Below, in pieces: positions 1 to 64,000 of a DNA stretch of 64,000 bases (position 1 is the stretch's first letter; each line of letters starts with the position of its first letter). Made by a program: the position numbers and the translations under genes. The notes under the pieces were generated by a model. It saw nothing but the letters and a program-made list of their open reading frames with translations, was not told the DNA's origin and ran no database searches. This DNA is from the human T2T-CHM13v2.0 reference genome, Homo sapiens: assembly GCF_009914755.1 (NCBI RefSeq), contig NC_060930.1. One strand, 5' to 3'.

Positions 1-1237
1 TGCTGATACCACTTGAAAGCCCATTGCTGTGAACACTTTATTTCTTAACAGAAAACTGATTTTAAATGTTGAGGTTAGAAAATCTACTCAACATTTTTTA
101 ACTGCTCCAGCTTTAATTCATAATTACAAGCTTATTCCAATCTCTGCATAATGAAACCACATTTTAGACCAACAGCTGTTATCTACTTTTGCTGGTAGCC
201 TTGGGGTATGAATATTTTAATATTCATTTTATATGTGCAGATAAACTAAATACTTCCTACTGGAAGTCTATCAAATTAATCGCAAAAATCTTAGTTGCTG
301 TTCTTTCTTCCATGCAACTCATTTTTAAAAAACTGCTCACTTTGTGCTCCATTTTCCATAAACCTGAAAGTGATTTTTATAAAATATACAGGGGAGAATG
401 TAGAGAAATCCATGGATATAAAGGATCATGGAAGAGATTAAAACAATACTGTTTTAGTGACCTGCCCTTCTGTCCATTTCCATTTTGTGCAAGTTCAGTT
501 TAAGATTCAATATTTTGCTTATGGAAATGTTTTAATAACTGGTTTTGTGTTGGAAGGCTGTGATTTTCACTTATTTAAATAGTATTAGGTTCTCATATGT
601 AAATGATATGGCCTAAAGATAGAACCCTCCCCCCACTCCTCCAGTTTTCCCAGTATAATCTCACAAACACCATTGTGATGTACTATAAAACATGCGGTAA
701 CTTTTGTTTTTGGATGGCAGTGAATGATTAGAAAATAAAAGTTCTGTAGCCCAGTAAAATCTAAAAGTGTTTATTCTGAAGTGGAAGATAAAAGGATGAT
801 GGAAGATACCAAAATAGAAATAGATGAATTTGTAGCTAAGGTTGGTGGATATTAATAGTAGAGATAGTTCACATAGATTCTTCACATTTTTATGAATTCT
901 GTAGGAAGATGCTTTCACCTGTTCTGCATTTTAACAGAACAATACTACTTACATCATACAATAATCAATATTTGGGGTGGAAAACATAATCTGTATCATT
1001 AGCAGATCAAGATCATGTACCTCATTAATGTTAAACCACAACTATTTAAACATGTTTGAGAGGCCTGAGCATGGTGACAGAAAAATAAAGACACGAAATA
1101 AAAAAAAGCAACATAAAATGGTCTACGTAGTGTTTTTCTAGTTATGAGGATGAGACTTCTGTGAAAGCTTATTTGGTCTTAGTGAGCACATATGCGATGA
1201 TGTCTTATGTGATCTTTCTTTCTGACTTCATGTTCTT

Positions 1238-1511
1238 TTTTTTTTTTTTTTTTTCCCAGGAGAGTAAAATCTTTTATTATAATAGGTGTATTTTTTTTAA
1301 TTATACTTTAAGTTTTAGGGTACATGTGCACAACGTGCAGGTTAGTTACATATGTATACATGTGCCATGTTGGTGTGCTTGTACCCAGTAACTCTTCATT
1401 TAATATTAGGTATATCTCCAAATGCTATCCCTCCCCCCTCCCCCCACCCCACAACAGGCCCCGGTGTGAACAATGAGAACACATGGACACAGGAAGGGGA
1501 ACATCACACAC
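1238..1511 (-). mobile_element. 5'-truncated L1PA (L1PA3/4-like) 3' end with 5' inversion and short 3' transduction
   Basis: Reverse-strand L1 3'UTR (TTATACTTTAAGTTTTAGGGTACATGTGCAC...C-rich tract) at 1291-1468; inverted L1 segment at 1467-1511; poly(T) at 1238-1254; 16-bp TSD CTGACTTCATGTTCTT at 1222-1237 and 1512-1527. Confidence 0.93.
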
Positions 1512-3575
1512 CTGACTTCATGTTCTTGGCTCTTGGGATAACAGAACACAAACATTCAGGCCCTTTGTCTTTGAGAAGCAGATGTTTTTCCCCCTTTTGT
1601 TTAGCGGAGATGTCTTCTGGGTCTTGACGATGAGAGGAGTTAGACACGTCTAGTCTTTTCCAGTGCTCGCGACAGCTAACATTTTCCTGCTCATCTCTTC
1701 TTTGGGCGTTCACCACTGCCTTATACTTTCCCCCTCATTTCCCCTACTTCTTTTGATTGTGACTTACAAAGTCTTTGATTGGCTACTGGGGAAATTCTGT
1801 CTCTCTTGAGCCCATTTTTCATTTTCACTTTTTCCTTTGTTCTCATGTCTTAACAGACACATGCCCTTCCCTCTGCCATTTTTGATGGATCTTTCCAGAA
1901 CACTGCCAGCTATCCATCATTCCTTATCTTTCAAAGTCTTCCAGATGCCTCTTTATGCTTCCTTTCTTAATCATTCTAGCTGCCCTGGAGGGCTCCCCGC
2001 ATTTGATTTTTGTCCTTCTAATGGTATTTCCTAGCATTTACTGAGGAGTTACTCTGCGCTGGTTCCATGCTAAGCTCTTGGCGTGCCTTATTTTATTTAT
2101 TCATCATGATACTTAAGAGGTGTCTACTTATTGTTTCTATTCTGTAGCAGAGGAGAATGAAGCTCACAATGTTGAATAACTTTTCCAAAGATAACTGTTA
2201 AGTGGAACGGATGGGAGTCAACCTTGAGTCTGTTCCAGACTTTACCCTCCTTAGTTGTTATTAGAATATTTGATTCATTTATTCTTCCTTTCTGATCATT
2301 GTTCTCAGTGACATTGGCTTTCTTACTGAAAGTTCATCAAGCAAGCTTTACGGACTCATAGTATCAACAGTCGCAGCATTCCACTCTCCCTGTTTAGCTG
2401 CCATGCTCTGGAATTGCTCATCATATACCGCTGAAATCTGAGTTGGTGGGCTCATTGCAGACACACTGTTTTGCTTGCCATGTCTCCCTCTTCTTTATCC
2501 CCATTGAACCTAACTCTCAGTATCTCTCCTCTCCTGATCCACACTCCCTTTTAGTTTATTTTATTTTGCCCCAGTATTTCATGTCTTTTGATGACATCAT
2601 CTTTCCCCAGCTGAATGATGAGGCTGTCTCTAGTTTTAGTGGCTCATACACATCAGTCTAGACTCCTGAAGTCTCTTGATTTTAGATAAGCCTTCAACAT
2701 CAACCCCCCAATCTAAAATAATTCTTAAATATACATTATTCACACCTCTCTTTAGATCATAGATTATCACTAGGAAAAATAAAAACATTCCTGAGGTATC
2801 TTATAGCTTTAAATTCTGTTTCTAGAAAAATGTAGACTTAAATGGCAGATGTTGTTTCCAGCTACATGTTGGCACTTGCTTCTTCTTGGAAGCTCTTCTA
2901 TTTATTCCTTCTGATTCCTTACTGCTTTCACCTGTGGCCCTGTTCCAAACTAACTCTTACTTCCTCTTTCTCACAGTCCAACCCTAGTCATTGCAGAAAC
3001 ATCCACTTTCATCTCTTTCTCTTACTCATCTCTTCCTCTGTGCTAAGCTCTCATGCTGAGGCCTGTTCACTACAACAAACACTCCCCATTTGTGTCCTAG
3101 GTTCTGTCCAGTTGTTATTTTGAGGTATCTCACTCTGAAGCTTATTTTTTCCCCTGACTGTGATTTAAGTCTTTCTCATTACAGCGATTCCTTTCTCCTT
3201 GCCTTCAAACACTCAGGCTCTCCTTTCTTAAACAGTTCTTCCTTTTATAGTCTGCCTCTTCTAGCCATCATTTTATTTCATTTTGCTTTAACTGCTGACA
3301 TGTATTAAATAAATGTTCTCAACCCGCTCTATTCATCCTCTAACAATCTTTATTTTAATCCTTTGAAATTTCAGTCTAATTTACTCAGCATTTTGCTGGG
3401 ATCACAGTCATCAATAATTGTATTCTTTTTAGTTCTTTCTTCTGTCCTCATTGTTCTTGACTTTTCTGTAGAATTTGGTAAGAATTAGCTAAGAAACAAA
3501 GGCAGAAATTTACTCTGAGATGCTGGGGCAGTCCAAGAAGCAAAGTACAAGGATTGAGCATAAATGCCTGGAGAC

Positions 3576-3669
3576 TTCCCAGCCTCTAGAACTGTGAGAA
3601 ATCACTGTTTATTGTTTAAGCACACAGTCTATGGTGTTCTGTTACAGCAGCTCAAACTGACTAGGACAG
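3576..3669 (+). mobile_element. MLT1 (MaLR) LTR 3' fragment
   Basis: CCAGCCTCTAGAACTGTGAGAAAT...TTGTTTAAGC...TGACTAGGACA matches the MLT1/MST LTR terminus. Confidence 0.7.
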
Positions 3670-3717
3670 AGCACCTATTGGGACCTTACTGATATTTCAG
3701 ATACATTGTTTCTTGAT

Positions 3718-3828
3718 TCTTTCTCCCTTCCCTCCCTTCCTTCCTTGCTTCCTTCCTTCCTTCCTTCTTTTTCTTTCTTTCTTTCTTTTCTTTTCCTTCC
3801 TTCTTTCTTTCTTTCCTCTTTCTTTCTT

Positions 3829-3859
<31 letters not shown>

Positions 3860-3987
3860 TTCTTTCTTTCCTTCTTTCTCTTTCTTTCTTTCTTTCTTTC
3901 CTTCCTTCCTTCCTTCCTTCTTTCTTTCTTTCTCCTTCCTCCCTTCCTTCTTCTCTTTCTGTCTCTTTCTTCCTTTCTTTCTCTTTC
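3718..3987. repeat. Compound polypyrimidine microsatellite (CCTT/CTTT/CT)n
   Basis: About 270 bp that is almost entirely C/T on the + strand. Confidence 0.97.
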
Positions 3988-4764
3988 ATTGATCAAATTG
4001 CTGAATGATGAATTAACTGTACATGCCCTTACCTTTTATAACAGTTGTCACGTACCAAATATTCTGATAAATTATCATCCTCGTTGCTGACTTCAGCCTT
4101 CTTCAGCCTGTTCTTATTGGTCCATTTTCCATGTTTCTTCAGCAGCTGCCAGGAAATATCTCAGCTGTACTGAATATTAGCCATTGCTTCAGCATTTATG
4201 TTAGCCTAAAGTCATGCAAAGGGATACTTATGAGAATTCATTGCATGGCATTTATTATGACTGTGCTATTTCATATTGTACCACTTGAATTGTTCATGCC
4301 TGTAGTGAGTATGGTCAACAAACCTGACATCTTAATCACATATAAAGGCAATGTGGGAGTGTCTCCTTTATTCCCTGATCTTGGGCAGTCTGGCATTCTG
4401 TCATTTATTTATAGTTGGAGTCCAAGAGTGTAGAAGTAGTCACAGCAATTTTGTGGATCCTGATGTCTAGAAGCTAATCTGTGGGCACACTTTCCAAACA
4501 TTGGGTTTGCTTAGAGATGTATAGTAGAGTATGAGGAACCTAATTATCCTCATCTCGTAGGATTTTATCTTTTGGGCCTCGGATCTCAGAAGGAGTCACC
4601 ACTGTATTATTTCTGGCAATGTTGACTTCAAGATGCCTATTAAGCATCAGGTAGAGATATTGATTATGCAGTTGAACATATGAGATTAGAGCATAGGAAG
4701 GGGTCTGGATTGGTGTTCTAAACTTGAGAGTCTTCATCTTATAAAGCCATTGGAGTCAGTGAAA

Positions 4765-4844
4765 TACTAAGCATTAATAAATAGGAGAAAAAATGTGAAG
4801 TGCCTAAATAGCTAGGTACTAAGCATTAATAAATAGGAGAAAAA
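4765..4844. repeat. Local direct repeat, 28 bp x2 (52-bp period)
   Basis: TACTAAGCATTAATAAATAGGAGAAAAA at 4765-4792 and 4817-4844. Confidence 0.9.
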
Positions 4845-5727
4845 GTCTGAAGCCCTCTTCTGAAGGATGCTGGGGCCTTCAGAAAGGCCTTATCTGAAAG
4901 ACCCTGGAGACATTCAACATCAAGAGCTAAGAGAATGATGATGGTGTCACAGAAGAGCCTTGGTACAGTTGCTTTACCCTCTGTCTCCATCCCTCCCCAC
5001 CCTCTCTTCTGTATTTAGCTTCAATAACAGAATACAGCCCTGATCCTGGTTTGTGATGACATCCAAGATGCTTTAATATGGCCATGTGGTCTCCTGATGC
5101 TCTGTGTTGACCTTCTATCTAACTGCCAATGACAGAATTATCTCTTGGCCTATATATCCTGGGGATTCTTTACTCTGCCATGTGTTTTATCTAGGAGAGT
5201 AGGGTAATCTGCCAGAGAATGGAGGCCTCAGAACTTTGATTCCGTGAACGATTCCTAATGTTGGCATTTGTCCACTTCCAAGGCTCTCAATCCCTATATT
5301 TCTGTGGCATGCTTTAAGTCAAAGATCAATGTATCTTTCATTCATCCCTGGAATGACCTCCTTCAAGACTCTACAAAAGTTCTAAAACCATGGTAACAGC
5401 TGAATCTCCTGGATCTCATGTTTGCAGATGGAACAGTACAGAGACCTTCAAGTGGCCTAAGCTTATCTGCTGCCCAGCTTCTCTTGCCATCAAGAAAAAT
5501 CTCTGCTTTCTCAAGACATGAGATTTCCATCAAGTGTTAGTTAACATTGATCTCTATTTTACAATGTTTCTAAGGAGTTTGTTAGAAGTTTTCAGTTTAG
5601 TGCACTCACCCTGAGCTGTGGATATTTGGCTCCCATCTGGCTTATCCAGTCCTACAGGACAGTTTCCTTCACTTCCCTCCACTTTCCCCCAAAGTATCGT
5701 AGCTCTGGATGGGTTGATTCACTTTCT

Positions 5728-6055
<328 letters not shown>

Positions 6056-7169
6056 TGAAACCTAACAGACAGGTAGGTGATCATAGAATCTCAGATGTTA
6101 CTGAGAACTTCTTAAATCCAAAGTCTCAGCATATAGCCTCAAATACAACCCACGCAAAGCTGACGTGCATCTCCAGTCACCTGCATGTGATCACATTCAA
6201 AAGAAACATCAGGCTGGCATTTAAAAGGGAACTGATGGGATATCTATTAAATGGAGATTATATTGCATAATTAAATTTAAGTAAATCAGCTTAAAATCTT
6301 GTATCCACTCTTCTAAAAGTGTGCAAGTATTTTTTAAAATATTATGCAACAACAAGAATAACTGAACCCTCCAAAACAAAAAGTGAAGCAAAAAACAGAA
6401 AACAAGCAAGCATAAAAACGAGTAAAATCTCGTAGGTAAGGTTTACGTGGCTGATCCCTATCTTTCAATTGCTAATTTTATTTCTAAAATACAGTCTCAT
6501 TGTTCTCACTGATTTAGTGCTATACATTTCCATGTAAGACATACATATTAATTATATTAAACAATTTTTATCACTTTCCATTTGGTTGCCATGGGAAATT
6601 CCATCTGAAGATGTTGGAAATGACATCTTTAGAGCTTTTGCTATTTCTATATGATTGTCATTAAAATTTTAATTGTTTTTGCTGTATGAAAATTGGCAAT
6701 AATGATTTGTTTGGGCCAGTTAACACTTGAATTTATAATAAATTAACACTAAAAGATAAGCTAGATTTGTATTGGCTTCCTTCCAGAAGTCAGTGGAATG
6801 ATTTCTGTGTTAGACCTTAGTGACTATGAAAAGCTTTCTACTACCTTCCCTTAGCTATTCTCCTTCCAGTTTCCACTTCAGCATAGCCCATAGTCCTTTT
6901 TCTGCTCATCCACCAAACAGCATCATCCCCCTGCTTAATGACCAGCACCCATTAGGCAAGAGCAGGGGATTGGAGATTTGCCATCAGGTTGTGAACTGAG
7001 TGGACAATAAAGAAGTAAAAAATGATGAGAACAGGGCAGGAGGCAAGAGCTATAGCTTTATAGTTATGGGCAATGAGAACTTGGGTAGAAATTAGAGAGC
7101 CAAAGTTACTTGGAATGGGCAGAACAGGTCCAAAGTAATTGCCAACAATTAGGTCTTTGATGAGGACAT

Positions 7170-8037
7170 GAGCATACCACTCTGGTCCACAAATCCTTGA
7201 CACCTCTAATTGTGAGATGTGGTATATATCACTTGAGTCTGGACTCTGCGCCTGCTTGATCAGTAGTAGAAGTGATGCCATGCCAGTTTCTGGGTCCAGG
7301 TGTTAAGAAATGGTCAGCTTCCATTTCCTCTCTCTTGTGATCACAACCTAAAATCCAGCCACCATATTGAAAGGAAGCCCAAGAAATCAATGGAGAGGCC
7401 ACATGTAGGTATTCTGGTCCATAGTCTTAACTGAGGTCTAGATGATGCTCAGTCACCGCATATACGTGTTCATGATCCTCTAGATCAATGGCCCCCAACC
7501 TTTTTGGCACCAGGGACCAGTTTGGTAGAAGACAGCCTTTCCACAGACAGGGGTGGGGGTTGGAGGTGGCTGGGGGTAAGGGGTTGGTTTTGGGATGAAA
7601 CTGTTCCACCTAGATCATCAGGCATTACTTAGATTCTCATAAGGAGCACACAACCTAGATCTCTCGCATGTACAGTTCACAATAGGGTTTGGGCTCCTAT
7701 GAGAATCTAATGCTGCCACTGATCTCACAGGAGGCAGACTTAGGCGGTAATGCTCAACTGATGGCTGCTCACCTTCTGTGCAGCCTGGTTTCTAACAGGC
7801 CACAGACCAGTATAGGTTTGTGTCCGGAGACTGGGGATTCCTCCTGTAGATGACTAGTCATTGCCTGCAGTCTTGAATCTCCCCACTTGAGTGGCCAGAT
7901 ATGGAGCAGAGGCAAGCCATCCCTCCCGCACACTCTCCAAATCCGATTCACAGAATTCGTAACCATTATAATGGTGTTTGTTTTATTCTGCTAAGTGAGG
8001 AGTGTTTATTAAAATGTAGAAATAGTAACTGAAAAAC
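7170..8037 (+). mobile_element. Old MLT1 (G/H-like) LTR interrupted by MER1B
   Basis: MLT1-type motifs (AGAAGTGATGCCATGCCAGTTTCTGGG; GGAAGCCCAAG; GGAGCAGAGGCAAGCCATCCC) on both sides of MER1B. Ends are approximate. Confidence 0.6.
7486..7843 (+). mobile_element. MER1B (hAT-Charlie non-autonomous DNA transposon)
   Basis: Starts CAATGGCCCCCAACCTTTTTGGCACCAGGGACC; 8-bp TSD CTCTAGAT / CTGTAGAT. Confidence 0.88.
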
Positions 8038-9794
8038 CATTGTCAGGCACAAGTATACCACCATTAAGCAAGACCTACCATCTCTGACTTGATGTAAATC
8101 ACATGAGAATCCTATGAGTATATAGCTGTACATCAAAAATGAATGACTTGAATCCCTAAATATAGCAACCTGTAAATGTATTACTCTGAAATGATAAAAC
8201 TCCCTTCGAATAAGAAAAACTTTCTGAAAAGCTTATGGAGATTTCTTTCCCTTGCAGGAGAAACAAACCAATATGTAAATACATTTTCAAGCATGAGCAT
8301 GTTTCTTTGATATTACCTTGTCACTCCCCTTGTTTGTACCATATACTTTGCTCTTCTAAGCATTTTTGATAAGGGGAATTTTAAAAATCAGTAGATTGCA
8401 GCCTGTGGCTGACGCATCTGGATAGTTTAGGTGGCCAGCTTTGAACTATTTTATTATTGCAAAGTTGAAATAAATTGCTTTACTTCTCTACCAGTAGGCT
8501 CCTCTGCCAAATTTAACTTGTACATTTCTAAATCACTTACATATTTTAAAGGATTAAAATTAAAGATGAGATTAAAAACTTTTCTCTTTGCTTCAAAGGG
8601 AGAACCAAAATCTCCACAGAGCCTAACTGACAACCTTTGTTGCTGCTTGGAAAGGGGGAGGGAAAAAAGGAATTGCTTGAAGTGTTTCCTTAGTTCTTAA
8701 CCTCTTGTTTTCCAGCCAGTGTTGTTTTGGACTAAACATTGGAATGTTGAGATAGATCGCGATGCTTACCTTGGCTTTACTCAAACCTAAAGTGACATTG
8801 AAGAAATTGATCCTGGATATTTGTCCATTTCTGAGCTTGGCTGTGACTCCAGTCCTTAGGAGGGTGGTTAATTTGACATGTTCTGGCAGAATTAATTTTG
8901 CTGCCATACCAGTAACTTTCTCCTAATAAATTTTTCTCTCTGGAGATTTCAACACTTTAAAAGATGATACAACGTACCTTTTGCAAAGCAGAGGATGATA
9001 AGGTTCATGTAGGCAATGGAGTAAATGATTACTTCTGCACCCCAACATATAATTATGGAAGCAGGATGAAGGAACTTTGAATATGCTTGCTAGTGGCACA
9101 GCTGAACATGGGGAGAAATGTCAAGTCGAGGTTGAGGTTCAAAGTTAGGAACGGGTTTCCAGCTTTGCAGCTGCTGTAATTACACAATTCTGTGCATTGA
9201 AGCTATTTATCTCCTGCCAACTGTGGTAATTAATTTTGTTTTCAGTTAGTGGAGGGGGGATTGATCTTCCCTTTGTGAAAAACTTTCTCACGCAAATGTT
9301 TCCCAGTGTTGAAATGTTGAATGGCTTTCCTCCTGTTGTACAGGTATTTACTGGAATCTGAGCTCATGATTCTCTGAATCCATGACTAATGCAAAGTCAG
9401 AGCCAAGTTTATTGATGACTTCTATTTCTCTCTTTAGGGATCAAAGTTTTTCAAAGTATACACTACTTAGAACTTTTAAATTATCTCTAAGTCTATTTGC
9501 ACGTAATGCAAGTATAGCAACCTGTACAGGTAAATACCTTTTAGTTTCATAAACAAGGAATACAATCTCATGTAGGCATACGTTTTCAATTAAAAATTTC
9601 TTATAAACATATAGTTTGTGTGTCTCACAGAGTTCTTTAACCCAAATACATGCCAGTGGCCTTGTAGAGTTGAGTAGTGTTTATAAGAAGGCTTGTCACT
9701 GGGCAGCTTTATGTCAATATCCAGAAAACTTGGGCCATACTATCAAACCTTCACCACCAATGTTTTTTACTTTGATTTATTGTGAAAGCCTTTT

Positions 9795-10097
9795 CTTTCT
9801 TTCTTTTTTTTTTCTTTTTTTGAGATGAAGTTTTGCTGTCACCCAGCTTGGAGTGCAGCGGCGCAATCTTGGCCCACTGCAATCTCGCCTCCGGGGTTCA
9901 AGTGGTTCTGCTTCAGCCTCCTGAGTGGCTGGGATTATAGGTGTGCGCCACCATGCCTGGCTAATTTTCATATTTTTATTAGAGATGGGGTTTTGCCATG
10001 TTGGCCAGACTGGTCTTGAACTCCTGACCTCGGGCGATCTTCCTGCCTTGGCCTCCTAAAGTGCTGGGATTACAGGCATGAGCCACCACGCCCAGCC
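9795..10097 (-). mobile_element. AluS
   Basis: Full Alu; TSD TGATTTA(T/C)TGTGAAAGCCTTTT on both sides. Confidence 0.95.
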
Positions 10098-10317
10098 TGA
10101 TTTACTGTGAAAGCCTTTTGATGTAATTTCCCTTGAAAGTTGGAGAAATTATCACATAGATTTTTTAAAAAGAGGAAAGTTTCAAAGGACATGACAAAAT
10201 AATCAATGAACTGAATTATAATTTGTATTTTGGTATTTATAGGAAATCACTTTGAATTAAAGACAGTATATAATTTTTATTTATTTCTTGCATCTTCAAA
10301 ACTTTGAACTGCATCCA

Positions 10318-10665
10318 TGTCTCAGTCTTTTTGGGCTGCTAAACAGAACAGCATTGATGAGTGGTTTATAAACAACAGAAACTTCTCTCTTACCATTCTG
10401 GAGGCTGGGAAGTCCAAGATCAAGGTGCTGGAATAGTCTAGTGAGGGCCCACTTCCTTGTAGATGGCATCTTCTCTTCAGTGTGTCCTCACGTGATGGAA
10501 GGGATGAATGAGATCCCTTGGGCCTGTTTGATAAGGGCACTAATCCCCTTCATGGGGGCTCTGTCCTTGTGACCTAATCATCTCCCAAAGGTTCTATTTC
10601 CTACTATCATCACCTTGGGAGATTTCAACATACAAATTTTGGGAGAGCACAAACATTCAGCAACA
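10318..10665 (-). mobile_element. MaLR LTR (MLT1A0/MST-like)
   Basis: TTCTGGAGGCTGGGAAGTCCAAGATCAAGGTGCTGG...ATTTCAACATACAAATTTTGGG, a typical reverse-strand MaLR LTR. Confidence 0.8.
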
Positions 10666-10681
10666 TGTGAAAGGTCATAAT

Positions 10682-11060
10682 TGATATGGTTTGGCTCTGT
10701 GTCTCCACTCAAATCTCATTTTGAATTGTAATCTCCATAATCCTCAACTGTCAAGAGCAGGACCTGGTGGGAGGTAATTGGATCATGGGGGTGGTTTCCC
10801 TCATGCTGTTCTTGTGATAGTGAGTAAGTTCTCATGAGATCTGGTGGTTTTATAAGGGGGTCTTCCCCCTCCCCTCATTTGCTGTCCACCTGCCTCCATG
10901 CAAGACGTGCCTTTGCTTCTCTCTCACCTTCTGCCATGATTGTAAGTTTCCTGAAGCCTCCCCAGCCATGTGGATATGTGAGTCCATTAAACTTCTTTCC
11001 CTTATAAATTACTCAGTCTTGGGTATGTCTTTATAGCAGTGTGAGAAAAAAACTAACACA
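10682..11060 (+). mobile_element. THE1 (THE1D/MSTA-like) solo LTR
   Basis: TGATATGGTTTGGCTCTGTGTC...CTAACACA termini; near-perfect 5-bp TSD ATAAT/ATTAT. Confidence 0.9.
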
Positions 11061-11334
11061 ATTATGATTAAATAAAACTGAAATTCCTCAGTGAATTTAT
11101 TCTAAGAAATTAGATAAACCAAATAATATGAATGATAGATAAAATATGATTGGACTGGAGGATAAAAAGAAAATTTGTGAGTGGTTGGGGATAAAAGGAT
11201 AGTGAGGAGAAGGTAAAGTTGAGCAAGAGTTTAATATTTTTTTCCTAAATATTTCGGTTGATTTCTCTGTGCCCTCCTACACTTCAGTCCTGGGATTTTA
11301 GACCTGAAAGGGGTATTAGGGGCATTCTTGTACT

Positions 11335-11486
11335 TGCCCTTTTCAAACTTCAAGGCAAATATGAATCTCCTGGGGATCTTGATAAAATGCAGATTTGGAT
11401 TCAGGAGGTCTAGGGGAGTGGTGGTGGGGCTTCAGTTTCTGCATTTCTAAAGCACTTCCTTGGACCACATTTTGAGTACCAAGGAT
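11335..11486. mobile_element. MER5A-like hAT element
   Basis: GAATCTCCTGGGGATCTTGATAAAATGCAGATT...TTCTGCATTTCTAA...GGACCACATTTTGAGTA. Confidence 0.7.
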
Positions 11487-13769
11487 CTAGTCCACTTTCC
11501 ATTCCTCCCTGTTTTTATTTGTGAGCATGGTGAAGGCCAGAGACACTAACTTTCCCAAGGCCACACAGTCCCTTAGTGCTGCACAGACGAGGAGAGCCAG
11601 ATCCTCCACTCCTCTGCCCAGTGTTTTCTGTGTGGATTGAGAGTTTTCCAATCTGGTTCTGCCAGCAGAAAGTCACAAATATAATGATGCTTTTTGCAGA
11701 ATACCCTTAAACACTCACATAATCAATTAATATTCCTCAACTTTGTGCTACATCAAATAGCATCTTACAATAGATAATCAGAGCCCGTTATTTAATATCA
11801 GCATCAAACACATCAGTTAACTTAAGAGGAGATCCACGTTTGTGCATCCCAAAGCTTACATTATTTGAGTTCTCCTTTAAAAAGGTACTGAAAAGTTTAA
11901 ATATAAATAAATATGAAAGTCAATATTTATGTAGAATGGGAATAGAAATGTGAACATGTAACAGAAGCTTTGGAGATCCATGCCTCTTCCTTCTTAAATC
12001 ACTTGTGGCAATGTATAAAGAGTTTTTCCTAACTGTTGCCTGACTTCCCCTGCCCAACCAGTAAGTACTAGCTCCCAGTACTTGCAAGAGCCTGGGCCAC
12101 TGAGGGGTCCTGAAGCTTAAGCATTATTAGCTTCACTGTAGAGCTGTTTCTGGTCTAAGAACCAGTGTTGTCTGCATGAAGTGGGCTTTTCTGGAGCAAT
12201 TAATTTCCTGGGTACAGTGCTCCAACTACCCTGAGACCCCTTGCATACCCATTTCATGGAGTGGATAATCCATTTGCTGGTCCTCCACAAGATTAGAGCT
12301 ATTGAGAATCTTAACTAGACATACTTTGCTGTTAGTATAATTTCTGGCATTGTGTTAATTCTCATTCAGTTTCATCACCTCATTGGAAGGCAGAAAGAAA
12401 AGCCAATAGACAAACTAGAAAAACCAAAAATAGTTGATCAACTTGGAGCTGATCATGCCACATGAGAATGTGGTCATCTAAGCTCCAGCAATTCCAGCGT
12501 TTTTTGTTTTTTTAAATCATCTCTGGACCATCCCAGTTATTACCCAGCTTTTGATCCTTTGCCAGTGTTCATTACTTTAGGTCAACAGGAGATTGACAAA
12601 GGTAACTGTCAAGTTGAATCATAAAATAGAGAACCAAAATGTAGCTGAAAAAATATGCATGTGTTCTAATACTTCTGAATGTTCTTAGAGAATTTCTAAT
12701 CCGAATTTAAAACCTTTAAGTTTCATTTTTTAAAATACAAAAGACATTTGTTTCAGAAGACATTTGCGATGTTATATTTTGATATTCTGAATAATCCCCC
12801 TTGTGCCGCAGTTTAGCATAGTTTCAGCGCAACAAATATGATTTAGTTAAAATTAGCTGAAAGCATAATGGATATTAAAAACCTTCTGAGATACAAAGTT
12901 AAGAACATTACACATTTCTTTGGTATTGACTTTTTGTGATGAATCATATTAATACATCTCAAGTCATTAATCTTGTCTGTTTGTATTTACTTAACTGGGA
13001 ATATGTAGTTTTGTTATATTCAGTATTTACACCAGTTATGGCGGATGCTATTTCACATATATCTAAAATTGGTTTACATATCAAGATGATTTATTTAAAC
13101 TAGACCAACATCCACATTCATTTATGCTATGGAAATCAGCTTTGATTGTCTTCGTAGCCAACTTGGAAAAAAAAATCTGGTAAAATCATTTAGTCTCTGA
13201 GTTTGCTTTACGAGTGATTTTCTCTGGGAAAAGAAGTGGGGGACTTCTGCTAAATTGGGGATCTGGGTAACCGAGCATCTCTGGGAGGAACAAAGGAATA
13301 GAACAGAGGGGCTAATTGTTTAATTAGTAAATGTCTGCTTGGTTAATGACATATTAATGAGTTTTTAAGACCGTCATATCATTTACCATAAAAGACCCAT
13401 GTGCCTATCCCTGGATGTACTGTATAATTAAGTAATGTGGCCCAGAGGAGTTAATCATTTAAAACCTTGTCATCTTTCTCAAGTTTGCAGATAGAAGAGC
13501 TAGCACAGAAGGCACCTGCCAGGTAGAGTCAGGGTGGCACATAATTCTGAACTAAATTGTCTCTCTGCAACGGCTGCACAGTCAGATGTCTGCCCAGGAG
13601 CAGAAATTTTTTTTTCTTTTGACAGCTGAAAAAGCTGCTAAGATACTGCCATTTGCTCCTTGGCACTCAGTTACTGGCAGTGAGAGTATGTGTTTGCAGA
13701 ACAGGGACCATGTGAGCAGCTTTTGAGTACTTAAAAGAGTGTGGAGGCTCAGAGGACTCAGAGATTCTA

Positions 13770-13985
13770 GAACTGTGCTATTCAATATGGCAGCCACTTG
13801 CCACGTATAGCTATTTAAATTTAATTAAAATTAAGTACAATTTTAAAATTATTATTTTTTCAGTCATATCAACCACTTGTCAAGTGCTCAATAGCCACAT
13901 GTGGCAAGTGGCCCCTTTATTGGTGGCACAGACATAGAACATTTCCATCATCACAAATGGGATGGGATGGACCACACTGTTGCTA
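13770..13985. mobile_element. MER3-like hAT element
   Basis: CTGTGCTATTCAATATGGCAGCCACTTGCCACGT...AAGTGCTCAATAGCCACATGTGGC, the imperfect palindromic structure of MER3. Confidence 0.75.
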
Positions 13986-15865
13986 AATGCAAACGGTGGT
14001 GGGGGCAACCAGGACATTGGCAAGCAGTGGTCACCTGTGTTCTCCATTTCCACCCGTGAAAAGCTGAAGAGAGAATGCATTCTTCAAACCCTGGAAGGTC
14101 AGCCCCAGTCCTACACAAATAGTTCATATCCTTTTTTCATGGGGCAGAATCCACACCAGAATATTGCAGCCATTTGTTTAGACTAGAAAATGATAATTTA
14201 CCTTACCACAGAGCACACAGTTTGGGGGATACAAATTATGTTCTTATTGGTAAATTATAGAGCTTACTACCACAAGCAGCACTGTGAAGTTTTCCAGCCC
14301 AGCTCTTTGTTCTAACCTGCTTCCCTTAGACCCTCCAGAGCTTCTTGTTTCAGACCCACAGAACTGAATTCAAGTCAGAAACTGTAGTTCCACTGCTCTT
14401 GCATATGTCTATGTGGTTTTTCAATATAAGGTAAACTCTATGCTCAGAAACTTTTGAATGCCTTAATTTTCTTGGACCTTCTGCAGAAAAAAGAGTTCTC
14501 CAAATGGGTTATTTTAAACAATTTACTTCTCATTCCCGTTTCTTGACCTCCACTCTACAGTCTGATTTGCATTAATATTTTCTTGCATTAGGTCTCTCCT
14601 CTCTCTTTCTGGCCTCTATTTTTCTAAATACTTTTGTCATGTTTTAGTCATTTTAAATTTAATATCCTGCAAATTTCGAATTAATTATGTAAGCATGTGC
14701 CACCTTATACAACTGGGGAGTGATTCCAGTGTGTCTTCAGGGTGGAAATACTTAAGACCCCCTTCCTGATCTGCTGGTAATAGCAAGAGGTCTAGGAGTT
14801 CAGTCTGTTTCCCTTCAAGATTCCTGTTGAATCTTGACAAGGGGACAAGAACCTCGTCACCTACATGGGGAATCTTTTGCTGGAGCTGTGTGATAATGGT
14901 GCTACTGCCAACAACTTGGCACTGGCCATATCACAACTGACGCAAATGCTCCAAATAATATAGGCATGGAGTCCCAATCATCCCCCCATATGCTAACACA
15001 TCAGACACCTTCTAATTTCCAGCAGTCCAGGGCTTTCTCTATGTGATTTGCAGTGGAAGAAGAATAGGCAATTTATTTTAAAAAACATAGTTCCGGATGG
15101 CAGTTAACATACACAGCTCAGACATAACTCTCTTAGATAAGTGCACATCCATCTTTCTGACTTAGAGAAGTCCTGCAGAAAATATTGCTTGAGCGTAAAA
15201 AATGTTATCATAAAATTCATGTATTTCCCCCTCTTTTGACATCAAATAGGGTAGATAGATTCTTGAACACAAATGTTACCTCTTTCCCTACTTCATTGGT
15301 GGAAGGGGTATACTATTTCTCTCCTTGCCCCTGTGACTTTGTCTCATGGTGGACGAGGTGTTCTTTACCACCCCTTGGTCTGGGGCTTGAGTGTGTGTTT
15401 TACTTTGGTCAAATAGATCTTATCAGGTACAGTTTGTTCAGAGGCATAACCTGTGCTTGCCCAATTGGGCTTGCATTCTTGTATTCCTGCCTTTTATCAC
15501 GAGAAGATACCTTGAGTAATTTTTCTAAGAGGATGAGAGAGACACACACAGAATAACTTGGACCCAATCTGAAGCCTGGACCCCAACCCAGCTGCAGCTG
15601 ACCTAGCTCAGCTACATCCCAACTACCCTGAAGATGTGTGAGTGAGAAAAAACTTGCTTATTTTTGTATGCCACTGAGATTTTGGATCTGTCAATAACTG
15701 AGACATCAGCCAGCCCCTCCTTTTAATTATTAGCAAGACAATATTGATTGTGTGTGAAGGTCACAGGGCATCTGAGGTTGTACAGGCACGATTGTCTGTT
15801 CTTTCTGGCTTTGTACTTTCATGGTTATGAAACACCTGGAGCCAGAGCAGGGAGAGTGTTTGCAA

Positions 15866-16005
15866 TTCAGCCCTACCCTTATACACTGACCATGGCAGAG
15901 AAGTACAAGAAGATGGTCTTGGTCTTTGTCTTGGTTTCAGCCCTACCCTTATACACTGACCATGGCAGAGAAGTACAAGAAGATGGTCTTAGTCTTTGTC
16001 TTGGT
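15866..16005. repeat. 70-bp tandem duplication
   Basis: 15866-15935 and 15936-16005 are identical except G15921/A15991. Confidence 0.95.
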
Positions 16006-17169
16006 GAGGCATGCCTGAAATGCAGAAGTGGGTAAAGGTCTTAGTTCTTGTGATGCCTGTGAAGATGGCTTTGATAGCCATTAGGGAATTTTATAAATAT
16101 CCTGTTTCTCCTCTTTCCAGGACCATGCTATGTTTGCATGTCTCCACTCTTCTTGAAGTTGTCCTTGACCAATTACTTGGTTTGGACAATAAAATGTAAG
16201 TAGGTTTGATGTGTGTGATGTGCTACCTCTGGGTAGAAGCCCTAAGAACTAGTGTTTACCTTACCTGTCCTTGTCCTTGCCATTTTAATGGGCCACTTCC
16301 CACATGGTGGAGGATGATGCTATGGAAACCAAGTTCAGAGCTGATGGACACAGAGCATGAAATGGAAATACACATATGCTATTGTAACTCACTGAGAAAT
16401 TTCTTTATTACACCATAACCAAACCTATCCTGGACTCTTACAATTTCCTATATTCAAGTTGGTTGAAATCTAGTAAAAGAGATGAGGCAGGTTACTATTC
16501 AAATCAATATGGGAGTAGCACCATGAATATATGGTTCAGAGTAAATTTTTTTCGAATGTGGAACAAAAGAGAAATTGCTTCAGAAAGACATGATTAAAGA
16601 TGAATAGCTTGAGCAGTCATTTGAATATGATAGGATCTCAATAGGCAAATTATAGAGGGAGGCATTCAAGAGAGATGAAATGGGAATGGAATTAGAGAGC
16701 CCAAGGGATATTTAAAAAATGGAGAGCAGACAGATGGACTTGCGCTCAAGCCTTTTGAAAACAGGCTCATTGCATATAGCTGAGCAGCCTTTCAGTACAG
16801 AAACTCATGCTGTGACCTTGAGTATAAGGCCCAAATAATACCAGATAAGAAGACCAGGGCAGAGGGTGAAGACCCTCGAATGTCAGACAAAGAATTATGA
16901 CCTATGTTCTATTGGCAATTAGAGTTATCAGTGCTTTATGTGTAGTGCAGGAGTCAGAGGAAAGCAGTGTTTTAAGAAGATTCCTCTAGCATGGTCTACA
17001 TGATGACCAAGGAAAATTAAAAAGGTGACTTATCTAATTTTCTCTCCCTCTTGCTTTGTCTTGAGGACCCACCATAGCAATTGAAGAATGATATGGAAAG
17101 CCTTGATATAAGATTCATAAAATGGGAAGATACAAATGAAAAGGCACTTCTTGAGTGAAATGTGTATCA

Positions 17170-17390
17170 TGGAGTCACTAGTCTATAGGTTCTGCCGCTT
17201 AGAAGGCTATGTAACCTTAGGCAAGTTACTACTATATCACTTTAAGCTTCATATTCCATACATGCAAAATGGTGATAATACCAGTATACATTTCACAGAC
17301 TTCTAGGGGAGTGGGTGGTAAATGAGAATATTCACTCATCCCAGTGCCTGTTTAGCCTATATAGTAAATACCAACAAATAGAGGCTACAA
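17170..17390 (+). mobile_element. MIR
   Basis: MIR core-like GCTATGTAACCTTAGGCAAGTTACT...TGCAAAATGGTGATAATACC. Confidence 0.6.
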
Positions 17391-18499
17391 TTACTTAAAT
17401 TAATGATCATTTCAGTTTCTCCCGGGGAGTATGATGGTATTTTTTTTTCCTACTAAGCAATCAATTTGCTGTTTCTATGTGATACTTCTTTGGAGAGGAA
17501 GACAAACTTCCTAAAAATGTTAAGCTATCAAAATAAAAATGAAAAAATGCACTTTTCTGTTATTTCAACATCACTCGTCCATTAGACCAGAAACACCAAG
17601 TAAGCATGACCATCAAGGCAGTTCTTTGTGCAGTTTGGTAATTCCTTTTAAGGCCCCCAGGGAGGCTGGTAGGGAAGAATACTGAAGAGGAAAGCAAACA
17701 AGATTAGGTCAGCACCCACTCTCCCTTTGGGGGGATTCACAGTACTGTTTTTGTTGGAATAAGCAAAGCTCTTGCAAAAGTTTGGTTTGTTTCTCACTGA
17801 ATCCAACGTCTTTTCCCTATCCTTCGGCTAATATTTTAAAAGGTAAAGTAAGCATTCAAAAATGTAAAGTAGCACTTTAAATAAAAAGTGGAGACATTTT
17901 TTTCAAAAGGCAGAGAAAGTCAGCCAAAATAGGACAGCCTTCCTTAGTTGTATAAACTGAAAATCCATGAGTTAAGCTATAGAAATGCCTGTGTGCCTCT
18001 TCTCTGCCTGTATCTATCTTGGACACTTACATCTTCACATCAACAAAATTAGTAAGGAAGTTATTACTCAATTTTACAAATGAGGAAAGAGCAATTAAGT
18101 AAATTTAAAAGCACGAAATAAAAATGGGATTTCACTCATTCATTAAACAGAGATTTATGAGTGTCGATTTTATGGCAAGCACTGTTTAAACCACAAGGAC
18201 GTAACCTTGACCAAGTCAAAGAATAGAATTTCAAGCAGCTGGAAGTGTAATGGGGTGGTGGGGGGTAGACAAGTAAACATAGAACTAGTGTGATGAGGGC
18301 TTTGAAGGTTCCTTGGAGGAGGTGAATTCAAGCTTGAGTCCTGCCGGGTGACGGCAGGTTAGCATCTGCTAGGGCGAGAGGGCAGGGTGCCAGGGGAAAT
18401 GGAGGCAGGTCAAGGTGGCTGGAATGTGGCATGAGAGGCAAGGAGTGACCAGGGCACTTGGATCATGAAGTTCCATCTACATTATGGCATCTGGACTTC

Positions 18500-19303
18500 A
18501 TCAGAATATGTTGTCAATATCCACTGTCTTTATTAGAATCTGATAAATCCTTAACCTTTCCATCACTGCCACCTCCATCCAAGCCATTATAATTCCTTAC
18601 TGGGATTATTGTCATATTCTTTTGTGTGATCTCCCTTCTGATCTTGACCTCAAGTCTATTCTAACACTGCCACAGTAAGCCTGTTAAAATGTAAGTTAGA
18701 TTATGGCACTTTGGCTTATAACTTCCAATGTTTTTTACGCATTAAGGAAACAGACAAACAAAGAGCCTGGATCCATATAGCCTGTATGGCTTTACTGGAT
18801 CTGCTACCTTCTTTCACCACTCACTTTCCACCATATACTCTCTGATCTGACCTCTTATTGCTGTTCCCTCTCCTCACTCTGTCTGGTCCACTGATGCGGC
18901 TTCCCTGCTGTTCCTAGAGCACACACAGTGTCCACAGCATGCTGTCACCACAGGACCTTTGCATCTGTACTCTCTCTGCTTACAATGTTTCTTCTTTCTG
19001 ACCTCCTTAATTAAGGTCTCTACTTAAATGTCACCTTCCTGATGAGGCTTCCCCAGTCCCCTTTATGTAAAGTTGTAACCCATGCCCCTACCCATCTCAG
19101 GGATCCCTTTCATGGAATTCACTATCTAACATACTTAAATTTCATGTGTTTTTCTTGTGTATCATCCATCTCCTCCTCTAGCATATGATCTCCTCAAGAG
19201 GAGGCATGTCTGCCTATCTGCTCACTGCTGTGTCTCCGGTACAGACAACAGTGCCTAGAATAGAGAGGCTTCCCACTAACTGTTTATTGACTACATGAAT
19301 GAG
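18500..19303 (+). mobile_element. L2 3' fragment
   Basis: L2 3' end signature CTGCTCACTGCTGTGTCTCC...CAGTGCCTAG...TTTATTGA...ATGAATGA. Ends are approximate. Confidence 0.65.
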
Positions 19304-19615
19304 TATACCTGGACACAGTTGGAACAGTTGCATATGAATGGAGCTTTCATTTCTTTATAAGACAAATAGTAAACACTGAGCTTCTGAGTGTCACTATGTG
19401 TCATAAGATTAGCCTAAAAAGTAAATCTAAATATAAAGGAATACAAAATGTTATAATCTAGGGAGGATACAGGCAAACCCCGGGCAGCTCAGATCTATAA
19501 TTATTACTCTGAAGGTCAGAAATAGGAGCAAAATACTAATATTGTAACCCAGAAGGGAAAGAGGTTTTAATAAATATAAAATGTTTGGCTTATGCTAGTT
19601 CTTTATTTGTGGTAG

Positions 19616-20354
19616 TGAGAGGTGAAGCCAGCGGGACTTCCTGGGTCGAGTGGGGATTTGGAGAACTTTTCTGTCTAGCTAGAGGATTGTAAACACACCA
19701 ATCGGTGCTCTGGGTCTAGTTAGGGGATTATAAATGCACCAATCAGCACTTTGTAAAAATGCAACAATCAGCACTCTGTGTCTAGCTAAAGGATTGTAAA
19801 TGCACCAATCAGCATTCTCTAAAAACGCACCAATCAGTGCTCTGTGTCTAGCTAAAGGATTATAAATGTGCCAATCAGCACTCTCTAAAAACGCACCAAT
19901 CAGCACTCCTTGTCTAGGTAAAGGATTGTAAATGCCCCAGTCAGCACTCTGTAAAAACGCACCAATCAGCACACTGTGTCTAGCTAAAGGATTATAAACG
20001 CATCAATCAGCACTCTGTAAAATGGACCAATCAGCACTCTGTAAAATGGACCAATCAGTGCTCTGTAAAATGGACCACTCAGTGCTCTGTAAAATGGACC
20101 AATCAGCAGGACGTGGGTGGGGACAAATAAGGGAATAAAAGCTGGCTAGTAGCCTGCAGTGGCAACTCGGTCAGGTCACCTTCTATGCTTGTGGGGGCTT
20201 TGTTCTTTTGCTGTTCATGATAAATTTTGCTGTTGGTTACTTTTTGGGGCTGTGCCACTTTTAAGAGCTGTAACACTCACCACGAAGAGCTGTGGCTTCC
20301 TTCTTGAAGTCAGCGAGACCAAGAACCCGCCAGAAGGAAGAAACTCTAGACTGG
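19616..20354 (+). mobile_element. LTR12-family (ERV9) solo LTR, short variant
   Basis: Starts TGAGAGGTGAAGCCAGC; tandem CCAATCAGCACTCTGT repeats with ~10 CCAAT boxes; GAATAAAAGCTGG TATA-like box; ends GAAGGAAGAAACTC; GTAG flanks both ends (4-bp TSD). Confidence 0.92.
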
Positions 20355-21134
20355 GTAGTCTCTTTGTTTCCTTCTCCTAATGAAACACTAGATTCATTGG
20401 AGCTGATCTATCAGCATGGCTCTGATGCTTATTTTTTTTTGTTACTGTAACAGCTAAAACACTTCCTTGTAATTTACCCCAAGTGGCGTAATAAAAACAC
20501 AATATTACTCAAAAGTTTGAAATAGGACTAGATTTAACCATAATCTGGTCTAGGGCCTCAAATAATGTCATCAGTACTCAAAATTTCTCTACCTCAAGGC
20601 TTCGTCTGCCCCCTAGCCTGGCTTCAGCCGAGACAGTGTCTTCATAGTGGCAGGATGGCTGCAGCAGCATGAGCGTCAGCAACATTTAAGTCTGCAGCAC
20701 ACAAGTAACTTTCCTGGCAGCATGCCGTGAGAGTCACTCTGATTTGACCAGCTTGAGTTACTAGCCACCTTCATTTGTGGACAGGGAAAATGCAACATAG
20801 TGATTAGTTAACCCATGGGTCACATTCAGGTCCTATGAACTGACAGTGAGTTAGGTGCCAAATAAAAATCAGTGTTTGTGCCAGAAGCTGGCCATCAGGA
20901 TGCATGAGGACCAATCCACATGTGTCATCTTCTGTTTTCTTCTAGAATTTCCTGAAGTTCATTATTGTTAAGGATCTTAGCAACCAGTCTTTGGATTTAA
21001 TATTAAAAAAATAAAATGATAGCAGCTATGGTGACACATTTTTAGTAACTTTTGCCATATTTTAGAAAGTTAACATATATAAACATCAGAAATTACTGGA
21101 CAGATTACTAAGGGTTATGACTTCATGGTAATTT

Positions 21135-21416
21135 ATTTATTTATTTAGAGATGGAGTCTTCTTGTGTTACCTAGGCTGGAGTGTAGTGGCATGATCATGG
21201 CTCACTGCACCCTCAACCTCCTGGGCTCAAACAATCCTCCCAAATAGCTGGGATTACAGGTGTGCACCATCATGTCCAGCTAATTTTTGTATTTTTTGTA
21301 GATACAGGGTCTTTCTATGTTGGCCAAGCTGGTCTAGAATTCCTGTCCCCAAATGATCCTCCTGTCTTAACCTCCCAAACTGCTGGGATTACAGATGTGA
21401 GCCACGATGCGTGGCC
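21135..21416 (-). mobile_element. AluJ
   Basis: Diverged Alu (CTGGGCTCAA, GATCATGGCTCACTGC) with a (TTTA)n tail; TSD TGGTAATTTA. Confidence 0.9.
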
Positions 21417-21526
21417 TTTGTGGTAATTTAAATTAAGTCTTTCTTGAATAGAAATTTCTCTGATGATGGTGATGATGATAACAGATAATACTCAGACAAT
21501 TGAGCAGAAAGTAGGTTTGTGTATTC

Positions 21527-21790
21527 TTTTTTTTTTTTTTTGAGATGAAGTTTCACTCTTGTCGCCCAGGCTGGAGTGCAGTGGTGTGATCTCAGCTCTT
21601 GGGTTCAAGCCTCCCGAGTAGCTGGGATTACAGGCGCCTGCCACTATGCCCAGCTAATTTTTGTATTTTTAGTAGAGACGGGGTTTCACTGTGTTGGCCA
21701 GGCTGGTCTCTAATTCCTGACCTCAGGTGATCCACTCACCTTGGCCTCCCAAAATGCTGGGATTACAGGCGTGAGCCACTGCACCCGGCC
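21527..21790 (-). mobile_element. AluS with two internal deletions
   Basis: Alu arms are recognisable; segments are missing after 21598 and after 21610. Confidence 0.92.
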
Positions 21791-22668
21791 TGTTTTTGTA
21801 CTCTTTAATCCACCATTCACAGAAAGGTTGAGGTTGGTGCCTTCTGGGCATGTGAATTTTCTTTGGGAAGGCAAACTACAACTGTTGGGCAAAATATGTA
21901 GCAAAACGAAAAACACCAAATACTCTGGTATGCCATTCAACAAACTGATAGACGTTCTCTTCTTATTTTCGGCAGTATATTTTATTATCCCAGTCCTGAT
22001 TTGTTAGTACTTCTCTCCAGTGATATAAAATCAAGAAATGAAGTTAAAATTTTAGGAATATTCCCAAACAGTAAAAATTGGTGAGATAATTCTATCAGCC
22101 TCCATGGTTGTTCCTGCTAGGAGCCAATTCAGTGCCTTGTGGTATTCGCACAAAAAGAACATATTTTGCATAACATATCTTCCAAGCAGTGATTATCCCT
22201 TGCAGGCTGTGTGTTTTTCCAAGGGGTCCTGCTGATTAGAGGCTCTGAGTGAAATCTGTGCTGGTTGATAACCTGGCTACCTTGGCTTTCTACTACATTA
22301 AACCCCCTTTGGTCTTTTTAATCAGTAGCACTCATGCCAGTAGACTTTCCCTGCCTTCAGAAGCTATGTTTCCTTGCCAAGAATTTAATTCTTACAGGTC
22401 ACCAAGAAGTAGATGGTATGTGTTGGCAACATTAATATCAGAATGCAACTTTTGAGATTATGAATTATCAATAGAATATCACATATTGTATGCCTTTGTA
22501 GTTAAATTTTCAAATAATTCAGTGAGTATTGAATAAACGTTATTGATCGTCACCATCTTCACCAAATTGATGTGGCACTGCCCGATTCTATTACATAATA
22601 GTGCCATTCAGTGTCCCATGTTAGAGAGTTAGATGGAGCAGAAAAAAATACCAGGGTGTTTGAGAAAT

Positions 22669-22886
22669 GTTTTTTATTTTTTTTTAATTTTTTAAATTCT
22701 ATTATTATTATACTTTAAGTTCTAGGGTACATGTGCACAACATGCATGTTTGTTACATATGTATATATGTGTCATGTTGGTGTGCTGCACCCATTAACTC
22801 ATCATTTAGCATTAGGTATATCTCCTAATGCTATCCCTCCCCCCTCCCCCCACCCCACAACAGTCCTCGGTGTGTGATGTTCCCTT
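22669..22886 (-). mobile_element. 5'-truncated L1PA (L1PA4/5-like) 3' end
   Basis: TTATTATACTTTAAGTTCTAGGGTACATGTGCAC...CCCCCTCCCCCCACCCCACAAC with a degenerate poly(T). Confidence 0.92.
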
Positions 22887-23162
22887 ATAGACCCATAACA
22901 TATTGGCATATTAATGCCTTGAAATATCATTCAGCATCTCTCAAAGTTATCATTTGCTTAGGCTGTTTTGAACCTCTTTTTGCCATGTGACAATTTTTAA
23001 TATTCTTTGAACTTAATTTCCATGGGGTACACATTACAAGATTCTAATTTGACAAACACTTACATGGTCCTGTGTGCAGGAAGCTCGCCTCTGTATCACT
23101 GTAGTATTCATAAAACGACAGTAACTATCTAGGTCTTTGGCCTTTTCGTCTCTCCTCTAAGC

Positions 23163-23464
23163 CACAGGTCTGAAAACTTTTTCTGTAAAGTCCCAGATAG
23201 CAAATCTTTTTGGCTCTGTGGGCCATACAATCTCTGTCACAATTACTCAGTTCCGCCCTTGCAGCCACAGACAATATGGAAACATAATGACCATGACTGT
23301 ATTCCCATAAAACTTTATGGCTAACGAATACTGGATTCCATGTACTTTTCACATATCAATTTTTTTTTCCTTTTGATGTTTTTCAACCATTCTTTACTCA
23401 TGGGCAATACAAAAACAGGCAGTGGATTGGATCTGGTCCATGGACCACAACTTGCCAACCCCTG
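23163..23464. mobile_element. MER58 (B-like) hAT element
   Basis: AAACTTTTTCTGTAAAG...TTGCCAACCCCTG termini; 8-bp TSD CTCTAAGC / CTCTAAAC. Confidence 0.85.
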
Positions 23465-24539
23465 CTCTAAACTAAAATGGGTAACCTAGATGATATCAGT
23501 ACTTCTTTCCACACTAGCCAGATCAGTATTCTGTATTACTGTTTTCTTACTTTTCTTTTGTGCTTTTGCAAAAATCTTGAAGAAGACAAACCTTCTAACT
23601 CTACCCATCCCTCAATGCTCACTAAGTTCCTACTGCCTTGATTAAACTTTTTCTTTATTCTTCCTTCACACAGAAATTTTTCTACATGACCCCTTTAGAA
23701 TAAGGTATGTCAGGGCCACACTAGCAGCACCTCTCCTCTGACATTTTGAAATAAATTTAGTTTTGCTACATACATTCAAAGAACACATATTTTGTGGTCT
23801 CTGAATTTTTTGAAATATTTTTTAGAGCACAAATCTACTCTACATTACTTTATGACACCACTCCTGAACCAAGCTAGCACATAATTGTATATCCATTGAG
23901 CACTCAATCAACACATTATAGAAAAACAGTGTATAAATCATACGAGAATGGATGGATATTTTATCTATAGTTTTATAGTCAATACTCAACTCTCTGCACA
24001 TTTAGTATATGGCAGAGCATAATTGACATGAGGTAGTAGAATGGATGTTATTATGTTTGGAGTAGTATGGTTTATTCTCAGATGTCCATCTAATGAAAGT
24101 GGGTAGTTGCCTTGTCTTCATTCATTTGATAAATAAATGCTTATTGAGTTCCTGTATCGTAGGTCCCAGCATTGAAGCAGATCTAGGTTGTCGTTCTCAT
24201 TTGTACAACATGACATCACCTCTGGGTCCGGCTTTGGCTGAGTGTGCCTCTGAAACATCTCACACATCAGAACTCTTCTCCCCTCCATGCCTGCCTCTGT
24301 TAGCCTCTCATTGCCACTTGATTCAACAGTTAGTTTTTCTTCCTGTAGTCAGCTGGTGTCTTCTACCTTGTACACAGTTGTCAGAGTGATACTTTTATGA
24401 AGTATAACATATTATTAACGTATTGCTAATTTCCTATGTCTAACTGTTTAAGGATTTGCATAGCCTGCAGGATGTGTGAGCTTCTCAGGGCGTACACGTT
24501 CTCCCATGAAGACCCCTGCCTCCCTCATCTCTTTTGTCT

Positions 24540-24940
24540 TGTACTACTTTGCTAGAGCTTCCATAATAAAACATTACTGACTGGGTGGCTTAAACAATAG
24601 AAATTTATTTCCTCATAGTTCTGGAGGCTGGAAGTGCAAGACCATGGTGCCAGTAGGGCTGGTTTCTCCTGAAGCCTGTCTCCTTGTTTTGTAAATACCA
24701 CATTCTCTCTTTGTCCTCCCTGGGCCTTTCCTCTGTGCACACACATCCCTGGTATCTCTCTGTGTCCCAATTCTTCTTCTCCTAAGGTAGCAGTACCGTT
24801 GAATTACTGCTCAATCTAACAGTCTCATTTTACCTTAATTACCTCTTTAAAGACTCTAATTTCAAAATACAGTAACATTTTGAGGTATGGGGTTAGGACT
24901 TCAACATGTAAATTTTGGGGAGGCACAGTTCAACCCATAA
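24540..24940 (-). mobile_element. MLT1B-like LTR
   Basis: CTGGGTGGCTTAAACAATAGAAATTTATTT...TTCTGGAGGCTGGAAGT...GGACTTCAACATG...TTCAACCCATAA. Confidence 0.82.
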
Positions 24941-25137
24941 TGCATCCCTTACTTTCTTCCTTCTCCCTGACAAGCATCGGCCACACCAGATGTTTTTCTG
25001 ATTGCACCAAAGCCTTCCGTATCTCATGCTTTGCTCCTTCTGCTTTCTTTGCATGAGATGCCTTTGTCTTATCTAGACCATTTTTCTGCCTGATGAACAC
25101 TGATAATATTTCAAGATGTAATTTAGAAATCACCCTT

Positions 25138-25426
25138 GGCCTGGTGCAGTGGCTCACGCCTGTAATCCCACCACTTTGGGAGGCTGAGGTGGGCTGATCA
25201 CGAGGTCAGGAGTTCAAGACCAGCCTGGCCAATATAGAGAAACCCCATCTCTACTAAAAATACAAAAATTAGCCGGGTGTGGTGGTGCACGTCTGTAGTC
25301 CCAGCTACTCAGGAGGCTGAGGCAGAAGAATTGCTTGAACCCGGGAGGCCAAGGTTGCACTGAGCCGAGATCATGCCACTGCACTCCAGCCAGGGTGACA
25401 GAGCGAGACTCCGTCTCAAAAAAAAA
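25138..25426 (+). mobile_element. AluS (Sg-like)
   Basis: Full Alu; TSD AGAA(AT/GC)CACCCTT. Confidence 0.95.
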
Positions 25427-27213
25427 GAAGCCACCCTTTCTGTATTGTCTTTCTTGACCTCTTGGTGTCTGTGGAGATGTTCCATAGTTGCACCTGTGAC
25501 AAGTGTTGTACTCATGTGGGTGCATCTGTCCTCAGTCCTAAATTGAAAACCAGAGCCTATGTTTCATTACTGCTCAATGAAGATTTGTTGGATGAATGAC
25601 TTGCAGGATCTTCTCTGACCCTCTTGAGTTTTGATTGGTTGGATACATTGTTAGATAATGAGGCAACAGAAATGTTGCAGTTCCTGAGTTACCAAAGCAA
25701 TTTTGTGAAGATAACTATACTGAGCAGGATAAGCTTAAGATACGTAAAGTGCAACCAAAGACACTGTGAAAGGTAACATGATAGGTTGTGCATAGAAGTG
25801 GACACAAATTGAACCAGGACACTTTTACTTTAAGCTAAACTATTATTTTCTTAGATTTATTTACAAGAAAATGATTAGAGTAAAAGTTTTGCTTTTTAAA
25901 ATCACTTGAAAAATTTCCCAGAGTCTCTTTTATTTCTTTTTTCCTCACAAACAAAAGGAGCTAGCTTTTTCCTAAAGAAGTTTTATCCTGATGATTTACT
26001 AAGTGAGATATTAGATAATTACTTTTACTTTATAGATTTTTACCTGGCACCTCAGGACTTGGAAATAAAGCTTTCTTTGAGGGGAAAATGTTTTGAAACA
26101 TAAAACTTCCAAGACAAAGCTGTACCCATTTTCTAGCACAATTTATAGCAACTTCTAGAATCTCATATACAAGATGGGAGTTGAAAGAATTTTATAAAAT
26201 TCTCATTTAGCAATATTAGAAAAATATTTAATGCATTACCATTCATCCTTTCTTTCATAGATGTTAGACAAAAAAAATAGATCTAGATGTATTCTGACAA
26301 TAGTTCCTTTCCTTCGACACTATGCTCCATGAATTGTTCTGTGGTTCCCTATTTTTTGAAATGTAGGTAAGACCTATCTTGTATACACCATAAATTATAG
26401 TTCATTATAAACTATAGCTTATAGCAAACTTTAAGCAAGAATGATGAACTACTGCAATTTGGAGGAGAGAAATCCTCTGCCTGTTGGTAGGACTACATCA
26501 AGGTAGGTAGTTATCTATGTTTCTTTGGAAGAGTCTCAAATCATGTCATTAAAAATGGCAGTACTATACATATACCTGATGGCTTTGTCCCTTGGTTAGG
26601 CTCTTCATTCATTAGTAAATTCATCAATTTATTTCCTCCATCATTCAACCTATGTTTCCTATGAGCTTGCTGTGTGCAGGATACTTTGCTACATTAACTA
26701 TGCAGTGCCTTATTGTATGCAGTTATTTGCCCCATTTATTTTCATGATAAGATTTCAAAAGAAAACTCTTAATACATCCGGTGAGGGCCTTTCCACTTGA
26801 AAAAAAATGCCAAACATTTAACCTGACTGAAAATGTATCACCAAAGTGCTTGGCTTCTGGCATAAAGCAGGGACTATGTATAAACACATCATAAAAATAG
26901 ATAAAACAAGAGCAGAGAGCCCAGAAGGGTAAAGTTGTCCTTTAGATACAGTCATGGTGACAACCCAAGCAGTGCCAGAGGATAAAGCAAGCTGCACCAG
27001 ACTTCAAGTCAACAGACATTTATTGAACTCCAGTTCTGCATGGGGCACTGTGATAGTTGCTTTTGGGGATACAAAGATGAGTGAGACATCATTCTGCCCT
27101 CAAGAAATTTACAAGGGGAGAGAGAGATACACAGAACTGCCATACAAGGCAGGATGCATTAAGTGCACAAAGAGAGATATAACTAAAGTGCTTAGGGACA
27201 TGCAGGAGAAAGT

Positions 27214-27539
27214 GGTTAATTTTTACCATAAATATCAGGGAAGACTTCATGCAAAAGATAGGCTTTGAGTTTTTCATGTAAGTTTAGATCAGATTCTGAG
27301 AGATAGAGGTATGGGAAAGAGTGAAGTAAACAGCACATAAGAACAGTCATGAAGAAGGCAATTTCAGTGTGCAGCATTTAGAACTTGGGTCAGAAAAGCA
27401 GGTCCACTACAAGTGGGAGCTGGTTGCTATACACTGAATGTTTGCAGTCCACAAAATCAATATGTTGAAACCCTAATCTCCAGTGTGATGGTATTTGGAG
27501 GTGGGGCCTTTGGGAGGTAACTGGGCTTGGATGAGGTCA
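27214..27539 (+). promoter_or_regulatory. Putative HULC proximal promoter with HNF1-, FOXA-, ONECUT- and CRE-like motifs
   Basis: GGTTAATTTTTACC at 27214-27227; AAGTAAACA at 27324-27332; TGTTTGC at 27439-27445; AAAATCAATA at 27453-27462; TGAGGTCA at 27532-27539. Motif matches only, no binding data. Confidence 0.5.
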
Positions 27540-27784
27540 TGGGGGTGGAACTCATGATGGAATTGGAGCCTTTACAAGGGAATGAAGAGACAAGAGCTCT
27601 CTTTATGCCACGTGAGGATACAGCAAGGCCCCAATCTGCAAGCCAGGAAGAGTCGTCACGAGAACCAGACCATGCAGGAACTCTGATCGTGGACATTTCA
27701 ACCTCCAGAACTGTGATCCAGTAAGTGTTGTTTAAGCCACCCAGTCTTTGTTATTTTTTATAGCAGCGTAAGCGGACTGAGACA
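27425..27784 (+). mobile_element. MLT1A LTR hosting HULC promoter and exon 1
   Basis: TGCTAT...GAATGTTTG...ATATGTTGAAACCCTAAT...GTGATGGTATTTGGAGGTGGGGCCTTTGGGAGG...GACTGAGACA, colinear with the sister LTRs at 34598 and ~48935. Confidence 0.9.
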
Positions 27785-27849
27785 CGTGAAGGTGGACTGA
27801 GACACATGAAGCAGTCAGTGTGGGGCTGTTCCTTCACTATCTGGTGCTG

Positions 27850-28370
27850 AAGCTTTAAGTCCACGGGGCAGGAAGTTGGGAGAAAAGAGGGCGTGAAATA
27901 GAGAGGGGTTCGAACAATCTGGAACTCTTGAGGCTGAGCTGGTTCCCACAAGGACCAACTGGGACCCATTAGCCCCTCTTACCACCTGTTAGCCTCCATC
28001 TTTGATTATGGAATCGATTTGCTGGAGAAGCTGGAGCTTTTCCTCATGGAGCTAAATCTGCTGCTGCCATGGGTGTGATAAGCTGAAGGAGGGGAGTGGG
28101 AAGGAGCTGAGGAGCTGCACTAGGCTGCTACCCCAGCCAACCAGTTGAACTGGCACTGGGACAACCATGTATGCTGTCTGAAGCACAGCCTGACGCCCCT
28201 GTGGACCTTTATAGAATGCAAAGAGTATGGCTGCTACTTCACTTTTACCTTTCAAATCTTGTGCAAATTCACTTATGCTCCACCCCCAACCCAGAACTCT
28301 GCGGATAAAGGAATTCTGGGAAATGTAGTTCCAGTTTGTCTGAATTGACCTATTGCAAATCCACAACACA
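27850..28370 (-). mobile_element. Ancient ERVL-type LTR remnant (LTR33/LTR16-like) in HULC intron
   Basis: The reverse-strand motif GGAACTACATTTCCCAGAATTCC is typical of these LTRs. Boundaries and family are uncertain. Confidence 0.4.
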
Positions 28371-29153
28371 GCACCAGAATATTACCTAGGATTATATTCG
28401 ACCTGTTTCAGTGCTACAGAATATTTTATCTTCTCAGAAACCATGTAGTCTCCTTAGAACATCACAGTGAGTGCAACCTCCCACAGAGCTAACCTGTGTA
28501 ATTGAAACCATTTAGGGAACAATGTATTCACTTGCTAAAGATCAACCAACTTGTTCATTTTTCAATTGTTTAGGGCCTTGCTGGAATTTAACACAAGGCA
28601 GAGAATAAGATTTGAGTAAAAGAGAGAGTTATATAAAATTGATGCTTTTCTCTCTTTTTTTTAATCATTGAAAAGTGAATGGAGAGACCCTTTTTCATTT
28701 TTGCTGGACAGCTTACAAATTCTAGATACATCAGAGCTCTTACATACAGATGTAGAACAATATGGTCTTGGGAAGCTGAAAATGCTAACTGAAACAAGCA
28801 GGACAGGGGATGAGTCAAGTGATTAATTTTTTATGATGATAGATGTCTTACAACTCTTTCTTTCCTCTTCCTAGAAATGCATATGTATCTTTGGAAGAAA
28901 CTCTGAAGTAAAGGCCGGAATATTCTTTGTTTAAAACATTAAAAACAAAACAGACCAAAGCATCAAGCAAGAAGTTTCCTGGCAATAAACTAAGCACAGC
29001 ATTATTTTTTAAGGAACACAAATTAAGTGTTCAACCTGTGGCAAATTTGTACTTTCTCCCTGAATTATGTTGTTATCAAAGAAAAAAATTGGGAAGCATG
29101 GCAAAATATCATCAAAACTGAAACTAGAATTAAACAAAACTAAATTAAAATGA

Positions 29154-29159
29154 AATAAA
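29154..29159 (+). terminator. HULC polyadenylation signal
   Basis: AATAAA ~17 nt before the recalled 3' end; ATTAAA variants at 29129 and 29144. Confidence 0.85.
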
Positions 29160-31349
29160 ATGATGTCCATTCTTAATTCATCCTCACAACTGGGCCACTA
29201 GTTTTATGCATCTTGGCAGCCAATATTTTTGTCTCTAGGGCATAAATTATGCATCAGGTACCTCTGAAACTCAGAGACCAAGGAAAAAGGAGGTAATTTG
29301 GAAGGTGAAATAAATGTAAACATTCTGAAGAAAGAATCAAATCTGTACTTCAGGGTCAAAGATGAAATTCAAAAGGGGTTGACAATGCATAGAAAAAAGT
29401 GCTGAATTTAAAGTTGGTTTTATTATTATCATTGTTATTTGAACCAATAATTAAATCCAGTAAGTCTAGAGCAATGATCATAATTCTGTACTGTTGTTTT
29501 TCTATTTTAGAATCCAGTGTACTGTTTCCAAGAGCTTGGCAAAAAAAAAAAAAAAAAAAAAAAAGAAAAAGGAGCTTGACTCTAAATCTCTAAATCTTGG
29601 AGTCTGGATGCACTGTTCATGTGATAGGCTAAAATAACTACTAATACCTTATGTTCAAACAGCACTTTATGAAGTGATTACACATAAAAGATCTTTTTTG
29701 ATATAACTGTTATACGGCATATCTTCCATTTTATAGACAGGGTGAGTTGTTTGATGCGTAAGATGAGCTGAAATAGGAAAAGTGACAGAAAATTTACAGA
29801 CCTATGGAATAATATTCCACAATGGGGTATTCTTTATAATTATCTGGGCTGAATAGCACCATCCAAAGTTCTTAAATCATCAACAATGCCATTTTTACTG
29901 TAGAGGAGAAGAGTTATGATCCTTTGACTCTTTAAATTTTCTTCCTTGACAAAAGTGATCTACCTTTCTAGCCAACCTGTCTCAATGATCCATAATGTTG
30001 CTACCCTGGTGCCAGATGGATATGATAGAAGGCTCCTAAAAGGCTCTTGGTTTGAGGAAAGTGTTGCTTACATACAACAGGAATCTTGTGGGATTTAAGA
30101 AGTGGGGAGATGTAAGTTTGAGTCATTAATAATTTAACTAAATTTACTTTTACAATGTTAGCATTGCTATTTTGGTTTATGTAACTTATGACTAATATTT
30201 TTAAAGATACTGAACATTATATTAATTTCTTTACAGCATGGCTTACCTTTAAATATTGCACCATGTCCATAGGTGCAATCTGTCCTAATCTATTTCTATT
30301 GAGGACCCAAAATAGGCACTAAGATGTACAGCTGTGCCAAAGAGCGATTTATCCCTCTTCTTGATCTAATGCACCGTAAAATCTAGTAATTTCTTACTGT
30401 TCCAATGATTACTTCTTGCTTATAGCTGGTACTCAGTCAAAACAGCCTGTTACCAGATTAGCTACATTATTTAGACCAAATTCCTCTTAACTGCCTACTA
30501 GATTTCTCATCTTGGATGCCCCATGGGTTCATCAAAATTAGGATGTCCAGAACGAAAGCCATTACCTTCCCCTCAAAGATGTCCTTTCTTTCTAAAATGA
30601 TTCTGTCTATGTGTGAATGGCATCATGATCCCCTGAATCTTGCAAACTATTCACTTTGAAGTCATCCTTAACTCCATACCTTATTTGTTAGCCACCTCAT
30701 CCTGTTAAATCACAAACGTGTTTCCAACCCGACTTCTCCAATTTATTCCTACTGATTGTGCTATTCCAAGTTCTCTATGTATTGCCTGGATTTTCTCAGC
30801 ATTTTGTAACTAGTTTCTTTGTCAATAATCTCTCATTATTCTGGCCCCCAGCCTGCCAATGACCTTGCTTTAATTTTAGTGGGATGGTTTCGAGGGAATG
30901 TATGTTGGTGAAAACAATTATCTGCTTCCCTATTTAAGCTAGAATGCCTTACAAACTGCTTAGCAGAGGAATGCAGCTCTTCACAAATTTGCCCCATATG
31001 GATCCTGCCCATGAGGCAGGTTCAATAAAGTCGACCAGTGATTGTTGGAGTGATGTGCACAAAGGCGGAAAGGGAATTGAGGCATTGGCAAAGCTAGGAA
31101 GGCTGATGATACTTATTAATAGTGTGAGGCAATGTATCTAAACAGAGGTTGAAATATAGGAGAACCTGGGTTTGCTTAATGGGGCTATTAGCTGGGCAGT
31201 GAGCCTGGTGTGTACAGAATGAAAAAAGAGGTGATTGTGAGTGGGGTTGTACGTAACAGGACTCTTGTGTGGCATTCATGTGCTGTCTTTCCAGTTACTC
31301 TGACACGTGCATCCTTTGATTTAGCTGTGTAATTTCTTTCATTATTATT

Positions 31350-31900
31350 CTTTTAAACTGACAAATAAAAATGTATATAATTAGTGTATACAACATGATG
31401 TTTTCACATATGTATGCATTGTGGAATGGCTAAATGAAGCTGATTAATATTTGCATTCCCTCACATATGTATCTGTGTGTGTGTGTACACTTAAAATCTA
31501 CTCCCAGCAATTGGAAGTAAACAATACATTGTTATTAACTCTACTTGCCATATTGCACAATAGAACTTTTGAACTTTTTCTTCCTGTCTAAATAAAACTT
31601 GTGTCCTTTGACCAACATCTCCCCAACTTCGTAACTCTCCTACTGCTGATAACCACTATCTTACTTTCTGCTTTTATGAGTCTGATTCCTCTAGGTACCT
31701 CACATTAGTGAAACCATGCAGTATTTGCCTTTCTGTGACCAACTTATTTCACTTAGCATAATATCCTCAAAGTGTATCCATGTTGTTGCAAATGATAGAT
31801 TTCCTTCATGTTTTTAAGGCTGAATATTATTACATGTGTACCATATTTTCTTCATTCATTCATCAGTGGCCACCTAGGTTGCTTCCATATTTTTAGCCAT
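31350..31900 (-). mobile_element. L1MA-type 3' fragment
   Basis: TTTTAAACTGACAAATAAAAATGTATA...TACAACATGATGTTTT...CTTATTTCACTTAGCATAAT...CATGTTGTTGCAAATGA. Confidence 0.85.
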
Positions 31901-32563
31901 ACAATTTCTTAATGTTACTTGAGCACACCTAAGACTGTATTTCCATCATTTGACATTTTGAAATTAAGACATTTTGAGAATATTCAGGGCATAAAAGTTG
32001 AATACTGTTATAAATTTCCTATTGATTATAAACTAGATCAATGTAAAATTGCCCTCTACTCAATTTCATATTTGTCTTAACAAAACAATGATTAATTAGC
32101 TGATTTATTCACTCAACAAGTATTTCTTTAAGTTTGATTACATTCCAAATGCTTTTAGGAGCCTATGAACAAAATTCACTGTCCCCATTTTGTAGAGCTT
32201 ACAGAGAATGTAGTCATTATTACAAATAATACTGACATCAATATTTGTACTCTGGGTTTTTCTTTGAGGGGGGGAACTGCATTCTAGAGCCTTGTGTATG
32301 ATATTTTCTTGTGATACATTATTTTTGCGATATTTTGTGTAAGAAATAACAGATTATTATTTTCAATTGTTTCTGAGAGTCTTTGCCTGTATTATAAAGG
32401 GGAAATTTAGACCCTTTACTTTTATTCTTCTGTTATTCTTTTGTCATCCTGATTTATACTTTTTAAAATATGTAATACTCTTGCCTTTTATTTATTTTTT
32501 TTTACAGGTGGAAGTGTAGCCACTCTCTTTTTCATTCTACCAGTTGCTATTTCAATCTTTTTC

Positions 32564-32601
32564 AAGAGAAGGCTAAAATTTTAAGAGAAGGCTAAAATTT
32601 T
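32564..32601. repeat. 19-bp perfect tandem duplication
   Basis: AAGAGAAGGCTAAAATTTT x2. Confidence 0.92.
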
Positions 32602-34597
32602 ATGTAACTATCAAGGAGAGGAACAAAATTATGGCTTTTAATGCTCCCTTTGGGAAGGTCAAGAATTTGGAGCTTTTATATTTCTCTTTCTTCTTAATTT
32701 AGGTCTTGATCAATATAACTGGAGCCTGTGGGGTATGTGTGTATAAAATAAAGTTTAAATGTACTGGTTTAAAAGGCTGAAAAGTGTGTTTAGTCTAGGT
32801 CCAGGTAGCAGAGCTCATTAGTAGTAAAAACTGGACCAGGGACTATTTCTGATACCAGATCCAGTCTTTTTTCTGTTGCTTCCAGCTACCTTTCATCTTA
32901 GTCATAAGTTTGTGATTAAATAGCAAATGTGTTAGAGATTTCACTTTAAAACTAGTTCATCTCAGTGTGGAGCAACTCATGTGAAACTCTGACATTTCTT
33001 CAATGAATAAACCAGTCTGATAAATTTAGCATCTTCTAACATTAGTCAGCAAAAATGTTTTTGACTTACTGAAAGGACACACATTTTCCACAAAAAGCCC
33101 ACAATGATCATGCATCCTAAGCATTCCACACTATTTAAGCAATCTGTCTGTCTATTTCAACAAACACATGTAAGTTGCCATCTCAGTGACAACTTTTCTC
33201 CATGAAACACAATTCTTCTTTAGCCTTGATTTGATGCATTGGGTGCATTTAGTTTTCTGCACTACATTTCATTTCCCTTCTATGGAGTAATAATACAGTG
33301 CGTTAACATTAAACCTCAAAAACATTCATGAAAAGGCATTTTATCCTACATTAGCAGCATCTTTAGATAGCCATAAAGCTCTTACTCTTCCCCTGCAAGA
33401 TAAATAAGCAAACCCTTCAAATGGCTGAGGCATAGCAGTGCTCCTGAAGTAAGTGGATGCATATAATGATCTGGTTCTCATTTTCTAAATATAGACAAGG
33501 CATGTTACGTGATAGAGTCCCTTCCTAAAAAAAAAAAAACCAGAAAAATCTTAAACATTCATTTATCGCATGAAAAGTCCTAGCTCTTTTAAAACATTAT
33601 CATTGGCTTCCAGCCAGTGATCACTGTAGTAATTTGAGGAGATACGTGTGTTCAAGATGATTTTTCTGTTTCTGCAGGGATGCCGGGATTATTAAGTATT
33701 CTACATCATGAGAGTAATTACTGATGTTCCTCAGTAGAAGGCAACCCAATGAATAGAATTTTGTGAAACAACTTGTTTGGTATATAATGGATTCAATTAC
33801 ACTTTTTAAATTGTTTGGAAATACACCTGTGACACTGTAAATTAACAACGATGAAGTGAGCCAGCTCTAGGTTGGGGAACTCCCATAACAAAGCACAGGC
33901 CAGCTGTCAGGAAGGGAGTCCTGGTCGTGGATGAATCAGTACAACATCGGGGAATCCACGTCCAAGGAGCAGAAATCAGAAGGGAGAGTGGAGTCCTTAA
34001 AGAGCTACCAGCAGAGAAATGAAAGCTGGAAGACCTGTTTTTAGAAAGAAAAGCTTTAATGAGCTAAAAGAAAGTAAATCCCATGAGCCCTAGGAGTTTT
34101 GTAAATAAAGAGACCAGCCTTCCCCTGGGTGTTAGGCTGTAAGCGAGCTTCCCGTTTAGAGATGCTGCTGCAATCACGTTTCATGTGCAAAGTTAGCTCG
34201 TCTGGATTCCTTGTACTCCCAATTTTTCAAAGGAGTGACCAGACACCACCTGAAAATGTTGTTCACATTGCTTGGGATGTGATCCATTTGAGATTTATTT
34301 GGAGTTTCAAGCAAATGCGCCACAGAAGATAAAGGGTAATCAGTCACTTACCTCCATGGGAATGAAGTAGGCACTTTCCTCATACTACCTAACTAAACAG
34401 CAGGGAAGGAAAGCAAGTTTTCTAGAGGAATAGATAGGGCAGACTGAGGCAGCGGAAAACAGCATAGCCCTTCCTCTAAGGTGGCACCTGGGGGAACTAC
34501 AGGAAGAATGGTCAGGTAAGGGAAGTGAGAGGGCCGATGTTAACAGCTTGCATGTAACCCTGAACCCTGCCAGCCTACAAAGTCTCCCTACTCCATC

Positions 34598-34953
34598 TTC
34601 TATGGATAGAATGCTTGCGTTCCCACATCCCCCCTAAATTCTTATGTTGAAGACTAAATTTCCAACGTGATGGTATTTGGAGGCCGGGCCTTAGATTTTG
34701 AGAGTGGAGGCCTCATGAATGGGATTAGTGTCCTTTAAAAAGACACGAAAGATGGTCTCCCTTTCTCTGCCATGTGAGGGCACAGTAAGAAGACAGCTAG
34801 CCATGAACCCAGGAAGGGTTACCAGAACTCCTCAATCATGCTGGCACCCTGAACTCAGACCTCCCAGCCTCCAGTACTGTGGGAAATAAATTTCCGTGTT
34901 GAAGCCACCCAGTCTGTGGTGTTCTGTTACAGCATTCTGGACTGACTGAGACA
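34598..34953 (+). mobile_element. MLT1A-type solo LTR
   Basis: Colinear with the HULC LTR; retains AATAAA at 34885-34890; 5-bp TSD CCATC on both sides. Confidence 0.88.
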
Positions 34954-37900
34954 CCATCCCAGTGTGGCTATAATTAAACTCTGGCTTTGTTCTCTACTCC
35001 ATCTCTCCCAACCCACCCATTTTCTGCCCTGTTGTAGTGACAATAATCCATACTGATAAATACTTCAGAGTGGGAGGCTTGAGTTATGACATATGAAATA
35101 AGCAGCAGCAATGTATAGAGTTATTTTATATCTCATGTTACTACAGATGCTTACTGCTGTTCCCGGGGGACCCTTGGTCCTCCCTTTTAGGTATTCAGCT
35201 ATTGAGAGTAGGAATCAAATCAGTTTTCAATATTAAAAGATTTTCCCCCTCTTTATCCCCACAGCATGAGCATAAGGCCTGGGAAAAGGGCACATGTGAA
35301 ACAAACAAAGCGACAGGGGTGGTACTTGCCAACATGAATGACCCTGGCTCTGGCTCTTGGATGGATTTTTCCATTTAAAGAAAGAGGGTGAAGATAAATT
35401 AGATAATAATAAGAATGCCACTGCTGAACGCAACCGTGTGACCCTTTAATTTTTACTAAAATCAGCACATGAGGTGGGTATTTTTTACCCACCTCTATAT
35501 AGAAAAGGAAGTCAAAGCCCAAAGCAGTGAAACAGCTTGTGTAAGATCATGTATCTTAAGCAAGATGAGAGTCTGTGTGAGATTCAAACTCATGCCTTTG
35601 CCCTTAAACCAAAATATCTATCACGTTCCTTCTGACTCTCATTCTTTCGCAGTTTGATTTTATAATCTTTATGGCACAAATTGCTGCGAAATACAATCCA
35701 ATATGTAGAGTTGTAATGAATTTACATAGATTGAAGGTCAACTGCAAAAATGTAATACAATAAAATATTTTAATTGATATTTATGAAACACACAGGTCAA
35801 CTAAAATTCAATTATTACTTCTAAGGAATTAAGTTTCATCATTTTTGGCAATTTGTTATTTTTATGTCCATTTTTATAATGTATTTTGAGTCAGAATAAA
35901 ATGGACCCCCTTTTTTTTTCAAAACAATATAATTTCAAGTACCCTGTCTCTTTGTTTCAAAATTGACATAAGATGAATAAAGTACTGGTTTAGTAAACTC
36001 TGATTTTATTTGTTTCAACTATATGAAACTTCATTGGTAAGAACAAAGTCTAGATTGTTTTGTTAAATGTTAAATCTCAAATATAAAATGTCCAATTATT
36101 CCTGAGTCATTTTCTTTTATCTTATCTTCTCGGTTATCACCGTAGGGCAAATCATGATATGTGAGGATTTAGAATAAGCATTAGTTAAATACCTTATGAA
36201 CCATGAATGATTTCTTATAGGTTAGGTGATATGCTTCCATCTTTAAGTTCACATGAATCAAGTTAATCACAAAGTCATAAATTAAGTCAATCATAAAATT
36301 AAGATTCTGTTTTGTTGCTTAGGCAATCACGAAGAACAGAGAATAAAAGGAAAAGGAGGGACCCATTGAAGAAGGCTAATCTAACAACATGCCATTCACG
36401 AATCCCTTTGTCCTCTTGACACTGGCAGTTGGGGCTTCCTGATATGATTATTTGATGTTAAAATTGGTGGGGAAACCCCGCATTTTACTGCCAATAACTT
36501 GTTTTATTTGGAAAGTATTTTTTTCTTTTAACGGTATGGCAGTGCTATCAAATAAAGGTATACCTGTCCTTTTCTATTCTTCAATTAATTCTTAGAAGAA
36601 TATTGAATTTATGACCATTGCCCAATGGTGTATCATGATGCTTTAAGCAAAAATGTCTTTATCCTTTTACAAATTGGATAATAACTAAGGCAATGAAATC
36701 TAATGAATGAATACGCTCTTTATGTTTTCTCTGAAGGTGTGTGAGGAGCATTGGCTTTTAAGAAATGTACATCCTTGGGGTGCTCTGCTGAGACAGGCAG
36801 TGGAATGAGCAGGGTCAGGGAGCCAGGGGTTTGGGGCCCCCAACCAGGGTATGACTTTGGAAGGGGCCCTCATCATACTCATCGTCTCTCTAACTATGTT
36901 TTTCCATATACAAAATGAGAAAGAAAGCAGTAATTGAAAAACTCCTTTCCAGTCTTAAAGATCTGGGATTTTCAGCAGATGGAATAAGGAAAGTGATTTT
37001 TAGCTGTTAATTCTTTTCTGTTTTTAAAGAAAACAGCAAAATTGGGGTACAGAGATGATAATAAATTGTATTTATTCTTTATGATAGAAACAGAGTGATG
37101 GCTTTTAAAAATTACTAATTGCTCAGAATTGAAAATCACATTTCCTCCATTGTCCAGGAATATCTGGTGGATAAATTTGCCTTTTGATGGAAGGGCAAAC
37201 CTGCTATGTGGCGTTTAAAAGTGTAGGCTACACAGATAAGGTTGCTTATTTTGGAAACCCAGCTTTACTCCTCTCTGATAGGTCATCTTTGACTACATTC
37301 TCTAAGGTTATCACCAGGAACTGAAGGACTTGTGCTTTGAACACAGGAGATTTCTTTGCCCTGGAGGGCATTGGGAGACTGAACGTAGATATAGCCAAAT
37401 TAAAGAAGAGTAAGAATTGAGTTCATCCTAGAGTCTAATGTAGATCTGCTCTTGTACTCAATTAAATTCCTACCTTTAATTTAGGGCATTTGGTAAATTG
37501 TTCTGTCTCAAACTAATAGATAGTCTTTATATCTTTGATCAAGATTTGGGAAACATCAGTCTACAATATCAATAATGTGAACATGATATATAATCTAAAT
37601 ACAAATACACGGCCTCAAAAGTAGCTATCAACCTGTTTACAGTCTTCTTAAGGTTTGTGTTTCCTTCTCAGCTCTGTGTTTTTCTGTATGAACGCCGCAA
37701 AACTAAGTTCACAGCTGCAATGCAATTAGCAAGCTCTCTGAAAAACCACCTCCGTTTGTGGCTGCTAATGTATTTGCTATAGATTTTAGTGACAGAAATA
37801 GTGATATTAATGCTGTCAACATCTATGTCACTGCTTGCAGGCATCATGTAAACCAAAAGGTTACATTTTAAATTATGAAAGCCTGGGTTAAAAAAAAAGT

Positions 37901-40900
37901 TCCTCATTTTTCTGACTTGTCACATTAGAGTTTAAGATTATGTTATAGGTGCTCAGAATTAATCACAGAATGTTAGTTTAGGTAGAAATAAAATATCTGG
38001 AAAGTCTGTATAGCTTATTTAAGTATTTTAAATGTTATACTATATTCTCAATAATAAGATAAAATTCCATTTTATGAATAGCCTCAACATTTAGTTAGAT
38101 AATTTGTTTTTTACCCTCAGACTTACCTTTTTCTCTGCACATTCTCTGCTTTGAAATTATGAATAATACAATAATAACATTTCAGATTTTAGAAAAATCT
38201 ATGATTTTTAAGTTACTCAAAGCAACATACACACACACATATATATATATATGCAGAAAGTGTATAAATTTTATATTTACCAGATACTTGTTTGGTATTC
38301 TTCAGAATCACACAACTATAAAATGGTGGCACTAAGGGTAAGATGAAGGGTTGGTTTCAAAAATCAATACTCCTTATCTTTGATTCATATCTATACTCAT
38401 AACAACATGGCCAATAACCGAGGCAATGAAATCTAATGAATACAAGTATGAATATTCAGAACTATAATTTATAATTTGTATCTATGCTTTCTATGGTTTT
38501 GAACACCAATTTTCTTCTTACCAGAAAATACAGTTTGTTTTGGCTCTCTCTAGGATAAAGTTGAAAAATCTTGCAGAGGTTTTTTTTTTTTTTTTTTTTT
38601 GGTGGTATGTGTGTGTGTGGTGGGGGTGATAATAATAATTTTCTGTGGATACTTGAGGCTGAATGAAGGCATCTCTCTGTGGTCCTGTTGCTTGTCTTCA
38701 TTATAGTGACATCATGTTTTGGAAACAGAGGTATAAGTGGCTTTTTGCTTCTTCCTTTTTTATCCTTCTGGAAGCTGTAGAAAAAAGTACTAAAATGAAT
38801 AACTAGCACTTGGTCCATGAAACTTAAGAGTGCTTTAAAAAAAGATAAAAAATTAGACTTAAACATTTTACTAAATGGGAGAACTTAAAAACCTGAATCA
38901 GAAACCCTGATATACATGGTTACATTACTGCTTGGGAGATTTCATTTTCATGTGCTACTTAATTTCAGTTACCCACTCCTATATTAAATATAGAGAGTAT
39001 ATCCTCTACATCTGTAGGAACTTCTTTTTATGGATATGAATTTTGAAAAATCTGTCCATCACTTAATAATTAACATGGCTAACTAAGATGTTTACTGATT
39101 CATTCATTTTAAATGCTATTCATTGATCAAATACTTGCTAAATACCAGTTGCAAACTAGGCATCCTGCTAGATGCTAAGGATAGAGAATATTAGAAAGGA
39201 AACTAATCAGAGAAAGCCAAATTGACCCATTTTGTTACTTATAATTTCAGAACTCTCTAAAACTCCGGTTATATTGAGTGAAGTGGTGGAAGTTTTCTTA
39301 AGCTTTGCACTGAAACCATTGCAGGACTTGTTTTAAGATTATTTAATGCCATAAGTCAGTGCTGTCTCTAGTAAGAAAGCTCATTCACAAAACATTATAG
39401 AATTTGCAAGGATCTATTTTGTAAGGAAGTGAGATCTGGTTATATTTTTCCTAAAAATCAGTACTGTTTGATTCTGTTTTTAAAAGTCCGATCAAAGACA
39501 AATTGGAAGCTATACAGGAGAAAGCAGGAGTGCTTCTGTTGTTTTAGGCAGTTACTTTTAACTCATGTTTCAGGTCAAACTTTAGTGAATGATGAACAAA
39601 AAGATAACTTCAGCCTTATGTTTGGATTGTCACACTGGATGCTATTTATTCTTTGTGGGCTTCTGATTGCAAATGAGGTGAGCATGGACTTTGGTGAATC
39701 AGTTTTGTTGACGCTATTGTTTTATCAAATAACTAATTTATTAAAAGAATGCATGAAGCTTCAGACTGTAATCAGTCCGTATTGGGAGAAAAAAAATCAT
39801 TTGTGGAACAGTTCAAATGCCAATGACTATAGTATTTTCCAGCTCTGAAAAAAAAAAAGAAGTAACTAGAAATGAATTATGTTAAGTTACTAACTGAATT
39901 TCTTCTGAAATCCCCAGAAACTGAACAAGAGATCAGAGATGTTTTGTGGGTTTCTTTTTGAAGTCAATCAAACAATAATGGTGATTGACACATTTGGTAC
40001 CTAAATGGTTTAACTTTTGGCTGTTGCGTCGATTTCATTAAATTCAATGAGATTTCTGTTATGCAGAACTTGCCAAAGAAAATTTGCATACCAGAAAGCA
40101 AGTAGTCATGGAATTTATCCATTAGCCTTTTTTTTCTCCTCCACCAAAGGTCAACAAATGCAAAGGTTTGATTCTGGATGGAGTTCATTTGGATGTGTCA
40201 CCAGGAAGGGTATCTTAGCATTGCAGGCTGCCGAAATTTGGAAGAATCCACCCTCATTGATTGTCTTTGTTCTTTGCTGGTTTACACAGCAAATATAGTG
40301 GAATATCTGATCTGCAAGGCCAGACATATAAATAATTTCACCTTTTCAGTGGCAGTTGAAGGCCTAATCCATAGCAAAGTTACTAAAGAAAAAGTTTTAT
40401 AGGTATTTAGTTTTTTCCCATGTTTTCTTGATCATTTTACTCCTAATTAAATCTCTCACCTCATTGCTGATATTAAGAATGGTGGTAGGAATAATTTTAG
40501 CCTTTGGGTTTTGTTGATTGATTTAAAAATGACAAGGTTTTTGTTAGTTATTCTGACTAGCCCTTAAATTATTATTTTAGAAAGTGCTTTCTCGTTGTCT
40601 GATGATTTGAGAAGTGGCCTGAAAAAAAACAAAGGTATTCCTCATGCTGTGGTTAAATGGAAGCTGAGATCTGCCAATCAATCCTTATCTACCAAATTTA
40701 ATTTAGAACATTGTGTTCTTCCATATCTAAAATAGCATAAATTTAGCAATACCATACTTTTTCACAGTGATGTTATGTTTAGTTTATGAAAATTATATTT
40801 TTTTGAAAAATTAGCATTATATTTCAATTCTACTTTTACTGTCATTATGAGAGGTGACAGCGTGCTGGCAGTCCTCAGAGCCCTCGCTTGCTCTCAGCAC

Positions 40901-41047
40901 CTCCCCTGCCTGGGCTCCCACTTTGGTGGCATTTGAGGAGCCCTTCAGTCCCCCACTGCACTGTGGGAGCCACTTTCTGGGCTGGCCAAGGCTGGAGCCC
41001 ACTCCCTTAGCCTGCAGGAAGGTGTGGAGGGAGAGGCGCGAGTGGGA

Positions 41048-41716
41048 ACCGGGGCTGCAGGTGGAGCTGCCTGCCAGTCCCGCGCCGTGCACTCGCATTC
41101 CTCAGCCCTTGGGTGGTCGATGGGACTGGGTGCCGTGGAGCAGGGGGTGGTGCTCGTCGAGGAGGCTCGGGCGGCACAGGAGCCCACGGAGGAGGGGGAG
41201 GCTCAGGCATGGCGGGCTGCAGGTCCCAAGCCCTGCCCCACGGGAAGGCAGCTAAGGCCCGGCGAGAAATCGGGCACAGCGCCGGTGGGCCGGCACTGCT
41301 GGGGGACTCAGTACACCTGGCGCTTGCGGGCCAGCTGGAGTTCCGGGTGGGCGTGGGCTTGGTGGGCCCCTGCACTCGGAGCAGCCAGCCAGCCCTGCTG
41401 GCCCCGGGCAATGGGGGACTTAGCACCTGGGCCAGTGGCTGCGGAGGGTGTACTGAGTCCCCCAGCAGTGCCGGCCCACCGGCGCTGTGCCCGATTTCTC
41501 GCCGGGCCTTAGCTGCCTTCCCGTGGGGCAGGGCTTGGGACCTGCAGCCCGCCATGCCTGAGCCTCCCCCTCCTCCGTGGGCTCCTGTGCCGCCCGAGCC
41601 TCCTCGACGAGCACCACCCCCTGCTCCACGGCACCCAGTCCCATCGACCACCCAAGGGCTGAGGAATGCGAGTGCACGGCGCGGGACTGGCAGGCAGCTC
41701 CACCTGCAGCCCCGGT
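41048..41716. repeat. Perfect 270-bp inverted repeat with 129-bp spacer
   Basis: 41048-41317 is the exact reverse complement of 41447-41716 on base-by-base reading. The ORF track shows identical peptides on opposite strands (e.g. [16 protein letters not shown]...). Confidence 0.97.
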
Positions 41717-41779
41717 GTGGGATCCACTGGGTGAAGCCAGCTGGGCTCCTGAGTCTGGTGGGAATGTGGAGAGTCTCTA

Positions 41780-42500
41780 TATCTAGCTCAGGGATTGTAA
41801 ATACACCAATCAGCACCCTGTGTTTAGCTCAAGGTTTGTGAGTGCACCAATTGACACTCTGTATCTAGCTGCTCTGGTGGGGCCTTGGAGAACCTGTGTG
41901 TCTAGCTCAGGGATTGTAAATACACCAATCGGCACTCTGTATCTAGCTCAACGTTTGTAAACACACCAATCAGCACCCTGTGTTTAGCTCAAGGTTTGTG
42001 AGTGCACCAATCGACACTCTGTATCTAGCTGCTCTGGTGAGGATGTGGAGAGTCTTTATATCTAGCTCAGGGATTGTAAACACACCAATCAGCACCCTGT
42101 GTTTAGCTCAAGGTTTGTGAGTGCACCAATCGACACTGTATCTAGCTGCTCTGGTGAGGACATGGAGAACCTTTATGTCTAGCTCAAGGATTGTAAATAC
42201 ACCAATCGGCACTCTGTATCTAGCTCAAGGTTTGTAAACACACCAATCAGCACCCTGTGTTTAGCTCAAGGTTTGTGAGTGCACCAATCGACACTCTGTA
42301 TCTAGCTGCTCTGGTGGGGCCTTGGAGAACCTGTGTGTGGAAACTCTGTATCTAACTAATCTGATGGGGACGTGGAGAACCTTTGTGTCTAGCTCAGGGA
42401 TTGTAAACGCACCAATCAGCGCCCTGACAAAACAGGCCACTCGGCTCTACCAATCAGCAGGATGTGGGTGGGGCCAGATAAGAGAATAAAAGCAGGCTGC
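41780..42500 (+). promoter_or_regulatory. LTR12C U3 enhancer/promoter array (NF-Y CCAAT repeats, GC box, TATA-like box)
   Basis: Tandem TCTAGCT...ACACCAATC units with 12 CCAAT boxes, then GTGGGTGGGG, AGATAA and AATAAAA. This is the established ERV9 LTR architecture; activity of this copy is unknown. Confidence 0.75.
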
Positions 42501-45500
42501 CGGAACCAGCATTGGCAACCCACTCGAGTCCCCTTCCACCTCGTGGAAGCTTTGTTCTTTCGCTCTTTGCAATAAATCTTGCTACTGTTCACTCTTTGGG
42601 TCCACGTTGCTTTTATGAGCTGTCACACTCACCGTGAAAATCTGCAGCTTCATTTCTGAGCCCAGCCAGACCACGAGCCCACCGGGAAGAACGAACAATT
42701 CCACAAGCGCTGCGTTAAGAGCTGTAACACTCAACCGTGAAGGTCTGCAGCTTCACTCCTGAGCCAGCGAGACCACGAACCCACCAGAAGGAAGAAACTC
42801 CGAACACATCTGAACAAAAAGGGACAGACTCCAGATGCGCCACCTTAAGAGCTGTAACACTCACTGCGAGGGTCGGCGGCTTCATTCTTGAAGTCAGTGA
42901 GACCAAGAACCCCCCAAATTCCAGACCCAATTAGATTTGTCATTAAATCTTTGGTCTGGGGAGGGTGAAGAGGGAAAGGTATTGATAATTAAAGCCCATT
43001 TCAGACAGGGAGGAAGAGAAAGCCAAGACCAGTCCAACCCAATTGGTAGGTTTACAAAATAGGCTGGAGAGAGTTAACCTCAAAAGGGTGCTGAGCCCAC
43101 TGGTATCTTGTGGGCTGAGGTTCAATTCATGGTCCCTCCTTGAATGGGGAGATGGAAGTATGGGGCAGAGAACTAGGCAGGGTTTATAATGAAATTAAAG
43201 GCAGAATTTCATGCCTGCAAATACAGTTAAAAGATAGAATGAAAAAAAAAAGCAAGGGGTTTAACTTAACTCAGTATTTGGTATTAGGACCTCAGGTCCT
43301 AGCTTATGCTTTTTGCCCTTGGCATACATACCCAGAAACTGGAGAATAAAAAAAGACGAAGGAAATTAGTCAGGATGTGAAACGCCATTAAGTATAACAG
43401 AGCAGCTGGGTTTGCAAAATTCAACTTTGGAAGATGGTTAGGAATTATTTTTCTATTTGGTTCTGTAACTGAAACAAGAGTCTAGGTGTTGACTTTTGAG
43501 AGTCAGAATATTCTCGGTGATATTGGTGCACTACAGATTTCAGAGGGATTCTGTGGTACAGTGCACTGTTCTCAACCCCCAAGTCTTCAATTTGTCTCCC
43601 GATAATAAATAATGTAAATAATGCTAAAATTAAATGAAAGGCCATTTCACAAGAAAACAAACAAACCCCTAAACATTAAAATGACAGAAGAGTCCCCAAA
43701 CAGAGTGGAAAGCCCTGGAGTGGTGGCCTCACCATGGTAAAACTAAATCATCAATACAAGCAGGTTCTAATAAACCATTCAGCGTGATAAAGGGGCGCTA
43801 TTATGTTACAAAGCCCAGAAGGCTCTGCTTACTGCTGCTACCATGAAGTGAATAGGTTAAAAGATTTTAAATGGGATTGCCATGGCTTTCTACAGCAAAA
43901 ATGCAGGGCTACAGGCAGATAACATGGCTTTATTAATGCAGATGCTGGGACACTAATACAAATTAGAAGTGTCTATGATGTTAGACAATTTGGTTTGTCT
44001 CATTCAAAAAATTAGTGGTCTTGGCCAGAAAGAAAACACACTTACAGAAAGGATTTTAGTAAGAGTCTATTTGGAAAATTAGTCAAGTTTTCCTATTTAA
44101 TAGAAGCTTCTAGAAGAAAAGTAATTGCCCAATTAATGTTTGTTTAATAATATTTTTCAGTGCTGATGATGTACTAGGTACTGTTCTGGGTACTCTTATG
44201 CTTGAAAAGGTCACTGTGTTTGTTTACAATATAGTCTCCTATCCATGAGGCCCAGCACTGGGCATACATTTATTCTATCTTTTATGTGGTTTGTATATAA
44301 CCATAGAAACCTTAAGAATAAAAAAAAACTCTTTTAAAAAGTTATGCACCCATTATTTTGACATTCTTCTCATTTTTGTCCATGTGATTCTAACCACTTC
44401 CTGACCTTTAGTGCTACAAAGTCAAACAAAAAAGAAATGAAGGTGAAGAGACAGTAACATTTCTAAATGCGGGTCAATATTATTGTGCAGCATTATGTGA
44501 GAGTCTGGCATCCCTTTGCTGATCACTAAAATTGGTTATGTTATAAATATTACCTGATGACTTGACATACAATTTTGTTCAGTATTGGAAAATGAAAAAA
44601 AAAGGATGTGAAATAGACTGTATTATGTTGATATAATCTCCTGGCAATAGAACCCTGGCACTGTACTACTGTCATGCTTTTAATTATGTAACTAAGTAAT
44701 CACACGTTAAAGTCTCATGGAAAATGATCCCTTATTCCCATGATACCCTATTTTATTGTTTTCTAAATGGGTTTCAGAATAACGATGCGAACTTGTATAG
44801 AAAAAAATTATTTATGGTATTATACTCTTTGTGCTTCTCATGTAATATAAAGATATGCTGTGGTTTTTTAGTTTTAATTTGTGCATGTTTTTTAAAAGTT
44901 GAAAGGTACTTACTCATAATGACAAAATGTTTTGGTGTGACTCAATATTGTTAAACTTTACTTATGGCAAAAATTGATGCAACATATATTAATAATTCTC
45001 CAGGAAACTGTTCTTTCATTGATTTATGGGGGGGTGTCCTAATAGATCAAGTTTTGCAATGGGTTGAATGTGTTGAAAACCCTGCCCTGGGTTGATTAGT
45101 CTGCAATGAACTCTTTAACTTGTTTTCCCAACTAATTGTGTTTATGTGTGACCATGTATGCATGTGTGCCCATGTATGCTTGTGCGCAGTTGTGTGTGTG
45201 TGTGTCTGTATGTATGTGTTTGTGGGGAAGGTTCACCAGATTATCTTTGATTCTTAATCTTTCAGAACTGGCACAATGTTAAAGTGGTTACTGCATGGTA
45301 TGAAGTGACCTAGGGGGTCTCTTCAAAAGCAGATAAGGATAAAAACTTAGGGAGAAAATATTTTTATTACTTTAATCAAAAGCCATAAACATAGTGGGTG
45401 TGACTGATCATTGAACAACAAGGTGCATTTGCACTTGGATATGCATTTGGATGGCTTTTGTCCTGACCTCTGTTCACACAACCATAACTAGTTTAATATG

Positions 45501-46399
45501 GTAGCTTAGAGTTAGCTGGCTTTGTGCAATCACAATGGTCAATGAAATAATTCTGTATGTGTCTACCTGTATAAATGGACTTTCAAAACAAAATTTTATG
45601 TTTTTGAGGTTTAAAATAGCATGTAGCTAACAGATGCTGGTGTAAACCTTTGCAAGTTCCTATAAAAGTATGGAAAGATCAAAATTGCCATACCAAAATA
45701 TAAACAAAATAAAAACAAGCAAATATACAAGCAAATAAAAATAAACAACACTAGCATTAATCCAATTTCAGAATCTGGAAGAATGTTCTAATAACCATAA
45801 GGATGATGGAACTAAACTGAAGAGGGAACCATGCTCTAACTGTAATAAAAATAATTGGGGAGATCTGCTTTCTTGCAGTGTCTACTTCTTCGTTGGTGAG
45901 ACAATTGTCCTGCAGAACCATCACTCCTTGAGGCACAGTATTGGCCACCTGTCTTGTGTCTCCTCTAGTCAGGAATGCTGAGCCTCACAAAACAACCAGG
46001 TGCAAGGTGGCCTTGGGGCTGGAGAATTGGTAGCAGCATATTATACTATGGGTGATACTGTTTCTACAAGGAAATCTAGGATGAATTGTGTGGGTGACAT
46101 TTTGTACTGACAATTATGGCTTTCCATGCCTTTCATCCACCCATAGTACAAAAGGTCTGACAACGCATGTGAAGTTTAGAAAGACCCAGAAAAAGTCTAC
46201 TGGAAAGTGGTAATTGGACCCTCTTGATTCAATAGGGGCATACAAACCAGCCCCTGAGTGTGTGGAGAATAGGTTGATGGGTAGGGCCCATTTGCTGTTC
46301 ACTGGTAAATAGTGAATGAGTCAGCACAGATACCTCCTGATTTCTGGATGAACCAACAGAAAAATCAACAACAACTAAACTTGAATAGGGTCCATAAAA

Positions 46400-47900
46400 G
46401 GCTCTTCTACATCAAGGCACATGAAACATTATTCTGAAAACTCAGAGTCAGTGTATCATGAAAATGATTTGTATGAGGAATTAGAAGAAAGCAAAACTTT
46501 TTAGGCATTAATAGTAAGATGCCATGAAGATGCAGCTTCTCTGGAATAGTCACAGAATATTAAAAGAGGAAAGGCGAAATGAAAGGAAAACAATGCCAGT
46601 AGGAGAAGGATAAGACAGAGATGAATTTCTGTGCCGTGATACATTGAGTAGGATAATTAAAATTTATATTGGAGACATGAAGAGCAGAGCTGACACTTGG
46701 AAAATCACATCAGTGAGTCCAGGGCAAATTTGGGAAGAAGAACTTCCATACAACAGGTGAACAAACAAATTCAATTGAAATACTGGATTTCAAAAGAAGA
46801 TGACACATCTGAAGAATAGAGAATGGAGATTCTAACCTAATGATAACTATTCCTAATGGGAAAAGCAAACAAACATTCAGAATCATTGATGACAATTTCA
46901 CTAGCAGAAAAAATGGTGTAAACATGCAGATCAAAAGACTCTGTATGTTTCAGTTAACATTAATAAGGAAGGTCACAGGTAAAAATAGAGGTTGCTAAAA
47001 CTTCTTTCCAGCTTTATTGAGGTATAATTGACAAGAAAAAATTGTTTTTATTTAAGGTGTACAATGTCATAATTTAATGTACACAAATAAATTAAAAATA
47101 AACCTTTAAAGCATCCAGGCACAACAGCAACAAAAAATATATTATTAAAAGAGGAAAAATCAAACTGATTTCATACATCTCTGAAAAGCTAAGTGTCTTA
47201 GTCCGTTTTAACACTGCTATAAAGAACTACCCGAGACTGGGTAATTTATAAAAGAAAGATGTTTAATTGACTCACAGTTCAGCATGGCTGGGGAGGCCTC
47301 AGGAAACTCACAATCATAGTGGAAGGCAAAGGGGAAGCAAGGCACCTTCTTCACAAGGCAACAGGAAGGAGAATGAACACAACAGTAACTATCAAACTCT
47401 TATAAAACCATCAGGTCTCTTGAAAACTCACTCACTATCATGAGAACCACTTGGGGGAAACTGCCACATGATTCAGTTATCTCCACCTGGTCTTTCCCTT
47501 CACCATGAAGATTATGGGGATTACAATTCAAGAAGATGTTTTGGGTGGGGGACACAGCCAAACTATATTACTGAAATAATGAAAATAATTTGAAATAATT
47601 TTCAAACAATTCAAATTTCAAATAACTGAAAATGATGGCAAACTTCTCTAGATCCCTGACAAGAAAATATTCTGTCTCAACAATTATACACCTGACTGTG
47701 TTATCTTTCTTTTATAAAAGCAAAAGACATTCTTTATTGTACAAGGGTTTAAAATATATTATCTCACGTAGATTAAACATTACTTCCATTGATTATGGGA
47801 TTAATCTACATTAAAATCTTAAAACAAGATCCTAGACTCCATCCCAAGGAAATAATAGAACACGTGGACAATGCTATCTATCATAGGTACTTCATTGTTA
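46400..47900 (+). mobile_element. Degraded ancient L1M (ORF1-region-like) remnants
   Basis: Purine/A-rich sequence with L1 ORF1-like phrases, interrupted by THE1. Boundaries are uncertain. Confidence 0.4.
47194..47570 (-). mobile_element. THE1 (C/D-like) solo LTR
   Basis: TGTCTTAGTCCG...GAGACTGGGTAATTTATAAA...GACTCACAGTTCAGCATGGCTGGGGAGGCCTC...GACACAGCCAAACTATATTA. Confidence 0.92.
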
Positions 47901-47942
47901 TAAAAATCACAGATCAAAAGTGTTACAAAAATCACTTCATTG

Positions 47943-48281
<339 letters not shown>

Positions 48282-48934
48282 TCAACATTAGGAAGCAGTT
48301 TCATATTTTGGGCAATGCAGACATAAAACTTACCATCACAGAAAGGTTTTCCATGGCATAGTAAAATGCTTGTCAGCAGTCAACTATGAGCTTCCTGAGA
48401 GCCGTACCATGTGTGTTTTGCTTACTGTTGTCTCCTCAGCACTTGGCATGATTTCTGGCACATGAAATATTTGCTGACCATAATAGTGAAAAATGATTAA
48501 ATGTGGCAGGAGGTAAAATTGTATGTAGAGTATCATCTTACATATATTTACCCCTGGAAAAAAAATGCTGGGCGAGTTAACTTCCCCTAGCTCCTTGTTA
48601 GGATGAACCCATCAGCAGCTGAGAAATACTGACCCATGGCTAGTGGGGAGCACTGAAGGAATCTGGACTTAGGTTTTGCTTGTAACAGCAACAGTTGGGA
48701 CAGACTTCCATGGAATGCTGTGCGTGTCTGGCATCACACTTAGTATGCATTTGCAATTATATGTAGGTCAATCTAGAATGTAAAGCTCTTCAAAGGCTTC
48801 CAACACAAAGCAAGTAATCATATGTTTGTGGAATGCAGCAGAGCTAAGCAGTTCTGTGTTTAATCAGCTCTAATAGGGTGAATAATAACTTACTGGGCAT
48901 CACTTTTGTGATAGAAATGCATCTTATGTCTGGA

Positions 48935-49392
48935 TTAATATTAGATGGAATGTTTGTGTCCTTGGCCCCAGATTCATATGTTGAAGCCCTAATTCCTAAT
49001 GTAATTGTATTTGGAGATGGGGCCTGTGAGGAGGTGATAAAGTTTAAATGAGGTCACAGGGATGGGCGCCTTATTTAATAGGGCTGGTACCCTTATAAGA
49101 AGATAAACAGAATATTTCAAAACAACATGGACACAGTAAATACATACAATTCTTATTTGACAAACAAAATAAATAATTATATTTAAAACAAGAGGAAGAT
49201 ACAACAGGGCTCTTTCTTCCTCCATGTTACCATACTGAGGAAAGGCCATGTGAGATCACAAGAAGGTGGTTGTCTGCAAGCCAGGAAGAGAGCCCTCATC
49301 AGAAACTAAGTTGATTGTCTCCTTGATCTCGGACTTCTATTCTCCAGAACCGTGAGAAAATAAATTTATGGCAGCCCGACTAGACTAAGACA
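48935..49392 (+). mobile_element. MLT1A-type LTR with a short L1MA-like 3'-end insert (~49104-49189)
   Basis: Colinear with the HULC LTR; retains CCTTATAAGA (49091) and AATAAA (49359); an AT-rich insert resembles an L1MA 3' terminus. Confidence 0.8.
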
Positions 49393-50245
49393 ATTCATTA
49401 GTAATTTGTGCTAGTGTATATGTAATATTAATTTTATTCATGGTGAATATTTCCCAAATCCCAAAGCCAAATATCTTGAATGAAATCCCAAGCTGGCCCC
49501 TGCATTTTGGTTATGATCTAGCTTACTGTTTTTCATACCAAAAAGAATGGCTTAGTGAGAAATTCTTGAAAGGGGAAGTGGATACAGAACGGAGGAAATG
49601 AAAGCAGAGTGGAAGTAGGTAGTGTCAAGCTTAAGGTCCATTTCTTTCTAACTTTGGGATGCTGAGTCTCATATCTCAAGTCACAATTTCCTCAATGACA
49701 CCTGTGTTTTCTACTTCATGCGTGTCCTGGGATGATCAAATAACATCATGTGTGTAAAACAGCTTTGTTGACCACAATTGCTATGTAAACGTAAGGGATT
49801 TATACAAAGTGCCACTTTTAGACCTGGGAAGGGAAGCCTCCAATGAAATGAACATGCTTCATAGGACCTGCGCTAGCTTATTCTAGCCATGCCCCTCCTC
49901 ACAGCATGAGGAATCCCTGGGGTCAAGGGAAAGTGCCCACCAGGGCCCAAGCTCCAGTTTCTGCACCATGATCTGGGTACCTGGGGCGCAGAGTTCCCTG
50001 CTCGAAGAGCCTGAGTCTCCTCCCTAGCTCTGCCTTGATCGCTTCCCTAGACCCACCTTCTCAGCTGTGCCCATGACTTACTCATTTATAAATCTGAGGA
50101 GTGCAAGTGCCGGGGTTTGGGGAACACGGACAGATCTTGGACTTGCAGGCTGAGATGCCCACAGTGCATGCATGCTTGCATGAGGATGTGTGGCCCTTCA
50201 TGCTGCATGAAGGAACCAGGATAGGGAAGTAAAAAGGGCAAGGCT

Positions 50246-50843
<598 letters not shown>

Positions 50844-51919
50844 TTATAAAATTCATCCACATACCAATTTTATTGGCTGTCCAATATCCACCTCAATACT
50901 TACACTGAAATTCACCATTTCTTGTTCTTAGAGGTCTTCAATGGACTTTATTAATGAAAAGCTTACCTAATACGAACTTTCTCATTTTCTTTTTTTAATC
51001 TGCATAATTAGTATTGAGAATTTTTTGTTGTGCATCATATCATTTTATCAGTTGTAATTACATCTGATTCTTTTGTTGCTTAAATAATAAAACAATATTT
51101 TTCTTTTACTTTCTGCATGATTTATATTCCAGCTTTGGTTACCTATTTTAATAAGATTTATGCCCACATTTTAATGTAATTTATGGTATAGCTTGTCTGT
51201 GGCACAGATCATTGTAACCCACTCAAAATTTGAGACTTCAAAGGGAGACTTGAGATTGAATTTTTTAACTTAATTTGGCTCTTATAATTAGGGATATTTT
51301 ATGAATAAAATTATCACATAATCAAAAAATGTTTTCCGTGGGTAACTTTGTTTTAACTTAAATTGACATAAGGGAGTCTATGGGCTGGCCTAAGATTCAT
51401 AGCGTTTTTTCTCTAGGAGAATCCCAAGTGGTCAGTTCATAAACAAGTAATTATTGAACACACCCAAGAGGACCTAGATCTTATTCCCACATCTGCCATT
51501 AAGCAAATTGCTTAATAACCTTGTCTTCATTTGTACAAGGTTGCATTGAGGATAAAGTTAGAGACAATAGATGAGGCGATACCTCAGAAAGCTAGAATAT
51601 GCTGCCATTTTAGTTTGTCATTATTAATAATAAAATTATATATCATGTTCATAATGAATAATTTATACAATCTAAAACTAAATTATATTTTCATGTGAAA
51701 TTTTTTACAAAACTAAAGGTTCTAGTGTAATGGAGACTTTATAACTTCATGACCAGTTTAATGTAGTCAGCTTATTTCAGGCAGAGTTTGGCTTAAAGAT
51801 AACCACTTTGTCCCCTGTTCATTTGACAGATGAAGACTGAAATGTTGGTATTTCGTGGCTGATGGCTGAGAAATTTGCAAATAATGAACTATTCACTTTA
51901 GACCTTAATAATTTAAAAA

Positions 51920-52700
<781 letters not shown>

Positions 52701-53596
52701 CAAATATGATTTCCTTTTGTCTTCTTTCAGAGAAATTTTCTTTGACAAATATTTTATAAGAAACATTTTATCAAATGACGTCTCTTTATTTATTTATTAT
52801 TTTGAATCCTTCACCAACATTAGATGTTACAAAATAAAGCCTTTCTTAATTCCATTTTATTCTCAAAGAGTATATAAATTTATCCTAGTAAATGTTTTTT
52901 CCATCAAAGTATCTTTTTGTTGGTTGAGATATTCTGAAATGCAATTTTAGAATTTCAAGATTTAGTCCGGTACATTTCACCTCTCATTTTTAAATTTATT
53001 CAATTTATCTCTTATTTTTGTGAAGATACATTTTAATGACATTCTGTTTTCAATAATTACAATTTTACTTCAAAATCTTACATAATCTGTTGGGTAGATA
53101 CATAGGAAAATATGACCTGCTTTTTGTCTCTAAGAAGTAACTATCTAGGGTGGGAGGTGAATGGGTCAATGAAGAAGAAGGTGAATAAGCAAATAATTAT
53201 GGTTAAATGTAGTAATAAGGATGCAGGAATATCAAAATCGTGATGGTAAACAACCTGATAAGCCACCTCTTTGTGTTCTAGGTTGGCCCAATGGCATATG
53301 GTGATCCAGAAAATCCCTCCCTCCCTTTATGAGCAGTGGTATCCTTAGAGATAATGTTGAGTACTAAAACAAAAATTTGAGTCAGGTATATGAATGTTTT
53401 ATGAGATAAGATTTAGGAAAATGGGTTTAAGACAATCAGGCAAGAATGGGGTCCAAAATTTGAATGACATCAAAGGTAAAATGAATAGTAAACTTCACTC
53501 TGGAAATCAGCCTGGGTTAGATTAAGGAGTTGGAGATTCATCAAACTAAACAATAGAATTTAAAGCCAATGTTCAAGTTAAGAAGTGGAGATCAAT

Positions 53597-53870
<274 letters not shown>

Positions 53871-54237
53871 GAAGTGGAAATCAACTAGGAAAGGATACAC
53901 CAGTTTCATTCACAAGGAGTCCCTCTTTGCTAGGGCAGGTCAGTCCTTGCACTGATCACAGATCACTGTTTTGACATCATTTCAGCCAGTAAGGATGGCA
54001 CTGGTCCCTGGAAGCTGATCAATCTCTAAAGGAAACTCTGAGCCACCCATAACTGGTAACTGACATTCAATAGCTCCTGACATTCTCCTCTGAGGAATGT
54101 TGGATTTCTTGATACCACCTTTGTCTCTGAAAAATGTAGCCTACCACATATTTACAAAAGAAGGTAAATTTCCAGATGATGAATTTCAAGATGAATTTTT
54201 TCTTATAAATTGCCTTAGAGATTCTCAACAATTTTGT

Positions 54238-54523
<286 letters not shown>

Positions 54524-55549
54524 CTACCTGGGGTCGTCTCAAAACCAGAAAAATGTAGGCCATTCTAAAGGATTTTCCCAAAACCTTTTCTGAGAAAAAT
54601 TTTAATTTACACCTTGTTATCTTGTCACTGATCATTTTTAACTTGTGGGGAAAAAAATGAAAGTGCTAGGTGGTATTCAGCAAATACTACACTTCATTAT
54701 TAGTTTTGAGCTAGACACGGAAAATCGGTTTCCAGGTTAGATCAATTTTATGCAAATTGTGAAAACATCCACCAAATAGAACCTTGATTCTATGAGAAAC
54801 ACCAGTGACCAACTGCTTAACACTATTTTCACTGAATCTTTCAGGTTTTAGGGATGAAAAGGTAGCAGAGGTAATATATGTGGCTTACTGCATTTGAATC
54901 ATTGCATTCAGGAAGAACTATCCTCCTCATTCTAGAACATACACTTTCCTTAGGAACAAACTTAGTAATTACAATCTGAAAAATGTATTTAATGCATGTG
55001 TATATATACAAATATATGCATCCACACGTGTACACACACACACACACGCACACACTTTTTTTCTTCTGGTAAACATACTTGAAAATTCCAGCAGCCAGCT
55101 CTGGTATTATGCCTATCAAATCATTCAGCTTTGCAATACTTGCAAAAAAGCTATAGAAACATTCTTTCAAAGTGTGGGGAGATCGGAATTTATAGATATA
55201 TTTACCCAAAGATTTGTCAATTATTCATAGGCCTCAGTAGGCATATTTACAAATTTGTATGAAAATCAACTTCTAAATCTATAAATCTTCACCCTATTTG
55301 CTTAGAATTTGCTGAGCGCAGCATTTATATTGATTAGCCAACTAAAAAGTGTGAAGAATATCAAACAGAACACTTTGGGGTACTTGTCATTCATAGACAT
55401 AATTAGTGGCTTGAATAGCAATAGGTAGCATGATAAAAATAATTTCTGATAATTGTTTATGGAAGTTTTAATTTTTTTCCTAGGATATCTCTATGCCTGT
55501 TTTCTGAATGTACTTCAGGGGTGACCAATCAACTTTACTAGTAGTTCCT

Positions 55550-56800
55550 TAGTTCATTCAATAAATATTTATTGATTACCAGTTATGTGCTAGGCATTGT
55601 GATAGATTCTTTAATCAAAAGGATTAGATACCTCCTCTGTCTCACATGTCTTTTAGTTTAAGAGAGAATATTGACAGACAATTGCAAGACAGGGCTTTGA
55701 TAGGGTAAGCTTTGAAAACATATAAAAGAGGAACCTAATTTGGATTTATGGGGGTCGGCAAAGACTGCCTGTGGAAGCTGCATCTAATTTGAGACCAGAA
55801 AAATGAATAACAGACAAGGAGACAGAGGAAGCAATAAATTTTTAAGCAAAGGTAACAGCTTACTCAAAATGTTGCAGAAATAAGAAAAAAGCCTAACACA
55901 TAGAGAAACTGAAAAAGGTGCCATATAACTGGAAAATAAAATTCTTAGAAAGATATGATAGACAAGGCTGGAACTGAAATTATAGTATCTATTTGAAGTA
56001 TTATATGCAATGATAAAACTCTGGATTTATTTAGGAGCAATGAGAAATCCCTGAAAGATATTAAGCAGAGGAGTAAAACATGGTACTTTTGTCCTAGAAA
56101 GATTACTCTTGTGATAGCACAGGGAATGTATGGGAGGGGGTAAAACTGGAGACAGAGAGAGTAATTAGAAGCCTGGTGCAGCAACCCAGAGGAAGGGCAA
56201 TGCCACCTTGATAGGGAAGGGGCAGTGGAGAATGAAGAGACATGGGAAGACTTGAGAAAGATCAAAAGGTAAAGACTGAACTTGCTGTTTCACTGTAAAT
56301 GAGTGAGTGAATGAAAAGAAAGACTCAATAATGATGATAGAATTTCCAGCTTGGATAAATGTGATTGAATATTTTTACTATTCCTGAAAATAGGAAATAC
56401 GTGCAAAAGAGCAGGTGTAGGGAGAAGGATGATGAGCCCAGTTTTGCATCTGCTGAGTTTGAGGGGCTCATGTGATGCCCAGCAGAGATTTTCAATTAGC
56501 TGGTTAGTAAGCAGATTGGATGCTCAGAAGAAGGATCAGATCTGAAGTAAAATACCTGGGCTTCAGGAGACTGTGTGTGATGAATACAGACTTGGAAACG
56601 ATAAGATAGTTCGAAGAGAATATCTAGAGTAAGAATGGAATGTGGTGCAGGGAAGGATCTGAAGAACACCAACACCTAAGAGGCTAACAATGGAACAAGA
56701 GTCCTCAAGAGGGACCGAGACATTAGCAGGCTGGGGAAGAGGAGAAAAACCACAAGCAAAGCAACATAGAAACCAAGGTCTATAATAGCTTTCGTCTTAG
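55550..56800 (-). mobile_element. L2 fragments
   Basis: TTCATTCAATAAATATTTATTGA...TATGTGCTAGGCATTGTG start followed by purine-rich L2 body. Ends are approximate. Confidence 0.65.
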
Positions 56801-57438
56801 AAAATATGGTGCCAAATAAGACAGCACAGAAAGTTGAATAGTATTGACTCAAATGCCAAAGGGAGCTCCTTTTACCTGCATGCATGAGGGATGGGTGAAA
56901 ATCCTTGCTTTACGGATCAGAATGACCACCTACCCTATTCCTGAAAGCCACACCATTAAACATGCAATGAATAATAACTAATAGATCATGAATTCATTCA
57001 TTTTTTAAGAAGCCGTGATTGCCCACCTCTGACTGGAGTACACATGTGGATTGGACACAATTTCCTCTTTCAAGAACTTACATTTTAGTGGGGAAAATAG
57101 TTTTGTGCAGCAAAGACCCACATAGCATAGACTGTGCTACTACAAACATGTCGAGGAGTGATATGGGATTACTTTCAAAAAAGCGATGCTGGTAAGACAA
57201 ATGAGAAGGACTCATCTTAGCTTCCCATGGGCCGGTCGCACAAAGGAGTGATGTTGGAGAAGAGTCGCTGAGTCCATTGCTTCTCTCAGTGGTTTTGCAC
57301 CTTTGGGGAACCATGTGTGCCTGCTTTGGCCCCACATTCAGCCCTAACCTTTTCTTGTAGCCCACCAGTAGGAGTTTGGTCCTCTTGCCCCAGTGTTAAA
57401 TCTCACTGCTCAAAGAACTTTACCCCATGGAATTTATG

Positions 57439-57479
57439 TATTCATTCATTCATTCATTCATTCATTCATTCATTCATTC
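57439..57479. repeat. (ATTC)n microsatellite (L2 tail-derived)
   Basis: About 10 ATTC units followed by L2-like GGGTGCCTACAATGTACTAGG. Confidence 0.92.
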
Positions 57480-58374
57480 TTTAGTGGGTGCCTACAATGT
57501 ACTAGGTTGTTCCCTGGTGTTACAGAAGTGAACAAAACAAGTCTCCAGTCATTTGGATCTTCCCTGTAGATGATACAGGCAACTGAAAAAGAATATTGTA
57601 GTATTTGTGGAGATGATAAGAAATATAAATTAAATAAAGCTGGACAAGCAATAGAGACTGATGTCGGGGGACAGGGGTTCTGTGCGCTGTTTGAAAGAGG
57701 GTGATCCTTATGTAGAGAGGATAAGGGTAGCTGAAAATTAATTCTTATTGAGTTCAGCCATCTCAGGATTGTGGAACCCATCTCCCTCCATCTTGACTGA
57801 GATTTCTCTGAGGTGAATGTATACACTGTCTTTCAGAGTCTCCCAGTGGAAATAAGCTCCAAATATCTATAGTGACATCTTGCTTGATAAAACACTGTAA
57901 TTACCTCCTGCTAACCCTCATCCCATTTCTTCACTTCCCAAATGAAGCACTGACTCTAGAGTCCTAATCTCTGGGTTTCTGGGTAACCTAAGTTAAAATA
58001 GTAAGAGAGACATCTAATGAGATTTGTGAAATATTCAGTCTCATTTTCTAAATGTTTGAAATATCTCCTAGACTCTCAGTATAATTTTTGGTGAGAAGAG
58101 AAAACTTATCCCAGTGTAGAACAATGTCAGAGATGCTGCCATGTTCCTCGGTCTTTCTTTGTCCTAGTTCCCTTCATTCTTGTGCCCCACACAGCCTGGT
58201 TACACCCAAACGTAGGCACAGAGCTGGTTTCTACCTCACATTATTCCTGCCTTCTTCATCCAGCAGCATGGGTGTGGCAGGGCTGTAAAACAGAAAATCC
58301 TTTCCATGACATGTTCACCTACTAACTCTGAATTTTAAAAATTAGAAGAGTATTTCTATACCTTCTATTCACCC

Positions 58375-58870
58375 TGTTGGTGAAGGAGGAACCCCCAATT
58401 CCAATTACAAGACAACCAAATACATAACACCCAACTTGGGAACCATGAGATTGACAGCAGCTTATTAGCCATACATATTTGCAGTGCAGGGGAAGAGGAC
58501 ACTGTGCTCCATGCAGAGAGAGTCACATGAGGATGGGCTCAGGAGGAGAGTGAACCCCAAAGGGCATAGGAGTGTAGGCTTTGTAGTAACAAGAGGGTGA
58601 GGTGACCCCTGGTTCCTATGGAAGGATGTGATTGGCTTGTTTGAATAATTTCATGGGCTGGCAGGGAAGTGAAACCTGTTGTGTGGGGGACCATGTGGCG
58701 AGCAACTGGCCCAGCAGATAGGGGGACTAGCTAGGTGGGGAGACTTTCCTTTTGAGTGCAGAGGTTGCATATCTGATGAGAGCAGAGAAATTCATAGTGA
58801 GGCCTTTGAAGCCTTGCAAGGCTCACAGATGTCAAGGCAGTACAGGAACTTTCAGAATTTACAATACAGG
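58375..58870 (-). mobile_element. ERVL-type LTR (MER54/MER74-like)
   Basis: TG start; GGATGTGATTGGCTTGTTTGAATAATTTC motif recalled from this group. Family is tentative. Confidence 0.45.
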
Positions 58871-60892
58871 GAGCTATTAAAAGTGTGGTTGAGCTGTAAA
58901 CAATCAAATGGAAACAAATAACATCCATTGGAATAATAGTTGTGAGGTGTGGTTTCAAGAAGTTTAGATAGAAAATTTAAATTTGTTCCATATTTGTTCA
59001 TTTTTTAAAAGCAAGTTACTGTAGAGAAGGTGGTTGATCATGCACTTCAATATAAAGTGCTTTTTTATATAAAGAAAATGGGTTTTACTTATACTTGTGA
59101 ATATTTCATATTGTAGGCAATCATGATATTCTGTGTTTTCTAATTTTGGACTTAAGATCCATGAAGATTAAAGTCTATGACATTGAGAAATTGTAAGGGC
59201 CTCCAGGGATGTTTCAGATATAAGAAAGTGCAGTGAGCTTGTCTGTATAACTGATCACACCTCAACTTGGCTGCTTATTCAGAAATCAATGCCACATGCA
59301 GATACACTGCCACAATTTCTGATGAGAAGGGGATGGGATACAAGCTACGCGATAAGTATTCAGTGGCATTTAATTTTCATGTTTATATATGACAATTAAA
59401 ATGGATGTTCCACTATTTTACATTTAGAGAGAGAAAGGAAGTTTTCATTATTGTCCACATTATATTAAATGGTTTATTTGAATAGAAAAATACTTCAGTA
59501 GGGTGAAAGATTTTAATAAAACATAACAATTGCTTCAAAGTCTTTACCAAAATATTACAATCATATAATGTTGAACTACTTGGTTTTTGTATAAAGATAG
59601 CTGAATAGGATGCCTATAGTTTCAATCTGATAAGTCTATTGATTGCCTGGTATAATAGTAACTAACATATCATCAACATATTATAGCACCCAACACAATA
59701 AATTCTCAAATAACTATTAGTCACCTGCCTCTTAATTTCAAAAGATTCCAACTTCAGAGCTTTTATTATATATGCTGAAATCATGGTGCAGTTTTAAAAT
59801 ATTTTTATTCATTTTACATAGGTTCCATATAACCGAACATTCAAAGTATAGATAAACCTCAATTTGCGTAACAAATATGTTTCTGAGAAGTTATAAATTG
59901 AATGATATTTTAAATGCACTAAGGAAACTGATTATTTGAAAGCACATTGTGGTGAGTTCTTTTGTAATTCAAGTGTTATGTAAGTTTGTGTTACTTTGGA
60001 ATGGATTCTATTAAAACAGGACATTTCTTAGTTCTAGCACTGATGAGAGAAATAATTCACAGCAGATTATAAACATTCAATGCAAGTGACTGAAGTGCAG
60101 AGTATTTAAGGAGGAGAAAGAAACTTTTACCTTTCAAGGATGTTTAAACACCTGGTTGAATCAAAGGAAAGTTAACATCAAGTTCAGGTTTATATTTACC
60201 CTTCCTAATTTTGAAAATATATCTCTCTTTCCAGTTGGGTTTATATATAGTCCTCCCAAGGCAGGGGGATTACCCAAGTGACTTTATTTTAAGGTCTTTT
60301 ATAGTTCTTTTACTTCAGTCCAGACAAAGAATTTTTTTTTAAAAGCCTTCTCTTCGCACTGGGTGAAAAAATAAAACCATGCATCAGCCTCTGAGGTGGC
60401 ATTTAAAATAGAAAAAAGAATCCTTTAAAGATCATTGTTCTCATAATTATTTCATCACCATTTTATTTACTAGATTTATGTTTTTGTTGAAAATAGATTG
60501 CAAAATTCTTTAAAACATAACAACAAGCAATTTTCAGAATTTTTTTTTTAACCAAGGAACTGAAACCTATTAACTAATCTGTGCAGCACTGCAATGAAGG
60601 ACTGCAGATTCAGAAAAGATGGCTTTAAAACTCATCTATTGGATCTATCTACATTTATCTTACCAATAAAATGTAAGAAATGTGAACAAATTGTAATGGA
60701 AAACTAGGGGGCCCTTTTATTTGCAAGTATTTATATTAAAAATTTGTTTCTCAAGAAGAATATGTCAGTCTATCCAATAAATACTCACTTATGTCTACCC
60801 CATCACTTGTGAGATATGGTGAATCACACCATGATGGATATGACATGGTACCTAACATCACAGAACATATAGTCTATCAAGAAAAAGAAAGC

Positions 60893-61189
60893 GGCTTGGC
60901 GTGGTGGCTCACGCCTGTAATCCCCGTACTTTGGGAGGCTGAGGTGGGTGGATCACGAGGTCAGGCGTTTGAGATCAGCCTGGCCAACATGGTGAAATCC
61001 CGTCTCCACTGAAAATACAAAAATTAGCCAGGTGTGGTGGCGCGTGCCTGTAGTCCCAGCTACTCAGGAGGCTAAAGGGGGAGAATTGCTTGAACTTGGG
61101 AGGCGGAGGTTGCAGTGAGCCGAGATCGTGCCACTGTGCTCAAGCCTGGGCAACAGAGTGAGATTCCATCTCAAGAAAAAGAAAAAAAA
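60893..61189 (+). mobile_element. AluS (Sg/Sc-like) inserted in L2
   Basis: Full Alu; TSD ...AAAAGAAAGC on both sides. Confidence 0.94.
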
Positions 61190-64000
61190 AGGAAAAGAAA
61201 GCACATGTACAAATAAAGTATTACTGCTATTGGGGGATGCAGGTAGAGCACCAGAGCACGGAGAAATTATCTACAGCTGTAGGAAATAGGAAATTGCACA
61301 CAAATGTGTTTGAGAAAACATTTGTCGTGGGAAATCATCCTAGGAGTTACAGCTCAAAGGTGGACAGGAGGGGTCCTTGGGAGGAAATTCAGATCACATG
61401 AGGCCTTGAATGTCAGGCTGAGCAATTAAACTTGAATTTTCTGTGCAGTAAGGGAGTTATAGAAGGTTTTGAAGCAGGAGAGGATTATGATACAGTAGAT
61501 GGTACAAGAAGATTAATCTTACATGGGTGCCTAACATGGGCTAAGAGAAGAGGAAGCTCCTAGGTGAGAAGTGTGGGGAATTCCACAATCACTCAGGTGT
61601 GAGAAAATGAGAACTTGAATAGGAAAAACAGATACCGGACCAACGTCAGAGGAATCAGAAGTAGTGAACAGCCAAAAGAAGGGAGGATGTTACAGGGAAG
61701 GTTGGAGGGAGAAGCTAAAAGGCATTTCGGTATTCATCTCTATGCCTGGGAGAGTGAAGGTAACATTGCATTCAAAGAAATGGGAAACACAGGGCTAGAA
61801 ACAGGTTTGGGAATCAAGTGGTAATCTTACAAATTGGTAATCTTGGCTTACATGCCTTGCACAATGTTTGATGTAGGTGTTTCATATTTGCAGCAAAAAA
61901 ATAATGATTTTTAAAATTTATTATTCAGGCTTTTAGACATTTAGGTGATTTTTAATTTTTTTCTAAAAATTATATAAGGATTTACTGAACATGCTAAATT
62001 ACATTGACGGAATATGGCAATCCCCAGATATTGGAAAAATTATATTCTTTCCCTTCATAGGTATTTGGCTCCAGTCAACTCCCAGAATCATGGCAACTAA
62101 ACTCTAATTTGAGAAAATAATGAAAGAGTGTAAATCACATTCCACTTTTTGAAACTTCATAATCTATGTGCTCTGGTCCCTCATTTTAGAGTTATTTGAA
62201 AAAGTTTGTCTACGGCATACACAGAATAAGTTTATGATGTGTGAGTATATGATGGACTTGGGAGATGTTTCATTACAACAAAGTCTCCAATGTTTTTCTG
62301 AAAAGGGGCTCATTTTGACTTTTCTGAAATTTTTAATGAGTGGAGGATGGAATTTGAGGTTAAAGGTATTGATTATAAATGTAACATTGGGTTGCAAATA
62401 GAATTATCCATAAATTTGCTGTATCATAAATGCTACTGCAGTCGGTCTAAACACTGGACATGAATTTATGTGTTACTTTGTACAAAATGGTGAAAAAAAT
62501 ACTATATATCCAATTGATTGACAAAAGCCCAAGAAGCTTGTTAAAAGGGCTGGCTAAGCATATTTGTGAAGACAAATATTTTTAAATGTCCATTAGAGTA
62601 ACTTCAACATAACTAAGTAAATCAGAAGAACTAGGATTATGTTTACTCTTTAAATTTGCTAAAACAGAGGTCAATGATTATTGATCTTGATTGGCTGTCT
62701 CCGCTCTTTTTCTTACCTTTCCTTTTATTCTTCTTATGCTTCAATTTTTTACCGTTCTTTTTTTTTTTTAAGTGATCACGCATTAACTTCAAATGACTGG
62801 ATTCTAACACTGGTTTCTTTGCAGGGCATAGAGGTAAATTATGACTTTCCTAACCTCTTCCCTGATCCATAAACCATGAACTACCCTCCAATAGGTCTAC
62901 TTTGAACCACTGGGCAATACTCTCTGAGCCACATGACTAAAATTTACAGGATTCTCTAAGTAATCTTGCAGTGTTAAGAGGGTGCCTGACTGAGCAATGA
63001 GATTTCATGATAACTCATTCGAGTCTCCTATATGGTACAGCTGAGTCTGGAACATCTTTGTTTGGAGTTCCTGAGAGGTTACAGCTATTTAACTTCATGG
63101 GGAGAATTGGAAACATGGACATATGCTTGATAAATATCCTTTAAGTAACCATGGATCACTTAGTCACTTTGGAATCTTAAATTAATGCTCTATTACTAAG
63201 GAAAAAGCCCTACTTCTTAAGTCCTTGACTTTTTTGTGTTAACTGCCAACAAATAAAAACAATAACTACAAATCCCATCCCAAGCTGAAAAGCTTAAAGC
63301 TACCCTTGTATTGAGTAAAGCCCAATGTGTTTCGTAGATAATGTGATAATGTATTTCACTGATGAAATGTGGTTGATCTTACCAAGCATCAATGAATGTA
63401 TTACCATTTTTCTACTGTTTCAATTATATTTTAGCATTGGAAGAAAAGTGGAAGACTTAGTCAATTCTGCCATGAGTAAAACTTAATGTCATTTAATTCC
63501 ATTGCGTTCCATTAAATCTGGTGAAAAAATTTATACTGTCATTTATTCCCATTCTTAATCATTAGAATGAAATGAAACATATCAGTATACTTAAAAGACC
63601 CTTGGATTATGAATTAAATACAAAATTACAATTAGAAAATAGTACAGAAGGATATTTTAAAATAGTTTAGTATAAAATCAGCAAAAAGAAAATAATAAGG
63701 CAACAGTTTGAGGTTTGATTGTTTCTTTTGTTCTTCACCTGAAAATAATTTCAAACTCTTTCACAATGCAGTGTAATACATTCTGGAAGTAATAAACATC
63801 ACACTATTTAGCTATTACTTAAGCAGCACATAAAAATAATTATACCTGGATTTAGACACAGGTTGAAGAAAATAATGGGATTACTGCTACCACATAATTT
63901 ATAAATTAATTTTTAATTTTTAGGTAATTGCGAATTCACACGCAGTATAAGATGTAATATGCAGAGATCACAATACTGTGTACTCAGCTTCCCCCAATGG

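What the first reader, a model, noticed from the sequence alone, without database searches (positions are those of the whole stretch)
41048..41716. Perfect 270-bp GC-rich palindrome inside an LTR12C
Seen: arms 41048-41317 and 41447-41716 are exact reverse complements around a 129-bp spacer, with no mismatch found. They share this copy's private deviations from the recalled LTR12C consensus and remain CpG-rich. The standard LTR12C has this segment once. Perfect identity in an element that has otherwise diverged means one of three things: a very recent and perhaps polymorphic duplication, continuing arm-to-arm gene conversion, or an assembly artefact. Inferred consequences: hairpin formation and fragility, inversion toggling of the spacer, a mirrored GC-rich U3 module beside the NF-Y array, and a 270-bp perfect dsRNA stem (ADAR/PKR/Dicer substrate) in any read-through transcript, 12 kb downstream of a tumour-induced lncRNA.
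Basis: partly seen in the sequence, partly recalled or inferred. Interest (0 to 1): 0.88.

Follow-up and report, generated by a model that had tools for sequence, protein, structure and literature searches.

The report
Perfect inverted duplication inside solo LTR12C
One old retroviral LTR near the HULC gene carries a flawless 270-base back-to-front copy of part of itself, most likely the scar of a single DNA-copying slip with no sign of a function.

Summary
Arms 41048-41317 and 41447-41716 are 270 nt, 100% complementary, and 129 nt apart. They lie in a 2,082-bp solo LTR (40848-42929, TG...CA ends, 4-bp ATTA target duplication).

In all 18 other copies compared in detail the segment occurs once, in the right arm's orientation. 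The left arm is therefore the derived copy. It starts at an 11-nt inverted microhomology native to the family (ACCGGGGCTGC / GCAGCCCCGGT). It ends in a blunt junction that replaces about 3-4 nt. Both junctions are unique in T2T-CHM13, so no source element passed the duplication on.

The best reading is one post-integration template switch or snap-back repair event copying 259 nt. That is near the top of the reported human size range: mean 11.6 bp, longest 318 bp.

All five lineage-specific substitutions of the arm are mirrored. The event therefore falls in the last ~30% or less of the LTR's residence, or conversion keeps the arms equal. Zero differences still allow roughly 5-11 My, so "very recent" is not required.

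Fragility is tempered by the 129-nt spacer. The dsRNA consequence is only a fold prediction. Population and ape status could not be tested here. Moderate interest.

The parts
40844..40847 (.). Left target-site duplication ATTA
   Evidence: Read. The same 4 nt follow the LTR end at 42930-42933.
40848..42929 (+). Solo LTR of the LTR12/ERV9 kind, 2,082 bp, with TG...CA termini.
   Evidence: Alignments to 18 other copies start at 40841-40851 and end at 42916-42934. The flanks are AT-rich non-LTR DNA.
41048..41058 (+). Native 11-nt microhomology ACCGGGGCTGC: the outer end of the left arm and the inferred first switch point
   Evidence: This 11-mer is at this position in 14 of 18 other copies. Its reverse complement is at the right-arm outer end in 7 of 18. 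Both are intact in 6 of 18, 390-395 nt apart.
41048..41317 (-). Left arm: the derived, inverted copy of the right arm. Positions 41059-41317 are the 259 nt absent from other copies.
   Evidence: Other copies run straight from the 11-mer through about 4 nt (mostly GTGC) into GGCGCTTGCGGG. In one search every other locus matched this part on the strand opposite to its spacer.
41318..41446 (+). Spacer of 129 nt, in canonical LTR sequence and orientation. Position 41318 (T) is the return junction, where other copies mostly have C.
   Evidence: Alignments to other copies resume at 41319-41322, colinear with the 5' part and the right arm.
41447..41716 (+). Right arm: the original segment in canonical place and orientation. 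Positions 41706-41716 (GCAGCCCCGGT) are the partner of the microhomology.
   Evidence: Both of its borders are continuous with flanking LTR sequence, as in 18 of 18 other copies.
41806..42454 (+). U3 tandem-repeat array with 12 CCAAT motifs on the + strand; starts 90 nt after the right arm
   Evidence: One search gives the CCAAT positions. One search gives direct-repeat families D1 and D2. The layout matches the LTR12 description in PMC11853044 (passages).
42930..42933 (.). Right target-site duplication ATTA

Best explanation
This is a mutational scar, not a device. After the LTR had integrated and picked up most of its own substitutions, one local event copied 259 nt of its GC-rich 5' U3 region in reverse orientation. 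The copy landed about 390 nt upstream, inside the same LTR.

Inferred course. A growing 3' end finishing in ACCGGGGCTGC (41048-41058) paired with the complementary GCAGCCCCGGT at 41706-41716. It copied leftwards to 41447. It then rejoined its original template at 41318 with no evident microhomology, losing about 3 nt.

The mirror-image route gives the same product. That route is snap-back synthesis from the other side of a double-strand break, sealed by annealing of the 11-nt microhomology. The two routes cannot be told apart from the sequence.

The result is a perfect 270-nt inverted repeat with a 129-nt spacer. The arms are still identical most simply because the event is young relative to the element: within the last ~30% or less of its residence, roughly 5 My or less if the CpGs are methylated.

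No function is indicated. The likely consequences are a modest hairpin-forming potential in single-stranded DNA and a long perfect RNA duplex if the host intron is transcribed.

Shown: the anatomy, the polarity, the junctions and the uniqueness. Inferred: the mechanism, the timing and the consequences.
For: Structure and polarity. The arms are exact. In 18 of 18 other copies the segment occurs once, in the right arm's orientation. The left site in those copies reads 11-mer, then about 4 nt, then GGCGCTTGCGGG.

Microhomology. The 11-nt inverted pair is native to the family: left 14 of 18, right 7 of 18, both 6 of 18, 390-395 nt apart.

Uniqueness. The inner junction has 1 hit in the genome at up to 3 mismatches and 0 for the reversed control. 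The outer-junction pattern has 11 hits. Nine are ordinary right-arm ends read on the other strand, one is an ordinary left site, and only the window is a junction. No locus other than the window's own had the arm on both strands among the 40 scored of 2,496 candidates. None of 26 other loci has an LTR-internal inverted copy.

Timing. The arm carries 2 private and 3 rare sites against 29 copies chosen on a different part of the LTR. The same five sites appear against 18 copies chosen on the arm. All five are mirrored and no arm-specific difference exists. With k=5 the Poisson bound is 0.30 of the element's age at most, median 0.07.

Precedent. Short-range template-switch mutations in human haplotypes have a mean of 11.6 bp and a longest case of 318 bp (section 5 of bioRxiv 10.1101/2021.11.26.470150). 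The four-point model is described in passages of PMC5453318. Foldback-templated inverted insertions at breaks are reported in PMC11724301, PMC2943611 and PMC5728401 (search listing and abstract starts only).
Against: No orthologous empty site, other human haplotype or ape genome could be examined. The ancestral state is therefore inferred from paralogous copies only.

The return junction shows no microhomology, and the T at 41318 is unexplained. It may be CpG decay of the usual C, or an untemplated base.

At 259 nt the copy is about 20 times the mean reported template-switch length. It is also far longer than the 5-34 bp typical of foldback insertions in yeast (abstract start of PMC11724301).

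If only the 2 strictly private sites are counted, the timing bound loosens. A Poisson bound of 3/(2k) gives about 0.75 of the element's age (own arithmetic, not run in a call).

The two comparator sets share at least 3 loci: L041 is the place of L015, L046 of L013, and L056 of L018.
Confidence: 0.78

Rival explanations
1. The duplication is old, made several million years ago or more, possibly before the human-chimpanzee split. The arms are kept identical by recurrent arm-to-arm gene conversion or by repeated template switching that homogenises inverted repeats.
For: Perfect identity over 270 nt with 20 mutable CpGs per arm is what conversion would give. Template switching between inverted-repeat arms is reported to homogenise arms (abstract start of PMC8604942). 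The origin by template switch described in the best explanation is compatible with this later history.
Against: Conversion is not needed. Zero differences is unsurprising for any age below about 1-3 My and is not excluded up to about 5-11 My (using recalled rates). The arms are short, and the well-known conversion-maintained primate palindromes have arms of kilobases or more (recalled, not tested). The spacer is in ancestral orientation, although crossover-type exchange between arms would flip it about half the time.
Confidence: 0.12
2. The left arm is not in the germline genome of the population. It is either an assembly or polishing error, or a mutation private to the CHM13 cell line.
For: Only one assembly could be examined. 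No independent sequence with the junction was found in two other collections, but those hold microbial and viral contigs, so this says almost nothing.
Against: The structure has the marks of a biological event. These are an 11-nt native microhomology at one junction, a small deletion at the other, and a 129-nt unduplicated spacer. The whole 669-nt structure is much shorter than the long reads used for such assemblies (established knowledge, not tested). The locus is not in a segmental duplication, since the best non-self match to the region is 95%.
Confidence: 0.06
3. The inverted copy was made by reverse transcriptase template switching during the retrotransposition that created this insertion. 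It would then be as old as the LTR.
For: Retroviral reverse transcriptases switch templates readily (established knowledge). An error in U3 would be carried into the integrated element.
Against: The arm has 2-5 lineage-specific substitutions, and all are mirrored. If the arms had diverged independently since integration, 4-10 differences would be expected, giving a probability of none of 0.018 down to 0.00005 (own arithmetic from those counts). No other copy carries either junction, so no source element had it.
Confidence: 0.03

Closest known systems
Short-range template-switch mutations (four-point model; Loytynoja and Goldman 2017, PMC5453318; Loytynoja 2022 preprint 10.1101/2021.11.26.470150)
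   Same: A nearby segment is copied in reverse complement and inserted, creating a perfect inverted repeat or hairpin. The switch points lie within a few hundred bases of each other. The ancestral state can be inferred without an outgroup. Such events are often found in or near repeats.
   Different: The size is 259 nt, against a reported mean of 11.6 bp and a longest case of 318 bp. The first switch uses an unusually long 11-nt pre-existing inverted microhomology.
Snap-back or foldback templated inverted insertions at double-strand breaks (SD-MMEJ, Pol-theta end joining, MMBIR; PMC2943611, PMC5728401, PMC11724301, PMC8421209; listing and abstract starts only)
   Same: An inverted templated copy of adjacent sequence, with one junction resolved by microhomology annealing and the other apparently blunt with a small deletion.
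   Different: Reported foldback insertions are mostly 5-34 bp. Here the copy is 259 nt with a 129-nt loop, in the germline and in a GC-rich LTR.
Inverted-repeat Alu pairs as endogenous dsRNA sources (as described in 10.1101/2024.01.15.575744, passages)
   Same: Two inverted copies about 300 nt long within one transcription unit, predicted to pair into a long RNA duplex.
   Different: The arms here are 100% identical, against 81-89% for the other inverted pairs in this window. They are GC-rich LTR sequence. No expression or editing evidence is available here.
Fragile long inverted repeats and quasi-palindromes studied in yeast (PMC8053094, PMC10164571)
   Same: Perfect arms of about 300 nt.
   Different: The spacer is 129 nt. 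Fork blocking and MRX/Sae2 attack need spacers of 8 bp or less. Recombination falls about 300-fold from 12 to 100 bp. Strong fragility in duplex DNA is therefore not expected. Interaction in long single-stranded DNA remains possible.
Conversion-maintained palindromes of primate sex chromosomes (recalled, from no call)
   Same: Near-perfect arm identity around a unique spacer.
   Different: Those arms are kilobases to megabases long, carry genes and are conserved across species. This one is 270 nt inside a single repeat element, and conservation could not be tested.

Membership tests
LTR12 / ERV9 solo LTR | Full-length sequence similarity to other genomic copies of the family | tested here: met
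   Identity to dozens of copies is 87-95% over the 5' part, spacer, arm, tandem array and 3' 500 nt. The first looks found 2,496 and 3,658 candidates.
LTR12 / ERV9 solo LTR | U3 with 5-17 tandem repeats of about 41 nt carrying CCAAT (NF-Y) motifs, as described in PMC11853044 | tested here: met
   There are 12 CCAAT motifs on the + strand at 41806-42450, many 41 nt apart. Direct-repeat families D1 and D2 cover the array. NF-Y binding itself was not tested.
LTR12 / ERV9 solo LTR | TG...CA termini and a short target-site duplication with no internal proviral sequence beside it | tested here: met
   The LTR starts TG at 40848 and ends CA at 42929. ATTA lies on both sides, and the flanks are non-LTR.
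LTR12 / ERV9 solo LTR | Assignment to subfamily C rather than 12, 12B, 12D, 12E or 12F | not testable with these tools
No repeat library (Dfam or RepeatMasker) is on hand.
Short-range template-switch mutation | The inserted segment is the exact reverse complement of sequence nearby on the same molecule | tested here: met
   270 of 270 nt, with the source 129 nt away.
Short-range template-switch mutation | An ancestral allele without the insert | tested here: inconclusive
   Shown only through paralogues: 18 of 18 other copies lack it. The orthologous empty allele in other humans or apes could not be examined.
Short-range template-switch mutation | Junctions explained by two switches, with microhomology as optional support | tested here: met
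   The first junction lies in an 11-nt native inverted microhomology. The second is blunt with about 3 nt lost.
Conversion-maintained palindrome | Arms co-varying within a lineage while differing between lineages | not testable with these tools
   Only one human assembly is held.
Fragile quasi-palindrome | A spacer short enough for hairpin or cruciform formation: 8-12 bp or less in the yeast work read | tested here: not met
   The spacer is 129 nt.
Known structured RNA or miRNA hairpin family | A match to an Rfam model at its gathering score | tested here: not met
   One search gave only mir-3102 (28 bits against 61) and mir-584 (21 bits against 80), both far below threshold.
Endogenous dsRNA source of the IR-Alu type | Both arms in one transcript, with A-to-I editing or dsRNA capture | not testable with these tools
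   Only the fold is available, plus the hub annotation placing the site in an intron of LOC100506207.

The most novel reading that the evidence does not exclude
The palindrome may be a human-specific and possibly polymorphic allele. When the surrounding lncRNA intron is transcribed, or the region is derepressed in liver cancer or under DNMT/HDAC inhibitors, it would yield a mismatch-free 270-bp GC-rich dsRNA. That duplex would be far more perfect than IR-Alu duplexes. It could act as an unusually potent ADAR1, MDA5 or PKR substrate or as a source of endogenous siRNAs against LTR12C transcripts. Carriers and non-carriers would then differ in 'viral mimicry' responses.
Probability: 0.05. Interest if true: 0.7.

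Novelty: new member of a known kind. Interest (0 to 1): 0.35.

Why it matters
This is a clean natural example, near the upper size limit, of a local template-switch or snap-back event in the human germline. Both junctions can be read, and the predisposing 11-nt inverted microhomology is visible in sister copies.

It shows how a repeat family can carry a latent hairpin-making site. Six of 18 sampled copies still have both halves intact.

It also falls outside the standard non-B DNA catalogue of the T2T genomes, which caps inverted-repeat loops at 100 bp (passages of PMC11995269). Structures of this class are therefore under-listed.

Practically, if the allele is polymorphic, short-read pipelines are likely to miss or mis-call it. 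The abstract of the Loytynoja preprint warns of this for much smaller events. Nothing here points to a biological role.

Tried and rejected

2. I looked for the inner junction in independent DNA. There were 0 hits in genome contigs and 0 in viral contigs. Those collections are microbial and viral, so this is uninformative about human variation.

3. I tried to learn whether GRCh38 carries the extra 259 nt by searching the one held supplement of PMC12229592 for coordinates near the expected hg38 place. The only hit was an unrelated decimal number.

4. The Rfam scan gave only two sub-threshold miRNA-model matches, rejected as chance.

5. The first self-comparison script missed the window's own palindrome because of a filter error. 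It was corrected, and only one search is used.

6. Counts of private sites used comparators chosen on the arm itself, which biases them. They were repeated with 29 copies chosen on the 3' 500 nt and gave the same five sites. The sets overlap in at least 3 loci.

7. The anchor-based script found no anchor in 5 of 26 loci. The 14/18, 7/18 and 6/18 figures are read and agree where both apply.

8. Literature. 'LTR12C' with 'inverted repeat' gave 10 papers, 8 listed. The one with both terms in its abstract means inverted Alus. 'HULC' with 'LTR12C' gave 2 papers. In PMC5134097 the two terms are unrelated, since HULC's promoter is an MLT1A LTR. The other paper, PMC11476766, was not opened. From these two searches I found no printed description of this palindrome. 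Subscription journals and supplements were not searched.

9. No consensus of the LTR family was built, so 'deviation from consensus' is replaced throughout by counts of sites that other copies do not share.

Full report
OBSERVATION

The repeat finder reports a single inverted pair in 40000-43500: arms 41048-41317 and 41447-41716, 270 nt, 100% complementary, 129 nt apart. A direct string comparison confirms this and shows that pairing stops exactly at both ends of the arms.

As single-stranded DNA the 669 nt fold into one uninterrupted stem at -470.3 kcal/mol, against -177.3 +/- 6.0 for 20 shuffles. As RNA the figures are -771.3 against -364.4.

In the whole 64-kb window the other nine inverted pairs of 60 nt or more within 5 kb are 81-89% complementary, with spacers of 1.4 kb or more. 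This pair is a clear outlier.

Each arm has GC 71.5%, 20 CpG and observed/expected CpG of 0.60. The rest of the LTR has 0.20-0.42.

THE ELEMENT

Alignment to other genomic copies delimits an LTR from 40848 (TG) to 42929 (CA). The same four bases, ATTA, lie on either side (40844-40847 and 42930-42933), and the flanks are AT-rich and unrelated. It is therefore a solo LTR with an intact target-site duplication.

Downstream of the right arm lies the tandem-repeat part of U3, with 12 CCAAT motifs between 41806 and 42450. This is the layout described for LTR12 elements in the passages of PMC11853044 that I read.

No repeat library was available to confirm it.

By the hub's annotation the site lies 11.9 kb downstream of HULC, inside an intron of LOC100506207 on the same strand.

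WHICH ARM IS NEW

I searched the window's own assembly with 41000-41460. The tool scored 40 of 2,496 candidates. The window's own locus was the only one in which the arm matched on both strands. In every other locus the arm matched on one strand and the spacer, directly adjacent, on the other. That is the arrangement of spacer plus right arm.

Eighteen of these copies (L003-L020) were aligned in detail. In all 18 the segment occurs once, with the right arm's orientation and neighbours. The left site in those copies reads ACCGGGGCTGC, then about four bases (GTGC in most), then GGCGCTTGCGGG.

In the window the same 11-mer is followed by 259 extra bases (41059-41317), then a T, then GGCGCTTGCGGG. 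The left arm is therefore the derived copy. The spacer keeps the ancestral orientation.

THE JUNCTIONS

The outer 11 nt of the arms are not new. ACCGGGGCTGC at the left site and its reverse complement GCAGCCCCGGT at the right arm's outer end are native to the family.

- Left 11-mer intact in 14 of 18 copies.
- Right 11-mer intact in 7 of 18 copies.
- Both intact in 6 of 18 copies, 390-395 nt apart.

So the event began, or ended, by pairing of a pre-existing 11-nt inverted microhomology. It could be 12 nt if the local base at 41059 was already A. One other copy, seen, has that variant.

The inner junction (41317/41318) shows no microhomology. About three bases present in other copies are missing. 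The T at 41318 stands where others mostly have a C of a CpG.

UNIQUENESS

The inner-junction 32-mer occurs once in 3.1 Gb at up to three mismatches. The reversed control gave 0.

A 32-nt pattern across the outer junction gave 11 hits:
- 9 are ordinary right-arm ends read on the other strand.
- 1 is an ordinary left site.
- Only the window is a true junction.

Self-comparison of 26 distinct other loci found no LTR-internal inverted copy (one search is discarded because of a filter error). The remaining inverted pairs there were 73-85% identical, plus one perfect 108-nt pair outside an LTR (see 'In passing').

MECHANISM (INFERRED)

The anatomy fits a single switch-and-return event. A 3' end finishing in the 11-mer pairs with its complement about 390 nt downstream. 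It copies 259 nt backwards to 41447 and returns to 41318.

The mirror-image route gives the identical product. In that route the other side of a break snaps back on itself with a 129-nt loop, copies the segment, and the new 11-mer anneals to the opposite end.

Both routes are known kinds of event. Short-range template-switch mutations are documented in human haplotypes, with a mean length of 11.6 bp and a longest case of 318 bp (section 5 of 10.1101/2021.11.26.470150; the model is in passages of PMC5453318). Foldback-templated inverted insertions at breaks appear in PMC11724301, PMC2943611 and PMC5728401, of which I saw only the listing and abstract starts. At 259 nt this case sits near the top of the reported size range.

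TIMING

Against 29 copies chosen on a different part of the LTR, the right arm has 2 sites found in none of them and 3 found in 10% or fewer. The same five sites stood out against the 18 copies chosen on the arm. The two sets share at least three loci.

All five sites are mirrored in the left arm, and there is no arm-specific difference. Treating those five as this LTR's own substitutions, the event falls within the last 30% of the element's residence at the 95% level, with a median of 7%. With only the two strictly private sites the bound is much looser.

Duplication at the moment of integration, for example by reverse-transcriptase switching, would predict 4-10 arm differences. That gives a probability of none between 0.018 and 0.00005 (own arithmetic).

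I also used recalled mutation rates: 0.4e-9 per site per year, and 1-5e-9 for CpG positions. Under these, zero differences has a median age of 1.2-2.6 My and a 95% bound of 5-11 My.

Perfect identity therefore shows that the event is young relative to the LTR. It does not show that it is very recent or polymorphic. Gene conversion is possible but not required.

CONSEQUENCES

The fragility claim must be tempered by the yeast work I read:
- Fork blocking and MRX/Sae2 attack need spacers of 8 bp or less (PMC8053094).
- Recombination falls about 300-fold from a 12-bp to a 100-bp spacer.
- Rearrangements fall about 20-fold from a 12-bp to a 200-bp spacer (PMC10164571).
- The same paper shows that widely spaced repeats still interact in long single-stranded DNA.

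The RNA stem is a prediction only. By the LTR12 layout described, the LTR's own start site lies downstream of the palindrome. Only read-through of the host intron would carry both arms.

No Rfam family matches.

The T2T non-B DNA annotation caps inverted-repeat loops at 100 bp (PMC11995269). This structure as a whole would therefore not be listed there.

WHAT REMAINS OPEN

I could not examine presence in other humans, in GRCh38 or in apes, the raw-read support, methylation or transcription. One attempt through a paper's supplement found nothing. bioRxiv supplements, which might list long template-switch loci, are closed.

Two literature searches turned up no description of this palindrome. That covers open-access full text only.

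IN PASSING

Beside another LTR of the family on contig 7 there is a 189-nt, 98% inverted pair with a 605-nt spacer. Its second arm sits inside the 3' end of an Alu. Finding it by accident in about 80 kb of sampled loci suggests that local inverted templated copies of a few hundred bases are not extremely rare.

VERDICT

The feature is real and well defined, and its origin can be read from the sequence. It is a new, large member of a known class of mutation, with no evidence of function. Interest is moderate.

Noticed in passing
L032:870-1058 and 1664-1852 (G000 contig 7, about 153,904,369-153,905,351): A second high-identity inverted pair: 189 nt, 98% complementary, 605-nt spacer. It lies about 250 nt beyond another LTR of the same family. 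The right arm sits inside the 3' end of an Alu, between the Alu body and its A-tail, so it looks like another inverted templated insertion.
   Followed up: partly
window 40840-40847 and 42939-42946: The 8-mer TGTCATTA occurs just before the LTR and again 9 nt after it. The pre-integration site therefore already held a small direct repeat around the ATTA target duplication.
   Followed up: no
window 42631-42894: The 3' end of the LTR (R/U5 side) holds direct repeats spaced 103-130 nt apart (families D3 and D4). The LTR12 review read describes U5 as varying in length through varying numbers of 72-bp repeats.
   Followed up: no
window 41170-41594 (hub annotation): NCBI's soft-masked stretch 41170-41594 is exactly symmetrical about the palindrome centre (41382). 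This is expected if the masker counts words on both strands. It is a reminder that the mask does not follow repeat-element borders here.
   Followed up: no
L003 (G000 contig 6, 8,755,199-8,758,469): One of the three copies most like the arm (95.2%, tied with L004 and L005) lies only about 220 kb downstream on the same chromosome, in the opposite orientation. It is probably a coincidence.
   Followed up: no
window 41031-41105 and 41282-41489: Sub-threshold Rfam matches to miRNA precursor models: mir-3102 at 28 bits against a gathering score of 61, and mir-584 at 21 bits against 80. These are taken as chance matches to GC-rich hairpin-prone sequence.
   Followed up: yes
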